64,000 nt of DNA from Terriglobia bacterium. Lineage in GTDB: Bacteria > Acidobacteriota > Terriglobia > JAJPHL01 > JAPKYU01. The translations under genes were made by a program, and so were the position numbers. Below the pieces are notes generated by a model. It searched no databases, had not been told where the DNA came from, and was given only the letters and a program-made list of their open reading frames with translations. Where the stretch lies: assembly GCA_965223005.1 (NCBI GenBank), contig CBDCVK010000008.1, positions 32,001 to 96,000 of the forward strand. Reading direction: 5' to 3'. Of this stretch, positions 1 to 64,000 are shown one piece after another. Within the stretch, counting starts at the first letter, position 1. Every line of letters begins with the position of its first letter.

Positions 1-167
1 GCTTTTCTGCGAGGCTATCTGCAGCGAATTCTGCTCCTCAGGGATTTGGGAGTCAAAGGATATCCGGGCGACAATCTCCCGACGGCTTCCATGGCGGTTG
101 GGCATGAGCAGAGCGGGTCGCGTGCTATACTGCCGCCTCGGTTCAATCATCAATAGGTCAATTCTCA

Positions 168-377
168 ATGCAAAAGAAAAAGCGTGACACCACTTCGGCG
201 GCTGAGCGCTGGAAGCGCTTCGTCGCCGCAGCCGGTCTGGAAATCCCGGACGAGGAGATCGAAGCGATCGCCCCTACGCTCGACCGCATCACCGCCGCCA
301 CGCGCCAGGCGCTCGAGCCAGACCTGGGCTTCTCGGCTCCCGCCGTCTGCTTCCGCCTGCCTGGAGGGGAGTCGTGA
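168..377 (+). CDS. Small GatC/AtzG-like amidase partner subunit (69 aa)
   Basis: Short helical ORF ending ...PAVCFRLP; its stop overlaps the GTG start of the amidase (GTGA, 374-377). Confidence 0.6.
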   Translation: MQKKKRDTTSAAERWKRFVAAAGLEIPDEEIEAIAPTLDRITAATRQALEPDLGFSAPAVCFRLPGGES

Positions 378-1789
378 GCGCGTCCTCGGTGACCACGCTC
401 AGCATCGGGAAGCTGGCCAGCCTGCTGCGAGAGCGCAAGCTCTCCCCGGTGGAACTCACACAGGCCATGCTGGACCGAATCGAAAAACAGAACCCGGCGT
501 TGAATGCCTACCTGACAGCGCTGCCGGAGACCGCTCTGGAGCAGGCGCGCGAGGCGGAGCGAGCCATTGCCTCCGGCCAGTACCGCGGGCCGCTGCATGG
601 CATTCCTGTCTCCGTGAAGGATCTGTACTACACCCGGGGCGTGCGCACCACCGCCGGGTCCCCGATTTTCGCTGATTTTGTCCCGGATCATGACGCCACC
701 GTCGTCGCACGGCTGCGCGACGCTGGCGCCGTGCTGCTGGGCAAGACACACCTGCACGAGCTGGCCTACGGGATCACCACCACCAACCCGCATTTCGGCC
801 CGGCCCGCAATCCCTGGAGTTGCACGCAAATCCCCGGCGGCTCCAGCGGCGGCTCCGGTGCGGCGGTGGCGGCCTCGCTCTGCTCGGCGTCGATGGGCAG
901 CGATACCGGCGGCTCGATCCGCATCCCGGCTGCGTATTGCGGGGTGGTGGGATTGAAGCCGACCTTTGGCCGGGTGAGCCTCCACGGCGTGATTCCGCTG
1001 GCCTGGAGCCTGGACACCGCCGGTCCTCTGGCCCGCACCGTGTGGGACGCCGCGGCGATGCTCGGGGCCATTGCAGGCCCTGGCTCCTGCGATGAGTCCG
1101 CCGCTACGGCGCCTGTGTCCGACTATCTGGGCGAGATCGGCCAGGGCGTTCGCGGCCTGGTGGTCGGGGTTCCCGAGAACTACTTTTTCGATCACCTCAG
1201 CCCGGACGTGGAGCGAGCGGTGCGCACGGCGCTTAAGACGCTGGAGGAACTCGGCGCGCGTCTGGAGCCGTTGCGGCTGCCCGGCATCGAGGAGGCCAGT
1301 GAGCTGGGCCGGCTGATCCTGCTGGGGGAGGCCGCGGCGCTGCACCAGAAGCTGCTGCGCAGTCGCCGCCACGAGATCGGCGCCGACGTGCGGGCCCTGC
1401 TGGAGCAAGGGGAATGCATCCTTGCTACCGATTACGTGAACGCGCAGCGCACCCGTCGCCGATTTGTGGCCGAGCTGGAGGCGGTCTTCCAGAAGGTGGC
1501 GGTACTGGTGATACCCACCACTCCCATCACTGCGCCTACGATCGGTGAAACCAACGTGCTCGTCAACGGAGAGCCCGAGGACGTTCGCTTGGCAAGCACT
1601 CGCCTGGTGCGCCCCTGGAACTTTGCCGGCGCGCCCGCCTTATCGGTGCCCTGCGGCCTCGACCACAGTGGGCTGCCTATCGGGCTGCAGATCGTAGGAA
1701 GAGCCTTTGACGAGTCTACGGTGTTGCGAGTTGGGTACGCCTACGAGCAGGCCACCGAATGGGTCCACCGCCACCCACCCGAGGCCTGA
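374..1789 (+). CDS. Amidase signature family protein (GatA/AtzE-like)
   Basis: Ser-cisSer-Lys triad motifs VKDL, GGSSGGS, GSDTGGSIR; C-terminal GLPIGLQIVG. Confidence 0.92.
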   Translation: MSASSVTTLSIGKLASLLRERKLSPVELTQAMLDRIEKQNPALNAYLTALPETALEQAREAERAIASGQYRGPLHGIPVSVKDLYYTRGVRTTAGSPIFADFVPDHDATVVARLRDAGAVLLGKTHLHELAYGITTTNPHFGPARNPWSCTQIPGGSSGGSGAAVAASLCSASMGSDTGGSIRIPAAYCGVVGLKPTFGRVSLHGVIPLAWSLDTAGPLARTVWDAAAMLGAIAGPGSCDESAATAPVSDYLGEIGQGVRGLVVGVPENYFFDHLSPDVERAVRTALKTLEELGARLEPLRLPGIEEASELGRLILLGEAAALHQKLLRSRRHEIGADVRALLEQGECILATDYVNAQRTRRRFVAELEAVFQKVAVLVIPTTPITAPTIGETNVLVNGEPEDVRLASTRLVRPWNFAGAPALSVPCGLDHSGLPIGLQIVGRAFDESTVLRVGYAYEQATEWVHRHPPEA

Positions 1790-1925
1790 CGGCAGCATGA
1801 CTCCAGCATAGCCAGCAACACGGCCAGCCACACGCTGAGTTCTGTTTCGGTAACTTGGAGCCTAATCATGCCCGCGACCTAACGCTGGTCGCTAACTGAT
1901 TGACCTAGCGGGCGATTCGGGAATA

Positions 1926-1972
1926 GTACAATACGTAGACGATTTGCCTTGACAAGACACAATATATTGCGT
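1926..1972 (+). promoter_or_regulatory. Tandem NrdR boxes overlapping a sigma70 -35 (TTGACA 1949-1954)
   Basis: gtacaatacgtagacg (1926-1941) and acacaatatattgcgt (1957-1972) match the NrdR consensus acaCwAtATaTwGtgt, 31 bp apart, upstream of an RNR gene. Confidence 0.85.
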
Positions 1973-2099
1973 AATCATACCGCCCGCGATCAAATGGGGA
2001 CCACGTGCAGCACCCAGGCCCGCTACCCGCAACCTAGTGAATCTTACAATGGCCTTTGGAGGCTCAGGGGCGGGGTCCCTTCGCCGTAAGGAGGTTAGG

Positions 2100-4895
2100 A
2101 TGGGCGAGCTTTCTGTAAAACTGAAGGCCAATGCGGAAGTAGCTGGCGAACGCTTTCCTAAAGGAATCCACTTCCCCCGCTATTTTACCAAAGCCACGGT
2201 CTCACCCTACGACGACGTGCTGTGGGAGTTCCGCATCGCCTCGATTACCAATGAGCGGGGCGAGACCATCTTCGAACAACGAGACGTGGAGGTGCCGAAG
2301 GACTGGTCGCAGACGGCTACCAACATCGTCGCCAGCAAATACTTTTACGGAAAGCCACAGGACCCGCAGCGAGAAACCAGTGCCCGCCAGTTGATCCGCC
2401 GCGTGGTGGACACCATCACTCAGTGGGGTCGCGCTGGAGGCTACTTTGCCAGCCCGGAGGATGCGGAAAACTTCGGCGACGAGCTGGCCCACCTGATGAC
2501 CCAGCAGAAGGCCAGCTTTAACTCGCCGGTCTGGTTCAACGTGGGCACGTCGAAGAACAGCTACGGCTGGATTTGGGACCAGGCAGTGGACGGTGTGCGC
2601 GCGGTGGAAAAGCAGGAGCGGCGGCCGCAGTGCTCGGCCTGCTTCATCAACTCAATCGACGATTCTCTGGACTCCATCCTGACATTGGCCAAGACCGAGG
2701 GCATGCTGTTCAAGTTCGGCTCCGGCACCGGCACCAACCTGTCGTCGCTGCGCGAGCAGGACGCGCCGCTGAGCGGGGGCGGCCGGGCAAGCGGCCCGCT
2801 GAGTTTCATGCGCGGCTTCGACGCTTTCGCCGGAGTCATCAAGAGCGGCGGGACCACACGCCGGGCTGCCAAAATGGTGGTGCTCAACATTGACCACCCC
2901 GACGCGGTGCAATTCATCCAATGCAAGGCCAAAGAGGAGCGTAAGGCCTGGAGGCTGGTCGAGTCCGGCTATGACAGCTCGCTGGACGGCGAAGCCTACA
3001 GCTCCATCTTCTTCCAGAACGCCAACAACTCGGTGCGGGTCACCGACGAGTTCATGCAGGCGGTGGAGCGGGACGGCGAGTGGCAAACCCGTTCGACGCT
3101 GGACGGCCGTCCGGTCAAGAGCTACGAGGCCCGCGATCTGTTGCGCATGATCGCGGAAGCCACCCACCAGTGCGGCGATCCCGGCATGCAATTTGACACC
3201 ACGGTGAACCGCTGGCACACCTCCAAGAGCAGCGGCCGGATCAACGCCTCCAATCCCTGCAGCGAGTACATGTTTCTGGACGACTCAGCCTGCAACCTGG
3301 CGTCGCTGAACCTGATGAAGTTCCTCAACGGCCAGTTTGACGTCGAGGCCTTCCGCCACGCAGTGGACACGATGATCGTGGCCCAGGAGATCATGGTGGA
3401 CAACGCCAGCTACCCCACCGAGCGGATCGGCCGTAACTCGCACGACTACCGTCCGCTGGGGCTTGGCTACGCCAACCTGGGCGCGATGCTGATGGCCAGC
3501 AGCCTGCCCTATGACTCCGACGAGGGCCGGGCGGCGGCCGGCGCCATCAGCGCCATCATGCACGGCCAGGCTTACCTGACCAGCGCCCGGCTGGCCGCCG
3601 CCATCGGCCCCTTCCCCGGCTACGAGCCGAACCGGGAGCCGTTCCTCGGGGTGATCGGGATGCACCGCGACGCAGTAGCGCAGATTCCGGCGCGGCTGGT
3701 GGCTCCTGCGCTGCTGGGAGCTGCGCAGGAGGTTTGGGACGAGTGCCTGGACACGGGGCGGCGCTTCGGCTACCGCAACGCGCAGGTCACCGTCATCGCC
3801 CCCACCGGCACCATCGGCTTCATGATGGATTGCGATACCACCGGGATCGAGCCCGAACTGGCCCTGGTGAAGTTCAAGCGGATGGTGGGCGGCGGCACGA
3901 TCAAGATCGTCAACCAGACCGTTCCGGCTGCGCTGCTCAAGCTGGGCTATGCGCCCGATCAGGTGAGCGAGATTGTCGGCTACATTGACCGTGAGGGCAC
4001 CATCGAGGGCGCCCCCAACCTGAAGCCGGAACACCTGCCGGTGTTCGATTCCTCCTTCCGGCCGGCCGGCGGGACGCGCGCCATTCACTACATGGGGCAC
4101 CTGAAGATGGTGGCCGCGGTGCAGCCGTTCGTTTCCGGCGCCATCTCCAAGACCATTAACGTGCCGGGGGAGACCACGGTCGAGGAGATCATTCAGGCCT
4201 ACTTGCAGTCCTGGAAACTAGGCCTGAAAGCTGTGGCTATCTACCGCGATGGCTCGAAGAAGGTCCAGCCGCTCAGTACGGAGAACAAGGAGATGGAGTC
4301 GAAAGCAAAACCGGTCGCCACGCCCGCCGGCGCTGTGGCTGCCGAACCCCGCCGCCGCAAGCTGGCTGCCGAGCGCGACTCCAAAACCCACAAGTTTTCT
4401 GTCGCCGGCCACGAGGGCTATATCACCGTCGGCATGTACGAGGACGGCACGCCCGGCGAGGTGTTCATCACCATGGCCAAGGAGGGCTCCACCGTCAGCG
4501 GCCTGATGGACAGCTTTGCCACGGCGATTTCCCTGGCCCTGCAATACGGTGTGCCATTGAAGGTGCTGGCGGACAAGTTCAGCCACGTGCGCTTCGAGCC
4601 CAGCGGCTGGACCGGCAACCCGGAAATCCCCTACGCCAAGTCCATCATGGACTACATCTTCCGCTGGCTGGGAGCCAAGTTCCTCTCGCCCGAATACAAA
4701 CAAAGCGAAGCAGAGACGGATGCGGTGGCGCCGCCACTGAAGCCCACTGAGCCGGAGCCACAACTGGACCTGCCTATCACCCGAGAGCCCTACCTTGAGG
4801 ACGCCCCGGTCTGTGCCGACTGCGGCAGCCTCATGACCCGCAACGGCAACTGCTACAAATGCGGCAACTGCGGCTCCACCTCCGGCTGCAGCTAG
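2100..4895 (+). CDS. nrdJ: Class II (B12-dependent) ribonucleotide reductase with C-terminal TSCPD and Zn-ribbon
   Basis: FNSPVWFN, PQCSACFI, NPCSE active-site motif, APTGTI, QPFVSGAISKT, C-terminal CxxC...CxxC...GCS; RBS aaggagg before ATG 2100. Confidence 0.95.
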   Translation: MGELSVKLKANAEVAGERFPKGIHFPRYFTKATVSPYDDVLWEFRIASITNERGETIFEQRDVEVPKDWSQTATNIVASKYFYGKPQDPQRETSARQLIRRVVDTITQWGRAGGYFASPEDAENFGDELAHLMTQQKASFNSPVWFNVGTSKNSYGWIWDQAVDGVRAVEKQERRPQCSACFINSIDDSLDSILTLAKTEGMLFKFGSGTGTNLSSLREQDAPLSGGGRASGPLSFMRGFDAFAGVIKSGGTTRRAAKMVVLNIDHPDAVQFIQCKAKEERKAWRLVESGYDSSLDGEAYSSIFFQNANNSVRVTDEFMQAVERDGEWQTRSTLDGRPVKSYEARDLLRMIAEATHQCGDPGMQFDTTVNRWHTSKSSGRINASNPCSEYMFLDDSACNLASLNLMKFLNGQFDVEAFRHAVDTMIVAQEIMVDNASYPTERIGRNSHDYRPLGLGYANLGAMLMASSLPYDSDEGRAAAGAISAIMHGQAYLTSARLAAAIGPFPGYEPNREPFLGVIGMHRDAVAQIPARLVAPALLGAAQEVWDECLDTGRRFGYRNAQVTVIAPTGTIGFMMDCDTTGIEPELALVKFKRMVGGGTIKIVNQTVPAALLKLGYAPDQVSEIVGYIDREGTIEGAPNLKPEHLPVFDSSFRPAGGTRAIHYMGHLKMVAAVQPFVSGAISKTINVPGETTVEEIIQAYLQSWKLGLKAVAIYRDGSKKVQPLSTENKEMESKAKPVATPAGAVAAEPRRRKLAAERDSKTHKFSVAGHEGYITVGMYEDGTPGEVFITMAKEGSTVSGLMDSFATAISLALQYGVPLKVLADKFSHVRFEPSGWTGNPEIPYAKSIMDYIFRWLGAKFLSPEYKQSEAETDAVAPPLKPTEPEPQLDLPITREPYLEDAPVCADCGSLMTRNGNCYKCGNCGSTSGCS

Positions 4896-5066
4896 CTCTC
4901 AAGTCGCAGTTTCTTGTTTGACAGGAAGGCTTGATCTCGCCGAAACGCGTCGGCAACGGCGTAGCCGTACAAGACGAAACGTGGCAAGTGAAAGGTGGGA
5001 CGGCGACCAGTGGCGAAGTCATGCACTGCGTTAGCGGGCCGCCGTGGAAAGGTCACTCCGAAGAAG

Positions 5067-5414
5067 TTACCAGCGTCGTCTGCCGCCACCACCGGAAAAA
5101 CCACCGCGCCCGCCACGCCCGCCGCGCCCGCCCGAAAAGTCACGGCCGCCTCCCGGCGGGCCGGCTTCCGGCCGAGCTTCATTCACCTGAAGCGTCCGCC
5201 CCTCCCACTGCATTCCGCTCAGGCGGGCGATCGCCTGTGCCATGTCTTCCCCTTGCGTCAACTCAACAAAACCAAACCCACGGGACTGGCCCGTGGCCCG
5301 GTCTCGGATCACCCGGGCGGTTTCGACCTTGAAGCCTTCGTTGGTGACCCAATCCACCAGGTCCTGGTCGTTGACCGCGTGGGGCAGATTTCCCACGTAC
5401 AGCTTTTGCGACAT
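5067..5414 (-). CDS. RRM RNA-binding protein with Gly/Arg-rich tail
   Basis: RNP2 KLYVGNL, RNP1 RGFGFVE, tail GGRGGRGG...RRW; RBS aggagg. Confidence 0.93.
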   Translation of the reverse strand: MSQKLYVGNLPHAVNDQDLVDWVTNEGFKVETARVIRDRATGQSRGFGFVELTQGEDMAQAIARLSGMQWEGRTLQVNEARPEAGPPGGGRDFSGGRGGRGGRGGFSGGGGRRRW

Positions 5415-5788
5415 CCAGAATCCTCCTGTTGCGTGGCTAGCGAGGCACTCAACACTTGGCTGCTCCCCACTCGGTAGTCGAAGGGGCTGTCCTAATCAAA
5501 GCCTCTGGCGGCCCTGTTGAGGAACTCGAAGTGATCACTAGCGCTATGCTCAGCACCGTATTATAAGTTAAACCATTCGGAGCCAACTGGTCGTTTCTTC
5601 AAAGGATCGAGCGCTTGCGCCCGGATGCCGCCGAGGCCATCGCGCTCCACGAGGAAGTAGAGCCATACATGGAAGACGCCAGGGTGGTCTCAAGCACCAA
5701 GCTGTGATAGCTTAGCAAGAGGGGACCAGAGTTTGAGTTTCCCGTTGCCCGCGCGCTGCCCGGTCGGGCGGCGATGCCATTGCGCAGC

Positions 5789-5865
5789 GGGGCCGTAGTG
5801 AAGCTGGTTATCACGCCTGCCTGTCACGCAGGAGATCGCGGGTTCGAGTCCCGTCGGCCCCGCCA
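5789..5865 (+). tRNA. tRNA-Asp(GTC)
   Basis: Acceptor GGGGCCG/CGGCCCC-G-CCA, anticodon arm cctgc-ctGTCac-gcagg, T-loop GGTTCGAGTCC. Confidence 0.96.
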
Positions 5866-6341
5866 GTCACTTCAAGCACATCCAGATGGGGGATAGCTTC
5901 CGGTCCTGCAGCTCGCCGCAAGCTCATAGAGGCCTTGATGCGAGGCAAGGACCGTTCGGCAATCATGCTGGCTTCGGCGCTCAAACTGCCGTGGTCAATC
6001 TATTCTTACGCCTTGATGGATTTGAAATCCCTCGGGTTGGTGGACTCGTCCTATGACTACGAAGAGCGAGACCGTCCAATTGCTCACGCGGCAGGCCAAG
6101 CGGTTGCTACGCGAGGCCGGTATCCGCGTCAGGAGGGGACATCTCGTGAAGGGGAATTCGGTGGTTTGGCACAGCTGACGCCAACTCAAGGCGCGAACAG
6201 CTCCGCGAGGTACTGTGGCCTAGTTTGGTGGCCGTATTTGCAAAGAAGCCATGGTGATCCGAGCTTGAGGCGACAGAGCCGTTGGCGTATGCTTTTATGC
6301 GAAACGGAAGCTCACATAAGAAATTCCGGTCTCCAGACGCG

Positions 6342-6902
6342 ATGACTGGTAAGACCCACCAGGCCGGCACAAAGGACAGCAAGGCCCCATCGGAGATCAT
6401 GCCCGTCGTCTACGACGAGCTTCGCAGGCTCGCCCGTCGCTACCTCAGGCGGGAGCGGGCCGCCCAGTCTCTTCAGGCGACGGATCTCGTCAACGAGGCC
6501 TATTTACGGCTCGTGAAGGACAAGACCCGAGCATGGCAAAACCGAACTCATTTTCTGGCAATCGCCGCCACCTCGATGCGCCAGATTCTGGTCGAAAGGG
6601 CTCGTGCCCGTACTGCATCAAAGCGTGGAGGTTCGAAAGTGCGCATCACGCTGGATGACGCGATCGCCTCGGGCGGCCAGAAATCGTTCGAATTGTTGGC
6701 CCTCGACGAGGCACTGCACAAGCTGGGCGACATCGACCCGCAGCAGGCGCGCATTGTGGAGCTGAGGTTTTTTGGAGGGCTGACCATCGAGGAGACGGCG
6801 GAAGCTCTTCGGACCTCCCCGGCGACCGTGAAGCGCGAGTGGACCATGGCCAGGGCGTGGCTCGGGCATGAAGTCCGCGGGGAACGTCGCCATGAATCCT
6901 GA
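6342..6902 (+). CDS. ECF sigma factor of the kinase-associated type (TIGR02999-like)
   Basis: VYDELRRLARRYL, SLQATDLVNEAYLRL, sigma4 ELRFFGGLTIEETAEAL...TVKREW..ARAWL; overlaps the kinase start. Confidence 0.9.
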   Translation: MTGKTHQAGTKDSKAPSEIMPVVYDELRRLARRYLRRERAAQSLQATDLVNEAYLRLVKDKTRAWQNRTHFLAIAATSMRQILVERARARTASKRGGSKVRITLDDAIASGGQKSFELLALDEALHKLGDIDPQQARIVELRFFGGLTIEETAEALRTSPATVKREWTMARAWLGHEVRGERRHES

Positions 6903-8460
6903 GCGCTGGCAGCGGCTTAAAGAACTGTTTCAGGCAGCCCTCGAGCGGGACCCAGCAAGCCGTACTGCATTTCTCGACAGAGCCTGCGCGGGCGATTCAC
7001 GCTTGCGGGAAGAGGTGGTGTCTCTACTTTCCGGCCACCAGGAGGACAGCTTCCTTGAACGGCCGGTTTACCAGGAGGCCGCCGAGCTTTTCGAGGACAC
7101 TTCCGGCGAATCGCTTATCGGCCACCAGCTGGGCCCCTACCTCCTGAGCAAGAAGCTCGGAGAGGGCGGGATGGGTATTGTCTATCTGGCCGAGGACACC
7201 CGGCTAGGGAGGCCTGTTGCGATCAAGGCCCTCGCGCCAGAATATACGAGCAATGTGCAACACCGCCAACGTTTGCAGCAGGAGGCGAAAACTGCTGCGA
7301 CCCTCGCGCACCCGGGGATTGCCACCGTCTACGCTCTGGAGGAATTTGGCGGGCACCTGTACATTGTCAGCGAGTATGTACCTGGAGAAACCCTGCGCGA
7401 GGAATTGACCAGGGGGCCGATTCCTCCCGCGGCACTGTTGCAGATAGGAATCCAGGTAGCCCGCGCGCTCCTGGCTGCCCACGAGCGCGGCGTGATCCAC
7501 CGGGACCTGAAACCCGAGAACATTATTCGAACCCCGGAAGGCAGCATAAAAATCCTCGACTTCGGATTGGCCCGCTTCCAACGGACCAGGCCAGGCGATA
7601 CTGTCTCAGCGATCCGACTGACCAGGGAAGGAACCTTCCTAGGCACCCCAGCCTATTCATCACCGGAGCAGTTGTTGGTTCGGGAGCTGGATTTTCGGAC
7701 CGACATCTTCTCATTCGGCATTTTGCTATACGAGCTTGCGTCGGGAACCCATCCATTCGCCGGCTCGGATCCGGTCTCGACGATCGCGCGCATCCTCGAG
7801 GCAGAGCCCATAGAACTCGCACGGCTCAGTCCCGCCAGCCCCCCTGGACTCGATCAGATCCTCCGACGGTGTCTACACAAGGATCCGGAGCAGCGTTACG
7901 TAGGCACTCGCGAATTGCTGGCCGATCTCGAGCAACTCAGTCCGGAGGTCTATGAATCCGGCTCGCAGTCACCGGTTTCGAAAGTGACTGTCGGAATCGT
8001 TGACGGTCGGCGTGCAACACGCCTAAGCCCGCTCTGGTGGTGGCAGTTCCATCAGGCCTTTGTCGGATTCGGGTACTACTTGATGCTGTATCCGCTGTGG
8101 AAAGTGAAGCAATGGACCCCCGGGGATTGGGGATCACTCATTTTTTTTCCCGCGGTGATGGCTGTGGGCATTGCGGCGAACCTGCGTCTCCATCTATGGT
8201 TCACCTCAAGGGTATATCCTGCCGAGCTCGAGGCACAGCGGCGACGCGTGTTCCTGTGGTTGCGCTGTTCGGATGTGCTGTTCATTCTCCTGCTTTTGGC
8301 GGGAGCGGCTGCGATTCATGATTCCCAGACAGCAGTGGCCACTCTTCTAGTGGGTGTTGCCATAGGCAGCCTGGCTGCATTCATGCTCATTGAACCCGCC
8401 ACCACGCGCGCGGCGTTGAGGAATCCGAGCTCCGGCGTGAGCCAAAAAACTCATCGCTGA
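6892..8460 (+). CDS. Hanks-type Ser/Thr protein kinase with C-terminal multi-TM domain
   Basis: GEGGMG, VAIK, HRDLKPEN, DFG, GTPAYSSPE; N-terminal MNPERWQRLKELF extension; about 4 hydrophobic helices at the C-terminus. Confidence 0.93.
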   Translation: MNPERWQRLKELFQAALERDPASRTAFLDRACAGDSRLREEVVSLLSGHQEDSFLERPVYQEAAELFEDTSGESLIGHQLGPYLLSKKLGEGGMGIVYLAEDTRLGRPVAIKALAPEYTSNVQHRQRLQQEAKTAATLAHPGIATVYALEEFGGHLYIVSEYVPGETLREELTRGPIPPAALLQIGIQVARALLAAHERGVIHRDLKPENIIRTPEGSIKILDFGLARFQRTRPGDTVSAIRLTREGTFLGTPAYSSPEQLLVRELDFRTDIFSFGILLYELASGTHPFAGSDPVSTIARILEAEPIELARLSPASPPGLDQILRRCLHKDPEQRYVGTRELLADLEQLSPEVYESGSQSPVSKVTVGIVDGRRATRLSPLWWWQFHQAFVGFGYYLMLYPLWKVKQWTPGDWGSLIFFPAVMAVGIAANLRLHLWFTSRVYPAELEAQRRRVFLWLRCSDVLFILLLLAGAAAIHDSQTAVATLLVGVAIGSLAAFMLIEPATTRAALRNPSSGVSQKTHR

Positions 8461-8531
8461 ATTCCTCTTCTTTTTGTGCCGCGCGCCTGAGCAGCGAGGA
8501 CCTCTGTGCAAAAAATGCCCCACAACACTCG

Positions 8532-9416
8532 TCAGCCAATATTGCTGATGCTGGTCAGATCCCTCTGATGTCGGGCTTTCATGAGATGATCGCGCAACGA
8601 GCTCAGCGTTCGCTTCATGGACTGACGAGCCGTGCTGTGGATCGAGGATCGTATCAATAACTTCAGGGGAGTTGGAACAGTACGGCTTAGACTCACCGAT
8701 TCGCATTCAACCAGGACGCCGCCGTCCACCTGCGCATATCGCCAGTACGAATTCAGCCGCCAGAGAAACCCTCGGTCTACCCCTTGCGGCTTCTCTCGTT
8801 CCTCCGCGGAGTTGGGATTCTCTAGCTCAGCGATCTTTACTGCCACGCTCCTGCTGGATGCTCTCGCCCCGCTGTATCGGCGATAGCTTACCAGGTGCTC
8901 TGTATTGTAGACCACGGTCACGACCTTAGAACGCCGCAGCTTGAGGTAGATCTTCAGCCAATTCGGACCTCGTTCCAGAACAGTCGACTCCAACACGTCC
9001 TCTTGTCTCGTATCGCGAGCGCCTGGATTCGCGACCTTCGAAAGCACATCGTCCAGTTCGATGCCCGGGATGAAAATGCTCCCCCGCCAATGATGGACCA
9101 TGCCTCCTGCGACGACGATCTCCTTTCCCCTCGAATTGAGGACCTTCATTTTGGTCACCGGAACTTCGCCTGCAAACAAGGCACTCCTCTCCTCTGCTCT
9201 CTCTGAGGCGGATTGAAAGTCCAGTGCGAGGAATCGTCCTCCCGATTGGATCTCTCTGGCAATGCGTCGCTCCGTCGCATTAACGTAAGCCGTCCATTCC
9301 TTTATCGTCTCGGCCTGCAACTCGGCTGCTTCGAGCCGATTGCCGCGCATCATCCCGAACATCGCAGCCAGCATAACAAGTGATCCAACTATCCCGTGAA
9401 GCATTTGGTGTCGCAT
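8532..9416 (-). CDS. Exported hypothetical protein (possible START/SRPBCC-like lipid-binding fold)
   Basis: N-terminal hydrophobic signal; motif GFLWRLNSYWRY..VDGGVLVECESVSLSR; purine-rich RBS before ATG 9416; the fold is inference only. Confidence 0.6.
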   Translation of the reverse strand: MRHQMLHGIVGSLVMLAAMFGMMRGNRLEAAELQAETIKEWTAYVNATERRIAREIQSGGRFLALDFQSASERAEERSALFAGEVPVTKMKVLNSRGKEIVVAGGMVHHWRGSIFIPGIELDDVLSKVANPGARDTRQEDVLESTVLERGPNWLKIYLKLRRSKVVTVVYNTEHLVSYRRYSGARASSRSVAVKIAELENPNSAEEREKPQGVDRGFLWRLNSYWRYAQVDGGVLVECESVSLSRTVPTPLKLLIRSSIHSTARQSMKRTLSSLRDHLMKARHQRDLTSISNIG

Positions 9417-9430
9417 ACTCCCTCCCTTCC

Positions 9431-9958
9431 TCAGAAATGTCCGTGCCTTGACAAAATCGTTGCCGGGAAACAAGTGCCTCCCCCCTTGACCTGCTCCATT
9501 TGTTTGAGACCTCCTTGAAACACCAGTCGGTCACAGGCGAAGAAATTCAGGGTTGAACAAACAGCAATCGACAGTGAATTGGCGAGCGCGTAGTTCAATT
9601 CCAAATTGCCCACGAAAAGCTTCATTAAGATGAGGTTTCCCCCAATGGACAGCGCACCGGTCGTCAGATTGAAGCGTGCAAGTCTTCTCCACCTGCCGGC
9701 CTTGTTTCCCCGGACGCGTTCGGCCCACGTCCAACTCTCGTGCCATATGAAGTTGTGGAGAACCGCTGCCTCCACTGCCACTCCTGTCCCCAGCAGATAG
9801 TGCAAACCCAACCCCCATGTCAGAACTCCTAATGTGAACAGCTGCACTACAATCCCCAAGGCACCCACTGCATTGAAGACGATCCAGCGCCGCAGTAGTG
9901 CAGATGCTTTCCAGGCTCGGGCCAAGCGGCACCACACGGTCTGAGTCTCCCCCGTCAT
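9431..9958 (-). CDS. GtrA family membrane protein
   Basis: FNAVGALGIVVQL, AVLHNFIWHESWTW, RLARFNL, NFFACDRLVF; 4-TM pattern. Confidence 0.85.
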   Translation of the reverse strand: MTGETQTVWCRLARAWKASALLRRWIVFNAVGALGIVVQLFTLGVLTWGLGLHYLLGTGVAVEAAVLHNFIWHESWTWAERVRGNKAGRWRRLARFNLTTGALSIGGNLILMKLFVGNLELNYALANSLSIAVCSTLNFFACDRLVFQGGLKQMEQVKGGGTCFPATILSRHGHF

Positions 9959-10638
9959 TGCGGTAGCCTTTCGGCGAGATAGAGGGCGCGCGTATTTCGA
10001 ATCGCTGAGACCATTAGTTTCAACGCTAGGCCTACAATGCCGATAATCCCGCCCACATCGAACAGCAGAAAAGGCCCGATACTTCCCAGATAGACCATTG
10101 GCTTATAAAGGAGATAGAGCGTCCCCACGGCCAGCAGTATCCGAAGCTCTGTTGGACCAAGTCTCAGAAAAGAGAGACGAAACACCCGCTGTACATGTGT
10201 TGCGAGAAATACTTCAGCAGTCACCATCAGGAAGGCGACCAGTACTCCCAACGCCACCAGGGGGCTCATGTAGCCCGAGAGGGCCAGGCCACCCAAGAGG
10301 AAGAAAGTCCCCACGATATCGATCACATGATCGACATAAAAACCATACCGAGGCCTCTGCCGGTTTCGGACTCTGGCCAGGGTGCCATCCATACTGTCTC
10401 CGAACCAGTTAAGCGCCAGGGCGATAACGACCAGCACCAATGCCATCCGGTTCTGGCTGGCTGCCCAGTAGGCCATTCCAGCTGAGAACATGGAAGCAAA
10501 CCCCAGGAGCGTTAAATGGTCCGAAGTGATCCACGGTGGCAGGCGCTTGGCCATCCACACCAAGGCTCGCTTTTCCGCAGCGGCCGATACGCTCCCGTTT
10601 TCCCGGATATGTATTGGATTTGTCTCGTTCTGCATCAT
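9955..10638 (-). CDS. CDP-alcohol phosphatidyltransferase family protein
   Basis: Signature DSMDGTLAR-x7-YGFYVDHVID. Confidence 0.9.
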   Translation of the reverse strand: MMQNETNPIHIRENGSVSAAAEKRALVWMAKRLPPWITSDHLTLLGFASMFSAGMAYWAASQNRMALVLVVIALALNWFGDSMDGTLARVRNRQRPRYGFYVDHVIDIVGTFFLLGGLALSGYMSPLVALGVLVAFLMVTAEVFLATHVQRVFRLSFLRLGPTELRILLAVGTLYLLYKPMVYLGSIGPFLLFDVGGIIGIVGLALKLMVSAIRNTRALYLAERLPQ

Positions 10639-11027
10639 TAGTGTCCTCTTCTTAAGGACTGCCCATTCTTAACAGCCGGCGTGCATTCCGAGTTCTCACG
10701 CCGGGAACCTGACAGTCCGGCTATCCCTTCTAATAGCTAATGTGAAATCGAGATCAAAAACGGCTCAAGATAAATATCGGGGGCGTGGAGGCGCCGCTGT
10801 TCTTCACCAGTGGAGGGCAGGTAAACGCACAGATCCCGTTTGAGCTGGAGGCGACGAGCCGGCCGCAGGTGGTTGTGAAGACACGGCGCGATGGCAGCGG
10901 GCCGGAGGTGGGCTGGTAGCATCAGGACCCTCGCCCGACCCGCGAGCCGGAAGCCTCGCAAGCCCCTTCCGCCGCGAACTCCCCGAAGTAGCTTTTTCTC
11001 AGGCATTCTCAACAGACCCCCCTCGCG

Positions 11028-11056
11028 TTGACTTGCCAGCGGGCGGGGCGTAGCAT
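11028..11056 (+). promoter_or_regulatory. Sigma70-like promoter
   Basis: TTGACT-17 nt-TAGCAT upstream of the kinase fragment. Confidence 0.5.
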
Positions 11057-11079
11057 GGCCGCACCGAGGGGGGCTTCCT

Positions 11080-11180
11080 ATGATTGGCCAGACGCTCGGA
11101 CGCTACGGTATCGTCGAGAAGCCCAGAGAAGGCGGCATGGGCGTCGTTTACAAGGCTGAAGACACGCGGCTGACCCGCGA
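11080..11180 (+). pseudogene. N-terminal fragment of a Ser/Thr kinase
   Basis: MIGQTLGRYGIVEKPREGGMGVVYKAEDTRL (subdomain I), after which similarity is lost. Confidence 0.75.
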
Positions 11181-11402
11181 CAGTCGCGACAGGACGGCTG
11201 GCGTTGCTCTTCAGCCAAGAGAAGTTCGAATGGGGAACTCCGGATCGAATCAGAAACGGGTGATCTATCAGAGAACCTACCCTGCCACCCTAGTGGGGGC
11301 AGGGCGGAAGGGGTTCCGGCATGACTAAATCTGTTCTTGGCTCTCTGTTCCTGATCTTGGCGCCGCTTCTTACGTTTGCTGATGAACCCTGGGGAAAAGC
11401 CC

Positions 11403-11427
11403 GGTTCGAGTCCCGTCGGCCCCGCCA
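11403..11427 (+). repeat. att-type copy of the tRNA-Asp 3' end
   Basis: Identical to 5841-5865. Confidence 0.9.
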
Positions 11428-11459
11428 ATCTTTCCAAGGACTTAGCCATTCCCACATCT

Positions 11460-11570
11460 CGTAACTTGTGTTTAGAATCCCGCAGGGCTTCCGGTCCAGG
11501 GCTTTAACGGTCGCCATGACGGTCTCCGGTATTGATTAGCATACATGTTCATTGTCGTGCTGGCCTGCTG
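11460..11570 (-). pseudogene. Eroded tyrosine-integrase C-terminal remnant
   Basis: ASTTMNMYA (resembles the catalytic-Tyr box), then a frameshift to IPETVMATVKALDRK; points toward the att repeat. Confidence 0.45.
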
Positions 11571-11882
11571 CGAAACGGGCAAGAATAGCTGTGGATTTCG
11601 CCGTTGGACCAACCGGCGGTCAAAGGTACCAGCGCTGGTGTTGGCCTGGAGTCTGCCAGTGCGGCGCGCGGAAGCCCACAGTTTCACTGGGCAGGTCAAC
11701 ATGCCGGAGGACTCTCATTTAGGCCGGTCCAATTCTTGGGAAGCAGGTCAGTAGCATTCCTCGCTAAAAAGTCGCAGTGAAGCTTCCCGTTGAGGGACAG
11801 TTTCGAAACGGGAATCGACGCTTCTTCTAACTTCCAGAAAGAAAAGGGAATGGGCTGGCATGCCACGTGCATTGCATGAACT

Positions 11883-13253
11883 GTGTTCCCGGCCTGGAGC
11901 CTGCTGTTGCCCCTGTTGCCGCTGGCCGGCATTCTGGCCATGGTCGGGTTCATGGCGCTGCGGCGCTGGCGGCGAGGTCGCCGGTTTGCGCGGCGCGATG
12001 ACCTGCGGCGTCAGTGGGTGGAGCGGCTCCCAGTGCTGCTGTCGGGTGTGGAGATTTCCCGGGTCGAACTGGCCACGCGGGATCGGCGCGAGACGCTGGA
12101 GACGCTGGTTATCGATCGCCTGGAAGTCGCTACCGGGCAGGAGGCGCAACGGCTGAGGAAGCTGTTGGAGCGCGCTGGCTTTCTGGACCGCCACGTGGAC
12201 TGGCTGCGGCGCGGCAAGCACTGGCAGAAGCTGCAATCGGCTGCCCTGCTGGGCAGAGCCGGCGCTCGTGTGGCAGTGCCAGCTTTGATAGACCTCCTGC
12301 GCGACCCCTCTCCGGAGTTGCGCCAGGCTGCCGCCCGGGCCCTGGCAGCTATCGGCGACCCGCTAGCGGCTTCGGCCTTGATCCAGTGCGTCGCCGAACC
12401 CGCCCTGCCGCTGCACCCTACCATTTGGTTGCACGCGGCGGTCGGCTGCCGCATCCCGAGGGGATCTCTGATTTTGCTGCTGCACGACCAGCGAGCGCAG
12501 GTGCGCACCCTGGCAGCCCGCGCTCTGAGTGAGTTGCCTGAACCAGCCACCTTCGATCAGGTGCAGGAATTTGCTTTTGATCCCGACGAAGAAGTGCGCG
12601 CGCAAATAGCCCGAATTCTGGGACGCACCGCTGACCCGCGAGCTGCGCCAATACTGGTCGTGCTGGCGAGAGATTTCGCTTGGTTCGTGCGCCTGCGAGC
12701 CTTGGCGGGCATCGGGGACTTGAACCGTCCAGAGTGCCTGGACGCAGTGCTGCATGCGACACGCGATTCCCATTTTCAGGTACGACAGCGCGCTGCCACG
12801 ACCCTGGCGCGCCTGGCCGCCAAACCCTTACCCGTTCTGCGCTACTTGATGAATGCAGGAGACCGCTACGCCCTGGAGGCGTACCTGTCGCTGCTGGGCC
12901 GCAGCGGGTTACTGTGGCGTACGATTGCGCTACTGCTGTCTGCACAAGCCGAGGAACGCCAGGAAGCCACCAGCCTGTTGTGTGCCGCACTCCGCGCCGG
13001 GGTTGCCCAAGAGTTCCTATATGCGCTGGAAACGCACCCCGATTTTCGGGTTCGCTTGAAAGTGGCGAGACTGCTCGTTCAACACCCTAGCCCGGCTATT
13101 GCTCCAGCCATCGAGCAAATCCAGGCTCGCGCCACCGACGGTCGGCAGCAGCGCGTGCTGCGCTGGCTGAGTGAACAGTTACAAGCGGCCCTGGTCGCAC
13201 CGGCTGCCTATGAGCCTCCCCGAGGTCGTCATGCGCTGGCTGATCGCGTTTAA
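11883..13253 (+). CDS. Membrane-anchored HEAT-repeat protein
   Basis: N-terminal TM; repeated L.D....VR..AA..L motifs; overlaps the GT2 gene. Confidence 0.85.
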   Translation: MFPAWSLLLPLLPLAGILAMVGFMALRRWRRGRRFARRDDLRRQWVERLPVLLSGVEISRVELATRDRRETLETLVIDRLEVATGQEAQRLRKLLERAGFLDRHVDWLRRGKHWQKLQSAALLGRAGARVAVPALIDLLRDPSPELRQAAARALAAIGDPLAASALIQCVAEPALPLHPTIWLHAAVGCRIPRGSLILLLHDQRAQVRTLAARALSELPEPATFDQVQEFAFDPDEEVRAQIARILGRTADPRAAPILVVLARDFAWFVRLRALAGIGDLNRPECLDAVLHATRDSHFQVRQRAATTLARLAAKPLPVLRYLMNAGDRYALEAYLSLLGRSGLLWRTIALLLSAQAEERQEATSLLCAALRAGVAQEFLYALETHPDFRVRLKVARLLVQHPSPAIAPAIEQIQARATDGRQQRVLRWLSEQLQAALVAPAAYEPPRGRHALADRV

Positions 13254-14652
13254 CCAATTCGTTGTCCTCTACTACCTGTATTCCGCGGTCCACTACCTGC
13301 TGTTAATGGTGGCCTCGTTGTGGTCCAGCGTGCAACACCAGCGGCGCATAAAGAACCTCTCGCTTCAGGAGATCTACTCCTCGCCTTTCACGCCTCCCAT
13401 TTCGTTGTTGGTCCCGGCCTACAACGAAGAGGCCACTGTTGTGGAGTCGGTCCGCTCACTGCTGTCCTTGAACTACCCGGAATTGGAAGTGGTGGTGATT
13501 AACGACGGCAGCGAGGACCAGACGCTGGCCCGGCTGGAGGGCGCCTTCCGGTTGATCCGGACTCAGTACGTCATTGCTCCGCGGCTGAAGACCCAAACGG
13601 TGCGCGCCGCTTATGTCAGCTTGACCGAACCCCGTCTTCTGGTACTGGACAAAGAAAATGGCGGCGGTAAAGCGGATGCGCTGAACGCCGGCATCAACGT
13701 CGCCCGCAACCCCTATTTCTGTGCGCTGGATGCTGACGCAGTGCTGGAAAGCGACGCATTGTTGCGGATGGCGCTGCCCATGGTGCTGGACCCGGAGCGG
13801 GTGGTGGCGGTCGGCGGCATCGTGCGGGTGGTGAACGGGTGCAGGGTCGCCTCCGGACGGGTCACCGGCGTTCACCTGCCGCGTCCCAGTATAGAAGCCA
13901 TCCAGGTGGTGGAGTACCTGCGGGCCTTCCTGTTCGGCCGTGAGGGCTGGAGCGCGTTGAATGGCATGCTGATTATCTCCGGGGCCTTTGGCTGTTTTTC
14001 CCGCCAAATGGTGTTGGAATTGGGCGGCTACCGCGCGGACGCGATCGCGGAGGACATGGATCTGGTGGTGCGGATGCATCTGCACCTGCGGCGCCAACGG
14101 GGGAGTTCTTATCGCATCCGCTTCATCCCCGACCCGGTCTGCTGGACCGAGGTGCCCAGCGACCTGGCCTCTCTGGCGGGCCAGCGGAAGCGCTGGCAAA
14201 AGGGCCTGGTCCAGGTGCTCTGGCGCTACCGCTCCATGATGCTGAACCCGCGCTACGGGTTCATCGGGCTGGTAGCATTCCCCTACCACGTTGTGGTGGA
14301 ACTGCTGGGAGCGGTGGTGGAACTGCTCGGCTGGCTTGCCATCCTAACTGCGGCCTTGCTGGGAGTGCTCACCTGGGCCACCTTTGTTTATTTCATGATC
14401 CTGGCTTATCTGGTGGGCACGTTGGTCTCCATTGGTTCGGTCGTCCTAGAGGAGATCACCTACCGCCGCTATCAGAAGATCAGCGAGGTGGCACGGCTGC
14501 TTCTCCTGTGCACCCTGGAGTTCTTCCCTTACCGGCAGTTTCTGGTGTTCTGGCGGGTAGTGGCAATGATCGAACTGCTGGCGGGCAAGCGAGCCTGGGG
14601 CCGGATGAACCGGCGCGGCTTTACCCCAGCACATCCCTCCGGGGGTGTCTAG
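13210..14652 (+). CDS. Processive GT2 glycosyltransferase (PgaC/IcaA-like)
   Basis: PAYNEE, DGS, GKADALN, DAD, AEDMD and QRKRW motifs; N- and C-terminal TMs. Confidence 0.9.
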   Translation: MSLPEVVMRWLIAFNQFVVLYYLYSAVHYLLLMVASLWSSVQHQRRIKNLSLQEIYSSPFTPPISLLVPAYNEEATVVESVRSLLSLNYPELEVVVINDGSEDQTLARLEGAFRLIRTQYVIAPRLKTQTVRAAYVSLTEPRLLVLDKENGGGKADALNAGINVARNPYFCALDADAVLESDALLRMALPMVLDPERVVAVGGIVRVVNGCRVASGRVTGVHLPRPSIEAIQVVEYLRAFLFGREGWSALNGMLIISGAFGCFSRQMVLELGGYRADAIAEDMDLVVRMHLHLRRQRGSSYRIRFIPDPVCWTEVPSDLASLAGQRKRWQKGLVQVLWRYRSMMLNPRYGFIGLVAFPYHVVVELLGAVVELLGWLAILTAALLGVLTWATFVYFMILAYLVGTLVSIGSVVLEEITYRRYQKISEVARLLLLCTLEFFPYRQFLVFWRVVAMIELLAGKRAWGRMNRRGFTPAHPSGGV

Positions 14653-14776
14653 TCTTAGGGCAGAAGAGGGGTCATTCATCCCGACTACAGCGGGGTGGCC
14701 CAGCCTGCAGCATAGCCGCGCTTCCCGCGCGTTTCATACTCTGACCTCTGCGAGCGCTCTCCCTCGGCCGCAATGT

Positions 14777-15169
14777 CTATTTTGTTTTAAATGTGAATTT
14801 GAAAGGAACTAGAGGGTTTCCACTCTTGTCTTTGAAGTTTTTAAACTTTTGGCTATTTATCCAAATGACATATTCTTTATTGGGCTCCAATTTTACAGGC
14901 AATACATTGCGTGTGTAGTTGTTCGTATAGTGTGGCTGCCCTGTCATCTCCGGGAAGTCGTTCTTATTCGTATATGCCCATGACCAATTCTGATCCATCA
15001 TTTCCTCATTGAATGTTGCTGATATTTCGTTTGTAGACGGGTCGACATCCTGGCTCCCATTTGGTGGGGATGTACCGACAACAAGGGGGGCCTCGGTGTC
15101 TTTGCTGCTGCACCCTGCAGAGATAATGATCAGCACGATCATTAGAACAAACAGAACCTTCTGGATCAT
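14777..15169 (-). CDS. Lipoprotein with Ig-like (Big_5-type) domain; AT-rich
   Basis: Lipobox ISAGC; PLVVGTSPPNG..DVDP, ISATFNEEM, LEPNKEY, KDKSGNPL. Confidence 0.8.
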   Translation of the reverse strand: MIQKVLFVLMIVLIIISAGCSSKDTEAPLVVGTSPPNGSQDVDPSTNEISATFNEEMMDQNWSWAYTNKNDFPEMTGQPHYTNNYTRNVLPVKLEPNKEYVIWINSQKFKNFKDKSGNPLVPFKFTFKTK

Positions 15170-15382
15170 TTGAGAACCTCCTTACAAAGCCTGTGGACAC
15201 CTAACTCTTGTTCATGCTGATTCGCATAACGCCTCGTCCCGGTCAGCACGATAAATGATCATTCGATTCCTCGTCAAACTGGCCGAGGATGTTGTCGTCC
15301 AGAAGAAGGTCTCCTAAATCTTCCAGCTACGATGCTGTGCCCTGAGCTTTTTGCCTCAGTCTGGATTATACTTCCACCCTGC

Positions 15383-15745
15383 ATGTTTGAGCCGGAGCGG
15401 TACATCTCCCTTACAACGTTCCGCCGATCGGGACAGCCTGTTTCGGCGCCCGTTTGGTTCGTGGAGGACGCAGGCAAACTGTACGTGAGAACCGAAGCGC
15501 AAACCGGCAAGGTCAAGAGGCTGCGCAACAATCCCCAGGTGGAAGTGGCGCCCTGCACAGCGAGGGGAAAACCCAAGGGGTCGGCGGTTAAGGCCCTCTG
15601 CCGGATACTCAATCCGCCCGAGGAGCCCCGCCCCAGGAGCTTGATCTCGAAGAAGTACGGCTGGCAGGTTCGGATCGTAGACTGGATTGTCCGGCTGCAA
15701 CGTAAGCGACCCGTCTTTTTGGAGATCAACCTTAGCTCGGCTTGA
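15383..15745 (+). CDS. PPOX-class (F420/FMN split-barrel) oxidoreductase
   Basis: YISLTTFRRSG.PVSAPVWF, GKVKRLRNNPQVEVAPC..RG, KKYG. Confidence 0.85.
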   Translation: MFEPERYISLTTFRRSGQPVSAPVWFVEDAGKLYVRTEAQTGKVKRLRNNPQVEVAPCTARGKPKGSAVKALCRILNPPEEPRPRSLISKKYGWQVRIVDWIVRLQRKRPVFLEINLSSA

Positions 15746-15776
15746 ACCGTTGCCGTCGAAGCGTGGGAGGAATGCA

Positions 15777-17123
15777 ATGCCTGGCTTGAAACGAGTGACG
15801 GTTCTTTGGCTGCCATTAGGGCTGCCACTGGCCCTGGTCCTCATCCTTTCGCTGCAGGAAACCTGGCACCGCCTTTTGCCGCCGGCAGGCGCGTCAAAGG
15901 CGCCATTATTGATGGCGCCAGTAACGATGGTGGAAGTCACCGGCGAGGGACGCCGGTACTGGCCGCGTTGGCGCGGGCCCTCAGGGCAGGGGTTGGCCGT
16001 CGACTCGGGCTATCCCGACACCTGGTCGGATCGGGAAAACGTTCTCTGGAAGGTCAAGGTCCCCGGGAAGGGCAACTCCTCTCCCGTGATCTGGGGCGAC
16101 CGCATCTTTCTGACGACGGCCTACGACAACGGGAGCCGACGGTCGATTCTGAGCTTCCAGCGCGAGGATGGCCAGCAGCTCTGGGAGGCTTTTGCTCCGA
16201 AAGGACGTCCTGAGAGGGCTCACGCCAAGAACGGCTACGCTTCGGGCACACCAGCTACCGACGGTAAGCGGGTCTACGCCTATCTCGGGAATCATGGCTT
16301 GCTGGCCGTGGACTTCAACGGCAAACAAGTCTGGCATCACGATCTGGGCCCGATGAATCCTTTCCACGGCGCCGCCGGCTCTCCGCTGCTTTACCGGGAT
16401 CGCGTGATCATCTATCAAGACCATCGCGCGTCCTCCGGGTCGTTTGTCGCGGCATTTGACAAGCGGACTGGCAAGAAACTGTGGTGGACCGAGCGCCGGG
16501 AGAAGACCGGCTGGGGCTCACCGGTGGCGGTGCGCGTTGGGGACCGCGATGAGATCATTGTCAGCAGTCAGAAATGGGTCTATGCCTATGATCCGGACAG
16601 CGGCAGAGAGTTGTGGCGCTGCGCGGGGAACCTGGTTGAGGTGACGCCCACTCCGGTAGTGGGCCACGGCCTGATTTTTTGCAGTTCCGGCCGGGCAGGC
16701 CCGACGTTGGCGATCCGTCCCGGAGGATCGGGCGATGTCACCGGCACGCACCTCGTCTGGCAGACGCCGAAGGGCTCCCCGTTCATCCCCTCGCCGCTGC
16801 TCTACGGGGATTACCTCTACCTCGTCAACGACATGGTGGGGATCGCCACCTGCTACGAGGCAAAAACGGGCAAGCTGATGTGGCAGGGCCGGCTGGCCGA
16901 AACCCGGCGCGAATTGTTCTCGGCGTCCCCGGTGGGGGTGGACGGCAAGGTGTTTTTCACGAGCGACGACGGCGAAACATTTGTGCTCAAAGCCGGGGCG
17001 GAATTCAAACTTCTGGGCGTCAATCGCCTCAGCGAACGCACGCTGGCTTCGCCGGCGCTGGTGGATGGCCGCTGGTATTTCCGCACCGCCGCTCACTTGG
17101 TCTGCATTGGCCGGCCTTCGTGA
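15777..17123 (+). CDS. PQQ-like beta-propeller repeat protein
   Basis: WPRWRGPSGQG, VLWKVKVPGKGNSSP, repeated G..LW blades; N-terminal TM. Confidence 0.88.
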   Translation: MPGLKRVTVLWLPLGLPLALVLILSLQETWHRLLPPAGASKAPLLMAPVTMVEVTGEGRRYWPRWRGPSGQGLAVDSGYPDTWSDRENVLWKVKVPGKGNSSPVIWGDRIFLTTAYDNGSRRSILSFQREDGQQLWEAFAPKGRPERAHAKNGYASGTPATDGKRVYAYLGNHGLLAVDFNGKQVWHHDLGPMNPFHGAAGSPLLYRDRVIIYQDHRASSGSFVAAFDKRTGKKLWWTERREKTGWGSPVAVRVGDRDEIIVSSQKWVYAYDPDSGRELWRCAGNLVEVTPTPVVGHGLIFCSSGRAGPTLAIRPGGSGDVTGTHLVWQTPKGSPFIPSPLLYGDYLYLVNDMVGIATCYEAKTGKLMWQGRLAETRRELFSASPVGVDGKVFFTSDDGETFVLKAGAEFKLLGVNRLSERTLASPALVDGRWYFRTAAHLVCIGRPS

Positions 17124-17152
17124 TCCGCTCGTCACCACCGCCACCAGCGCGC

Positions 17153-19534
17153 TCAGTCCAGATAGGCCAGCTCATTGGAGCCTAGAAGGACCTGGGCGTA
17201 CTCTTCCCAGGGTTGGCAGCCTACCGTGGCTTCCCGCCGACCCAGGAACGTGAGAGCGAGATCAACCTCGTGCGCTCTCGGCTCGCGGCCCAGGGTCATG
17301 CGATAGAGAGTCGCGATCCTGGCGTTGGAGTCCTGCAGATGGTCAACCCGCGCCGCCAGCCTTTCAGCCTGGTGCTGCATCCACCTGCTGTTGAGCACGA
17401 AGAGCTGCTGAAGCGGAGTGGTGGTGACCTGGCGCTTGGGAATGTGCTGCGTCGCAACTGGGAAATCGTAAAGGTGCAAGAATGGATGCAGCCGGCCGCG
17501 GCTGGTCTTCGAATAGACCGACCGGCGGGCGGGGCCTTCGACGTCGACATCTTCGGAAGGTCCGCCCATCGTCAGGTCGAGCTCGCCTGATGCTTGCAGA
17601 ATCGCGTCCCGCCAGGCTTCGATCTCCAGCCGACGCGGATTCATCCGCCACAGCCAACGATTCGTCGGGTCGGCCAGCTGCGCCGATTCGATGCTGCGGC
17701 TCGCTTGCCGGTACGTTGCTGAAAGTAGGATCTCGCGGTGCAGCCATTTGAGGGACCAGCCGTTGTTGACGAAGCGAGCTGCAAGGTCGTTCAGGAGTTG
17801 CGGGTGCGTAGGCCTCTGCCCCTGTGTACCGAAGTCGGAAGGCGTTCGGACCAGATGCTCGCCGAAGTGCCAACCCCAGACGCGGTTGACCCACACGCGC
17901 GCGGCCAGCGGACCGGCTTCGCCGACGATCTTGTCGGCCAACTCCAAACGTCCTGAGCCTTGCCGGAACGAGTTGGGTTCGCCCTCGGAGAAGACCGTGA
18001 GGAACCGCCGCGGGACGATCTTGCCCGGGTTGGCGACATTGCCGCGGATGAATACTGGCAGGTCGCGGGGCTGGCCCGGGCGCAGGTCGATCCAAGTGAC
18101 CGTGGGTGTGCTGCCATCGATCCACACTCCGCAGTCGACGACGGCGTGGGTCAACGGCGTGTCGTCTTCGCATAAGCGCGCATCGAGCTCTCGAATCTCC
18201 GCCTTCATCGCCTGAATACGGGGATGCAGCTCTTCAGCGATGGTACTCAGCTCCTTGAGAAGGCCGTACTGGCCCTTGAGGCGGTAGAACCTCTCGTGAT
18301 CCCAAACCAGTTTTTCCGCCGCTTCGGAATCCATTTCGACGATCGGCCGTTTGACCAGCCACTGGCTGGCGAACACGCCCGCCAGGCCGTAGTAGTCCTC
18401 GTTGGTGATGGGGTCGAACTTGTGGTCGTGGCAGCGGGCGCAGGCGACGGTGAGACCGAGCAGCCCGCGAGAGACACCATCGACCCGCTCGTCCCAGTCG
18501 TCGCTCGCCAGAGTCTCGATCACGTCGCGCGAGAGTCGCGGGTCCTTGTGATACATGGGCGAGTTGCCGATGTAACCGAGCGCCCTCATGTCGGCCGGCT
18601 CGAAACCCGGCAGCAGGTCGGCGGCAAACTGCATGCGGAGGAAGCGAGGGTAGGGAATATCCTTGTTGAAGGCCTCGATGACCCAGTCTCGGTAGCGCCA
18701 GGCGAATTCGTGCGGCTGGTTGGTCGACTCGCTGGTGGGGTGGTCTTCGGCCCAGCGCGCCACGTCGAGCCAATGGCGTCCCCAACGTTCGCCGTACCGC
18801 GGCGATGCCAGCAGGCGCTCGATCAACTCTTCATAGGCTGTTGGTGAGGGATCGGCGAGAAACGCTTCGACCTCTTTGTAGCTCGGCGGCAGTCCGGTCA
18901 AGTCGAGCGAAGCGCGCCGGATCAGCGCACGGTGGTCGGCCTCGGGCGACGGCTCCAGGTCGTTTTCTTCGAGCCTGGCGAGCACGAACGCGTCGATCTT
19001 GCGCCGCACCCAGCCGCGGTGGCTGAAGGAGGGCGCCTGCAACTCGGCCAGAGGCTGAAAAGCCCACCAGCGGCGGCCCTCTTCGATCGGCGTGCCCGGG
19101 CCGGAGCTGTCGGGTTTTTCGGCCTCCCCAGAGCTGTTGGGTTTTGTGGCCTCCGAGGTTGCGCTGGGCTCGTCGATGCGCGGGTCCTGGGCGCCGTCAG
19201 CAATCCAGGTGGCAAAATCCGCGATCACGCGGTCAGGCAGCTTTCCGGTCGGCGGCATCTTGAGCGAAGGGTCTTGATAGCGGAGCGCCTTGATCAGCAG
19301 GCTCTGATCCGGCCGCCCGGGCACCAGCGCCGGGCCCGAAGCGCCGCCGCGCCGGAGCGCGTCGCGCGAGTCCACACGTAAGCCGCCCATGGGCTCGTCG
19401 AGCCGAGCCGAGTGGCACCCCATGCACTGCTCGATCAGCACGGGCCGAATCCTGCGCTCGAAGTGTTCGATCTCCGGGCTCTGAGCCGAGCCGACGAGCG
19501 CCGCCGCGGCCACGAGGAGCGTCAGGCGCATCAT
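17153..19534 (-). CDS. PSD1/planctomycete cytochrome c protein (DUF1549+DUF1553)
   Basis: CMGCH heme motif, IDAF, YGERWGRHWLD, CARCHDHKFD, ARVWVNRVW, PTHPQLL. Confidence 0.9.
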   Translation of the reverse strand: MMRLTLLVAAAALVGSAQSPEIEHFERRIRPVLIEQCMGCHSARLDEPMGGLRVDSRDALRRGGASGPALVPGRPDQSLLIKALRYQDPSLKMPPTGKLPDRVIADFATWIADGAQDPRIDEPSATSEATKPNSSGEAEKPDSSGPGTPIEEGRRWWAFQPLAELQAPSFSHRGWVRRKIDAFVLARLEENDLEPSPEADHRALIRRASLDLTGLPPSYKEVEAFLADPSPTAYEELIERLLASPRYGERWGRHWLDVARWAEDHPTSESTNQPHEFAWRYRDWVIEAFNKDIPYPRFLRMQFAADLLPGFEPADMRALGYIGNSPMYHKDPRLSRDVIETLASDDWDERVDGVSRGLLGLTVACARCHDHKFDPITNEDYYGLAGVFASQWLVKRPIVEMDSEAAEKLVWDHERFYRLKGQYGLLKELSTIAEELHPRIQAMKAEIRELDARLCEDDTPLTHAVVDCGVWIDGSTPTVTWIDLRPGQPRDLPVFIRGNVANPGKIVPRRFLTVFSEGEPNSFRQGSGRLELADKIVGEAGPLAARVWVNRVWGWHFGEHLVRTPSDFGTQGQRPTHPQLLNDLAARFVNNGWSLKWLHREILLSATYRQASRSIESAQLADPTNRWLWRMNPRRLEIEAWRDAILQASGELDLTMGGPSEDVDVEGPARRSVYSKTSRGRLHPFLHLYDFPVATQHIPKRQVTTTPLQQLFVLNSRWMQHQAERLAARVDHLQDSNARIATLYRMTLGREPRAHEVDLALTFLGRREATVGCQPWEEYAQVLLGSNELAYLD

Positions 19535-20925
19535 GCCAGCAACTCCGCCGGTACGCGCCCGTGAACGTCGGTCAGACGGAAATCCCGGCCGGCATAGCGG
19601 TACGTCAGACGCTCATGGTCCAGACCGAGCCGGTTGAGGATTGTAGCGTGCAGGTCATGAACGCTGACCCGGTTCTCGACGGCCTGGAACCCGAAATCAT
19701 CGGTGGCGCCGTAGCTGACGCCGCCGCGAACGCCGCCGCCCGCCATCCACATCGTGAAGCCGTACGGGTTGTGGTCGCGTCCGTCGCCGGATTCTGAAAC
19801 CGGTGTGCGGCCGAACTCCCCGCCCCAGACGAGGAGGGTTTTCTCCAACAGTCCGCGCCGTTTGAGGTCTCGGATGAGTGCGGCGGTGGCTTGGTCCATG
19901 TCGGGGCAACGCTCGCGCAGGTTCTTGTTGATCTCTTTGTGATCGTCCCATGGCTGGCGGGGGCCATAGTAGAGGTGCACGTAGCGGACGCCCTTTTCGA
20001 CGAGTCGGCGGGCGAGCAGACAACCGTTGGCGAATGGTGTGGAGCCGTACTCCTCGCGGATTTTCTCCGGTTCTTTGCGCACATCGAAGACGTCCATTGC
20101 TTCAAACTGCATGCGATAGGCGGTCTCCATCGCTTGGATGCGCGCCTCCAGAAAGGCGTCCTGCCCGACGGCGGAGCGGTGTGCCTTGTTCAGGGCGGTG
20201 AGCAAGTCGAGCTGATGGCGTTGCGCGCCGGCGTCGAGCTTGCCGTTACGCAGGTATCGAATCATCTTCTCGGGGTCGGTCTCGGCGTTGTTGAAGTGCG
20301 TGCCCTGGTGCTCGGCCGGCAAGAAGCCAGAGCGCCACAAGTAGCTCTGGCGTGACGACGGGCTCAGCACGACGAAGCCCGGCAGGTTCTCGTTTTCGCT
20401 GCCGAGCCCGTAGGAGATCCAAGCTCCGAGAGTCGGATGGGTGGCAGCGATATTCCCCGAATGGATCAGATTTTTGGCCGGAGTATGCGTCGGGTTGAAC
20501 GTGTACATCGAGCGGATGACGCACAGCTCGTCGACAAGGCCCGCCAGATTCGGCAACAGCTCGCTCACTTCGATGCCGCTCTGACCGTGCTGCCGGAACT
20601 TGAACGGCGAGGGCAGCAGGCCGCCGGTCATGCGCTCGGTGCGCAAGTCCACCGAGTCGGGCCGTTGGCCGGCGTATTTCGCTAGCGCCGGCTTGGGGTC
20701 GAACAAGTCGAGATGCGACGGTCCGCCGGTGAGGAACAGGAAAATGACGTGCTTGGCGGCGGGAGCGAAGTGCGGTCCGACCGGGGAATTTGCGGCCCAG
20801 AGGTCGGAGGCCAGCATCCCGGAGAGCCCCACCGCGCCCAGGCCGCCGCACAGAGACTCCACGAAAGCCCGTCGACTCAAAGCTCCTCGGCTCGAAGAAG
20901 CGGTTGGCTGCGGTGCTTTCGACAT
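19531..20925 (-). CDS. DUF1501 family protein (Tat-exported)
   Basis: SRRAF Tat motif, GGPSHLDLFDPKP, WDDH, GEFGRTP, GRDHNP. Confidence 0.9.
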   Translation of the reverse strand: MSKAPQPTASSSRGALSRRAFVESLCGGLGAVGLSGMLASDLWAANSPVGPHFAPAAKHVIFLFLTGGPSHLDLFDPKPALAKYAGQRPDSVDLRTERMTGGLLPSPFKFRQHGQSGIEVSELLPNLAGLVDELCVIRSMYTFNPTHTPAKNLIHSGNIAATHPTLGAWISYGLGSENENLPGFVVLSPSSRQSYLWRSGFLPAEHQGTHFNNAETDPEKMIRYLRNGKLDAGAQRHQLDLLTALNKAHRSAVGQDAFLEARIQAMETAYRMQFEAMDVFDVRKEPEKIREEYGSTPFANGCLLARRLVEKGVRYVHLYYGPRQPWDDHKEINKNLRERCPDMDQATAALIRDLKRRGLLEKTLLVWGGEFGRTPVSESGDGRDHNPYGFTMWMAGGGVRGGVSYGATDDFGFQAVENRVSVHDLHATILNRLGLDHERLTYRYAGRDFRLTDVHGRVPAELLA

Positions 20926-21160
20926 CGCGACAGACGGCCCCGTACGGAATTATAAAAGAAGGCCGACCATTCTGCTAGGTGTGCTACGCGGAAACACCAA
21001 GATCTCAACTAGGTCTTTGAGATCCAGCCGAGCGACAGGGTTGCGGCTACGCTAGCAGTTTCCCAACGACTCGGCCGCCGACGTCAATCAACCGGCATGT
21101 TCATGGTTAGCTGCAGGTGCGCCACTTTTCGCCCGACACGCTGAAGGAGGTGGCCAGCCT

Positions 21161-22393
<1,233 letters not shown>

Positions 22394-22417
22394 AAGCTAG
22401 CGTCTCCGAGGGGGTGC

Positions 22418-22606
22418 TCAGAGACGTTTGCCGTTGCACTGGTTGCAGATTACCATGCGACACTGCGCGGCGCCCTTCGGGTACTTGGTGCCGCAATAAC
22501 TGCACGAGGCGCCCTTTCCGTCCTGTTCCTGTTTCAAAGGGCCGAGGCAGGGCCGCGTGTCAGGGTGATTCTCCCGGCAATGGCACCACCCACTGGCTAC
22601 CGGCAT
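22418..22606 (-). CDS. Small Cys-rich (8 Cys) putative Zn-binding protein, 62 aa
   Basis: Strong RBS ggaggaggag before ATG 22606; MPVASGWCHCRENHPDTRPCLGPLKQEQDGKGASCSYCGTKYPKGAAQCRMVICNQCNGKRL. Confidence 0.7.
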   Translation of the reverse strand: MPVASGWCHCRENHPDTRPCLGPLKQEQDGKGASCSYCGTKYPKGAAQCRMVICNQCNGKRL

Positions 22607-22644
22607 AGACTCCTCCTCCCAAGAAAAGATTTGGCCCGTAAAGT

Positions 22645-23844
22645 TTACCGCGATCCGCGCCCGCCCGGGACCAGCGAAGAAGTGTAAAAGCGGCGGGCTG
22701 CCTCGACCAGGACCTGCGCGCAGCCCACAACCGAATCCAGGTCCACCCATTCGACTGCCTCGTGCGCGCCGGCGCCTGCCGGGCCGTAGTTGACGGTAGG
22801 GATGCCGGCGGCGGCGAACAGGGCTGCGTCCATCCAGTAGGCCACTCCTGCCTCCGGAGGCGGCTGCCCCGTAACCACCTGTGCGGCCTCACGGAGGCAA
22901 CGGGCAATCGGCGTGTCGCGGTCGCACACCAGCGGAGCGCGGTCCAGCAAGCAACGAATTTCGGCTTCCTCGCCGGCCTGCCGCACCACCTGCTGTAATT
23001 CGCGCATCACTTGCTCGGTGGTCTCGCCGGGCAGCGTCCGCCGTTCTACTCGCAGATGGCACTGCGGTGCGTAAGTGGAAAGGCCCGCCCCGCCCTGGAT
23101 CAGAGCACAATGCTGTGAGGCTGGCCCCACCAGAGGGTGAGCGCGCCGCCGCAGCTCCTGCTGGTCAAACTGCTCCAGGGCAGTGATGATGCGCCCCATT
23201 TTGCCGATGGCGCTGACCCCGAGGTCCCAGCGGCTGCCGTGTGCTGCCTGGCCCGTGGTCAGCAGTTCCGCCCAGACAAAGCCCTTGTGCGCCAGAATCA
23301 GCCGACCCTCGCTGGGCTCGGTGAGGATGCAAGCATCGGCCCGGTGGCGCTTCAGGAAAGCCTCGGTGCCGAGACTGGCATACTCCTCGTCGGCCACCAG
23401 CGCAGTTATTACTCGCCCGGGTACTCGCCTGGGCAACTGGCTGGGCAGGTGCTCCTGAGCCAGCGCGGCGGCCGCTGCCATGACGGCAGCGACACTGCCT
23501 TTCATGTCGTAGCTGCCACGCCCGTAGACCCGGTTGCCCTCCAGGCGCGGTTCAAATGGAGGAATCCTCATGCCGGCGGTGGCCACCGTATCCAGGTGCG
23601 CGCACAAGACTAAAACCGGCCCCGGTCCTTCACCGGCTTCGGCCACTACATTGGGCCGCCCCGGCGCTGCCTCCTCCAACCAGCTATGCAGGCCCCGGGC
23701 TGCAAGCCACTGGGAGGCGAAGGCCGCGATGGCAGCCTCTCCGTGTCCCTCCTCCGGCGCCAGGGTCGGGTTCACCGAGGGAATACGGATCAGCTGCTGA
23801 AGTAGCTCCAGAATTACGGCCCGGGAAAGCGCATCCGCCGGCAT
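22645..23844 (-). CDS. M20 ArgE/DapE-family deacylase
   Basis: AHLDTV, GRGSYDMKG, ADEE, TEPS, GAHEAVE. Confidence 0.9.
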   Translation of the reverse strand: MPADALSRAVILELLQQLIRIPSVNPTLAPEEGHGEAAIAAFASQWLAARGLHSWLEEAAPGRPNVVAEAGEGPGPVLVLCAHLDTVATAGMRIPPFEPRLEGNRVYGRGSYDMKGSVAAVMAAAAALAQEHLPSQLPRRVPGRVITALVADEEYASLGTEAFLKRHRADACILTEPSEGRLILAHKGFVWAELLTTGQAAHGSRWDLGVSAIGKMGRIITALEQFDQQELRRRAHPLVGPASQHCALIQGGAGLSTYAPQCHLRVERRTLPGETTEQVMRELQQVVRQAGEEAEIRCLLDRAPLVCDRDTPIARCLREAAQVVTGQPPPEAGVAYWMDAALFAAAGIPTVNYGPAGAGAHEAVEWVDLDSVVGCAQVLVEAARRFYTSSLVPGGRGSR

Positions 23845-24113
23845 GTCGTGCTACGTTCTAGCGCTCTTAGGTTCTACTGGCAGCCCACTTAGGTTTCTGC
23901 CAGACCAAATATACCCGGCGTAATATACCCGGTGTAGCTGGGCTAGCAAAGCGACCGCCGCGCCGAGAGAGTCCGCAGGGTCACGATGGCGACCCTGGTA
24001 GGGAAGCCCCAGCGGGCACGTCATGGCATCGCGGTAGTTCAAGTTATAATCAGACTTTGGGTGAGTTCTCCGGCCAGCCATCGAGCCCGGCCGTCGAGCC
24101 CGGCCGTCGAGCG

Positions 24114-24977
24114 ATGAAGACGAACATCATCACCATCCCGGTTCAGAAAGTCCAGGGTGTTTCCTCCTCCGCCGAGCAGGACCTGCTGGCCGTTGAGGAG
24201 CCGCTGCAACTGCGGCTGAGCTTCCAATCTCAGGGAGCTCGCAGGAGCAAAGATCTTTCGATCACCATGCGCACCCCTGGCCACGACGTTGAACTGGCGG
24301 CTGGCTTCCTTTTCACGGAAGGCATACTCCAAGTCCCCGACCAGATCGTGGAAATCCAAGGTGGCGGGCCCGGCAAGAACGCCAAGCAGAACCGCAACAC
24401 GGTTACTGTCCGCCTGAAACGAGGAGTGAAGCTCGATTGGGACCGGCTGGAACGCCACTTCTATCTCAGCTCCAGTTGCGGGGTCTGCGGGAAAGCCTCG
24501 ATCGAGGCGCTACAGGCCACCGGCTGCCCCACTCTGCCCTCGGCCAAGCCTCTCGTTGATTCCTCGGTGATCCACCGCCTGCCCCAGACGCTGCGGAGGT
24601 CCCAGGCCGTCTTTGACCGCACCGGCGGCCTGCACGCCGCCGCTCTGTTTAACTCCACGGGAAAGCTGCTGAGCATGCGAGAAGATGTGGGCCGGCACAA
24701 TGCACTGGACAAGTTGATCGGCGCCGAATTCCTGAAAAATCGCTTGCCTCTTTCCGATACGCTGGTCCTGTTGAGTGGACGCGGCAGCTTCGAGCTGGTG
24801 CAGAAGGCGTTGATGGCGGGCATTCCCGTGCTGGCCGCCGTAGGCGCGCCTTCCAGCCTTGCCGTCGAGCTTGCCCTAAGGTTCCAGATGACGCTGGTGG
24901 GATTCGTGCGCAACGACCGGTTTAATATCTATTCCGGGGGCTGGCGCATCCACCTCGACGCGCAGCAGGGAGTCTAA
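24114..24977 (+). CDS. fdhD: Formate dehydrogenase accessory sulfurtransferase
   Basis: VEEPL, TMRTPG, SSCGVCGK, TGGLHAA, EDVGRHNALDK. Confidence 0.93.
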   Translation: MKTNIITIPVQKVQGVSSSAEQDLLAVEEPLQLRLSFQSQGARRSKDLSITMRTPGHDVELAAGFLFTEGILQVPDQIVEIQGGGPGKNAKQNRNTVTVRLKRGVKLDWDRLERHFYLSSSCGVCGKASIEALQATGCPTLPSAKPLVDSSVIHRLPQTLRRSQAVFDRTGGLHAAALFNSTGKLLSMREDVGRHNALDKLIGAEFLKNRLPLSDTLVLLSGRGSFELVQKALMAGIPVLAAVGAPSSLAVELALRFQMTLVGFVRNDRFNIYSGGWRIHLDAQQGV

Positions 24978-24989
24978 GAGCTGCCACGG

Positions 24990-25562
24990 TTAGAGCGGGT
25001 GGAAATATCCCTGGCCGGCACAGGCGCGGCACAGGGCGCGCCCGTCGCGCAGGATTTCGCGGCCGAAGTTAATGCCTTCACTACATTCGGTGCAGAGGAC
25101 GCGCGGCGCGCGATATCCGGGGCGCTCTTCTGCCGGAAGGCTTGCGCGGACCCACTGCCGGGTGAACATCTCCTCGTCGGACAATTCCCGATAGGCACGT
25201 CGCAAACTTTCTTCCTTCTCCAGATCCGGGGAGATCTCCCGCGCGCGTTCGTTAGCGCTCTCCCGGGCAGCTACGCGGATGGCCCGCTCCGTGCGCAGGT
25301 CCAGGAAGGTAGCCGCCATCTTCCCCAGGTCCTTAAGCTTCAGGGTGCGGTTGCCGAGGCGGCAGCCGGTGACCAGCCCGACCGCGTCAGGCAGGCAGCG
25401 GTCAACCTCCACAAACGTAATAAGTGACCTGTGGGTCTGCTTTGGCTCCTCAATGCCCAGTTCCTTCAGCGCGATCATGGCCATGCGGATGCCCTGGATG
25501 ATCCCGGAACGTGTGTCCCCGTCTTTGGCTGCCGCTTGTATGTAGTCCTCCAGGCTTTTCAT
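24990..25562 (-). CDS. FmdE-family protein with C-terminal C4 zinc finger
   Basis: EVDRCLPDAV...TGCRLGNRTL..DLGKMAATF; CTECSE...LCRACAG. Confidence 0.82.
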   Translation of the reverse strand: MKSLEDYIQAAAKDGDTRSGIIQGIRMAMIALKELGIEEPKQTHRSLITFVEVDRCLPDAVGLVTGCRLGNRTLKLKDLGKMAATFLDLRTERAIRVAARESANERAREISPDLEKEESLRRAYRELSDEEMFTRQWVRASLPAEERPGYRAPRVLCTECSEGINFGREILRDGRALCRACAGQGYFHPL

Positions 25563-25592
25563 CCGCGTTTCCTCCCTCTGGCCCGCCGGTCA

Positions 25593-27668
25593 TCAAAACA
25601 CGTGACCAACCTTGATAAAGTACGTGTTCCCCTGCTCGGAGCGCTGGCCAAAAGCTGCCCTTCCTCGTTGAAACGCAAACTGAATCGAACCGAAGGGAGG
25701 CTTGTGGCGCCAGACGAATACCGCTTCCAGGTTTCTACGGTCAATCACCGAATTCGTCTGAAAGAATACTCGGATAAACAAATCGCGTGTGAAGTTCTGG
25801 CGAACGCGAATAACGTTAATGAAAGTGGCCTTTTTCTCCGGGTCAGGATCGAGCCAAACGCGTGAAAGTTGATATTCCAGGCCCAGTCCAGGAGTCAGCT
25901 TGCGCCGGACACGTGCGCTGACGGCATCGAGATCGGAGTCGAAGTTGCGGCCGGTTTGATAGCCCACCTGCCAGGACTGGTATTCCCGCGTGTTATACCC
26001 GACATTGAACTCCGCGCGATCGTTGTGAAAACCTTTTTCAAAGCGCTCGAAAACATTGCGGTGACTGGCCTCCAGGCTCCAGCGGTTACGAAACTCAACC
26101 TCCATGGTCTCGAAGTTGTGGTAATAGCGCAAAACGTTTTGCTGGCTCCAGTAGATCCTGTTTTTCGATTCCAGGGAAATACGCTGGACAGGGCCCTTTT
26201 CAACCCAGAAGGTCTTTTCCAGATCGCTGTCCATCTCTCGACGGTTGTCGTCGGGGATAAATCCGACGGCATTGACGTTGTCGCCGAAGCGGTCCCCCAG
26301 GTGGCTGTAACGGAAGTGGAAATGGGAAGTCGAGGTATCCCAGGCGGGCCGAACGAAGTAGGCCCAGCGCCCCGTCTTGAAGAGGCCATGGGAGCGGAGC
26401 AACTGGCCGGTGAAGCGCATCGTGCGGGTCGGGTGCATCGTCGTATCGAGACCGACCGAGCCGCGATTGCCCCCACCCAGGGAGCGGTTGGCGACCATGA
26501 AGCCGATATTGGACGATCGCAGGACTTGCCTTTCAGCCCTGGCTACCGTGTAGTTCGCGTGCTCGAAGGTGGGTGCGCCATCGGGTGCGGAGTCAACCTC
26601 CATTGAAGATGAGCGAACCGAAAGCAGGGCCAAGTCCCAGGGCCCCTTGCGGGAGAGTAGCTTGCCTCCAACGTCGATGTCCTGAATGCGGCGCGAGTAG
26701 AACGTCTGAATACGCTGCCGGAAGCGCTCGTTGCTTTCCAGGAAAAAGGGCCTTTTTTCTTCCAGGCGGACTTCGAAGCGGGTTAGATTGACGAATTCTT
26801 CATCCGCTTCAATGATGGCGAAATCGGGGTTGATGGTCAGATTCGCAGTCGTCTCCGGCCGGAAAGAATAGCGCAGGTCGAACCCCGCATTACCGGTGGT
26901 CTTCCCTCCCTGTTCGTAACCCCCCTGCACATACGGGATCAGGTCCCAGCGCTTGGCGCCGCCATGCAAGGTCAGGCCGAGAATCTCCCCGTACTGGGAA
27001 ACGCGGTAGGGCGACTCCAGCGGACCGGCCCAGAAGCTCTGCTCCAGATTGCTACGCCGAGACCGCCCGATGTTGATTCCCCAGGAGCGGTTCTCGCCGG
27101 AGTGAAACTGCATCCCGCGCAAGGGAATGGCGAACTCGGCTGTCCAGCCATCGGAATCCGTCCGGACAGCGACAAGCCACTCGGCATCCCAGCTGCTGTC
27201 CCGGACCCGCCCGTCGTCCTTGATCCGGCCATCGGTCTGGGTGCCCAGCGGATTCGTCGAGAAAAAGTAACAGGTGCGGCGGTCGTGAAAGGTGTCGAGA
27301 AAAACGGTAACGGAATCGTCCCTCGACAGCCTGTCGTCCCGACGGTTCAGGCGCGCAGTAATCTTCTCGGGTTCGGTGTCGTAGGAATGCACGGCAATGT
27401 AAACATTGTTATCGTCGTAGGCGAAGTAAGCGACCGTGCGTTGGGTCGCCGGCTTGCCTTGCTCCGGCTCCAGCTGAATGAAGTTTTCCAGTCGCGTGGC
27501 CCTGTCCCATTCGTCCCCGTGGATGATTCCGTCGATGGTGGGCGGCTGGGTTGTGCGGACGGCCGAAGCCGAGTGCGCGGCGGCTTGCAGAAGGGATGCG
27601 AAGAAGAGAAAAGCCGCAGCCGCCCGGACCAAGAGATCCAGCATCGCGTGCCGCTCCGAACTTTTCAT
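25593..27668 (-). CDS. CBM9-like + DUF5916 outer-membrane protein
   Basis: PTIDG..EW, DTFHD, GWTAEFAIP, TINPDF, EKRPFFLE; ends in Phe as beta-barrels do. Confidence 0.8.
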   Translation of the reverse strand: MKSSERHAMLDLLVRAAAAFLFFASLLQAAAHSASAVRTTQPPTIDGIIHGDEWDRATRLENFIQLEPEQGKPATQRTVAYFAYDDNNVYIAVHSYDTEPEKITARLNRRDDRLSRDDSVTVFLDTFHDRRTCYFFSTNPLGTQTDGRIKDDGRVRDSSWDAEWLVAVRTDSDGWTAEFAIPLRGMQFHSGENRSWGINIGRSRRSNLEQSFWAGPLESPYRVSQYGEILGLTLHGGAKRWDLIPYVQGGYEQGGKTTGNAGFDLRYSFRPETTANLTINPDFAIIEADEEFVNLTRFEVRLEEKRPFFLESNERFRQRIQTFYSRRIQDIDVGGKLLSRKGPWDLALLSVRSSSMEVDSAPDGAPTFEHANYTVARAERQVLRSSNIGFMVANRSLGGGNRGSVGLDTTMHPTRTMRFTGQLLRSHGLFKTGRWAYFVRPAWDTSTSHFHFRYSHLGDRFGDNVNAVGFIPDDNRREMDSDLEKTFWVEKGPVQRISLESKNRIYWSQQNVLRYYHNFETMEVEFRNRWSLEASHRNVFERFEKGFHNDRAEFNVGYNTREYQSWQVGYQTGRNFDSDLDAVSARVRRKLTPGLGLEYQLSRVWLDPDPEKKATFINVIRVRQNFTRDLFIRVFFQTNSVIDRRNLEAVFVWRHKPPFGSIQFAFQRGRAAFGQRSEQGNTYFIKVGHVF

Positions 27669-28276
27669 TTACTTTTTGTCTCCAACTCTCGTTGGACTTC
27701 CTCCCAATCCTCAGCCGTGTTGATATTCTTGAACATCCGCTGGGAAAAACCAAACTGAAGCAATTGGTCGGGTGCCAGAACCTGCACGCGGAGTTGGGCG
27801 AGCCGGTCCACAATTCCCACAGGTTCCTCGTCGAGAGCCTGCTGCAGAACAGGGAGGCAGCCGCGCTGGTAGGCGGCGCAGAGCGGTTGCCACCCGTCGG
27901 CCGTTCTCGGAACCACGGCTTGCGCTTCCGATGCCAGAGCCTGATCGATCAGGAATTGCACGAAACGGCCTTCGAGAAATGGCAGGTCACAGGCCAAGAA
28001 GATGTTCCACTCGCAAGGCGAATTTTCGAGTCCCGTGCAGAGCGCCTCGAGCGGTCCCCGTCCGGGACGCCGGTCCGGAAGAACCGGGATTCCAAAGTCG
28101 CCGAAGCGGGCCGGAGGACCCAGCAGGGTGACTTGCGCCGCGTGCGGGCGGAGCAACTCCACCGCATGCTGGAAAAGCTGCCGGCCCTGGAACGGAAGCA
28201 GAGCTTTGTCCCGCCCCATGCGCCAGCTCCGGCCCCCAACCAGCACAAATCCGCTCACCGATAAAACTTCCGGCAT
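27665..28276 (-). CDS. mobA: Molybdenum cofactor guanylyltransferase
   Basis: LVGGRSWRMGRDKA, GPL, ACDLP, QPLCAAY, NINT.ED. Confidence 0.9.
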   Translation of the reverse strand: MPEVLSVSGFVLVGGRSWRMGRDKALLPFQGRQLFQHAVELLRPHAAQVTLLGPPARFGDFGIPVLPDRRPGRGPLEALCTGLENSPCEWNIFLACDLPFLEGRFVQFLIDQALASEAQAVVPRTADGWQPLCAAYQRGCLPVLQQALDEEPVGIVDRLAQLRVQVLAPDQLLQFGFSQRMFKNINTAEDWEEVQRELETKSK

Positions 28277-28423
28277 CGCTCTTCGGCACCTTGCGCGCAG
28301 GCTAGCGCTTTCGCAGGACCTTTCGAACTAGTAGTGCTCGCGAGCGCTCATTGAATCACATAGAGCCAATATCGCGGAGCGTTAGGTCTACTCATCGTGC
28401 CGTTGCACCATGGGAACTGGGAA

Positions 28424-28927
28424 TCAGTGAGTGATCAATGCCAGGAGGTTGCCCCGAGCGTTGGCCGCCGTTTTCTTTGAAAAGCAGACCACCAGCACGG
28501 TGTCGTCACCGGCAATGGTGCCCACAATCTCCGGCCAGTTTTCCTGATCCAGAGCCAGCGCCAGCGGCTGCGCGTTGCCGGGGTTGGTGCGCAGCACCAG
28601 CAGGTTCTGCGCCTGGCGCACATCGCGCAGTACTTCCCCGGCTGTGCGCCGCAGGTGGCGGGTGCCGACTGAGTCGGGGCGGGACTCGTTTCCGCGCACC
28701 GAGGAAGCGGGCAAGACAGGGGACGGGTGCTGAGATGCCAGCGGTCCCACTTCCTTATACCCCCTGGCGGTCTTGGCCAACCCTAATTCGTGAACGTCCC
28801 GCGACAGGGTCACCTGAGTGGTGCGGATTCCCAAACGGTGGAGCTTGTCGGCCAGTTCTTCCTGTGTGTGAATCGCCTGGGACCGCACTAGCTTTAGAAT
28901 CTGTTCCTGTCGGTAGTGCTTGTTCAT
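28424..28927 (-). CDS. argR: Arginine repressor
   Basis: TQEEL, TQVTLSRD, GTIAGDDT; last gene of the arg operon. Confidence 0.93.
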   Translation of the reverse strand: MNKHYRQEQILKLVRSQAIHTQEELADKLHRLGIRTTQVTLSRDVHELGLAKTARGYKEVGPLASQHPSPVLPASSVRGNESRPDSVGTRHLRRTAGEVLRDVRQAQNLLVLRTNPGNAQPLALALDQENWPEIVGTIAGDDTVLVVCFSKKTAANARGNLLALITH

Positions 28928-28957
28928 CAGGCGTCAGGGGTCTCCTGCGGTTCCTGC

Positions 28958-30381
28958 CTATCGCCTACCGCGTTCTGACTCCCCCCTTTTCCAGGAGGCC
29001 AGGCGCCGACGGGCCTGGCCCAGGGCCCGGGCCACGGCCCGTCGGCCGGTGCCACCGGGCACCTCGCGGCGAGCGATGCCACGGGCATCCTTCAGCAGAG
29101 GCAACACATCTTTTCGGAAAGCCGGATGAAACTTTCGCAGCTCGCTCAGGCGCCAACGCTCCGGAGGACGGCCCCGCGCCAGGCCAGTGCGGACGATGCG
29201 GCCCACCGTCTGGTGGGCCTGGCGAAAGGGAACGCCCCGCAGAGCAAGGTACTCAGCCAGGTCGGTGGCGCACGACCAGCCGCCCACAGCGGCGGTCTTC
29301 ATCGCTTTCGGGCGCGGGGTGACGGTGGCTACCACCGTCGCCGTCATCTCCAGCGCGCCCCGCAACTCGTCGGCGGTGTCGAACACGGGTTCCTTGTCTT
29401 CCTGCAGGTCGCGGTTGTAGCTGAGCGGCAGCCCTTTCAACACCATCGCCAGAGCCACCAAGTGGCCCAGCACGCGGCCGGTTTTGCCGCGGATCAATTC
29501 CAGCGAATCGGGGTTTTTCTTCTGGGGCATCAGGCTGCTGCCGCTGGTGACTTCCTCAGCCAGCTCCAAGAAGCCGAATTCGTCGCTGGAATAGAGAATC
29601 CAGTCCTCGGCCAGCCGGCTCAGGTGCAGCAGCACACAGGAGGCGGAGGAGAGAAACTCCAACAGGAAATCGCGGTCCGACGCGGCATCCAGGCTGTTCG
29701 CGGTAAGAGCGGCGAAGCCAAGGTCGCGAGCCAGGGCCCGGCGATCCACCGGCAGGCCGCTGCCGGCCAGGGCGCCGCTGCCCAGCGGCATCACATTGGC
29801 GGATTCGTAGCAGCGCTCCAGGCGGCGCCGGTCGCGGGCCAGCATCTCGAAATAGGCCAGCAGGTAGTGCGACCACAGCACCGGTTGCGCGCGGCGCAGG
29901 TGCGTGTAGCCGGGCAGAACCAGGTTCGGCGCGCGTCCGGCTTGTTTCAGCAAAGCCTCCAGGAGACGGTCCAGCGCCCTAAGCGTGGCCCGGAGTTCCT
30001 CCTTCAACCAGATGCGAAGGTCCAGAGACACCTGTTCGTTGCGGCTGCGGCCAGTGTGCAGGCGATCGGCCAGCTCGTCCCCGGCGCGCTCAGCCATCAG
30101 GCGAATCACCAACGTATGCACGTCCTCGTCGTTAGCCTCTTCGAAGAAATTCGGATTGCCGCGCGCCTCGGTGGCCAGGCTGTCCAGCGCCGCCGCAACG
30201 CGTGCGGCCTCTTTGGCAGAATAAATGCCCAGACGTTGGAGCGCGCGCGCCCAGACCCGAGTGCCCTCCAGATCAGCAAAGAACAGCCGGCGATCGAACG
30301 ACAGCGAGCGGGAGAAGTCCTCAAACTGCTGCGCCTGATCGGCGCGCATCCGGGTCCGGTCGAATCGTCCACCCCACAGTT

Positions 30382-30385
<4 letters not shown>
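28958..30385 (-). CDS. argH: Argininosuccinate lyase
   Basis: MKLWGGRF start overlapping the argG stop; [19 protein letters not shown]. Confidence 0.95.
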
Positions 30386-31620
<1,235 letters not shown>

Positions 31621-31665
31621 CGGAATGATCTCGGTTGTTTGCCCAGGCCGGCGCCCTCCTGAGCG

Positions 31666-32643
31666 CTACCTGGTCAGAAACGTCAGCAGGATAGCCTTGG
31701 CCATGTGCAAGCGGTTTTCCGCCTGGTCGAACACCACTGAGCGTGGCGATTCAATGACTTCTTCCGACACCTCCTCGCCGCGATGGGCCGGCAAGCAGTG
31801 CATGAAGACGGCATCGGGTCGGGCACGGGCGAACAGCTCGGGGGTTACGCGGTACGGAGCGAAGACACGGGCGCGCTCGTCGGCCTCCTGCTCGAAGCCC
31901 ATGCTGGCCCAAACGTCGCTGTAGACGGCGTGTGCCCCTTCGACGGCTTCTTCGGCGACGTGCCCAACTTCCAGCCGCGCGCCGGTGCCCGATGCCAACT
32001 CCTGCGCCAGGGCCACAATGTCGGGATGTGGCGCGTAGGCCTCCGGAGTGGCCACGCGGAGCTGGGCGCCGGCCAGCGCCCCGCACAGCAGCAGTGAATG
32101 CGCCACGTTATTGCCATCCCCGACGAACCCCAGGCGCGCCTGGCTCAGGTTCCCGAAAATCTCTTGCAGGGTGAAGTAGTCGGTGAGCGACTGGCAGGGG
32201 TGGAACACCTCACTCAGGCCGTTGATGATCGGCACCGAGGAGAAGCGGGCAAACTCCTCCACTGTGGCGTGGGAAAAGGTACGAAGGGCCACGGCGTCCA
32301 CCCAGCGAGCCAGGTTGCGTGCCACGTCACAAACCGGCTCACGGTCGGGGATGCGCTGTTGCCCCGTGTCCATGAACACACTCTTACCGCCCAGCATCTT
32401 CATGCCCAGCTCGAAGGTGAAGCGGGTGCGCAGGGAGCGCTTCTCAAAGATCACTGCCAGCGACCGCCCTTCCAGCGCGCCGGCGTAGCGGCGCGGCTCG
32501 GCCTTGACAGCGGCGGCCAGTCGGAATAGTTCGGTGACGGTCGCCGGGCTCAGGTCGTCATCGCGGATCAGGTGGGCCGGAACCTGCACCGGAACCGATA
32601 AGGGCGCGGCACTCGAAACAGCGGGGGCGGCATCTTTTCGCAC
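31666..32643 (-). CDS. argF: Ornithine carbamoyltransferase
   Basis: FEKRSLRTR, HPCQ, GDGNN, DVWASMG, HCLP; probable GTG start at 32643 with a GGAG RBS. Confidence 0.92.
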   Translation of the reverse strand: MRKDAAPAVSSAAPLSVPVQVPAHLIRDDDLSPATVTELFRLAAAVKAEPRRYAGALEGRSLAVIFEKRSLRTRFTFELGMKMLGGKSVFMDTGQQRIPDREPVCDVARNLARWVDAVALRTFSHATVEEFARFSSVPIINGLSEVFHPCQSLTDYFTLQEIFGNLSQARLGFVGDGNNVAHSLLLCGALAGAQLRVATPEAYAPHPDIVALAQELASGTGARLEVGHVAEEAVEGAHAVYSDVWASMGFEQEADERARVFAPYRVTPELFARARPDAVFMHCLPAHRGEEVSEEVIESPRSVVFDQAENRLHMAKAILLTFLTR

Positions 32644-32657
32644 GGCATGTTGCTCCG

Positions 32658-32695
32658 AATGAATAATTATACGCCAGGGTGAATAATTACACAAC
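32658..32695. promoter_or_regulatory. Tandem ARG boxes (ArgR operator)
   Basis: aatgaataattatacgcc and ggtgaataattacacaac, 18 bp each and 2 bp apart; AT-rich island upstream of argF. Confidence 0.85.
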
Positions 32696-32800
32696 GGCCG
32701 TCCTCCCGTCAAGTCCGAACGACGAGGGAAGCCGGCTGGGCTCTCCGCTAGCAGGCAGAAGGGTATACTGGTTCTGGACTCCCTCTGGCGTGGAGGCAGC

Positions 32801-34066
32801 ATGGCCACCATTTCCCTGGAACAAGAGACGAACCCCTGGGAGGCGCAGGCCGCTCGCTTCCATGAAGCCGCGCGACGGCTCAAGCTGGACGGCGGTCTGG
32901 TGAAGTTCCTTCAGCAGCCCAACCGCGAGATCATCGTCCACATCCCGGTGCAAATGGACGACGGGCGCCTGGAGGTGTTCACCGGCTTCCGGGTACAGCA
33001 CTCCATTGCCCGCGGCCCGGCCAAAGGCGGCATCCGGTTTGCACCCGGTGTGACCCTGGATGAGATGTGCGCCCTGGCGTCCTGGATGACCTGGAAGTGC
33101 GCCGTAGTCAACATTCCCTTCGGAGGCGCTAAGGGAGGCGTGGTGTGCGACCCGCATCTTCTTTCCAGCGCGGAACTGGAGCGAATCACACGGCGGTACA
33201 CGGCCGAGTTGCTGGACTATATGGGCCCGGAGCGGGACGTGCCCGCTCCGGACGTGAACACCGACGAGCAGGTGATGGCCTGGATCATGGACACCTACTC
33301 GATGCACGCGCGTCAAACGGTGACCGCGGTGGTCACTGGCAAGCCGCTGGTCCTGGGAGGTTCGCGAGGACGGCGCCAGGCTACCGGCCTCGGCTGCATG
33401 ATTGTCTGCGACGAGGCGTTGCAGAAGCTTGGACTGGGCCGCCAGGATGCCCGCGTCATCATCCAGGGCTTCGGCAACGTCGGGGGTCAGGCAGCGCGTC
33501 TAATGCATCAGGCCGGGTACAAGATTGTCGGCATCGCCGAGGCTGACGCGGCGGTCTACAACCGGCACGGGCTGGACATTCCTGCGCTGGCCCGCCACCG
33601 CGAGGAACAGGGGACGTTGGCTGGTTTTCCCGAGGCCGAGCCAGTGGAGCCGCACGTGCTTCTCACCCATGAGTGCGATGTACTGTTGCCGGCGGCTGTC
33701 GAGAACCAGATCACTTCGCACAACGCCGACCGGCTGCGCACCCGAGTCGTCATCGAGGGCGCCAATGGGCCTACCACTCCGCTGGCGGACGAAATCCTGC
33801 GGGGGAAGCGGATCTTCGTGGTGCCGGACATCTTGGCCAACGCTGGCGGCGTCACCGTTTCCTATTTCGAATGGGTGCAGGACCGGCAGGGCTACTTCTG
33901 GACTGAGAAGATGGTGAGTGAGCGGCTGGAGCACATCATGCGCAGCGCATTCCACGACGTGGACAGCTACGTGGAAAGATATCAGGTCAGTATGCGCATC
34001 GCCGCCCACATGCTGGCGATGGACCGCGTGGCCTTTGCTGTGAAGTTGCGCGGCATCTACGCCTGA
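32801..34066 (+). CDS. gdhA: Glu/Leu/Phe/Val dehydrogenase (glutamate dehydrogenase)
   Basis: [46 protein letters not shown]. Confidence 0.9.
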
Positions 34067-34123
34067 CTTCAAAATCGAGCCTGAGTTCCCAATTGGGTAC
34101 CTCGCGTGCACGCACGCGCGGCG

Positions 34124-34152
34124 TTGACACCTGCACTGCCCCTATCTAGAAT
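34124..34152 (+). promoter_or_regulatory. Sigma70 promoter
   Basis: TTGACA-17 nt-TAGAAT. Confidence 0.75.
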
Positions 34153-34211
34153 AGGAACCGCGGTGAAGACGGACGGAGCAGGCCAGAACGCAGGAAACGG
34201 CAAAGGGGTTA

Positions 34212-34925
34212 GTGCCGGGAGCTCTCGTGCCCACAGCGAAAACCTCGTCTCGTAGCCGGGCCAAAGATAAAAAGAAGATACGCATCGTCATTGCTGACGA
34301 CCACGCTATCTTCCGTGATGGCCTGAAGAAACTCCTGAGCCTGGAGCGGGACCTGGACGTCATCGGAGAGGCCGAGGACGGGCAGCAGACCGTCGAGTTG
34401 GTCAAGAAGCTGCAGCCTGACATCCTGCTGCTAGACCTGAAGATGCCCGTGATGAACGGTCTGGCGGCGCTGGAACAAATCCACGACCGGGTGAAAACCA
34501 CTCGGGTCATCGTGCTGACCGCCTCCGAACATGAGGAGGAGGTAGTGGAGGCCGTGAGGCTGGGAACGGCTGGCGTGGTGCGGAAGCAGTCCGCCACGGA
34601 CATGCTGATCAAGAGCATCCGCAAGGTGGCTGGCGGGGAAGTCTGGCTGGACAGCCGCCTGACAGCAGCGGTATTGCGCGAATTTTCCGAGCCGCCCCCG
34701 GCGCCCCGCGAACAGCCCAAAAACTTGCTCAGCGGGCGCGAGCGCGAAATTGTCGGCCTCGTCTGCCAGGGCTTCCGCAACAAGGAAATTGCCGAGAAGA
34801 TGTTCATCAGCGAGCAGACGGTGAAAAACCACCTGCACAATATCTTCGACAAGCTGGGCGTGTCCGACCGTCTGGAGCTGGCGCTCTACGCAATTCACAA
34901 GAAGCTGAACGATCCGGTCGCCTAA
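34212..34925 (+). CDS. NarL/LuxR-family response regulator (no kinase adjacent)
   Basis: IADDH, LLDLKMP, LSGRERE...NKEIA...TVKNH. Confidence 0.93.
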   Translation: MPGALVPTAKTSSRSRAKDKKKIRIVIADDHAIFRDGLKKLLSLERDLDVIGEAEDGQQTVELVKKLQPDILLLDLKMPVMNGLAALEQIHDRVKTTRVIVLTASEHEEEVVEAVRLGTAGVVRKQSATDMLIKSIRKVAGGEVWLDSRLTAAVLREFSEPPPAPREQPKNLLSGREREIVGLVCQGFRNKEIAEKMFISEQTVKNHLHNIFDKLGVSDRLELALYAIHKKLNDPVA

Positions 34926-34965
34926 CACCCTTCCGGCGAGCCTGGTCCGTTCCGGAGGAATTTCC

Positions 34966-35694
34966 ATGCGCAGGTTACTCTATCTGTATCACGCGGCCCC
35001 CGGTGCTGCCGGAGATCTAGCCTTCACCTACCTGCACGAGAGCGCGGTCAAGACCGGACCGATCGTGAAACAAATCGGAGAGGAAAGCGGCGCCTTTGAG
35101 ACCACGGTCACCGATGACTGCAGCGTACTCACCGCAGAGAACTTGAAGAAATATGACGCGGTGTTGTTCTTCACGAGCGGGGAGCTGCCCATTTCCGAGG
35201 AAGAGAAGCAAGGGCTGCTGGATTTTGTCCACGGAGGCAAAGGCCTTGCCGGCCTCCATAGCGCCACCGACACCTTCTATCGGTGGCCAGCGTACGGGGA
35301 GCTGATCGGCGGCTACTACAACGGGCATCCCTGGCACGAGCTGGACCGCGAAAGCGACTGGCCCGAAGTGCGCATAAAAGTGGAAGACCGAAACCACCCG
35401 GCCACACGGCACCTGGGCGAAGGGTTCACCATCAAGGATGAGATTTACGAGTTCCGAAACTGGTCACGCGACAAGGTGCACGTGCTGCTCAGCCTGGACA
35501 CCGATTCGGTCGATTTGAACAACAAGGAAGTTAACCGTACCGACAAAGACTTTGGCGTGGCTTGGACGCGCACCTATGGCCAGGGACGGGTTTTTTACTC
35601 TGCTCCAGGGCACCTGCCCGATATCTGGGCTGGCGAGCGCCTCCGGACCTTCCTGCTAAACGGGCTGCGCTGGGTCATGGGCGACGCCAAGTAG
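34966..35694 (+). CDS. ThuA-like domain protein
   Basis: GGKGLAGLHSA, GHP, HPAT, DEIY, GRVFY..PGH. Confidence 0.85.
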   Translation: MRRLLYLYHAAPGAAGDLAFTYLHESAVKTGPIVKQIGEESGAFETTVTDDCSVLTAENLKKYDAVLFFTSGELPISEEEKQGLLDFVHGGKGLAGLHSATDTFYRWPAYGELIGGYYNGHPWHELDRESDWPEVRIKVEDRNHPATRHLGEGFTIKDEIYEFRNWSRDKVHVLLSLDTDSVDLNNKEVNRTDKDFGVAWTRTYGQGRVFYSAPGHLPDIWAGERLRTFLLNGLRWVMGDAK

Positions 35695-35779
35695 CGGCGG
35701 CGCCCTGCCTGCCCCACTCCAGCCAACGCTCCCGCCCCCGCTGAACGGCTTGCAATGGGCCCTGGGCGATTCCTTCACC

Positions 35780-37429
35780 CTATCCTGACGATTCCCGTGA
35801 GCTGGTTGGCTTGCCCAAGGAGTCAGCCAAGGAGTCAGAATGTCGCCCGGAGCCTTCCGGCTCCTGATCAGCGACTGAGTGCTTGGATCGGCCGGACCAC
35901 CGAAGCTCGTAGATCCTTGGAAGTCCTTCTTGCTCATCGGACGGCGGGTGGAAGCTCCGCACGACCTTGTGCCGGCCGAACGCCCGGCTGCTGAGGAGAG
36001 CGGCAAGCGCATCGCCGATTGCTGATTCGTACGACCAGCGCTGGGTCCAGGGGAAGACGGTCGCCTGAATCCATTGTCGCGGAAGGCGTTCTCGTTCGCC
36101 GAGCGCGATCTGCTCACTCACCCACCGCAAGAACTCAAGCTTCTGACGCAGAAGTTCCTTCGGATTCCGGCGTGAGGCGATCGAGGAGAACCCAGCTCGC
36201 TCCAGCTCGAAGAGGACATCTTCGCGAAGGGTGTGCACGTGTCCATGTGCTTCGATCATGATCTCGATCTCCAGCTGCAACAGCCGTTCCAGAGCCACAA
36301 TCCAGCCGTGGTGATCAACCTCCTCGTTTGGACTCGAGAAGTGCGTGCCCATGAACGCATCGCCGGCCAGCAGCAATCTTTCGTGGGGGATGTAGAAGCT
36401 GACGTGTTCGTCGCAGTGGCCTGGTGTCTCAATGACCTGAACGAGATCGCAATCCTCTTGACCCAGGACTAGCCTCTCTGCCAGAGGTTCGATGGGTGAG
36501 AGAACTGCGCGGGGCTGCCCAATCACCAGCCGCCGCATAAAGGGGATCCGCGGAGGCGCAAGCAACATCGGGATAGCGCGTGGATGGGCCCGGACGCGCG
36601 CCCCGGTGGCGCCGGCGGCCAGCTCGAGGTTTCCGCCGTGTTCTTCGTGGGCGTGCGTTGCCACCACGTATCTGATTTTGTGCTTTGCCTCCTCGAGGTG
36701 GTGTGCCACGCAGCCCCGCATGCGTGTCCCTCCGGGATCGACGAGGAGCGAGCGATAGCGGATCATGGTGAACAGTTCGCCGAACAGCAGGGAAACCGTC
36801 CAACTGATTCCGCCCCGGAGAAAGTAGATCGAGAGTCGACCGCCAAGCAGCGTCGCCACACGGTTACGAGTACGCCACCAGGTGACTGACTGGAATCCCA
36901 AACGCCGAATATAGAGGAGTGCACTGAGAGGGGCGACGATGCCCCATCCCAAGAGGCGGCAGATCTGAAACGCTCTCCACGGCGCCTCCTGTCGGACGAG
37001 ATTTTGATCAACGCTCCTGCATACACCGCCGCGGCAACGGCTCAAGCTGTATCTGTTGGCCGCTACCCATCGGTAGAACCATCCCGCAACCGCGGAGACC
37101 CCTGGGACGCTCGCCAGCCATCCGACAAGCCAAGTTAGAGGGAACAAGCGGGCGAGCGCCGCAACGGCTGGGGCTCCCATGAAGACCTGTCCGCTGGGCG
37201 CCGCCACGTGGAGGTTGCGCAAAAGGTCCTCCATGGGGGCGTCCGGTGGTGCGGCGTCCGGATCGCCCGCCAACACGCTGGCCAACACGCTGGAAAGAGG
37301 GATTGCGACCACACCACAACATTGCCGTCGATTGAGCCAACGCAACCACGCCACGCCGGCCTGACAGACCTCACACTGGTCATCGTACCAGAGGCGCCAG
37401 TTCGTCTCGCGTGCTACGCCGGAAGCCAT
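35780..37429 (-). CDS. DCC1-like thiol-disulfide domain fused to a metallo-beta-lactamase-fold hydrolase
   Basis: N-terminal YDDQCEVC and YRWVAANRY; C-terminal THAHEEH, TPGH, AGD, EAHG. Confidence 0.8.
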   Translation of the reverse strand: MASGVARETNWRLWYDDQCEVCQAGVAWLRWLNRRQCCGVVAIPLSSVLASVLAGDPDAAPPDAPMEDLLRNLHVAAPSGQVFMGAPAVAALARLFPLTWLVGWLASVPGVSAVAGWFYRWVAANRYSLSRCRGGVCRSVDQNLVRQEAPWRAFQICRLLGWGIVAPLSALLYIRRLGFQSVTWWRTRNRVATLLGGRLSIYFLRGGISWTVSLLFGELFTMIRYRSLLVDPGGTRMRGCVAHHLEEAKHKIRYVVATHAHEEHGGNLELAAGATGARVRAHPRAIPMLLAPPRIPFMRRLVIGQPRAVLSPIEPLAERLVLGQEDCDLVQVIETPGHCDEHVSFYIPHERLLLAGDAFMGTHFSSPNEEVDHHGWIVALERLLQLEIEIMIEAHGHVHTLREDVLFELERAGFSSIASRRNPKELLRQKLEFLRWVSEQIALGERERLPRQWIQATVFPWTQRWSYESAIGDALAALLSSRAFGRHKVVRSFHPPSDEQEGLPRIYELRWSGRSKHSVADQEPEGSGRHSDSLADSLGKPTSSRESSG

Positions 37430-37502
37430 AAACTCTCCGTGCGCGAGCCAATGTGTCCGGTTGTGATCGAGGCAGCTGAGTCCGGGTTCTCAATCCTTCG
37501 TT

Positions 37503-39302
37503 TCAGGTTTCGACGCGCAGCACCGCCAGGAAAGCTTCCTGGGGAATGTCCACGCGGCCCACTCGTTTCATCCGCCGCTTGCCTTCCTTCTGCCTCTCGA
37601 GCAGCTTCCTCTTACGAGTGACGTCGCCGCCGTAGCACTTGGCCAGCACGTTTTTTCGCAACGCCCGCACCGTTTCCCGGGCGATGACCCGGTTGCCGAT
37701 GGCGGCTTGCAGGCTGACCTCGAATGACTGTCGAGGGATCAACTCCTTCATCTTTTCCACCAGGGCCTTGCCGCGGGCATAGGCGCGGTCGCGGTGCACG
37801 ACGGTGGAAAGCGCGTCCACCGGTTCGCCCGCTACCAGGATGTCCAGCTTCACTAGCGGAGCCTCACGGTAGCCGGAGAGGTGGTAGTCCAGCGAGGCGT
37901 ACCCGCGGGAAACCGTTTTCAAACGGTCGTAGAAATCCAGCACAACCTCATTCAGGGGAAGTTCATAGGTCAGCAGGACACGCCCCGGCGCCAGGTATTC
38001 GAAGCCCTTCTGCACGCCACGTTTCTCTCCCAGCAGCTTCAGGACGTTTCCCAGGTATTCGTCGGGAGTGATGATGGTGGTGGTGAGAATGGGCTCCTCG
38101 ATCTGAGCGATTTCTTGCACCGTCGGCAACCGACTGGGGTTGTCCAGTTCGCGCATCTCGCCCGAGTGAGTGATCACACGGTAGCGAACACCCGGAGCCG
38201 TAGTGATCAACTCCAAGTGGAACTCGCGCTCCAACCGCTCCTGCACGATTTCCATGTGCAACAGTCCCAGGAATCCGCAGCGGAATCCGAAGCCAAGCGC
38301 CTCCGAACTCTCCGGTTCGAAGAAGAACGAGGAATCATTGAGTCGCAGCTTGTTCAGAGCGTCGCGTAAGGGCTCCTGGTGGTCGGCATCCACCGGATAG
38401 AGCCCGGCAAAGACCATCGGCTTGGCCTCGTCGAAGCCGGGCAGGGGCGCGGCGGCAGGCCGCCGATCCTCGATGATGGTGTCGCCAATCTTGGTGTCCG
38501 CCACACGCTTAATGTTGGCCACCAGTAGTCCCACCTCGCCCGTCCCGAGTTGAGTGACCGCAACGGGCTTAGGCGTCAGCACGCCCAATTCCTCAACCGT
38601 AAAGACCTGGCCGTTGGACCACAGCCGGATGCGCTGGCCGCAGTGCAGGGTCCCTTCCTTCATTCGCACCAGCACAACTGCGCCGCGGTAGGGGTCGAAC
38701 CAGGAGTCGAAAATCAGGGCACGCAGCGGGTCTTGCGGATTGCCCCGGGGAGCAGGCACGCGGGCCACCACCGCTTCCAGCACCTCCTCGATCCCTCCTC
38801 CGTGCTTGGCACTGATGAGCAGAGCTTCGTGGCCCGCCAAGCCAATCAAGTGCTCTACTTGCGCTCGTACTCTTTCTGGTTCGGCCGCCGGTAAGTCAAT
38901 CTTGTTGATGACCGGGATGATTTCCAGGTTGTGCTCCAGGGCCAGGAAGGTATTGGCCAGCGTCTGCGCTTCCACGCCTTGCGAGGCGTCCACCACCAGC
39001 AGCGCTCCTTCGCAAGCGGCTAGGCTGCGCGAGACCTCGTAGGTAAAGTCCACGTGCCCCGGCGTGTCAATCAGGTTGAGCTGATAGATTTGCCCGTCAC
39101 GGGCCCGGTAATTGAGACGAACCGCATGGGCCTTGATGGTGATGCCACGTTCGCGCTCCAGATCCATGCTGTCCAGCACTTGCTCGGCCATCTCGCGCGA
39201 GCTCAGGGCTCCTGTCCATTCCAGCAGCCGGTCGGCGAGCGTGGATTTCCCGTGGTCAATGTGGGCGATAATCGAGAAATTGCGGATTAACTCGCGATGC
39301 AT
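37503..39302 (-). CDS. lepA: Elongation factor 4
   Basis: [33 protein letters not shown]. Confidence 0.97.
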
Positions 39303-39385
39303 CCGAGGAAGACGATTTGCCCAGGAAGAGCTCGCAGGCGAGTCAAGACAGGCACCGAGTTGAACCTAGCAGAGAGGTTGCGCGG

Positions 39386-39414
39386 TTGTCAATTCAGTCC
39401 GGTTTCATTAGAAT
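39386..39414 (+). promoter_or_regulatory. Sigma70 promoter
   Basis: TTGTCA-17 nt-TAGAAT, about 40 nt upstream of ATG 39453. Confidence 0.65.
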
Positions 39415-39452
39415 GACTTTCGCAAGCCAGCCCGCCACTGCCGCGGGGTCCC

Positions 39453-42008
39453 ATGCCGGATATCACCAAGCGCCTGGAAAAAGCCGAAAAATACCTCCAA
39501 AAGAACCGGCCCGACGCGGCTATCGAGCAGTACCTGGCTGCCTGGAAAGAGGATCCCCACAACGACGCGGTAGCTGAAATTGTGGCTGACCTCTACGTGC
39601 GGCAAAACCATAAGAACCGGGCGCTGGAGTGTTACGGGTACCTGTTCGACAAGCACACAGAGCGAAACGATGGCTCCAAGGCCATTCTGGTGTTCCGCAA
39701 GATGGGCAAGCTGGGCGAACAGGATCCGGATCGGATGCTGACCGTTGCCCGGTTCCAGGAAAAACAGAGGCCTGAGGAAGCACAAGAGAGCTACCGGGTT
39801 GCCGCACAGACTTTCTTGGAGCGCGGCGATCAGGGCAAAGCGCTGGAGGCGCTGCGCGGTCTGGCGGCACTGGACGACCTGAATCCCGACGTGCACCTGC
39901 AGCTAGGCGAGGTCGCAGAGAGCTTGGGGAGTAAGGAGCTGGCCGCTGGCTCCCTGGCGCGGGCGGCGGAACTACGCCGCGCCAGCCAAGCCGACGGCGA
40001 TGATCAAACCCTCGCGCTATTGGAACGGGCCCAGGCCCTAGCCCCCAGTGACGGGCATGTAGCCACGGCGCTGGCAACGGCGCTTTTTGACTCCGGCAAC
40101 CCGGGACGTGCTGCCCAACTGCTGGAACCGCTGGCGGCCCAAGGCCTCCCGGAAGTCAACCGGCTACTGGCCCAGGCGCACCTGGCCACGGGGAACCTGG
40201 CTCGCGCCGAGGAACTGCTGTGGGGCATCGCTCCTGAGTTCCCCGACGCCTACCAGCAGCTGCATCGAGTAACGGAGGGCTACCTGCGCCGGCGGAACAA
40301 TGAGGACGCCGCCAAACTTCTGCGCAAACTGAAGAAATCCATGTTCGCGGCCCAGAAGGACCGCGACTTCATCTCCTCCGTGGAGGGATTACAGCAGAAG
40401 GGCCTGGCGGGCGTCGAGGTGTTGGAGTTTCTGGCTGAACTGTACAACGAGCTTAACTACGACTCCCTGTTCAGCAGCGCACAGGGCCAACTCTTTGACC
40501 TGCACGCGGATGCCGAAGAGTACATCAAGGCGGCTAACGCCTTGGACCGCCTGGTGGACGTGGACCCCTACGATGCCCGGAACAGCGAGCGCCTGCAGCG
40601 GCTGAGCGGGAAGCTGGACCCGCATCGTTACCAGGCGATTGCGTCCCGCTTCCAGCAGGCTGCCGACACTACAGCTCCAGTGGCTGCTGCCGAAGCGCCG
40701 TCACAAGAGGCTGGGCAGAGTACCGACGGTGAAGCGGAAAGCGATGTCCTGGAAGACCTGATCTTGCAAGCCGAGATTTTCCAGCAGTACGGGCTGAAGC
40801 ATCGGGCCGTCGAGCGCCTGCAGCGGATCGCCCGGCTGTTCCCTGGCGAGGAGCAACGCAACGAGAAGCTGCGTTCCCTGTACGGGTCGGCTCAATTTTC
40901 ACCCAAACCGGCGCCAGCAGCGCCAGCAGAGCCGAGCGGCGAGCCGACTGCCACTCCGTCGGCCGAAGAAACGCTGGCCGACATCACCCGCGTCGCCGAA
41001 ATTACCCGCAATATCTGCCGGGAGGGCACCGTCAAGGCGGTCATGTCCACTGCCGCTAACGAAATCGGGAAAACCTGGCGGGGCAGTCGTTGTGTCGCCG
41101 GCTTGTGCACGCCCGGCAAGCCCCCTTCGGCAGTGCTGGAATACTGTGCCTCGGGCATACCCCAGTCCGAGGTGATTTCCATCGTGAAGCTGGTCTCCTC
41201 TCTGGTGCAGATCGCCTCTGACGGGAACCCGCTGTCTGTGGAGGACGCGGCCGCTTCTGCCAAACTCTCCAAGCTTGCCCCCGTCCTACAGTCCCTGCAG
41301 ATCAAGTCGCTGCTGGCGCTGCCCATGATGGAGACCGATCAGCCCATCGGCATTATTGTGTTCGAGCAATGCGACCGGATGCGCCGCTGGCGGTCCAACG
41401 ACGTCGTGGTCCTCAAAGCGCTCGTGGACCAGACTACGATCGCCATCTCCCACGTCAAATTGCGCAGCTTGATGAAGACGCTGGCGGTGGCCGACGAGGG
41501 ATCTGGGCTGCTCAACCGCGGCTCCTACCTGAATGCCCTGCTCTCGGAATGTGGCCGGGCGCAAAAGCAGCGCACCCCGCTGTCGGTTCTGCTGCTACAG
41601 TTTGGGCGCGAGTCGCAAGCGGCGCGCGAGCTGGAGGAGGCGGTCGTGCAGCCATACGTTCAGGAGGCAGCGCAGGTGATCATGGGCTACCTGCGCCAGA
41701 ACGACATCGCCATCCGCTACGACACCACGACCCTGGCTCTGGTTCTGCCCGACACCAAAGGCAAGGACACGTTCTTCGTGGTGGACAAGATGCGTAAGAT
41801 GATAAGCGGAGTCAAGATGGCCGGCGGAGACGGCCTGCCAATGACCGCTGGCATCGCCGAAGCATTCCTGGAAGGCGACATCGACCCAGTGGATAGCGTC
41901 ACCGAACTGATCAACCGCCTGGAACAGGCCCTGGAGGGGGCCCAGGGGGAGGGTGGTGGCGCCTCTAAATTATTGAAGCCGCCGCTGGAATCGTCAACCG
42001 CAGCCTGA
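39453..42008 (+). CDS. TPR + GAF + degenerate GGDEF-domain protein
   Basis: N-terminal TPRs; GAF-like SLLALPM..PIGII...RRW; GGDEF-like D..SGLLNR, LRQNDIAIRYDTTT. Confidence 0.8.
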   Translation: MPDITKRLEKAEKYLQKNRPDAAIEQYLAAWKEDPHNDAVAEIVADLYVRQNHKNRALECYGYLFDKHTERNDGSKAILVFRKMGKLGEQDPDRMLTVARFQEKQRPEEAQESYRVAAQTFLERGDQGKALEALRGLAALDDLNPDVHLQLGEVAESLGSKELAAGSLARAAELRRASQADGDDQTLALLERAQALAPSDGHVATALATALFDSGNPGRAAQLLEPLAAQGLPEVNRLLAQAHLATGNLARAEELLWGIAPEFPDAYQQLHRVTEGYLRRRNNEDAAKLLRKLKKSMFAAQKDRDFISSVEGLQQKGLAGVEVLEFLAELYNELNYDSLFSSAQGQLFDLHADAEEYIKAANALDRLVDVDPYDARNSERLQRLSGKLDPHRYQAIASRFQQAADTTAPVAAAEAPSQEAGQSTDGEAESDVLEDLILQAEIFQQYGLKHRAVERLQRIARLFPGEEQRNEKLRSLYGSAQFSPKPAPAAPAEPSGEPTATPSAEETLADITRVAEITRNICREGTVKAVMSTAANEIGKTWRGSRCVAGLCTPGKPPSAVLEYCASGIPQSEVISIVKLVSSLVQIASDGNPLSVEDAAASAKLSKLAPVLQSLQIKSLLALPMMETDQPIGIIVFEQCDRMRRWRSNDVVVLKALVDQTTIAISHVKLRSLMKTLAVADEGSGLLNRGSYLNALLSECGRAQKQRTPLSVLLLQFGRESQAARELEEAVVQPYVQEAAQVIMGYLRQNDIAIRYDTTTLALVLPDTKGKDTFFVVDKMRKMISGVKMAGGDGLPMTAGIAEAFLEGDIDPVDSVTELINRLEQALEGAQGEGGGASKLLKPPLESSTAA

Positions 42009-42079
42009 CAGCAGGTGATCCCCGCGAGGAGTACATAGCCCCAGGAGTACCTAGCCATGGAAGTGCATAAGGCCTAGCT

Positions 42080-42967
42080 ATGGAAGTGCACAAGGTAGGT
42101 GTAGTGGGCTGTGGGCTGATGGGCTCAGGCATCGCTGAGGTCTGCGCCGCAGCCGGCTTCCCCACCACCGTCGTCGAAGTCTCGCAGGAATTGTGCGAGC
42201 GGGGTTTGCGCGCCATCGAGAAGCATCTGGCCCGCCAGGTGGAGAAGGGCTCGCTGGCGCCGGAACAACGCGACGCCATCCGCAGCCGGCTGCACGGCTC
42301 CACCGAGCTGGCTGCCCTTGCCGACTGCGACCTGGTCATTGAGGCCGTCACCGAAAACCTGCAGGCGAAGATGGAGACCTTCCGGCAGTTAGACAGCATC
42401 GTGAAGCGCCAGGCCATTTTTGCCAGCAACACCAGCTCGCTTTCGATCACTGAGCTAATGACGGTCACCTCACGGCCCGAGCGCTTCCTCGGCCTGCACT
42501 TCTTCAACCCTGTTCCAGTGATGAAGCCGGTGGAAGTGGCTCGCACCATTGCCACCGACCCGGCCGTGCTGGAAACGGTGGTGACTTTCGCCGAGCGCCT
42601 GGGGAAGACGGTGGTGCGCGTTCCCGACCGAGCCGGCTTCATCGTCAACCGGCTGCTGACCCCGTACCTGATGGAGGCTGTCCGCGCCTGCGAAGAAGGC
42701 TTGGCGACCGTCACCGACATTGACACCGCGATGAAGCTCGGCTGCGGCCACCCCATGGGTCCGCTGACCCTGCTGGATTTTGTCGGCCTCGATACCGCCT
42801 ACTCCATCTCACAGATCTTGTACGAGGAGTTCCACGAAAAGCGCTTTGCCGCCCCCGGCTTGCTCCGGCGCATGGTGCTGGCCGGCTGGCTGGGGCGCAA
42901 ATCGGGGCGCGGCTTCTACGACTACTCTGACCCGGCCACCCCGCGCCCCCTGGACTTGCTGCGCTGA
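42080..42967 (+). CDS. hbd: 3-hydroxybutyryl-CoA dehydrogenase
   Basis: GCGLMGSGIA, EAVTE, SNTSS, GLHFFNP, GFIVNR, HPMGP. Confidence 0.92.
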   Translation: MEVHKVGVVGCGLMGSGIAEVCAAAGFPTTVVEVSQELCERGLRAIEKHLARQVEKGSLAPEQRDAIRSRLHGSTELAALADCDLVIEAVTENLQAKMETFRQLDSIVKRQAIFASNTSSLSITELMTVTSRPERFLGLHFFNPVPVMKPVEVARTIATDPAVLETVVTFAERLGKTVVRVPDRAGFIVNRLLTPYLMEAVRACEEGLATVTDIDTAMKLGCGHPMGPLTLLDFVGLDTAYSISQILYEEFHEKRFAAPGLLRRMVLAGWLGRKSGRGFYDYSDPATPRPLDLLR

Positions 42968-43136
42968 ACGCCGCCGGAGAAATCGACGTACGACCGCTTC
43001 TTGGCGCCTTCGCCTCAGCACTTCCAATCATGCCGAGCCGAGACCGCCAGGGAGCCCTGTTTTCACATTCCCTGATTCCCAACCCCACTGCCAAGCGGAA
43101 ACCCGGCGTAGGATATGCAAGGAGGAGCAAGCAGCC

Positions 43137-43919
43137 ATGGCTTTCGAGAATCTGCTGGTGGAAACACGCCAGGGCATCGGCTACGTCACACTCAACCGGC
43201 CCCGCGTGCTGAATGCGCTCAACCGGGCCACGCTGCGCGAGTTGGGGGTGTGCTTTGAGCAACTGGCGCAGGATGAGCAGGTCGGCGCGGTCATTCTGAC
43301 CGGAGCAGGCCAGAAGGCGTTCGCCGCCGGCGCCGACATCAACGAGCTGGCCACCCAAAGCCCAGCCGAAGGCAAGGAGTTCGCGCTGGCCGGGCAGGCC
43401 GTGATGAACCGCATCGAGCACCTGGGTAAGCCGGTCATCGCTGCCGTCAATGGCCACGCGCTGGGCGGGGGCTGCGAGCTAGCCATGGCCTCGACGCTCC
43501 GCATTGCCTCCGAGACCGCGCGCCTGGGCCAGCCCGAGGTGAAGTTGGGCATCATTCCGGGCTACGGCGGAACTCAGCGGCTGGCGCGCCTCATCGGCGC
43601 GGGGCGCGCGCTCGAACTGGTGTTAACCGGAGAGCCAATCACCGCCCGGGAGGCGCTGCGCATCGGCTTGGTCAACGAGGTGGTGCCGCCTGCCGAACTG
43701 CTGCCGCGCTGCGAAGCCGTCGCCAGCCAGATCCTGGCCAACGGGCCGGTGGCCGTCCGCCTGGCGATGGAGGCTGTCCACCGCGGCCTGGGTATGAACT
43801 TGGCCGACGGACTCTTCCTGGAGGCCACACTGTTCGGACTCAGCTGCGCAACCGAAGACATGAAGGAGGGCACGCGCGCTTTTCTGGAAAAGCGCGCTCC
43901 GCGCTTCACCGGCCGATAG
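43137..43919 (+). CDS. crt: Enoyl-CoA hydratase (crotonase)
   Basis: AFAAGADI, ALGGGCE, QPEVKLG..PGYGGTQRL; RBS aaggagg. Confidence 0.9.
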   Translation: MAFENLLVETRQGIGYVTLNRPRVLNALNRATLRELGVCFEQLAQDEQVGAVILTGAGQKAFAAGADINELATQSPAEGKEFALAGQAVMNRIEHLGKPVIAAVNGHALGGGCELAMASTLRIASETARLGQPEVKLGIIPGYGGTQRLARLIGAGRALELVLTGEPITAREALRIGLVNEVVPPAELLPRCEAVASQILANGPVAVRLAMEAVHRGLGMNLADGLFLEATLFGLSCATEDMKEGTRAFLEKRAPRFTGR

Positions 43920-43948
43920 TACTCGTGCCGCAGGCACGCGTCCGGCCG

Positions 43949-43982
43949 GCTGGCCGGCAGGCATTCTTGCCTGCCGGCCAGC
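43949..43982. repeat. Perfect 15-bp stem-loop between crt and ribH
   Basis: gctggccggcaggca-ttct-tgcctgccggccagc; no U-tract. Confidence 0.7.
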
Positions 43983-43997
43983 AATGACTGCTAAGCT

Positions 43998-44483
43998 ATG
44001 GCCCAGGTCATGAAAAACTACGTTGGCGAACTGGACGGACGCGGCCTTCGGTTTGGGGTTGTGGTGAGCCGCTTCAACGCCTTCATCGGCGATCGGCTGC
44101 TGGCCGGCGCCCTGGATGCGTTGGAGCGCACCGGCGCCGACCCTGCGGTCATCGAGGTAGCCCGCGTCCCAGGCTCGTTTGAAATCCCGGTAACGGCTCG
44201 CCAGATGGCGGCCAGCAGCCACTATGACGCAGTCATCTGCCTGGGCTGCATCCTCCGTGGCGAAACGCCGCATTTCGAATACATCAGCAGCGAAGTGTCC
44301 CGCGGTATCGCGGCAGCCGCGTTGGCCACCGGCATCCCCATCATCTTCGGCGTGCTCACCTGCGACACCCTGGAGCAGGCGATTCACCGCGCTGGCGCCA
44401 AGTCCGGCAACAAAGGGTTCGAAACCGGGCTGGCGGCCGTCGAGACAGCCAATCTGCTAAAGCGCCTCCGGCAAACACCATGA
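43998..44483 (+). CDS. ribH: 6,7-dimethyl-8-ribityllumazine synthase
   Basis: VSRFN, VPGSFEIP, RGETPHF, AGAKSGNKG. Confidence 0.95.
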   Translation: MAQVMKNYVGELDGRGLRFGVVVSRFNAFIGDRLLAGALDALERTGADPAVIEVARVPGSFEIPVTARQMAASSHYDAVICLGCILRGETPHFEYISSEVSRGIAAAALATGIPIIFGVLTCDTLEQAIHRAGAKSGNKGFETGLAAVETANLLKRLRQTP

Positions 44484-44902
44484 GCATCCCTCGCAAGGCG
44501 CGGGAGGCGGTGCTCCGCATGCTGTTCCAGTGGGAACTCGGCAAGGAGGCTCCCGAGCGGGTCAAGCAGTCGTACTGGCAGCGCTCCAGAGCCGACTCGC
44601 CCGTGCGTGCTATCGCCAACGGCCTGTTCGACCAGGTGCTGGAACGGCGCGAAGCCATTGATCACATGCTCGACGCGCACGCCGAACACTGGCGCCTGGA
44701 ACGGATGTCGGCCGTGGACCGCAATATCTTGCGGCTGGCCGTGTGCGAATTCCTCACCCGCTCCGACGTCGCGCCGGCGGTCGCCATCAATGAGGCGCTG
44801 GAGATCGCACGCCGCTATTCCACCGACGAGTCGGTAGGGTTCATCAACGGCGTCCTCGACGCCATCCGGCGCGAGCTGAGCGGCGCGGCGCGCTCCTCTT
44901 AA
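44480..44902 (+). CDS. nusB: Transcription antitermination factor
   Basis: RKARE, WRLERMSAVDRNILR, AINEALE, FINGVLD; ribH-nusB synteny. Confidence 0.95.
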   Translation: MSIPRKAREAVLRMLFQWELGKEAPERVKQSYWQRSRADSPVRAIANGLFDQVLERREAIDHMLDAHAEHWRLERMSAVDRNILRLAVCEFLTRSDVAPAVAINEALEIARRYSTDESVGFINGVLDAIRRELSGAARSS

Positions 44903-45067
44903 CCAAATCTTCGCACCGGGTGTTTCGGAAGCCAGGGCGATTTCCAAGCGCACACCCGAAATCTCAATTAGCCGGGCTAGAGGTGGTCTTGCGTTGTTTC
45001 GAGAGAAACGACTGCTTAAAAACCCGCACCTCCCCCTTATGCTTAGGGCAGTCGAAAGGAGTGCGCC

Positions 45068-45766
45068 ATGATCCACGTGCGACCGGCGAATGAGCGTGGC
45101 CACACGAAACTGAGCTGGCTCGACAGCCGCCACACCTTTTCCTTTGACCAATATTACAACCCCAACTACATGGGGTTTCGGCACCTGCGCGTACTCAACG
45201 AAGACTGGGTCGCCCCCGGCCAAGGTTTCTCCACTCACCCACATCGCGATATGGAAATCCTGACCTACGTGCTGGCAGGCGCGCTGGAGCACCGCGACAG
45301 CATGGGGAACGGCTCGGCGATTCGTCCGGGCGAGCTGCAACTCATGAGCGCCGGCACCGGCATTACCCACAGCGAGTTCAACCACTCAGAACGCGAGCCG
45401 GTCCACTTGCTGCAAATCTGGATCCTGCCACGCGAGCGAGGCCTCACTCCCAGCTACGAGCAGCGAGCCACGCTCGCCGAAGAGAAGCGCGACCAACTAC
45501 GCTTGGTGGCCGCCGCCTACCCCTTGGAAGGCGCAGTGCGGATACATCAGGATGTAGAGCTGTACATTGCGCAAATGGAACCGGAGAAGCAGGCGACGCA
45601 TCCGCTGAAGCCGGGCCGTCACGCGTGGCTGCAGGTGGCGGGGGGCGCGGCCACGCTCAACGGTTCACGGCTCGACGCAGGCGACGGCGCGGCGGTGAGC
45701 GAGGAGCTCGTCTTGGAAATCAAGGCCACTGATCGCTCCGAAATTCTGTTGTTCGACCTAGCCTGA
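45068..45766 (+). CDS. Pirin family protein (YhhW-like)
   Basis: WLDSRHTFSF, GFSTHPHRDMEI, AGTGITHSE. Confidence 0.92.
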   Translation: MIHVRPANERGHTKLSWLDSRHTFSFDQYYNPNYMGFRHLRVLNEDWVAPGQGFSTHPHRDMEILTYVLAGALEHRDSMGNGSAIRPGELQLMSAGTGITHSEFNHSEREPVHLLQIWILPRERGLTPSYEQRATLAEEKRDQLRLVAAAYPLEGAVRIHQDVELYIAQMEPEKQATHPLKPGRHAWLQVAGGAATLNGSRLDAGDGAAVSEELVLEIKATDRSEILLFDLA

Positions 45767-45920
45767 CGCCACCTGCGAGAGCGGAGCAATGGCCGTCCTC
45801 TGGCGCCCTGAAGAAGTGCTAGACAGGTTGCTTTCCGGGATGCAAAATCCAAAGATGCTAGATACATCCCGAATGAGTCCTATTCGCAGTTGCAGGACTT
45901 GACGCTTGAGGAGGATGTCG

Positions 45921-48900
45921 ATGACCCTGAAAGCCCTGAGCACCTCTCTGATCATCGCACTTATGCTGGCCGTGACGGCGCGAGCAGAGGTGAGCTTCAA
46001 TCGCGACGTCCGCCCAATCATGTCGGATACCTGCTTCCGTTGTCACGGTCCTGACGAGAATGCCCGAATGGCGGGTCTGCGGCTTGACATCCGGAAAGAA
46101 GCTCTGGGGCCTACCAAGTCCGGCCACATTCCTATTGTTCCCGGCAAGCCGGAAGCGAGCGAGATTGTCAAACGCATCTTTTCGGATGACCCCAGGGTCA
46201 TGATGCCACCGGCTTTCGCCGACAAGGAACTGACCGAGAGCCAGAAGGAAACCCTTCGGCAGTGGGTAGCCGAGGGCGCCAAATACGAGGGGCATTGGAG
46301 CTTCCAGCCCGTCCAGCGGCCGGCAGTGCCGGCGGTTGCGGGAAGAGGAGCCGCCATTCGCAATCCGATCGATGCGTTCATTCAGAATCGTCTGGCGAAG
46401 GAGGGATTGCAGCCGTCTCCCGAGGCGGATCGGCGGACGCTGATTCGGCGGGTCGCGCTAGACCTCACAGGTCTGCCGCCCACGCCTGCAGAGGTGGAAG
46501 CGTTCCTCAAAAACACTTCGCCCGGTGCCTACGAAAAGCTGGTTGAGGGACTGCTGGCTTCTCCGCGCTTTGCAGAAAAGCAGGCGATGCACTGGCTCGA
46601 CGCGGTACGCTATGCGGACACGCGCGGGTTCCATGGAGACAACGACCAGCCGGCGTGGCCCTATCGGGACTACGTGTTGCGGGCGTTTCTCGACAACAAG
46701 CCGTTCGACGAATTCACGCGGGAGCAGATTGCCGGGGATCTCTTGCCGGATGCCACCGTGCAGCAGCGAGTTGCCTCGGCATATAACCGCATCCTTCGCA
46801 CCTCACGGGAGGGCGGCCTCCAGGAAAAGGAGTACCTGGCCAAGTATGCCTCCGACCGCGTGCGGACAACGTCCAGCGTCTGGCTCGGTCTGACAATGGG
46901 CTGCGCGGAGTGCCACGACCACAAATTCGATCCGGTGAAGACGAAGGACTTCTATTCGATGAAGGCCTTCTTCGCCGACATCAAAGAGAAAGGCCTTCTA
47001 CCCGGTTCTGGCCCGGAAGCCTGGATTGCAACCCTGTCGTTGCCAACCCCAAAGCAGCGCACGCGATTAGCGGAACTGAATGAAGCGGTCGAGGCGGCCG
47101 AGCAAGCGCTCGAGGAGAAGACGGCGAGCCTAGCATCACAGCAGGCAGGATGGGAACGGCAACTGTTAGCTGACTTTGAAGCAGGCCGGCTAGAGTGGCT
47201 CTATCAGCGACCCTTCTCGGCTAGCTCCAGCAATGGCGCGCACCTCACCATCTACGAAGACGAGCTCGTCGAACGCACCTTCCATGTCGACGCGAAGGCG
47301 ACACTGGTAACACAACGAGAGCCCGGAAATGGTCTGGTCGTGGTCAGCGGACCGAATCCGGACAACGAGACTTACACGATCAGCTTGAAGCCAGAGCCCG
47401 GAACATGGACGGCCCTCGGGGTGCAGGCAATCCAGGATGAAAGTCTGCCTGGCAAGCGGCTGGGGCGAGGCGCGGATCGCTTAATGCTGACCGAGGTCGA
47501 GGCTGTGTTGTCGGCCAATGGGAAGACGCCAGAGCAGAACCTCTCGTTCGTTCTGGCGACCACCCGCGGATCTAGAGGACCCCTGGAGCAGCCGCCAATG
47601 GCCGCCATTGACGGCGACCCGGCCAGCGGTTGGGCTGGCGATCGGGGAAGTCCAGTCGACGAGGGTCGGAGCCCGTTTCTCGCGCTCCGTTTCGCTGAGC
47701 CTGTCAAGACGGACGCAACCTCGGTGATCACGGTCCGTCTCCGGCACGATTCCTCGCTTCGCCGTGCGACGATCGGCCGGCTGCGCTTTGCGCTCTCCTC
47801 CGGCCGGTACTCCTGGCCGCTGGATGATTCAGATACCGCAGCCGCAGACGATGACCTGGAAGTTGGCGAGCAGCGCTCCAGTAAAGGTGGCGCGGGTGAT
47901 GGTATGCCCAGCGAGGTGCTGGAGGCCCTCAAAGTCGCCCGGGAAGCCAGGTGCGAAAACCATCTCGAGGCCCTCAAGGAGCATTTCCAATGGTCTTCTA
48001 CCGGGCTGCAGCCGCTTTTTGTCCAGTTGGAACGTTTGAAAGCTGCCCGGGCTTTGCTGGAAACTGAGATTCCCACGGTGATGGTTACCGAAGCGACCAA
48101 ACCACGGAAAACCCGCGTTCTCCCACGGGCGAACTGGATGGATGAGTCGGGCGAGATTGTACAACCCGCGATTCCCGGGTTCCTCGGTCAAATGGAAACC
48201 AACGGCCGAGCGAATCGTCTGGATCTGGCAAACTGGATTGGCTCCCGTAAGAACCCACTGACTGCACGGGCGTTCCAAAATCGCCTATGGCGACAGTTCT
48301 TCGGCACGGGGCTGTCCAAGGTGCTCGACGATCTGGGCTCGCAGGGCGAGTGGCCAACACACCTCGAGCTGCTCGACTGGCTTGCCGCCGAGTTCATGGA
48401 GCCGAGCTGGAGGGCAGAGGGCACACACCCCTGGGATGTGAAACACATTATCCGGACGATTGTTACGAGCCACACCTATCGTCAGTCCTCCATGAGCAGC
48501 CCGCAATTCGACGAGCGCGACCCAGGCAACAGGTTCCTGGCGCGCCAGAGCCGGTTCCGCGTAGATGCGGAAGTCGTCCGCGACGTCGCGCTGGCTGTTT
48601 CCGGTTTGTTGGTCGAAAAGTTCGGCGGCCCGAGCGTCCGGCCGTATCAACCGGAAGGCTACCTGGCGGCGATGAATTTTCCCATGCGCGCATACTCGGA
48701 AAGCCGAGGCGAAAACATGTACCGTCGAGGCGTCTATACTCATTGGCAGCGGACGTTCTTGCATCCCAGCTTGTTGACCTTTGATGCGCCTTCGCGTGAG
48801 GAGTGCACGGTGAACCGGATGAGTTCCAACACGCCGTTGCAGGCACTGATCCTCCTGAATGATCCGGTCTTCGTCGAAGCCGCGCGGGTGTTTGCGCAGA

Positions 48901-49178
48901 ACACCCTGAAGAAAGGAGGTCCCACGCTCGATGCGCGCATCGACTGGGCTTTCCTGCAGGCCCTCAGCCGGAAGCCGACCCCTGACGAGCGAAAAATCCT
49001 CGCCGACCTGCACCAGAAGAGCCTTGCGGAGTTTGCTGCGCAGCCGCAGAAGGCGCGAGAATTTGTTCGTGTGGGGGAATCGCCGCTGGCGACGGATGTA
49101 AGACCAACCGACCTGGCGGCGATGACAACCGTGGCGCGGGCGATCCTGAACCTCCATGAGACCATTACGAGGAACTAG
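45921..49178 (+). CDS. PSD1/planctomycete cytochrome c protein (DUF1549+DUF1553) with central insertion
   Basis: CFRCHGPD, NPIDAF, CAECHDHKFD, NPLTAR, PTHLELLD; RBS gaggagg. Confidence 0.9.
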   Translation: MTLKALSTSLIIALMLAVTARAEVSFNRDVRPIMSDTCFRCHGPDENARMAGLRLDIRKEALGPTKSGHIPIVPGKPEASEIVKRIFSDDPRVMMPPAFADKELTESQKETLRQWVAEGAKYEGHWSFQPVQRPAVPAVAGRGAAIRNPIDAFIQNRLAKEGLQPSPEADRRTLIRRVALDLTGLPPTPAEVEAFLKNTSPGAYEKLVEGLLASPRFAEKQAMHWLDAVRYADTRGFHGDNDQPAWPYRDYVLRAFLDNKPFDEFTREQIAGDLLPDATVQQRVASAYNRILRTSREGGLQEKEYLAKYASDRVRTTSSVWLGLTMGCAECHDHKFDPVKTKDFYSMKAFFADIKEKGLLPGSGPEAWIATLSLPTPKQRTRLAELNEAVEAAEQALEEKTASLASQQAGWERQLLADFEAGRLEWLYQRPFSASSSNGAHLTIYEDELVERTFHVDAKATLVTQREPGNGLVVVSGPNPDNETYTISLKPEPGTWTALGVQAIQDESLPGKRLGRGADRLMLTEVEAVLSANGKTPEQNLSFVLATTRGSRGPLEQPPMAAIDGDPASGWAGDRGSPVDEGRSPFLALRFAEPVKTDATSVITVRLRHDSSLRRATIGRLRFALSSGRYSWPLDDSDTAAADDDLEVGEQRSSKGGAGDGMPSEVLEALKVAREARCENHLEALKEHFQWSSTGLQPLFVQLERLKAARALLETEIPTVMVTEATKPRKTRVLPRANWMDESGEIVQPAIPGFLGQMETNGRANRLDLANWIGSRKNPLTARAFQNRLWRQFFGTGLSKVLDDLGSQGEWPTHLELLDWLAAEFMEPSWRAEGTHPWDVKHIIRTIVTSHTYRQSSMSSPQFDERDPGNRFLARQSRFRVDAEVVRDVALAVSGLLVEKFGGPSVRPYQPEGYLAAMNFPMRAYSESRGENMYRRGVYTHWQRTFLHPSLLTFDAPSREECTVNRMSSNTPLQALILLNDPVFVEAARVFAQNTLKKGGPTLDARIDWAFLQALSRKPTPDERKILADLHQKSLAEFAAQPQKAREFVRVGESPLATDVRPTDLAAMTTVARAILNLHETITRN

Positions 49179-49188
49179 GGAGACTCCG

Positions 49189-50625
49189 ATGGACCCAGAA
49201 TCATTGGCGTTGCAGATTCACCGGCGGACGTTCCTGCGCTACGGCATTTCAGGACTGGGCCTGGTGGCGTTGAATTCATTACTCGATGCGAGGCTGTTGG
49301 CTTCGGAAACGGCCCTGGGAACCCAGGGGTCGCAAGGAGTTGTGGACCCGCTACATCATCCGGCGAAAGCCAAGCGCGTTATCTTTCTTTATCAGGCGGG
49401 CGGACCATCGCACCTCGAGACCTTCGATTACAAGCCAAAGCTCGCCGAAATGAACAGCAAACCAATGCCCGAGTCCTTCACCAAGGGTCAACAGCTGGCC
49501 CAGCTGCAAGGCCAGCCGCTGGTTTGCTTTGGACCGCAGCACGAGTTCAACAGGTTCGGCAAATCGGGACTCGAGATCTGCGGGTTGTTTCCACACATCG
49601 GCAGCGTCGCAGATGATGTTTGCATTATTCGCTCGATGTGGACGGAACAGATTAACCACGATCCGGCCCATACCTTGATGAACACTGGAGCGATCGTCGC
49701 GGGCCGGCCGAGCATGGGATCATGGTTGTTGTATGGGCTCGGGTCGGAAGCCAACGATTTGCCGGGTTTCGTGGTACTGGCCTCAAAGGGTAAGGGTGGG
49801 CAGATGCAGCCGATTGCGGCACGGCAATGGGCCTCCGGATTCCTGCCCGGCAAATTCCAGGGTGTAAAGTTCAACTCCATCGGGGACCCCGTACTATACA
49901 TCCAGAACCCGCAGGGCTTGAATGCCAGCATCCAGCACGCTTCGGTGCAGGCGATTCAGGCCATCAACAAGATCCAACACGAAGCGCGGCGGGATCCGGA
50001 GGTTCTTACGCGGATTTCGCAGTATGAGATGGCATTCAAGATGCAGACTAGCGTGCCCGACCTCATGGACATGAGCAAGGAGCCACCCCATATCCTGGAC
50101 ATGTATGGCGCCAAGCCAGGGGATGGCTCTTTTGCGTCCAATTGCATGCTGGCGCGGCGCCTGGCGGAGCGCGGCGTGAGGTTTATCCAGCTCTATCACC
50201 GGGACTGGGACCACCATGGCGCGGTTAAAGACAACGTTGCCATCAAGGCGCAGGAAACGGACCAGGCTACTGCCGCGCTGATCAAGGATTTGAAGCAGCG
50301 AGGCATGTTTGAGGATACGTTGGTCGTTTGGGGAGGCGAGTTTGGTCGGACACCCATGTCCCAGGGTGACAACGGACGCGACCATCACATCAAGGGCTTC
50401 TCGTTCATGCTGGCGGGTGGTGGGATTAAGGGCGGCATCACGTACGGAGCCACGGACGAGCTGGGCTATGCGGCGGTGGAAAAACCCGTGAGCGTCCACG
50501 ACTTCCACGCCACCATGCTGCACCTACTGGGGATCGATCACCTGCGCATGACGGTCAAGTTCCAGGGCTTGGACGCACGGCTGACGGGGGTTTCTGGTGA
50601 GGTCCTGAAGGAAATTCTGGCTTAG
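49189..50625 (+). CDS. DUF1501 family protein (Tat-exported)
   Basis: HRRTFL, GGPSHLETFD.KP, WDHH, GEFGRTP, GRDH. Confidence 0.9.
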   Translation: MDPESLALQIHRRTFLRYGISGLGLVALNSLLDARLLASETALGTQGSQGVVDPLHHPAKAKRVIFLYQAGGPSHLETFDYKPKLAEMNSKPMPESFTKGQQLAQLQGQPLVCFGPQHEFNRFGKSGLEICGLFPHIGSVADDVCIIRSMWTEQINHDPAHTLMNTGAIVAGRPSMGSWLLYGLGSEANDLPGFVVLASKGKGGQMQPIAARQWASGFLPGKFQGVKFNSIGDPVLYIQNPQGLNASIQHASVQAIQAINKIQHEARRDPEVLTRISQYEMAFKMQTSVPDLMDMSKEPPHILDMYGAKPGDGSFASNCMLARRLAERGVRFIQLYHRDWDHHGAVKDNVAIKAQETDQATAALIKDLKQRGMFEDTLVVWGGEFGRTPMSQGDNGRDHHIKGFSFMLAGGGIKGGITYGATDELGYAAVEKPVSVHDFHATMLHLLGIDHLRMTVKFQGLDARLTGVSGEVLKEILA

Positions 50626-50699
50626 TCGGGCCAGCCATATACCTCAATCTCAAAGGGCAGAGCCAATACTGCTTTGCAATTCCATTGGACAGAAGGTCC

Positions 50700-50729
50700 T
50701 TGACAGCGGTAGAAGCCCTAAGGGAAAAT
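50700..50729 (+). promoter_or_regulatory. Sigma70-like promoter of the leader/sulfite reductase unit
   Basis: TTGACA (50700-50705), 18 nt, GAAAAT (50724-50729); predicted start site falls at about the leader ATG 50736. Confidence 0.6.
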
Positions 50730-50735
50730 CACTTC

Positions 50736-50834
50736 ATGGTGCAGTTCGGCCGGAGAGAGTTAAGGCTTTGTTGCCCGACGCCGGGATGTTGTTGCCCGTG
50801 CGGGCGGCTCTCCGGCGGACGGTTCGTGTCGTAG
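50736..50834 (+). CDS. Cys-rich leader peptide (32 aa), candidate attenuator peptide
   Basis: MVQFGRRELRLCCPTPGCCCPCGRLSGGRFVS*; Cys codons at 50769, 50772, 50787, 50790, 50793 and 50799. Confidence 0.8.
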   Translation: MVQFGRRELRLCCPTPGCCCPCGRLSGGRFVS

Positions 50835-50862
50835 CTTGTAGCCTAAGTTATCATCCAGACTG

Positions 50863-50905
50863 ACCCGCCGTCGAGAGATCGGGCCTCTCGGGCGGGTTTT
50901 TCGTT
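50863..50905 (+). terminator. Intrinsic terminator (attenuator 3:4 hairpin) upstream of the sulfite reductase
   Basis: acccgcc-gt-cgagag / ctctcg-ggcgggt followed by ttttcgtt; lies in the 5' leader, not after a gene. Confidence 0.8.
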
Positions 50906-50947
50906 CCGCGCGATCGAGCTGAGCGGAAGCAGACGGGGTACGGAATC

Positions 50948-53209
50948 ATGAAAGTCTCTAACGCACGTTGGAAAGAACGGCTTGCCGGGAAGATGCCGGA
51001 TAGCTTGGCCCGCGAAGTGGACATCTTCGAAACGGAGATAGATTTGCGAAGACAGGGCAAAGTGGAAGAAAAACTCTTTGCGGAAACTCGGCTTCGCAGA
51101 GGTGTCTACGGACAACGCTATGACAACGGCCACCGGCACGATGGGCAGAAAGTCCAGGATCTCGCCTATCCTTCCAGACAACTGACCAAGGGCCCGAATA
51201 CGGTGTGGGATGCTCCCGGAATGCAGCGCATCAAGGTCCCTTATGGAGGACTTAATGCAGAGCAACTAGAGACTCTGGCGGATTTGGCCGAGGAATATTC
51301 CGATGGCATTGCGCATGTCACGACCCGGCAGGACTTCCAACTCCACTATGTCCAGATTGACGATACGCCCGCTTTGATGCGGCGGCTGGCCGCGGTCAAG
51401 ATCACCACCCGCGAGGCTTGTGGCAACTCGGTGCGCAATGTGACCGCTTGCCCCTACGCCGGCGTTTGCCCGGACGAGGCGTTCGACGTCACCCCGTATG
51501 CCCGCGCCCTTTCCCGATTCTTGCTGGGACATCCCGACGCGCAGAACTTCGGCAGGAAGTTCAAGCCGGCCTTCAGCGGCTGCCGGGACCAAGGCTGTGG
51601 CCTTACCAACATGCACGATCTGGGGTTGATCGCAGTCAAACGGAACGGTGGCGGAAAAGAAGAACGCGGATTTGAAATGTACGTCGGCGGTGGATTGGGG
51701 GCCGTTCCCTATCAGGCGAAGCTGTTTGACTCCTTCCTGCGGCCGGAGGAGCTTCTGCCGACAGCTCAGGCAATTGCCAGGGTCTTCGCGCGACAGGGGG
51801 AGAAGAAAAACCGCAATCGGGCCCGTATCAAATTCCTGGTCCATGACCTGGGGATTGAGAAATTCAAGGAGCTGGTGCTCGAGGAGCGCAAGAATCTGCC
51901 TCCGGATGCCCGATGGAACGATTCCCTGGAGGGCGCTGAGCAGGAGTCGGAAGGAGCTCTCCGACCCGGAGGGAAACTGCCGGCCGGAGGCTCGGAAGAC
52001 TTCCGGCGCTGGGTGGAAACCAATACTCGCCGGCAGAAGCAGGAGGGATATGTCGTGGCCACGGTGGCGCTTCCCCTGGGAGATCTCACCTCGCTACAAC
52101 TCCGTGCTTTGGCCGACATCGTCCGCCGGTTCACAAAAGAAACCATCCGCACGACTGTGGAACAGAATTTCGTTCTCCGCTGGATCAGTCAAAGCGATTT
52201 GCCCGGACTCTATCGAGCATTAAAGGAGGCCGGCCTGGCAGAGCCGGGCGCGGGCACCCTCGTGGACATTGTCGCCTGCCCCGGCACCGATACCTGCAAA
52301 CTCGGGATTTCCTCCTCGCGCGGGCTGGCCGCCGAGTTGCGGAAACGACTGGCCGAGAAATGCTTTCAACTGGATGAGGCCGTTCAAAGCCTACACATCA
52401 AAGTCAGCGGCTGCTTTAACAGCTGCGGGCAGCACCACGTCGCCGACCTGGGCTTTTACGGCGTCAGCCGCAAGCTGGCGGGCCATGCCGTACCGCACTT
52501 TCAGGTCGTTCTCGGCGGTGAGTGGACCCACAATGCCGGCTCCTATGGCCTGGCCATTGTAGCGATCCCCTCCAGAAGAATTCCGGAAGTGGTCACCCGC
52601 ATTACCGAACGCTATGTCTCCGGCCGAAAGAACGGAGAAGGCTTTCAGGAGTTCATTAAGCGAATCGGCAAGGCGGAATTAAAGAAAATGCTGGAAGATC
52701 TTGCCCAGCCACTCGACCCGGCGACCGATCGCTCCTTTTTCCAGGACTGGGGTGACCCCCGGGAGTACAGCCTGGGCGACCTCGGCATCGGCGAATGCGC
52801 CGGGGAGGTGGTGAGCTCTATCGAGTTCGGCCTGGCGGCCGCAGAACGCGAAGTCTTCGAGGCGCAGGTGGCGCTGGAAAGTGGCGAAACGGAGAAGGCC
52901 AGAGAGACGGCGTATCAATCCATGCTCCATGCTGCCAAAGCACTCGTCCGAATCGAGTACCTGGATGTTTCCGACGACTCGGATAAGATTGTCCAGCAAT
53001 TCCGCACCCGCTTCTACGACACGCAGAAGTTCTTCGATCCTTTTGCCGGCGGTAAGTTCGCCCACTACCTGTTTGCCGCTCACCGAAAGGCCGAGGATCC
53101 ATACACGCCGGAGGCCACCCACCACTTGATCGAGGAGGCGCAACTGTTCATCGAGGCTTCGCACAGTTGCTACAGCCGCATGGCCACCCCGGCTGGCGCC
53201 AGGGCGTAG
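50948..53209 (+). CDS. Siroheme nitrite/sulfite reductase (probably assimilatory sulfite reductase) with C-terminal HEPN-like extension
   Basis: GVYGQR, HVTTRQDFQ, ACGNSVRN, CPGTDTC...SGCFNSCGQH ligands; the Cys leader favours sulfite. Confidence 0.88.
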   Translation: MKVSNARWKERLAGKMPDSLAREVDIFETEIDLRRQGKVEEKLFAETRLRRGVYGQRYDNGHRHDGQKVQDLAYPSRQLTKGPNTVWDAPGMQRIKVPYGGLNAEQLETLADLAEEYSDGIAHVTTRQDFQLHYVQIDDTPALMRRLAAVKITTREACGNSVRNVTACPYAGVCPDEAFDVTPYARALSRFLLGHPDAQNFGRKFKPAFSGCRDQGCGLTNMHDLGLIAVKRNGGGKEERGFEMYVGGGLGAVPYQAKLFDSFLRPEELLPTAQAIARVFARQGEKKNRNRARIKFLVHDLGIEKFKELVLEERKNLPPDARWNDSLEGAEQESEGALRPGGKLPAGGSEDFRRWVETNTRRQKQEGYVVATVALPLGDLTSLQLRALADIVRRFTKETIRTTVEQNFVLRWISQSDLPGLYRALKEAGLAEPGAGTLVDIVACPGTDTCKLGISSSRGLAAELRKRLAEKCFQLDEAVQSLHIKVSGCFNSCGQHHVADLGFYGVSRKLAGHAVPHFQVVLGGEWTHNAGSYGLAIVAIPSRRIPEVVTRITERYVSGRKNGEGFQEFIKRIGKAELKKMLEDLAQPLDPATDRSFFQDWGDPREYSLGDLGIGECAGEVVSSIEFGLAAAEREVFEAQVALESGETEKARETAYQSMLHAAKALVRIEYLDVSDDSDKIVQQFRTRFYDTQKFFDPFAGGKFAHYLFAAHRKAEDPYTPEATHHLIEEAQLFIEASHSCYSRMATPAGARA

Positions 53210-53234
53210 CCAGGGCGCTAGCGAAGATGCCCTT

Positions 53235-53810
53235 ATGGAACTCCAGCACGTCAACGTAAAGCTCTACGTGGAGAATCCAAAGGGAACTGACCTAGAGGTG
53301 TTGATTCCAGTCTTTCACAACTGGATCCAGGATCAGGTGTGTGAGGAATTGTTGATCGATGTGGCCGATTACCGGCACGTTCATCGGGGTCCGGGAGTGG
53401 TCCTGATCGGCCATGAAGCCAATTACAGTCTGGACAATGCAGATAACCGGCTGGGCGTTCGCTACAATCGCAAGGCTCCCATAGCCGGCAGCAATCAAGA
53501 CCGCTTCGTGCAAGCCACCCGGGCGGCGCTGACCGCCTACAGACGTCTAGATTCCGATCCGCGGATTCAGGGAAAATTTCTTCTGAACGGTCAGGAGCTG
53601 GAGCTATTTGTGAACGACCGACTGCTGGCTCCGAACCTTGAGAAAACCTACCAGGCTGCGAAGCCGGAACTGGAAGGCTTTTTCGGGAAACTCTTTGCGG
53701 GAAGCGGTTACTCGGTGGCGCACAATGGCCACCCTCGGAATCTGTTCTCGGTCGAAGTCCAGGCTTCCAGGCCCTTCACAGCAAGCGAATTGCTCAAGAA
53801 CCTATCCTGA
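53235..53810 (+). CDS. Hypothetical protein likely co-transcribed with the reductase
   Basis: 25 bp downstream; motif-like VFHNWIQ..LIDVADY.HV..GPGVVLIGH, NDRLLAPN. Confidence 0.75.
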   Translation: MELQHVNVKLYVENPKGTDLEVLIPVFHNWIQDQVCEELLIDVADYRHVHRGPGVVLIGHEANYSLDNADNRLGVRYNRKAPIAGSNQDRFVQATRAALTAYRRLDSDPRIQGKFLLNGQELELFVNDRLLAPNLEKTYQAAKPELEGFFGKLFAGSGYSVAHNGHPRNLFSVEVQASRPFTASELLKNLS

Positions 53811-53925
53811 CCATTTGACGCACGCCCTCAAAGATTCTCCACGGCGTGAATGGTCTTGTGGTCCCTCGTCAATTCGGGATGCCAAACAGGAAACGCCATT
53901 GGCGATCGGACCTTGAGTCAACTGC

Positions 53926-54591
53926 TCAAGGCTTACGAACGACAACGCAAAAGCGTTGCTCAGGCCAAGACCACCAGGTATCTATGGTGTGCTCAAGTTG
54001 GAACCCTGCGTCTCTGAGCTCCTGGATGAGAACATCCATGGGCATACCATGTCCGCCACGGTTTTCCGGCACTCCATCCGGTGTCGAGAGCCAGAATCGC
54101 CAAACGCGCGGCTCAAAGTCGATGACCGCAAGCTGGCCACCGTCACGAAGCGCTTCGTAGGCACTACGGTTCATCGCCGTGGGATCAGTGAAGTGATGAT
54201 AGACCTTCGACATGAAAATCGCGTCACAGCATGCCGCCGGCAGATTCGTGTCCGCCTCCTCACCGCCAACGACGGTCATGTTCGCAAAGCCGGCTGACGC
54301 AATATTGTTCCGAAGCTCTTCTAGGATAGATCCTTCCAGCTCTGTAGCGTAGACGTGACCAGCGGGGCCCACGTGCTCGGCCACCCGGATAGTCATTCGG
54401 CCTTTGCCAGCACCGATTTCCGCTACTGTGGTGCCGGGCTCTAACTCCAGCAACTCGATCAAGCGCGTCACCTCAGGGCGGGGATAAGCATCGCGGTAAG
54501 CGCCTATCGCATAGAGTCCTCCGGCCAGAGCGACCAGCAGCAACAGCGGCCATCTCAGCTTCTTTAGGATGTGTGCAGGTTGAACTCTCAT
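53926..54591 (-). CDS. Membrane-anchored class I SAM-dependent methyltransferase
   Basis: VAEIGAGKG, VGPAGHVYATE, VYHH; N-terminal TM. Confidence 0.85.
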   Translation of the reverse strand: MRVQPAHILKKLRWPLLLLVALAGGLYAIGAYRDAYPRPEVTRLIELLELEPGTTVAEIGAGKGRMTIRVAEHVGPAGHVYATELEGSILEELRNNIASAGFANMTVVGGEEADTNLPAACCDAIFMSKVYHHFTDPTAMNRSAYEALRDGGQLAVIDFEPRVWRFWLSTPDGVPENRGGHGMPMDVLIQELRDAGFQLEHTIDTWWSWPEQRFCVVVRKP

Positions 54592-54668
54592 CGGCGGCGA
54601 CTGGACTTCGAGCGACCTGAGCTATCGTTCGACGTTGGAGCTCCCCGACGGCTCGCTTCTGACGGACC

Positions 54669-56405
54669 TCAAATGACCGGGGTCTCCCGGTACGTGCCCC
54701 AGATCTGCCTGAGCGTCTCCACGATATCGCCCATGGTGGCGCCCGTCTTCACCAGCTCGATCGTGGTTGGCATGATATTTTGGTTCTCGTCCCTGGCCAC
54801 CCGCTGCAACTCCTCTAAGAGCTGCGCAACCTTCTGATTGTCGCGCTCGCAACGAACCTTTTGAAGGGCCTGGAACTGGCGGCGCTCGGTTTCTGGATCA
54901 TAGGGATGGGCGTCAAGATCCAGCTTCTCATCTTTCTCTACATGTTTATTGACACCAATGACGTTGTGCTCACCCCGGGCTTTTTTCAGTGCCGTCCGAT
55001 AGGCCGTGTCGGCGATTTCTCGCTGGAACCAACCATCCTCGATCGCCTGAATCGCGCCACCCATGGCGTCCACTTTGTCCAGGATCGTGAAAATTTCCCG
55101 TTCCATTTGTGTGGTCAGGCTCTCCACAAAGTAAGAGCCCCCCAAAGGGTCGACCACCGAGGTGATGTTGGTCTCGTCGGCAATGACCTGCTGCGTTCGC
55201 AAAGCCAGCTTCATCGCCTCCTCGGTGGGGATGGTGAACGCTTCGTCGAATCCATTTGTATGCAGACTTTGCGCACCCCCCAGAACGCCAGCCAGCGCCT
55301 GGAAGGCAGTACGGAGCAGATTGACTTTGTACTGCGGCTTGGTGAGCGTGGCTGCCGAAGTCTGGCAGTGGAAGCGCAGCCGCATGGACTCGGGCTTCTT
55401 TGCGCCGAAGCGTTCCCTCATGATCTTGGCGTACACGCGGCGCAGCGCACGGAACTTGGCGATCTCTTCAAAAAAATCCGCCTGGCTGACAAAGTAGAAC
55501 GAGAGCCGCGGCGCGAAGCTGTCCACGTCCACTCCGGCTTTGATCACCTCCTCCACGTAGGCTACGGCGTTCGCCAGGGTGAAACCACTTTCCTGCACCG
55601 CGTTGGCCCCGGCCTCGGAGATGTGGTAACCGGAGATGTTGATCGGGTTGTAGCGCGGCAGGTGGCGGGTGCTGTACACAATGGTGTCCCGCACAACGCG
55701 CATCGAGGGACGAACAGGATAAATCCACTCTTTCTGGGCCACATACTCCTTCAGGATGTCGTTCTGGATGGTCCCGGAGAGCTGGCCTGGGTCATAGCCG
55801 TGCTTTTCCGCCAGCGCGATGTACATGGCGAAGAGGATCCAGGCCGTAGGGTTGATGGTCATGGACACCGAAATCTGGGTAAGATCAATCCCCTCGAACA
55901 GAGCCTCCATGTCGGCCAGTGTGTCAATGGCCACACCCTCGCGTCCCACCTCTCCATGCGACATCGGGTGATCGGAGTCGTAGCCCATGAGAGTCGGCAT
56001 GTCGAAATCGGTCGAAAGGCCTGTCTGCCCTTGCGAGATCAGGTACTGGAACCGGGCATTCGTATCCGCACCCGTGCCGTAGCCGGCGATCTGCCGCATG
56101 GTCCACAGGCGACCTCGGTACATGGTCGGATAGGGTCCACGGGTGAAGGGGTATTGTCCCGGCAACCCGATGTCTTCGAGTGAAGTTTCCTTGAGATCCA
56201 GGGCAGTGTAGACCCGCTGGAGGGGCGACCCGGCCAGAGTCCGGTACTCAGCGCGGCTTTCCGGCTGGCGCTTCAGAAAAGCCGCAAGCTCGCCCTCCTC
56301 CCACCCGCGCACGCGATCCTCCCACCGCGCGATTTCCGCCGCTGCCTTAGCGTCTTTGCTGTCGGCTACAGCGCGCCTATCTTTGCGGTCTTCCTTGCCT
56401 GCCAT
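54669..56405 (-). CDS. hcmA: B12-dependent acyl-CoA mutase large subunit, 2-hydroxyisobutyryl-CoA mutase type
   Basis: PFTRGPYPTMY, TMRQIAG (Ile where MCM has Tyr), STDFD (Asp 27 residues later), GTIQNDILKE, GYHISE. Confidence 0.82.
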   Translation of the reverse strand: MAGKEDRKDRRAVADSKDAKAAAEIARWEDRVRGWEEGELAAFLKRQPESRAEYRTLAGSPLQRVYTALDLKETSLEDIGLPGQYPFTRGPYPTMYRGRLWTMRQIAGYGTGADTNARFQYLISQGQTGLSTDFDMPTLMGYDSDHPMSHGEVGREGVAIDTLADMEALFEGIDLTQISVSMTINPTAWILFAMYIALAEKHGYDPGQLSGTIQNDILKEYVAQKEWIYPVRPSMRVVRDTIVYSTRHLPRYNPINISGYHISEAGANAVQESGFTLANAVAYVEEVIKAGVDVDSFAPRLSFYFVSQADFFEEIAKFRALRRVYAKIMRERFGAKKPESMRLRFHCQTSAATLTKPQYKVNLLRTAFQALAGVLGGAQSLHTNGFDEAFTIPTEEAMKLALRTQQVIADETNITSVVDPLGGSYFVESLTTQMEREIFTILDKVDAMGGAIQAIEDGWFQREIADTAYRTALKKARGEHNVIGVNKHVEKDEKLDLDAHPYDPETERRQFQALQKVRCERDNQKVAQLLEELQRVARDENQNIMPTTIELVKTGATMGDIVETLRQIWGTYRETPVI

Positions 56406-56603
56406 GGCTTCACCCTCGTTTCCGATCACTAGCTCGACACCATCCCCCAACTCCAGCCCGCGCCCGCAATGTTCGTGCAAGTAATAACGCTACCGGGGAC
56501 TTGAGTCAGACAAAAAGTTTAGCCACTACCTGCAGATCATTGTCCCGTAGGAAGGCACGATCCATCACGCCTGCGAGTGCCGGAACGGATCCCGCACGCC
56601 GAT

Positions 56604-58025
56604 TCACCCGGTTTGACTTTCATATTTTCGAAACAGGTCGCGGTCGTCGATGACGCGCCGTGCTTTGAAGTCGGTCCGCGCAATGGTGTTGGCCTGCACC
56701 ACATCCACCTTCGCCCGGACCCCCAGGACCCGCTGCAAGTCGCGTTCCGTCTGCTTGCGAAAACCCGCTACCGCTTGGTCCCCTTGCTCGTAAATCGATG
56801 GCTGAACCTCGACTCGCACCACCAACTCGTCCATCGAGGTTTCCCGAGTAATGACGATGCGGTGCTCGCCGCCGTATCCCGGCAGTTCGTTGAGCACGGC
56901 GTCGATGGCGCTGGGATAAATGTTCTCGCCGCGAATGGTAAACATGTCGTCAATTCGCCCATACATACCGCGGGGCAGCTGCGGGTAGGTTCGCCCGCAC
57001 GGCGTTCGCCCGTCCACCCACCGGGTAAGATCCCCGGACAGCAGGCGGATCATCGGCTGCGAGGTGCGTTCCAAGTGCGTATAGACAGGAGTGCCTTCCT
57101 CGCCGTAAGGAACGCGGCGAAGGTTCTTGGGGTCACACACCTCGGTGTAAACAAAGTCTTGCCACAGGAGCATGCCTTCGTGACTCTCCCAGCTTCCCGC
57201 GCCGTTCATCCAGGGCGTCAGTTCAGCCATCGTACCGCAGTCGATCACTCGGGCCCCATAAACGTCCTCGATGCGTTTGCGAATGCCGGGAATCGAGGCT
57301 CCTGGCTCACCCGAGAAGAACATCAACTTCAGCCGAAAATCGAGCGGATTGTAGCCCTCCTCCTCAGCCACCTCGGCGAGGTGCAAGGCGTAGGAGGGCG
57401 TGCCGTAGAAAGCGGTCGGCTTCACCAGCTTCATCCACATCGCCGCCCGAGCCGTCATCCCTGGCACACCCGCCCCGAACGGGAAACACTTCGCCCTCAG
57501 CCGCTCCGCCCCCGCTAGCGTGCCCCATGAGCCCATGTACAGGCTGAATACACCAGCAATGAACACCGTGTCGCCCGGGCGAATGCCCATCCCCCACATC
57601 ACCCGAGCCTGGGCGTTGGCGATGGCGTCCCAGTCGCTACGGCCGATAGCGAAGGCGGTGGGCCGACCGGTCGTACCTGACGTCCCATGGATGTGATGGA
57701 TTTCTGACTCCGGGATGCATAGAAAATCACCGAACGGCGCGGCGCGCTCCTGGGATTCTCTGAGCTCTGTCTTGGTGACAACCGGCACGCGCTCGAAATC
57801 CTCGAGGCTTTGAATGCGGTCCGGATGGACGCCGGCTTCATCCCATTTTTGCCTGTAGAAGGGCGCCTTTCCGTAAGCGTAGTGCATGACCTGCCGGATG
57901 CGCCCGAGGATCGCCTGTTCCCGCTCCTGCGGATCCATCGTTTCCCGCACGGGAAACCAATACCGGTTCCCCAGCTCAGGAATATAGTGGGGATCATATT
58001 GCGGCGGAAAGGACCAGTATTCCAT
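56604..58025 (-). CDS. Phenylacetate-CoA ligase family protein (probable 2-hydroxyisobutyrate-CoA ligase)
   Basis: GTSGTTGRP, TPSY, SGEP, GDL, GRIDD..RGENIYP; lies between the mutase subunits. Confidence 0.85.
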   Translation of the reverse strand: MEYWSFPPQYDPHYIPELGNRYWFPVRETMDPQEREQAILGRIRQVMHYAYGKAPFYRQKWDEAGVHPDRIQSLEDFERVPVVTKTELRESQERAAPFGDFLCIPESEIHHIHGTSGTTGRPTAFAIGRSDWDAIANAQARVMWGMGIRPGDTVFIAGVFSLYMGSWGTLAGAERLRAKCFPFGAGVPGMTARAAMWMKLVKPTAFYGTPSYALHLAEVAEEEGYNPLDFRLKLMFFSGEPGASIPGIRKRIEDVYGARVIDCGTMAELTPWMNGAGSWESHEGMLLWQDFVYTEVCDPKNLRRVPYGEEGTPVYTHLERTSQPMIRLLSGDLTRWVDGRTPCGRTYPQLPRGMYGRIDDMFTIRGENIYPSAIDAVLNELPGYGGEHRIVITRETSMDELVVRVEVQPSIYEQGDQAVAGFRKQTERDLQRVLGVRAKVDVVQANTIARTDFKARRVIDDRDLFRKYESQTG

Positions 58026-58062
58026 TCCTTGTCTACCGTGTGGAGGCTTCCAAAGACAGCCC

Positions 58063-58461
58063 TCAACGCGGGAGGCGCTCCGCGACCAGACGCCGGACCG
58101 TGTTGACAATTGTCTCGGGCGGCGTATCCTGGAGCAGGACTTCCGCCACCCCCATTTTCTTGAGCGCTGTCAAGTCCCCTTCCGACATAACGCCGCCCGC
58201 CACAAGGATGATGTCCTGCGCCTTTCTGGCCTTCAGCAGGTCGAGGATCCGTGTCAGGATCGTCATGTGCGCCCCGGACAGTACGCTGACGCCCAGCACG
58301 TCCACGTCCTCCTGAATCGCCGCGGAGACCACCTCTTCGGGCGTTCGGTGCAGCCCCGTGTAAATCACTTCCATACCGGCGTCTCGAAGGCAGCGGGCAA
58401 CGATCTTCACTCCGCGATCGTGACCGTCAAGCCCCACTTTGGCGATTAGGACGCGGATCAC
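58063..58461 (-). CDS. hcmB: Cobalamin-binding mutase small subunit
   Basis: GLDGHDRG (DxHxxG), SVLSGAH, AGG. Confidence 0.85.
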   Translation of the reverse strand: MIRVLIAKVGLDGHDRGVKIVARCLRDAGMEVIYTGLHRTPEEVVSAAIQEDVDVLGVSVLSGAHMTILTRILDLLKARKAQDIILVAGGVMSEGDLTALKKMGVAEVLLQDTPPETIVNTVRRLVAERLPR

Positions 58462-58759
58462 ATCAGTCTCTGGAGTGTTTCATCACGCTGCACAACGGTT
58501 CTTTTGCGCGCAAACGACCCGAAAGGGCCGAATTGCTGGCAAAGCTCCATCGAACGCAAGCTCCTGAAGCCCTTTTTACAATCGCGAGGCAATAGACGCG
58601 CAAGCATCCGTTTCACCGGTGCCATCCAAACTCTATGCGAACTACATCCTCAACCCCTTGGGGGGTCTGGTCAATAGCAAATGTTGCCCATATGATCCGC
58701 ACACCACATTGGATGTACATGGTCCAGGTTCTATCTCTGTCTAGGCGTCGTCTTTCGAG

Positions 58760-59047
58760 AACGCGGCACGAAAGGGGCCGGGCCTTGCTTCGGCTCCCTC
58801 CGGACTTCGTGGTACACTCATCGAGGCATACGTTGCTGACCGTTTGGGCGAAGCTGGGGCGGACGCCTTTACAATCACGCGGATCGCGGGACACAGCAGG
58901 TCGGCCAAATTTCAGAGGTACGTACACCCCAGCCCGGAATCGCTTGAAGGCGCCTTCGCCCGGCTACATGCTCCGACCGAAAGGGCCACCAAGGGCTATC
59001 TGAGGCGTAGGAACTGCAGCTACCCGCTACAGTTTTCACTACAGTAG
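58760..59047 (+). pseudogene. Frameshifted tyrosine-integrase C-terminal remnant
   Basis: PPDFVVHSSRHT (HxxR), frameshift, GEAGADAFTITRIAGHS....RYVHP. Confidence 0.8.
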
Positions 59048-59095
59048 GGGAAGGGGCAGAAAGCACGCTCAGCTAAGTGCCTTGTTTTGAAGCTT

Positions 59096-59182
59096 GCGGA
59101 AGTGGCGGAACGGCAGACGCAGCGGACTCAAAATCCGCCGCCCCTCGCGGGCATGAGGGTTCAAATCCCTCCTTCCGCACCA
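59096..59182 (+). tRNA. tRNA-Leu(CAA)
   Basis: GCGGAAG/CTTCCGC-A-CCA acceptor, gcgga-ctCAAaa-tccgc, long variable arm, GGTTCAAATCC. Confidence 0.95.
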
Positions 59183-59346
59183 AATTTCATATGGGTTAGT
59201 GGAAGCCCTTCAGAAGCAACGCGGACTTCCCTCACCGCGGGTCACCAAGCTGAGGCGGTCGAGTGTCTGGTACCCGAAACTCGCACGTCTACTCGCACCT
59301 ACACATTTGTGGAAAAACCGGACTGGCCCCAAGTGATTGAGGAAGT

Positions 59347-59422
59347 TGGTGGCGGCGGTGCGACTCGAACGCACGACCTAGGGATTATGAGACCCTCGCT
59401 CTGCCGACTGAGCTACGCCGCC
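59347..59422 (-). tRNA. tRNA with CAT anticodon (elongator Met most likely; Ile2 not excluded)
   Basis: GGCGGCG/CGCCGCC-A-CCA acceptor, anticodon loop CTCATAA, paired 1:72 so not an initiator. Confidence 0.9.
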
Positions 59423-59587
59423 TGCAGGGAGTCGGCTTAACACCCTTCATACCTATGCTAGCGGAGACGAACCCGAGGTGTCAAAGGACTGCCGGCACGC
59501 AGCCGCTCCTGCCGCGAGAGGCCGGCAGTCGAACCCGAGAAGGGCAAAGGAGCCGAACCCTTGCCGCCGCTGCCCCTTGTTCCGGCG

Positions 59588-61570
59588 CTACAGTCTGGCG
59601 ATCACAATCACAGTGAGTACGCTGAAGAAGGTGCCGGCACACAGCACTCCCAATTGCACCATCCAGTGGGATCGCAGCGGCGGGGGCAGAAAAACGCGAT
59701 TGAGGTAAAAGGTATGGAAAGCGTTAGCTGCCAGGACGGCGTTCGCCAGGCCCGCTCCAAACTTGGCGAGCTGCAGAGGATCGAGGAAGGCCAGCGAGAA
59801 CAGGCCCCAGAATCCGTACACTATCAGGATGCCATAGTAAACATACTTGACCTGATTTCCCTGAAGCCGTTGCGCACTTTTACTCGTGGCCCAGATGAGG
59901 TCTGTCCAGAGGCGGGCAATGATGTCGGTTGCAAACACCTGCCCGGGACCCAGGATCACGAAGCCACAAAGCAAGGTCACAAACCAGAGGAGTGGTCCGT
60001 AGTCGGGATACTGTTGCGCCATACCTCCGGCGGTCATGGCCGCAATGCGGTCGCCCACCACCGGGGCGTGACGGATGAAACGCAAGGAAATCATGCAGGG
60101 CAGCGCCATGCCCAACAGCGAGGCGACCATCCAGATGCCGGCCTGGTCGCGCCACATGTGGCGGATCCAGCCGCGCCATCGGACCAGGTTCGCGGCACTG
60201 AGGGGAAAGACCTGGCCGGTATGAGAAAGGGTAACCCGTCCCCCGCCAACGGCGCTGGGGATGGCCCCCACGCGAGCTCCCATTCCCCAACCTTTATCCC
60301 GCACGTAATTCGATATCAGAGCATTGGCGATCCCGCCCGCGCCGGCGATGGAGGCAAAGGCGGCCAGCAGTGCCCAGTCCAGGTCGGGAAGCTGACCACC
60401 GCCAAACAGGTAGCCGAGGAGGTTTTTATGCTCGACACCCCGATTGCGTACCAGCTCAGTGAACGTCGAGGCCAGCGGCTCAGGGATTTCTTCCAGTTTT
60501 GTCCAGCTTGACCGCTGATCGCCCTCCTGCGCCGAAAACGCTACCGGCCTCCATCTCCCGTTCGAATCCACATCACCTTCAACGACAAGGATCTTCTCCT
60601 CCTGCCGGTGCCGGACAAAGAATCCCCCCTGTTCGACGCGAGCCATCGCTGCAGCAACCATCCGTTGATATCGCGGTTGAAGATCGGGGGAAATGCTGTC
60701 GCCCATCGCGAAGCTCTGCTGATTTTCTCCGGTGCGGACGATGAACGAGGTTACCAGTGGCTGCCCATCCTCCAGCGTGCCCCTCACGGTATAAACGGAC
60801 GGCCCATCGTATTCGGTAAGGGTGAAGTGGGGACCCAGGATAATCGTCTCGGCGCGCTCCGGCACCGTACCAATCCGGAAAAAACCCTGGACCACTTCCC
60901 AAGCAATGTTGCCGGGAACCATCAGTGCACAGATGATGATGAAGTAACCCAGGACCAGGACCAGCTTGGTGGTCATGAGCCACTCGATCATCCTGTAAAC
61001 GGTTCCTCCGAAAATCAGGGGCACGAATGCTCCCAGGAACACGCAGTAGCCCAGGACCTTGACGAACGCGCTCTCAGAGATCGTTAATCCAAGTATGGTG
61101 ATCGTGGCGTCGCCAGGGAGATGGCCGAGGATGGCCGCCGCCAACGGAACCGCGGCATTGGCGGCCATGAAAGGAAAAATGTCAGAGATCATTAAAGTCA
61201 CATAAACGATTGCCCAGAGCCGCGGACCGGGCCGGGTGCGGAAAAATCCGACCCAGACTGGTTCGCCCGTGTAAAGCGTATATCGGATCACTTCGAGGTT
61301 GACGAACAGCTGAGTAACGATGCTGAGGGCGGCCAGCCACAGGAGGACGGCGCCATATTGAGCCGTGACCGCCGGTCCGAACAGCCACTCTCCACCGCCA
61401 ATCGAAGCGCCCGCAAGCAGCAGTCCCGGCCCGACCGCTTTCTTTAAATAGGCGAGGCCGCCTGGTGGTGCGGATGGCAAATCCCCAGTCGTCCAGGGAC
61501 GTAGCGCGCCAGCCTCCACAAGCTTCGGTGTCTGGGATTCAGATAGGTTCGTGTCCTGGCCCGACTCCAT
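59588..61570 (-). CDS. Nramp/APC-superfamily-like transporter with large soluble insertion (copy A)
   Basis: GPGLLLAGASIGGGEW..GP, E..RYTL.TGE, RDKGWGMG; about 11 TMs. Confidence 0.8.
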   Translation of the reverse strand: MESGQDTNLSESQTPKLVEAGALRPWTTGDLPSAPPGGLAYLKKAVGPGLLLAGASIGGGEWLFGPAVTAQYGAVLLWLAALSIVTQLFVNLEVIRYTLYTGEPVWVGFFRTRPGPRLWAIVYVTLMISDIFPFMAANAAVPLAAAILGHLPGDATITILGLTISESAFVKVLGYCVFLGAFVPLIFGGTVYRMIEWLMTTKLVLVLGYFIIICALMVPGNIAWEVVQGFFRIGTVPERAETIILGPHFTLTEYDGPSVYTVRGTLEDGQPLVTSFIVRTGENQQSFAMGDSISPDLQPRYQRMVAAAMARVEQGGFFVRHRQEEKILVVEGDVDSNGRWRPVAFSAQEGDQRSSWTKLEEIPEPLASTFTELVRNRGVEHKNLLGYLFGGGQLPDLDWALLAAFASIAGAGGIANALISNYVRDKGWGMGARVGAIPSAVGGGRVTLSHTGQVFPLSAANLVRWRGWIRHMWRDQAGIWMVASLLGMALPCMISLRFIRHAPVVGDRIAAMTAGGMAQQYPDYGPLLWFVTLLCGFVILGPGQVFATDIIARLWTDLIWATSKSAQRLQGNQVKYVYYGILIVYGFWGLFSLAFLDPLQLAKFGAGLANAVLAANAFHTFYLNRVFLPPPLRSHWMVQLGVLCAGTFFSVLTVIVIARL

Positions 61571-61621
61571 AGCACCTCCAGTTTGGATAAGTCCTCGCCT
61601 GCTGGCGGGAGGCTCCCGGCG

Positions 61622-63604
61622 CTACACTCTGGCGATCACAATCGCACTGAGTACGCCGAAGAAGACGCCGGCGCACAGCAGTCCCAATTGCACAATCCAG
61701 TGGGATCGTAGCGATGGGGGCAGAAAAACGCGATTGGTGTAGAAGGTGTGGAAAGCGGTAGCCGCCAGAACGACGTTTGCGAGGCCCGCTCCAATCTTGG
61801 CGATTTGCAGAGGATCGAGGAAGGCCAGCGAGTACACGCCCCAGGATCCGTACACAACCAGGATGCCGTAGTAAATATACTTGACCTGGTTTCCCTGAAG
61901 CCGTTGCGCCCTCTTATTCGACACCCAGAGAAGGTCTGTCCAGAGGCGGGCGATGATGTCGGCTGCAAACACCTGCCCGGGACCCAGCACCATGAAGCCA
62001 GTAAACAAGGTCAGGATCCAGAGGAGTGGTCCGTAGTCAGGATACTGTTGCGCCATAGCTCCTGCGGTCATGGCCGCAACTCGGTCGCCCACCACCGGGG
62101 CGTGACGGATGAAGCGCAAGGAAATCATGCAGGGCAGCGCCATGCCCAACAGCGAGGCGATCATCCAGATGCAAAGCTGGTCGCGCCAAATGTGGCGGAT
62201 CCAGCCGCGCCAGCGGCCCAGGTTCGCGGTACTGAGAGGAAAGACCTGGCCGGTATGAGAAAGGGTAACCCGTCCCCCGCCAACGGCACTGGGGATGGCC
62301 CCCACGCGAGCTCCCATTCCCCAGCCTTTATCCCGCACGTAATTCGATAAGAGAGCATTGGCGATCCCGCCCGCGCCGGCGATGGAGGCAAAGGCGGCCA
62401 GCAGTGCCCAGTCCAGGTCGGGAAGCTGACCACCGCCAAACAGATAGCCGAGGAGGTTTTTGTGCTCGACACCCCGATTGCGTACCAGTTCCGTGAACGT
62501 CGAGGCCAGTGGCCCAGGGATTTCTTCCAGTTTTGTCCAGCTTGACTGCTGATCGCCCTCCCGCGCTGAAAACGCCACCGGCTTCCAGCTCCCGTCCGAA
62601 TCCACATCACCTTCGACGACAAGGATCTTCTCTCCCTGCCGGTGCCGGACAAAGAACCCCCCCTGTTCGACGCGAGCCAGCGCCGCGGCAACCATCCGTT
62701 GATATCGCGGTTGAAGGTCGGGAGAAATGCTGTCGCCCATGGCGAAGCTCTGCTTATTTTCCCCGGTGCGGACGATAAATGAGGTTACGAGTGGCTGCCC
62801 ATCCTCCAGCGTGCCCCTCACGGTATAAACGGACGGCCCATCGCGTTCGGTGAGGGTGAAGTGGGGACCCAGGATAATCGTCTCGGCGCGCAGCGGCACC
62901 GTGCCAAACCGGAAAAAGCCCTGGACTACTTCCCAAGCAATGTTGCCAGGTACCATCAGGGCTGCGATGATGATGGAGTAACCCAGGACCAGAACCAGCT
63001 TGGTGGTCATGAGCCACTCGATCACCTTGTAAATGGTTCCTCCGAAAATCAGGGGGACGAATGCTCCCAGGAACACGCAGTAGCCCAGGACCTTGACGAA
63101 CGTGCTCTCGGAAATCGTGAATCCAACTATGGTGATCGTGGCGTCGCCGGGGAGATGGCCGAGGATGGCCGCCGCCAACGGAACCGCGGCATTGGCGGCC
63201 ATGAAAGGCCAGATCATATAGGAACATAAAAGCACATAAAAGCCGGTCCAGAGCCGCGGGCCCGGGCGGGTGCGGAAAAATCCAACGAAGATGGGTTCGC
63301 CTGAGTAGAGCGTATATCGGATCAATTCGAGGTTGATAAACAGCTGGCCGGCGATGCTGAGGAAGGCCAGCCAAAGGAGGACGGCCCCATATTGAGCCGA
63401 GACCGCCGGCCCGAACAGCCACTCTCCAGCGCCAATCGAAGCGCCCGCGAACAGCAGTCCCGGCCCGATCGCTTTCTTCCAATAGGCGAGGCCGCCTCCC
63501 GGTGCGGGGGGCAAATCTCCGGTCGTCCAGGGACGGAGCGCGCCAGCCTCCACAAATTCCGGCGTTTGGGTTTCAGATAGGTTCGCGTCCTGGCCCGACT
63601 CCAT
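61622..63604 (-). CDS. Nramp/APC-superfamily-like transporter with large soluble insertion (copy B, tandem paralogue)
   Basis: Same 660-aa length and colinear with copy A; shared RBS ggaggtgctATG. Confidence 0.8.
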   Translation of the reverse strand: MESGQDANLSETQTPEFVEAGALRPWTTGDLPPAPGGGLAYWKKAIGPGLLFAGASIGAGEWLFGPAVSAQYGAVLLWLAFLSIAGQLFINLELIRYTLYSGEPIFVGFFRTRPGPRLWTGFYVLLCSYMIWPFMAANAAVPLAAAILGHLPGDATITIVGFTISESTFVKVLGYCVFLGAFVPLIFGGTIYKVIEWLMTTKLVLVLGYSIIIAALMVPGNIAWEVVQGFFRFGTVPLRAETIILGPHFTLTERDGPSVYTVRGTLEDGQPLVTSFIVRTGENKQSFAMGDSISPDLQPRYQRMVAAALARVEQGGFFVRHRQGEKILVVEGDVDSDGSWKPVAFSAREGDQQSSWTKLEEIPGPLASTFTELVRNRGVEHKNLLGYLFGGGQLPDLDWALLAAFASIAGAGGIANALLSNYVRDKGWGMGARVGAIPSAVGGGRVTLSHTGQVFPLSTANLGRWRGWIRHIWRDQLCIWMIASLLGMALPCMISLRFIRHAPVVGDRVAAMTAGAMAQQYPDYGPLLWILTLFTGFMVLGPGQVFAADIIARLWTDLLWVSNKRAQRLQGNQVKYIYYGILVVYGSWGVYSLAFLDPLQIAKIGAGLANVVLAATAFHTFYTNRVFLPPSLRSHWIVQLGLLCAGVFFGVLSAIVIARV

Positions 63605-63815
63605 AGCACCTCCTGCTTAGATACGTCTTGGCCTACCGGCTGCTGAAGGGGGCTTCCGCGCCAGCAGCCCGGAACGTATCATGTATAACTGGTTTGAACA
63701 ACTTGCTTGACGTGCTTTTCCTCGCACCACAGCCGGGGCAAAATAACTCGGCCCGCGAAGAAAAATGGAAGTCAGATAAGTTGGATTTGCTGTCGTAACT
63801 GGAGGCCGAGCAACG

Positions 63816-64000
63816 GTGTCAAACAGACCGCCCGCGGGCAGCTCCTTCCTGGATCGCTTGGGTATTTCTGCCGTCATCTTTGACCTGGACGGCGTGCTGA
63901 TTGACTCCATGCCCTTTCACTACGAGGCCTACCGGCGGCTGCTGGCCGAGGAAGGTCTGCCGCTGGAGCGGATGGAGATTTACCTGCGCGAAGGCCTGGG
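63816..64000 (+). CDS. HAD-family phosphatase (beta-PGM-like), 5' part, runs off the window
   Basis: GGAGG RBS, GTG start, AVIFDLDGVLIDSMPFHYEAY motif I. Confidence 0.85.
   Translation, partial: MSNRPPAGSSFLDRLGISAVIFDLDGVLIDSMPFHYEAYRRLLAEEGLPLERMEIYLREGL

Follow-up and report, generated by a model that had tools for sequence, protein, structure and literature searches.

A candidate cysteine-sensing leader-peptide attenuator ahead of a predicted sulfite reductase gene in Terriglobia

Described attenuators and the Terriglobia leader

The classical leader-peptide attenuators are those of enterobacterial amino-acid operons: trpL, hisL, leuL, thrL, pheL and ilvL. The leader analysed here, which lies in a 64,000-nucleotide stretch of acidobacterial DNA (the window) and precedes a predicted sulfite reductase gene, resembles them in its layout. 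A leader open reading frame (sORF) is rich in codons for the end product, the RNA can adopt 1:2, 2:3 and 3:4 pairings, an intrinsic terminator stands before the first biosynthetic gene, and the position of the ribosome would decide which hairpin forms. Unlike the classical attenuators, it would sense cysteine, belongs to an acidobacterium (Terriglobia), has its sORF at or near the predicted 5′ end with no Shine-Dalgarno sequence, and represents a type of module found at several unlinked sulfur operons; its sequence is unrelated to theirs. T-box and S-box (SAM) leaders in Firmicutes dispense with a leader peptide and respond directly to uncharged tRNA or SAM. The window leader is like them in being a terminator/antiterminator switch in the leader of a sulfur amino-acid gene, but it has a leader peptide and matches no Rfam family.

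According to Canestrari et al. 2020 (bioRxiv 10.1101/834739), mycobacterial poly-Cys sORFs act translationally: the Cys tract pairs with the Shine-Dalgarno (SD) sequence of the next gene, and transcription termination was not observed with a reporter. These sORFs and the window's share Cys runs in unannotated, probably leaderless frames before cysteine or sulfur genes, several loci per genome that make up a regulon read by the ribosome, and stalling at Cys codons as the presumed signal. They differ in the output, which in the window's family is a conserved hairpin with a T tract and an antiterminator; homology between the two would not be expected. For cys and cbs operons of Mycobacterium, Propionibacterium and Bifidobacterium, Seliverstov et al. 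2005 (PMC1262725) predict leader peptides with Cys runs near the stop codon, without terminator hairpins, and suggest a role of Rho. Those leaders, like ours, are comparative predictions of Cys runs before cysteine genes; unlike them, the window has a clear intrinsic terminator and an antiterminator. No terminator-based Cys attenuator was found in the literature searched, Acidobacteriota included, in agreement with an earlier sequence-only reading of the window, which had known of none in that phylum.

Promoter, sORF and alternative pairings in the window

The leader and the two genes behind it contain the following features.

50700–50729, plus strand: σ70-like promoter, with −35 TTGACA at 50700–50705, an 18-nt spacer and −10 GAAAAT at 50724–50729
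50736–50834, plus strand: leader sORF of 32 codons plus TAG, translation MVQFGRRELRLCCPTPGCCCPCGRLSGGRFVS
50749–50757, plus strand: segment 1, gccggagag, which pairs with segment 2 in the 1:2 duplex and encloses the Cys codons
50769–50801, plus strand: putative regulatory Cys codons, TGT TGC at 50769–50774, TGT TGT TGC at 50787–50795 and TGC at 50799–50801
50808–50818, plus strand: segment 2, ctctccggc(gg), the predicted antiterminator 5′ arm in the 2:3 duplex
50864–50877, plus strand: segment 3 (the segment proper 50865–50877), ccgccgtcgagag, terminator 5′ arm and predicted antiterminator 3′ arm, from the terminator scan and duplex folds
50885–50901, plus strand: segment 4, ctctcgggcgggt at 50885–50897, the terminator 3′ arm, with a T5 tract at 50897–50901, from the terminator scan
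50948–53209, plus strand: NirA/Sir-type siroheme-[4Fe-4S] reductase, 753 aa, from family searches (best solved relative 1zj8, E = 1.1e-50)
53235–53810, plus strand: second operon gene, a conserved 191-aa protein, directly 3′ of the reductase gene in more than 90 loci examined

The promoter has 10 of 12 matches and is the sole promoter-like site that the promoter scan returned in 50300–51300, where 0.4 were expected. Six nucleotides separate the end of its −10 hexamer from ATG 50736, and the predicted start of the transcript coincides with this ATG or falls within a few bases of it. The sORF carries Cys at codons 12, 13, 18, 19, 20 and 22, i.e. six Cys within 11 codons, compared with 9.4 Cys per 1000 codons in the long ORFs of the genome. 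In addition, TGT makes up 69% of the Cys codons in the leaders, compared with 23% in the long ORFs of the window's genome, and a bias for this wobble-read codon may tune the attenuators.

The 1:2 duplex (−22.6 kcal/mol) is found in the minimum-free-energy (MFE) structure of the free leader. The 2:3 duplex reaches −20.3 kcal/mol (z = −2.69; better than 99 of 100 dinucleotide shuffles) and the 3:4 duplex −25.2 kcal/mol, and the terminator scan detected the corresponding hairpin, at 50864–50896, with −19.8 kcal/mol and T5 behind it. Antiterminator and terminator are mutually exclusive, as 50865–50877 is common to both. The sequence-only reading had claimed the promoter TTGACA-18-GAAAAT, a 32-codon sORF with six Cys in 11 codons, and the three pairings followed by a T tract. 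The promoter was borne out base for base, with its score in the promoter scan, the sORF by translation of 50736–50834, and the pairings directly on the sequence with their duplex energies. The whole leader is not unusually stable (MFE z = −1.25; 21 of 200 shuffles equal or better). A scan of 6.5 Mb of strand in the window's genome covered 322 Cys-rich short frames and produced 26 terminator-like cases, the window module being clearly the best, at thresholds (run of at least 3 or at least 4 Cys) that exclude CC+C leaders such as the genome's second copy.

Folds of the window RNA 3′ of a ribosome point to a switch that depends on where the ribosome stands. A ribosome on Cys12, 13, 18, 19 or 20 gives the 2:3 helix and one on Cys22 gives part of it, and a ribosome anywhere from codons 23–25 to the stop gives the terminator. 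The constrained folds thus switch from antiterminator at the Cys codons to terminator at later codons, as had been proposed. The further proposal that with ample cysteine the ribosome runs over segment 2 to the stop stands in part: the terminator does form in the folds, but the switch occurs already once the A site has passed codon ~23–25, and at the stop codon the ribosome covers just the last 2 nt of segment 2, with 1:2 re-forming behind it.

The 753-aa reductase is the only NIR_SIR protein of the genome, a soil-type acidobacterium with 61.5% G+C, which also encodes Sat and CysH; we take it to be the assimilatory sulfite reductase. A search of the genome for the CysD family gave no match, and the Sat-type ATP sulfurylase is used instead. 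The 191-aa protein belongs to no Pfam or NCBIfam family and matches only unnamed acidobacterial clusters in the ESM Atlas; its structure model is confident (pLDDT 94.2), with weak best solved matches (TM 0.36–0.43, AdoMetDC-like, E >= 4.5e-4). The locus was compared with four metatranscriptome runs in the form of contigs. Three contigs of run X12 lie inside the reductase gene and are identical to the window, record 9 of X17 (3696 nt, 79 differences, from a related strain) covers the leader together with the upstream and reductase genes, and record 21 of X18 begins at 50981. As contigs, these show neither starts, ends, strand nor level, and they therefore speak neither for nor against attenuation.

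Conservation at orthologous loci and further copies

We collected 88 orthologous reductase loci of Terriglobia whose upstream DNA extends for 200 nt or more. A poly-Cys sORF with an intrinsic terminator within 150 nt is present at 70 of the 88, so that conserved Cys sORFs, looked for in orthologous leaders at the suggestion of the sequence-only reading, were indeed found. Controls that looked for the Cys sORF alone found it at 5/88 loci on the antisense strand and, on average, at 1.6/88 in shuffles. The 18 loci without the module include the same-genus genome L004. It is this comparative conservation (70/88, against 5/88 and 1.6/88), and not the single-sequence fold, that is decisive for the module exceeding chance.

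The 70 module loci provide 69 distinct leaders, the window's own included, which align as one family. In the aligned Cys run, TGY-TGT-TGY, codon positions 1 and 2 are almost invariant, while third-position T/C changes occur in 12 and 21 of the 69 rows, the pattern expected of coding sequence. The peptide consensus is ..C-I-C-C-C-(C)-N-S-A-P-x-C-G-G-I-A-R, from which the window peptide departs outside Cys. The upstream neighbour varies, with the DUF1501 gene present in own-genus loci only. A promoter scoring at least 9/12 stands directly upstream of the sORF in 59 of the 69 leaders, and the distance from −10 to start codon in these 59 is 6–7 nt in 15 and 10–14 nt in 38. Mycobacterial poly-Cys sORFs are described as leaderless, with a 5′-terminal AUG or GUG. 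The sequence-only reading had called the window sORF probably leaderless. The 6-nt spacing fits this, and a leaderless sORF is plausible in the window; the feature does not appear to be kept across the family, given the varied spacing and the change of the ATG to ACG in another genome of the same genus, where the start would be the next GTG.

A terminator hairpin with a T5–T8 tract is present in 70/70 sORF-bearing loci, in many relatives 130–170 nt ahead of the gene. Its stem is 81.8% paired in the family, compared with at most 48.5% when slid, and none of 500 shuffles reaches its covariation. Column pair 138–167 of the leader alignment is AU in 64 rows and GC in 4, and column pair 70–138 is UA in 62 and CG in 3. 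In the window's genus, CCCACC in the terminator 5′ arm has become CCCGCC, an A-to-G change that is matched in both partners, which makes it a triple compensatory change specific to this lineage.

The antiterminator was compared in the same way, with a more mixed outcome. Window segment 2 is the positional homologue of the family's CCGACGTGTGG arm in the leader alignment. In the majority register the antiterminator is 76.3% paired, compared with at most 54.5% when slid. Its covariation across the 69-leader alignment in that register is 0.102 versus 0.099 and is reached by 197 of 500 shuffles. Of the two stems for which the sequence-only reading had advised a covariation test, 3:4 covaries and 2:3 did not rise above its controls. 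The window's genus uses a shifted antiterminator register, so that one consensus cannot fit all leaders. The antiterminator duplex beats 95% of shuffles in only 35 of 69 leaders, and cognate and non-cognate arms differ little (−15.3 versus −14.0 kcal/mol). A 1:2-type stem, GGCGC/GCGCC, surrounds the Cys run in a subset of leaders only, and we therefore do not claim a conserved 1:2 stem for the family.

The placement of the arms along the leader is consistent with control by the ribosome. The antiterminator arm begins a median of 11 nt past the Cys run and ends a median of 8 nt before the stop codon. As long as the terminator 3′ arm has not emerged, upstream sequence pairs with half or more of the 5′ arm in 68/69 leaders when the ribosome sits on the first Cys codon, in 66/69 when it sits on the last and in 9/69 when it sits on the stop. 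With shuffled G+C-rich upstream RNA, pairing of this extent occurs in 63% of cases, compared with the observed 66/69; at a threshold of 0.75 the values are 21% for shuffled RNA and 39/69 observed. The terminator is the equilibrium MFE in 60–61 of 69 leaders even with a ribosome on a Cys codon, which means that antitermination must be kinetic.

The element also precedes other cys genes, where the sequence-only reading had advised to look for it. A covariance model of the leader, R1, finds a second copy in the window's genome at G000:C2:172467-172582 on the minus strand (26.1 bits), consisting of an sORF, VIDLASSFLSSCCSPPMCRGG, and a terminator ahead of a TauE permease-cysH operon, with the same fold switch. 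R1 matches occur in 58 of 151 genomes of the class. Of twenty further matches examined, 15 contain the complete module, and another 2 combine a poly-Cys frame with a terminator. These copies precede genes for TauE, a 1-Cys peroxiredoxin, a CysN-like GTPase, a siroheme-type methylase, a CysD-like protein, a rhodanese and an outer-membrane barrel. Cys codons range from 3 to 10 per copy, with the surrounding sequence changing too. Copies ahead of several sulfur-assimilation genes suggest a cysteine regulon.

Predicted mechanism, alternative explanations and meaning

On the strength of sequence comparison, the leader most probably senses cysteine through the ribosome and attenuates transcription of the sulfite reductase gene in the manner of classical leader peptides. 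The comparison shows the sequence elements, their conservation and geometry, and their placement at sulfur-assimilation genes; from these we infer the start site, that the sORF is translated, that ribosomes stall on it, that transcription terminates and that the outcome depends on cysteine. The trp/his-type logic that the sequence-only reading had assigned to the leader gains support from conservation, from the variation of the Cys codons, from the constrained folds and from the copies at other sulfur operons. A ribosome would translate the 32-codon leader from a transcript that starts at or near ATG 50736. When Cys-tRNA(Cys) is scarce, it would stall on one of the six Cys codons, all of which lie upstream of segment 2, and would leave segment 2 free to pair with segment 3 once this is made. 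The terminator would then be blocked, and RNA polymerase would read into the genes for the sulfite reductase and the 191-aa protein. With ample cysteine, the ribosome would pass codon ~23 and cover or displace segment 2, which segment 1 would recapture behind it; segments 3 and 4 would form the hairpin, and transcription would stop at the T tract near 50900. An untranslated leader RNA would fold into 1:2 and 3:4 and terminate too.

Control could instead be translational, as in mycobacteria, with poly-Cys stalling opening or closing the reductase ribosome-binding site (RBS) and the hairpin with its T tract of minor importance. The mycobacterial poly-Cys sORFs do act on translation, and the probability that the reductase SD is unpaired rises from 0.13 when the RNA is free to 0.46 when a ribosome occupies the sORF stop. 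However, no fold pairs the Cys tract with the SD; only the sORF 3′ end pairs weakly with the SD region, through a pairing rich in G-U that was examined in near-identical genomes only. The canonical hairpin and T tract of every sORF-bearing locus, with its covarying stem, and the distance of the terminator from the gene in many relatives also argue against this explanation, which we regard as improbable; RBS pairing could be a second layer of control. A riboswitch, or an RNA bound by a protein or tRNA, might likewise control the terminator without translation, the Cys codons being incidental. Cys and Met genes of Firmicutes are under T-box or S-box RNA control, and at the RNA level the UGUUGUUG run shows high sequence conservation. 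Against this, a search of 50500–51100 with Rfam 15 at E <= 10 returned chance-level matches only (best Actinomyces-1, 19.1 bits versus a gathering score of 39.1, E = 1.4). Furthermore, the Cys run always lies in an open frame with start and stop, at 70/88 loci versus 5/88 antisense, it varies synonymously between T and C and from 3 to 10 Cys codons while its flanks change, and a strong promoter stands 6–14 nt before the start codon, so that control without translation appears very improbable.

The conserved non-Cys residues of the family consensus raise another explanation, in which the sORF encodes a functional small Cys-rich peptide (metal-binding, redox or precursor) and the hairpin merely ends its transcript. 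Such a function is raised for some mycobacterial sORFs by Canestrari et al. 2020 (bioRxiv 10.1101/834739). In our family, however, the codons for the conserved A-P-x-C-G-G fall on the antiterminator arm, which explains their constraint at the RNA level; the window peptide is unlike the consensus outside Cys, and the copies share the strand of the sulfur-assimilation genes and lie immediately upstream of them. We give a functional peptide only a very slight chance. Lastly, a Cys-rich frame might have arisen by chance in G+C-rich DNA beside an ordinary terminator or that of the upstream DUF1501 gene. Out-of-frame stretches rich in Cys abound in this genome, which holds 1150 frames with four or more Cys in 11 codons, and the single-sequence fold z-score is unremarkable. 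Nevertheless, the module accompanies the reductase at 70/88 loci and does not do so in the controls, the upstream gene differs outside the genus, and the window's genome has another copy ahead of cysH, which brings the probability of coincidence close to nil.

Returning to the attenuator, we think it reasonably likely that Terriglobia possess a class-wide cysteine 'ribulon', in which homologous leaderless or near-leaderless poly-Cys sORF attenuators act by intrinsic termination on at least seven kinds of sulfur operon, two such operons being present in this genome. The kinds named within this proposal are sulfite reductase, TauE-cysH, cysD, cysN-like, siroheme synthesis, rhodanese and 1-Cys peroxiredoxin. 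If true, the ribulon would provide the first example of a cysteine attenuator based on a terminator and count among the first regulatory systems defined in Acidobacteriota.

The logic of attenuation is textbook, and its cysteine version in this form has not previously been described in the literature searched. Cysteine is a notable gap among the amino acids under classical attenuation, the sole tested Cys-codon sORFs, those of mycobacteria, acting on translation. A possible use is as a compact cysteine-responsive expression switch. According to Naville and Gautheret 2010, Acidobacteriota have almost no predicted attenuator with an assigned function. A Cys attenuator that is conserved, can be aligned and has a terminator makes a regulator available for direct testing in this abundant soil phylum. 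On the attenuator reading, the leader assigns the NirA-type gene to sulfite reduction and flags unannotated partners in sulfur assimilation, namely the 191-aa protein, the TauE permease and the 1-Cys peroxiredoxin.

Architecture of the leader and adjoining genes

The sequence-only reading had proposed a cysteine-sensing attenuator ahead of a sulfite reductase gene, and the sequence of 50700-50947 matches its description exactly. The region contains the following features.

45906-50625, + strand: upstream pair, PSCyt1/PSCyt2/PSD1 protein (1090 aa) and DUF1501 protein (489 aa)
50700-50729, + strand: promoter, TTGACA from 50700, 18-nt spacer, GAAAAT to 50729; 10/12 consensus matches
50736-50834, + strand: leader sORF MVQFGRRELRLCCPTPGCCCPCGRLSGGRFVS, ATG 50736 to TAG 50832-50834, 32 codons
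50749-50757, + strand: segment 1, placed as first proposed
50808-50818, + strand: segment 2, placed as first proposed
50865-50877, + strand: segment 3, placed as first proposed
50885-50897, + strand: segment 4, with a T5 tract (50897-50901) after it
50948-53209, + strand: reductase gene, 753 aa, the next gene after the leader
53235-53810, + strand: 191-aa ORF, 25 nt after the reductase gene

A promoter scan of 50300-51300 returned TTGACA-18-GAAAAT as the only promoter-like site. The sORF is Cys-rich as described, with Cys at codons 12, 13, 18, 19, 20 and 22, and the three alternative pairings predicted for it have duplex energies of −22.6 (1:2), −20.3 (2:3) and −25.2 kcal/mol (3:4). The terminator hairpin (50864-50896, −19.8 kcal/mol) was also recovered by a terminator scan. 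The window leader matches no Rfam family, and its fold is no more stable than those of shuffled sequences (z = −1.25); the case therefore rests on comparison rather than on single-sequence thermodynamics.

The reductase contains two NIR_SIR plus NIR_SIR_ferr half-domains, with NirA as its top family match. Among solved structures the nearest is 1zj8, whose deposited name is Mycobacterium tuberculosis NirA, reportedly a sulfite reductase. The window's reductase is the sole NIR_SIR protein of its genome, which also encodes a Sat-type ATP sulfurylase and CysH (a family search of the genome found no CysD), and is thus the only candidate there for an assimilatory sulfite reductase. Residues 1-91 and ~600-753 are N- and C-terminal extensions relative to solved NirA/Sir enzymes, for which Pfam gave no significant family (best HEPN, E = 0.003, below cut-off).

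The 191-aa ORF directly follows the reductase gene in more than 90 fetched loci. Its product has invariant residues W30, D42, A44, D45, Y46, H48, G52, P53, G74, R129, P133 and N134, and is modelled (pLDDT 94.2) as a duplicated alpha/beta sandwich with weak, AdoMetDC-like matches to solved structures (TM ≤ 0.43). A role as partner or maturation factor for this type of 753-aa reductase is possible. Only loci of the window's own genus have the DUF1501 and PSCyt/PSD1 genes next to the reductase gene, which argues that the leader belongs to the reductase and not to the upstream gene. The PSCyt/PSD1-DUF1501 pairing is typical of Planctomycetes-type genomes.

Conservation of the leader

Reductase loci were taken from 41 related genomes (L001-L030) and from a species-level genome collection (L031-L105), by title nearly all Terriglobia/Acidobacteriota MAGs. 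We dropped L011 (match from residue 112, at a contig end), L077, L083, L085, L086, L088, L094, L097 and L098 (gene start at or beyond a contig end) and L078 (just 104 nt of upstream DNA); L024-L030, at 32-41% identity and aligned only from about residue 92, were not counted as orthologues. In the remaining 88 loci, the window among them and each with at least 200 nt upstream, we searched the upstream 400 nt for an sORF that has either ≥4 Cys among 11 codons or ≥3 consecutive Cys, and up to 150 nt after it for a hairpin (energy ≤ −12 kcal/mol) with a T tract. Both were found in 70 of the 88, so the Cys sORF is conserved, as the proposal required; the Cys sORF alone was found in 5/88 antisense strands and in a mean of 1.6/88 shuffles. 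Because L003 and L031 are identical, these loci give 69 distinct leaders.

The module is absent from 18 of the 88 loci, including L006-L008 and L004, a locus of the same genus with a 79% identical reductase. A 'CEFCKK' frame in L006-L008 was rejected as a Cys sORF, being the promoter-like TTGCAA-17-TATAGA. L009 and L010, from the same order, carry a variant in which a strong hairpin (GATCCTCCGGG..CCCGGAGGATC, then a weak CCCTTT tract) has a 5′ arm that overlaps the TGA stop of the Cys sORF; here the ribosome would directly occlude the hairpin, with no separate antiterminator.

The alignment of the 69 leaders spans 185 columns, the window leader fits along its whole length, and the consensus reads ..GGCGnCTGCATnTGTTGTTGY...GCGCCGnnGTGTGGGGGA...ACCCACCGnCGGA...CCGnCGGTGGGTTTTTTGT. 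In the three aligned Cys codons, positions 1 and 2 are nearly invariant and third positions vary between T and C (in 12/69 and 21/69 rows), as coding for Cys predicts. The peptide typically ends ..C-I-C-C-C-(C)-N-S-A-P-x-C-G-G-I-A-R, and the A-P-x-C-G-G codons form the antiterminator arm CCGnnGTGTGG, the complement of terminator CCCACCGnCGG.

The expected covarying 3:4 stem is present: the terminator is 81.8% paired versus at most 48.5% when slid, and its covariation exceeds that of 500/500 shuffles. The antiterminator in its majority register is 76.3% paired versus at most 54.5% when slid, its covariation being reached by 197/500 shuffles and so not above them. One change is telling: the terminator 5′ arm CCCACC has become CCCGCC in the window's genus, and both partners have changed along with it; column pair 138-167 is AU 64, GC 4, and pair 70-138 is UA 62, CG 3. 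When arms are swapped among leaders, cognate pairs have a small advantage (−15.3 versus −14.0 kcal/mol); for the window's arms the values are −19.7 and, on average, −13.0 kcal/mol.

TGT makes up 69% (259/375) of Cys codons in the 69 sORFs (3/6 in the window's sORF) and is the middle codon of the Cys run in 68/69, versus 22.7% of Cys codons in long ORFs of the window's genome; this sets leaders from many genomes against the usage of one, so the bias is a lead rather than a result. Possible causes are selection for the codon read by wobble or a constraint at the RNA level.

A promoter with at least 9/12 matches lies just upstream in 59/69 leaders. The sORF had been read as probably leaderless, and in the window the 6 nt between the −10 hexamer and ATG 50736 are of the leaderless type. 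Against this, L002, of the same genus, has ACG in place of ATG, so that translation would have to start at the following GTG codon, and the distance to the first in-frame start codon is 6-7 nt in 15/59 leaders but 10-14 nt in 38/59. A fair reading is that the sORF is predicted to be leaderless or nearly so.

Predicted ribosome-dependent switch

In the 69 leaders, the median distance is 11 nt from the Cys run to the start of the antiterminator arm and 8 nt from the end of the arm to the stop codon. We modelled the ribosome as a footprint of the A site and a further 14 nt and folded the RNA downstream of it. Consistent with the proposed stalling, an A site on Cys12, 13, 18, 19 or 20 of the window leader lets the 2:3 helix form before segment 4 (−29 to −41 kcal/mol in nascent RNA, extension included), on Cys22 half of this helix forms, and from codon 23-25 onward to the stop the MFE structure is the terminator. 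Free window RNA folds as 1:2 plus terminator. The ribosome had been said to run over segment 2 when cysteine is ample; this is right, with the decisive point being passage beyond codon ~23, because a ribosome that has reached the stop codon overlaps just the two 3′-terminal bases of segment 2.

In nascent RNA, at least half of the terminator 5′ arm is paired upstream in 68/69 leaders if the ribosome sits at the first Cys, in 66/69 if at the last Cys and in 9/69 if at the stop, counts tempered by shuffled upstream RNA, which reaches this threshold 63% of the time; at a threshold of 0.75, shuffles reach 21% versus 39/69 observed. Antiterminator duplexes are ahead of 95% of dinucleotide shuffles in 35/69 leaders (window z = −2.69). 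At equilibrium the terminator is still favoured in 60-61/69 leaders, so the decision would have to be kinetic, as in classical attenuators. All mechanistic steps beyond the sequence architecture are ones that we infer.

In equilibrium folds of the full window leader, the last sORF codons and stop region (50823-50843) pair, with many G-U pairs, with the SD-like GGGG and start codon of the reductase gene (50933-50950). P(unpaired) of the SD rises from 0.13 in free RNA to 0.46 once a ribosome occupies the sORF stop; the pairing could add a translational layer of control.

A predicted cysteine regulon

A covariance model built from the alignment scores the window's element at 47.8 bits and finds another full-length match elsewhere in this genome (contig C2, 172467-172582, − strand; 26.1 bits, E = 1e-4). 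This copy, with sORF VIDLASSFLSSCCSPPMCRGG and terminator GCCCGCCCGG...GGGCGGGC plus a T-rich tail, lies upstream of genes for a TauE/SafE-family permease and a CysH phosphoadenylyl-sulfate reductase, and folds with the same ribosome-dependent switch. About 2 kb further along this strand is a gene for a LysR-type regulator.

Within the class, 58/151 sampled genomes have matches (E ≤ 1e-3; 55/148 without three matching genomes flagged unpublished), many with 2-4, patchily by family (e.g. 12/14, 13/19, 0/20). A phylum-wide sample gave matches in 13/151 genomes (E ≤ 1e-4), 7 of them outside the class. Twenty further matches were fetched, comprising 15 full modules, 3 terminators only and 2 poly-Cys frames that have a terminator and, in the DNA fetched, lack a start codon. 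The scan for families covered ten downstream proteins.

Families downstream of covariance-model matches
TauE: 2/10
1-Cys peroxiredoxin: 2/10
GTP_EFTU (CysN-like): 1/10
TP_methylase (siroheme-type): 1/10
323-aa PAPS_reduct protein (CysD-like): 1/10
Rhodanese: 1/10
Outer-membrane barrel: 1/10
No family: 1/10

The strongest argument for cysteine as the signal is that modules precede genes of many sulfur-assimilation functions. After one TauE, the next protein's N-terminus resembles, by eye, the CysH of the window's genome. Modules lie directly upstream of 1-Cys peroxiredoxin genes in L145, L147 and L152 (Pfam AhpC-TSA plus 1-cysPrx_C in L145 and L152; L147 by eye), making this peroxiredoxin a predicted, unexpected member of the cysteine regulon.

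In Canestrari et al. 2020 (bioRxiv 10.1101/834739), which calls uORF-mediated attenuation for cysteine previously undescribed, mycobacterial Cys leader ORFs act by translational attenuation via SD sequestration, and transcription termination is absent in a reporter; the window leader, in contrast, has an intrinsic terminator. M. tuberculosis work from 2026 on Cys leader peptides cites that study. Seliverstov et al. 2005 (PMC1262725) describe actinobacterial Cys leader peptides without terminators, and passages of Korolev et al. 2016 and of Naville and Gautheret 2010 mention Acidobacteria and no Cys attenuator. Searches of the full text of open papers yielded no description of a terminator-based Cys attenuator, in line with the novelty first suggested for Acidobacteriota. 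One RNA library contains a reductase sequence identical to the window's, and one metatranscriptome contig, from a related strain, bridges the leader; as contigs, these have no bearing on starts, stops or regulation.

Taken together, the comparative evidence supports the window leader as a new, cysteine-specific attenuator of the classical kind. Judged from sequence, such attenuators appear to make up a regulon that is small in this genome and wide across the class.
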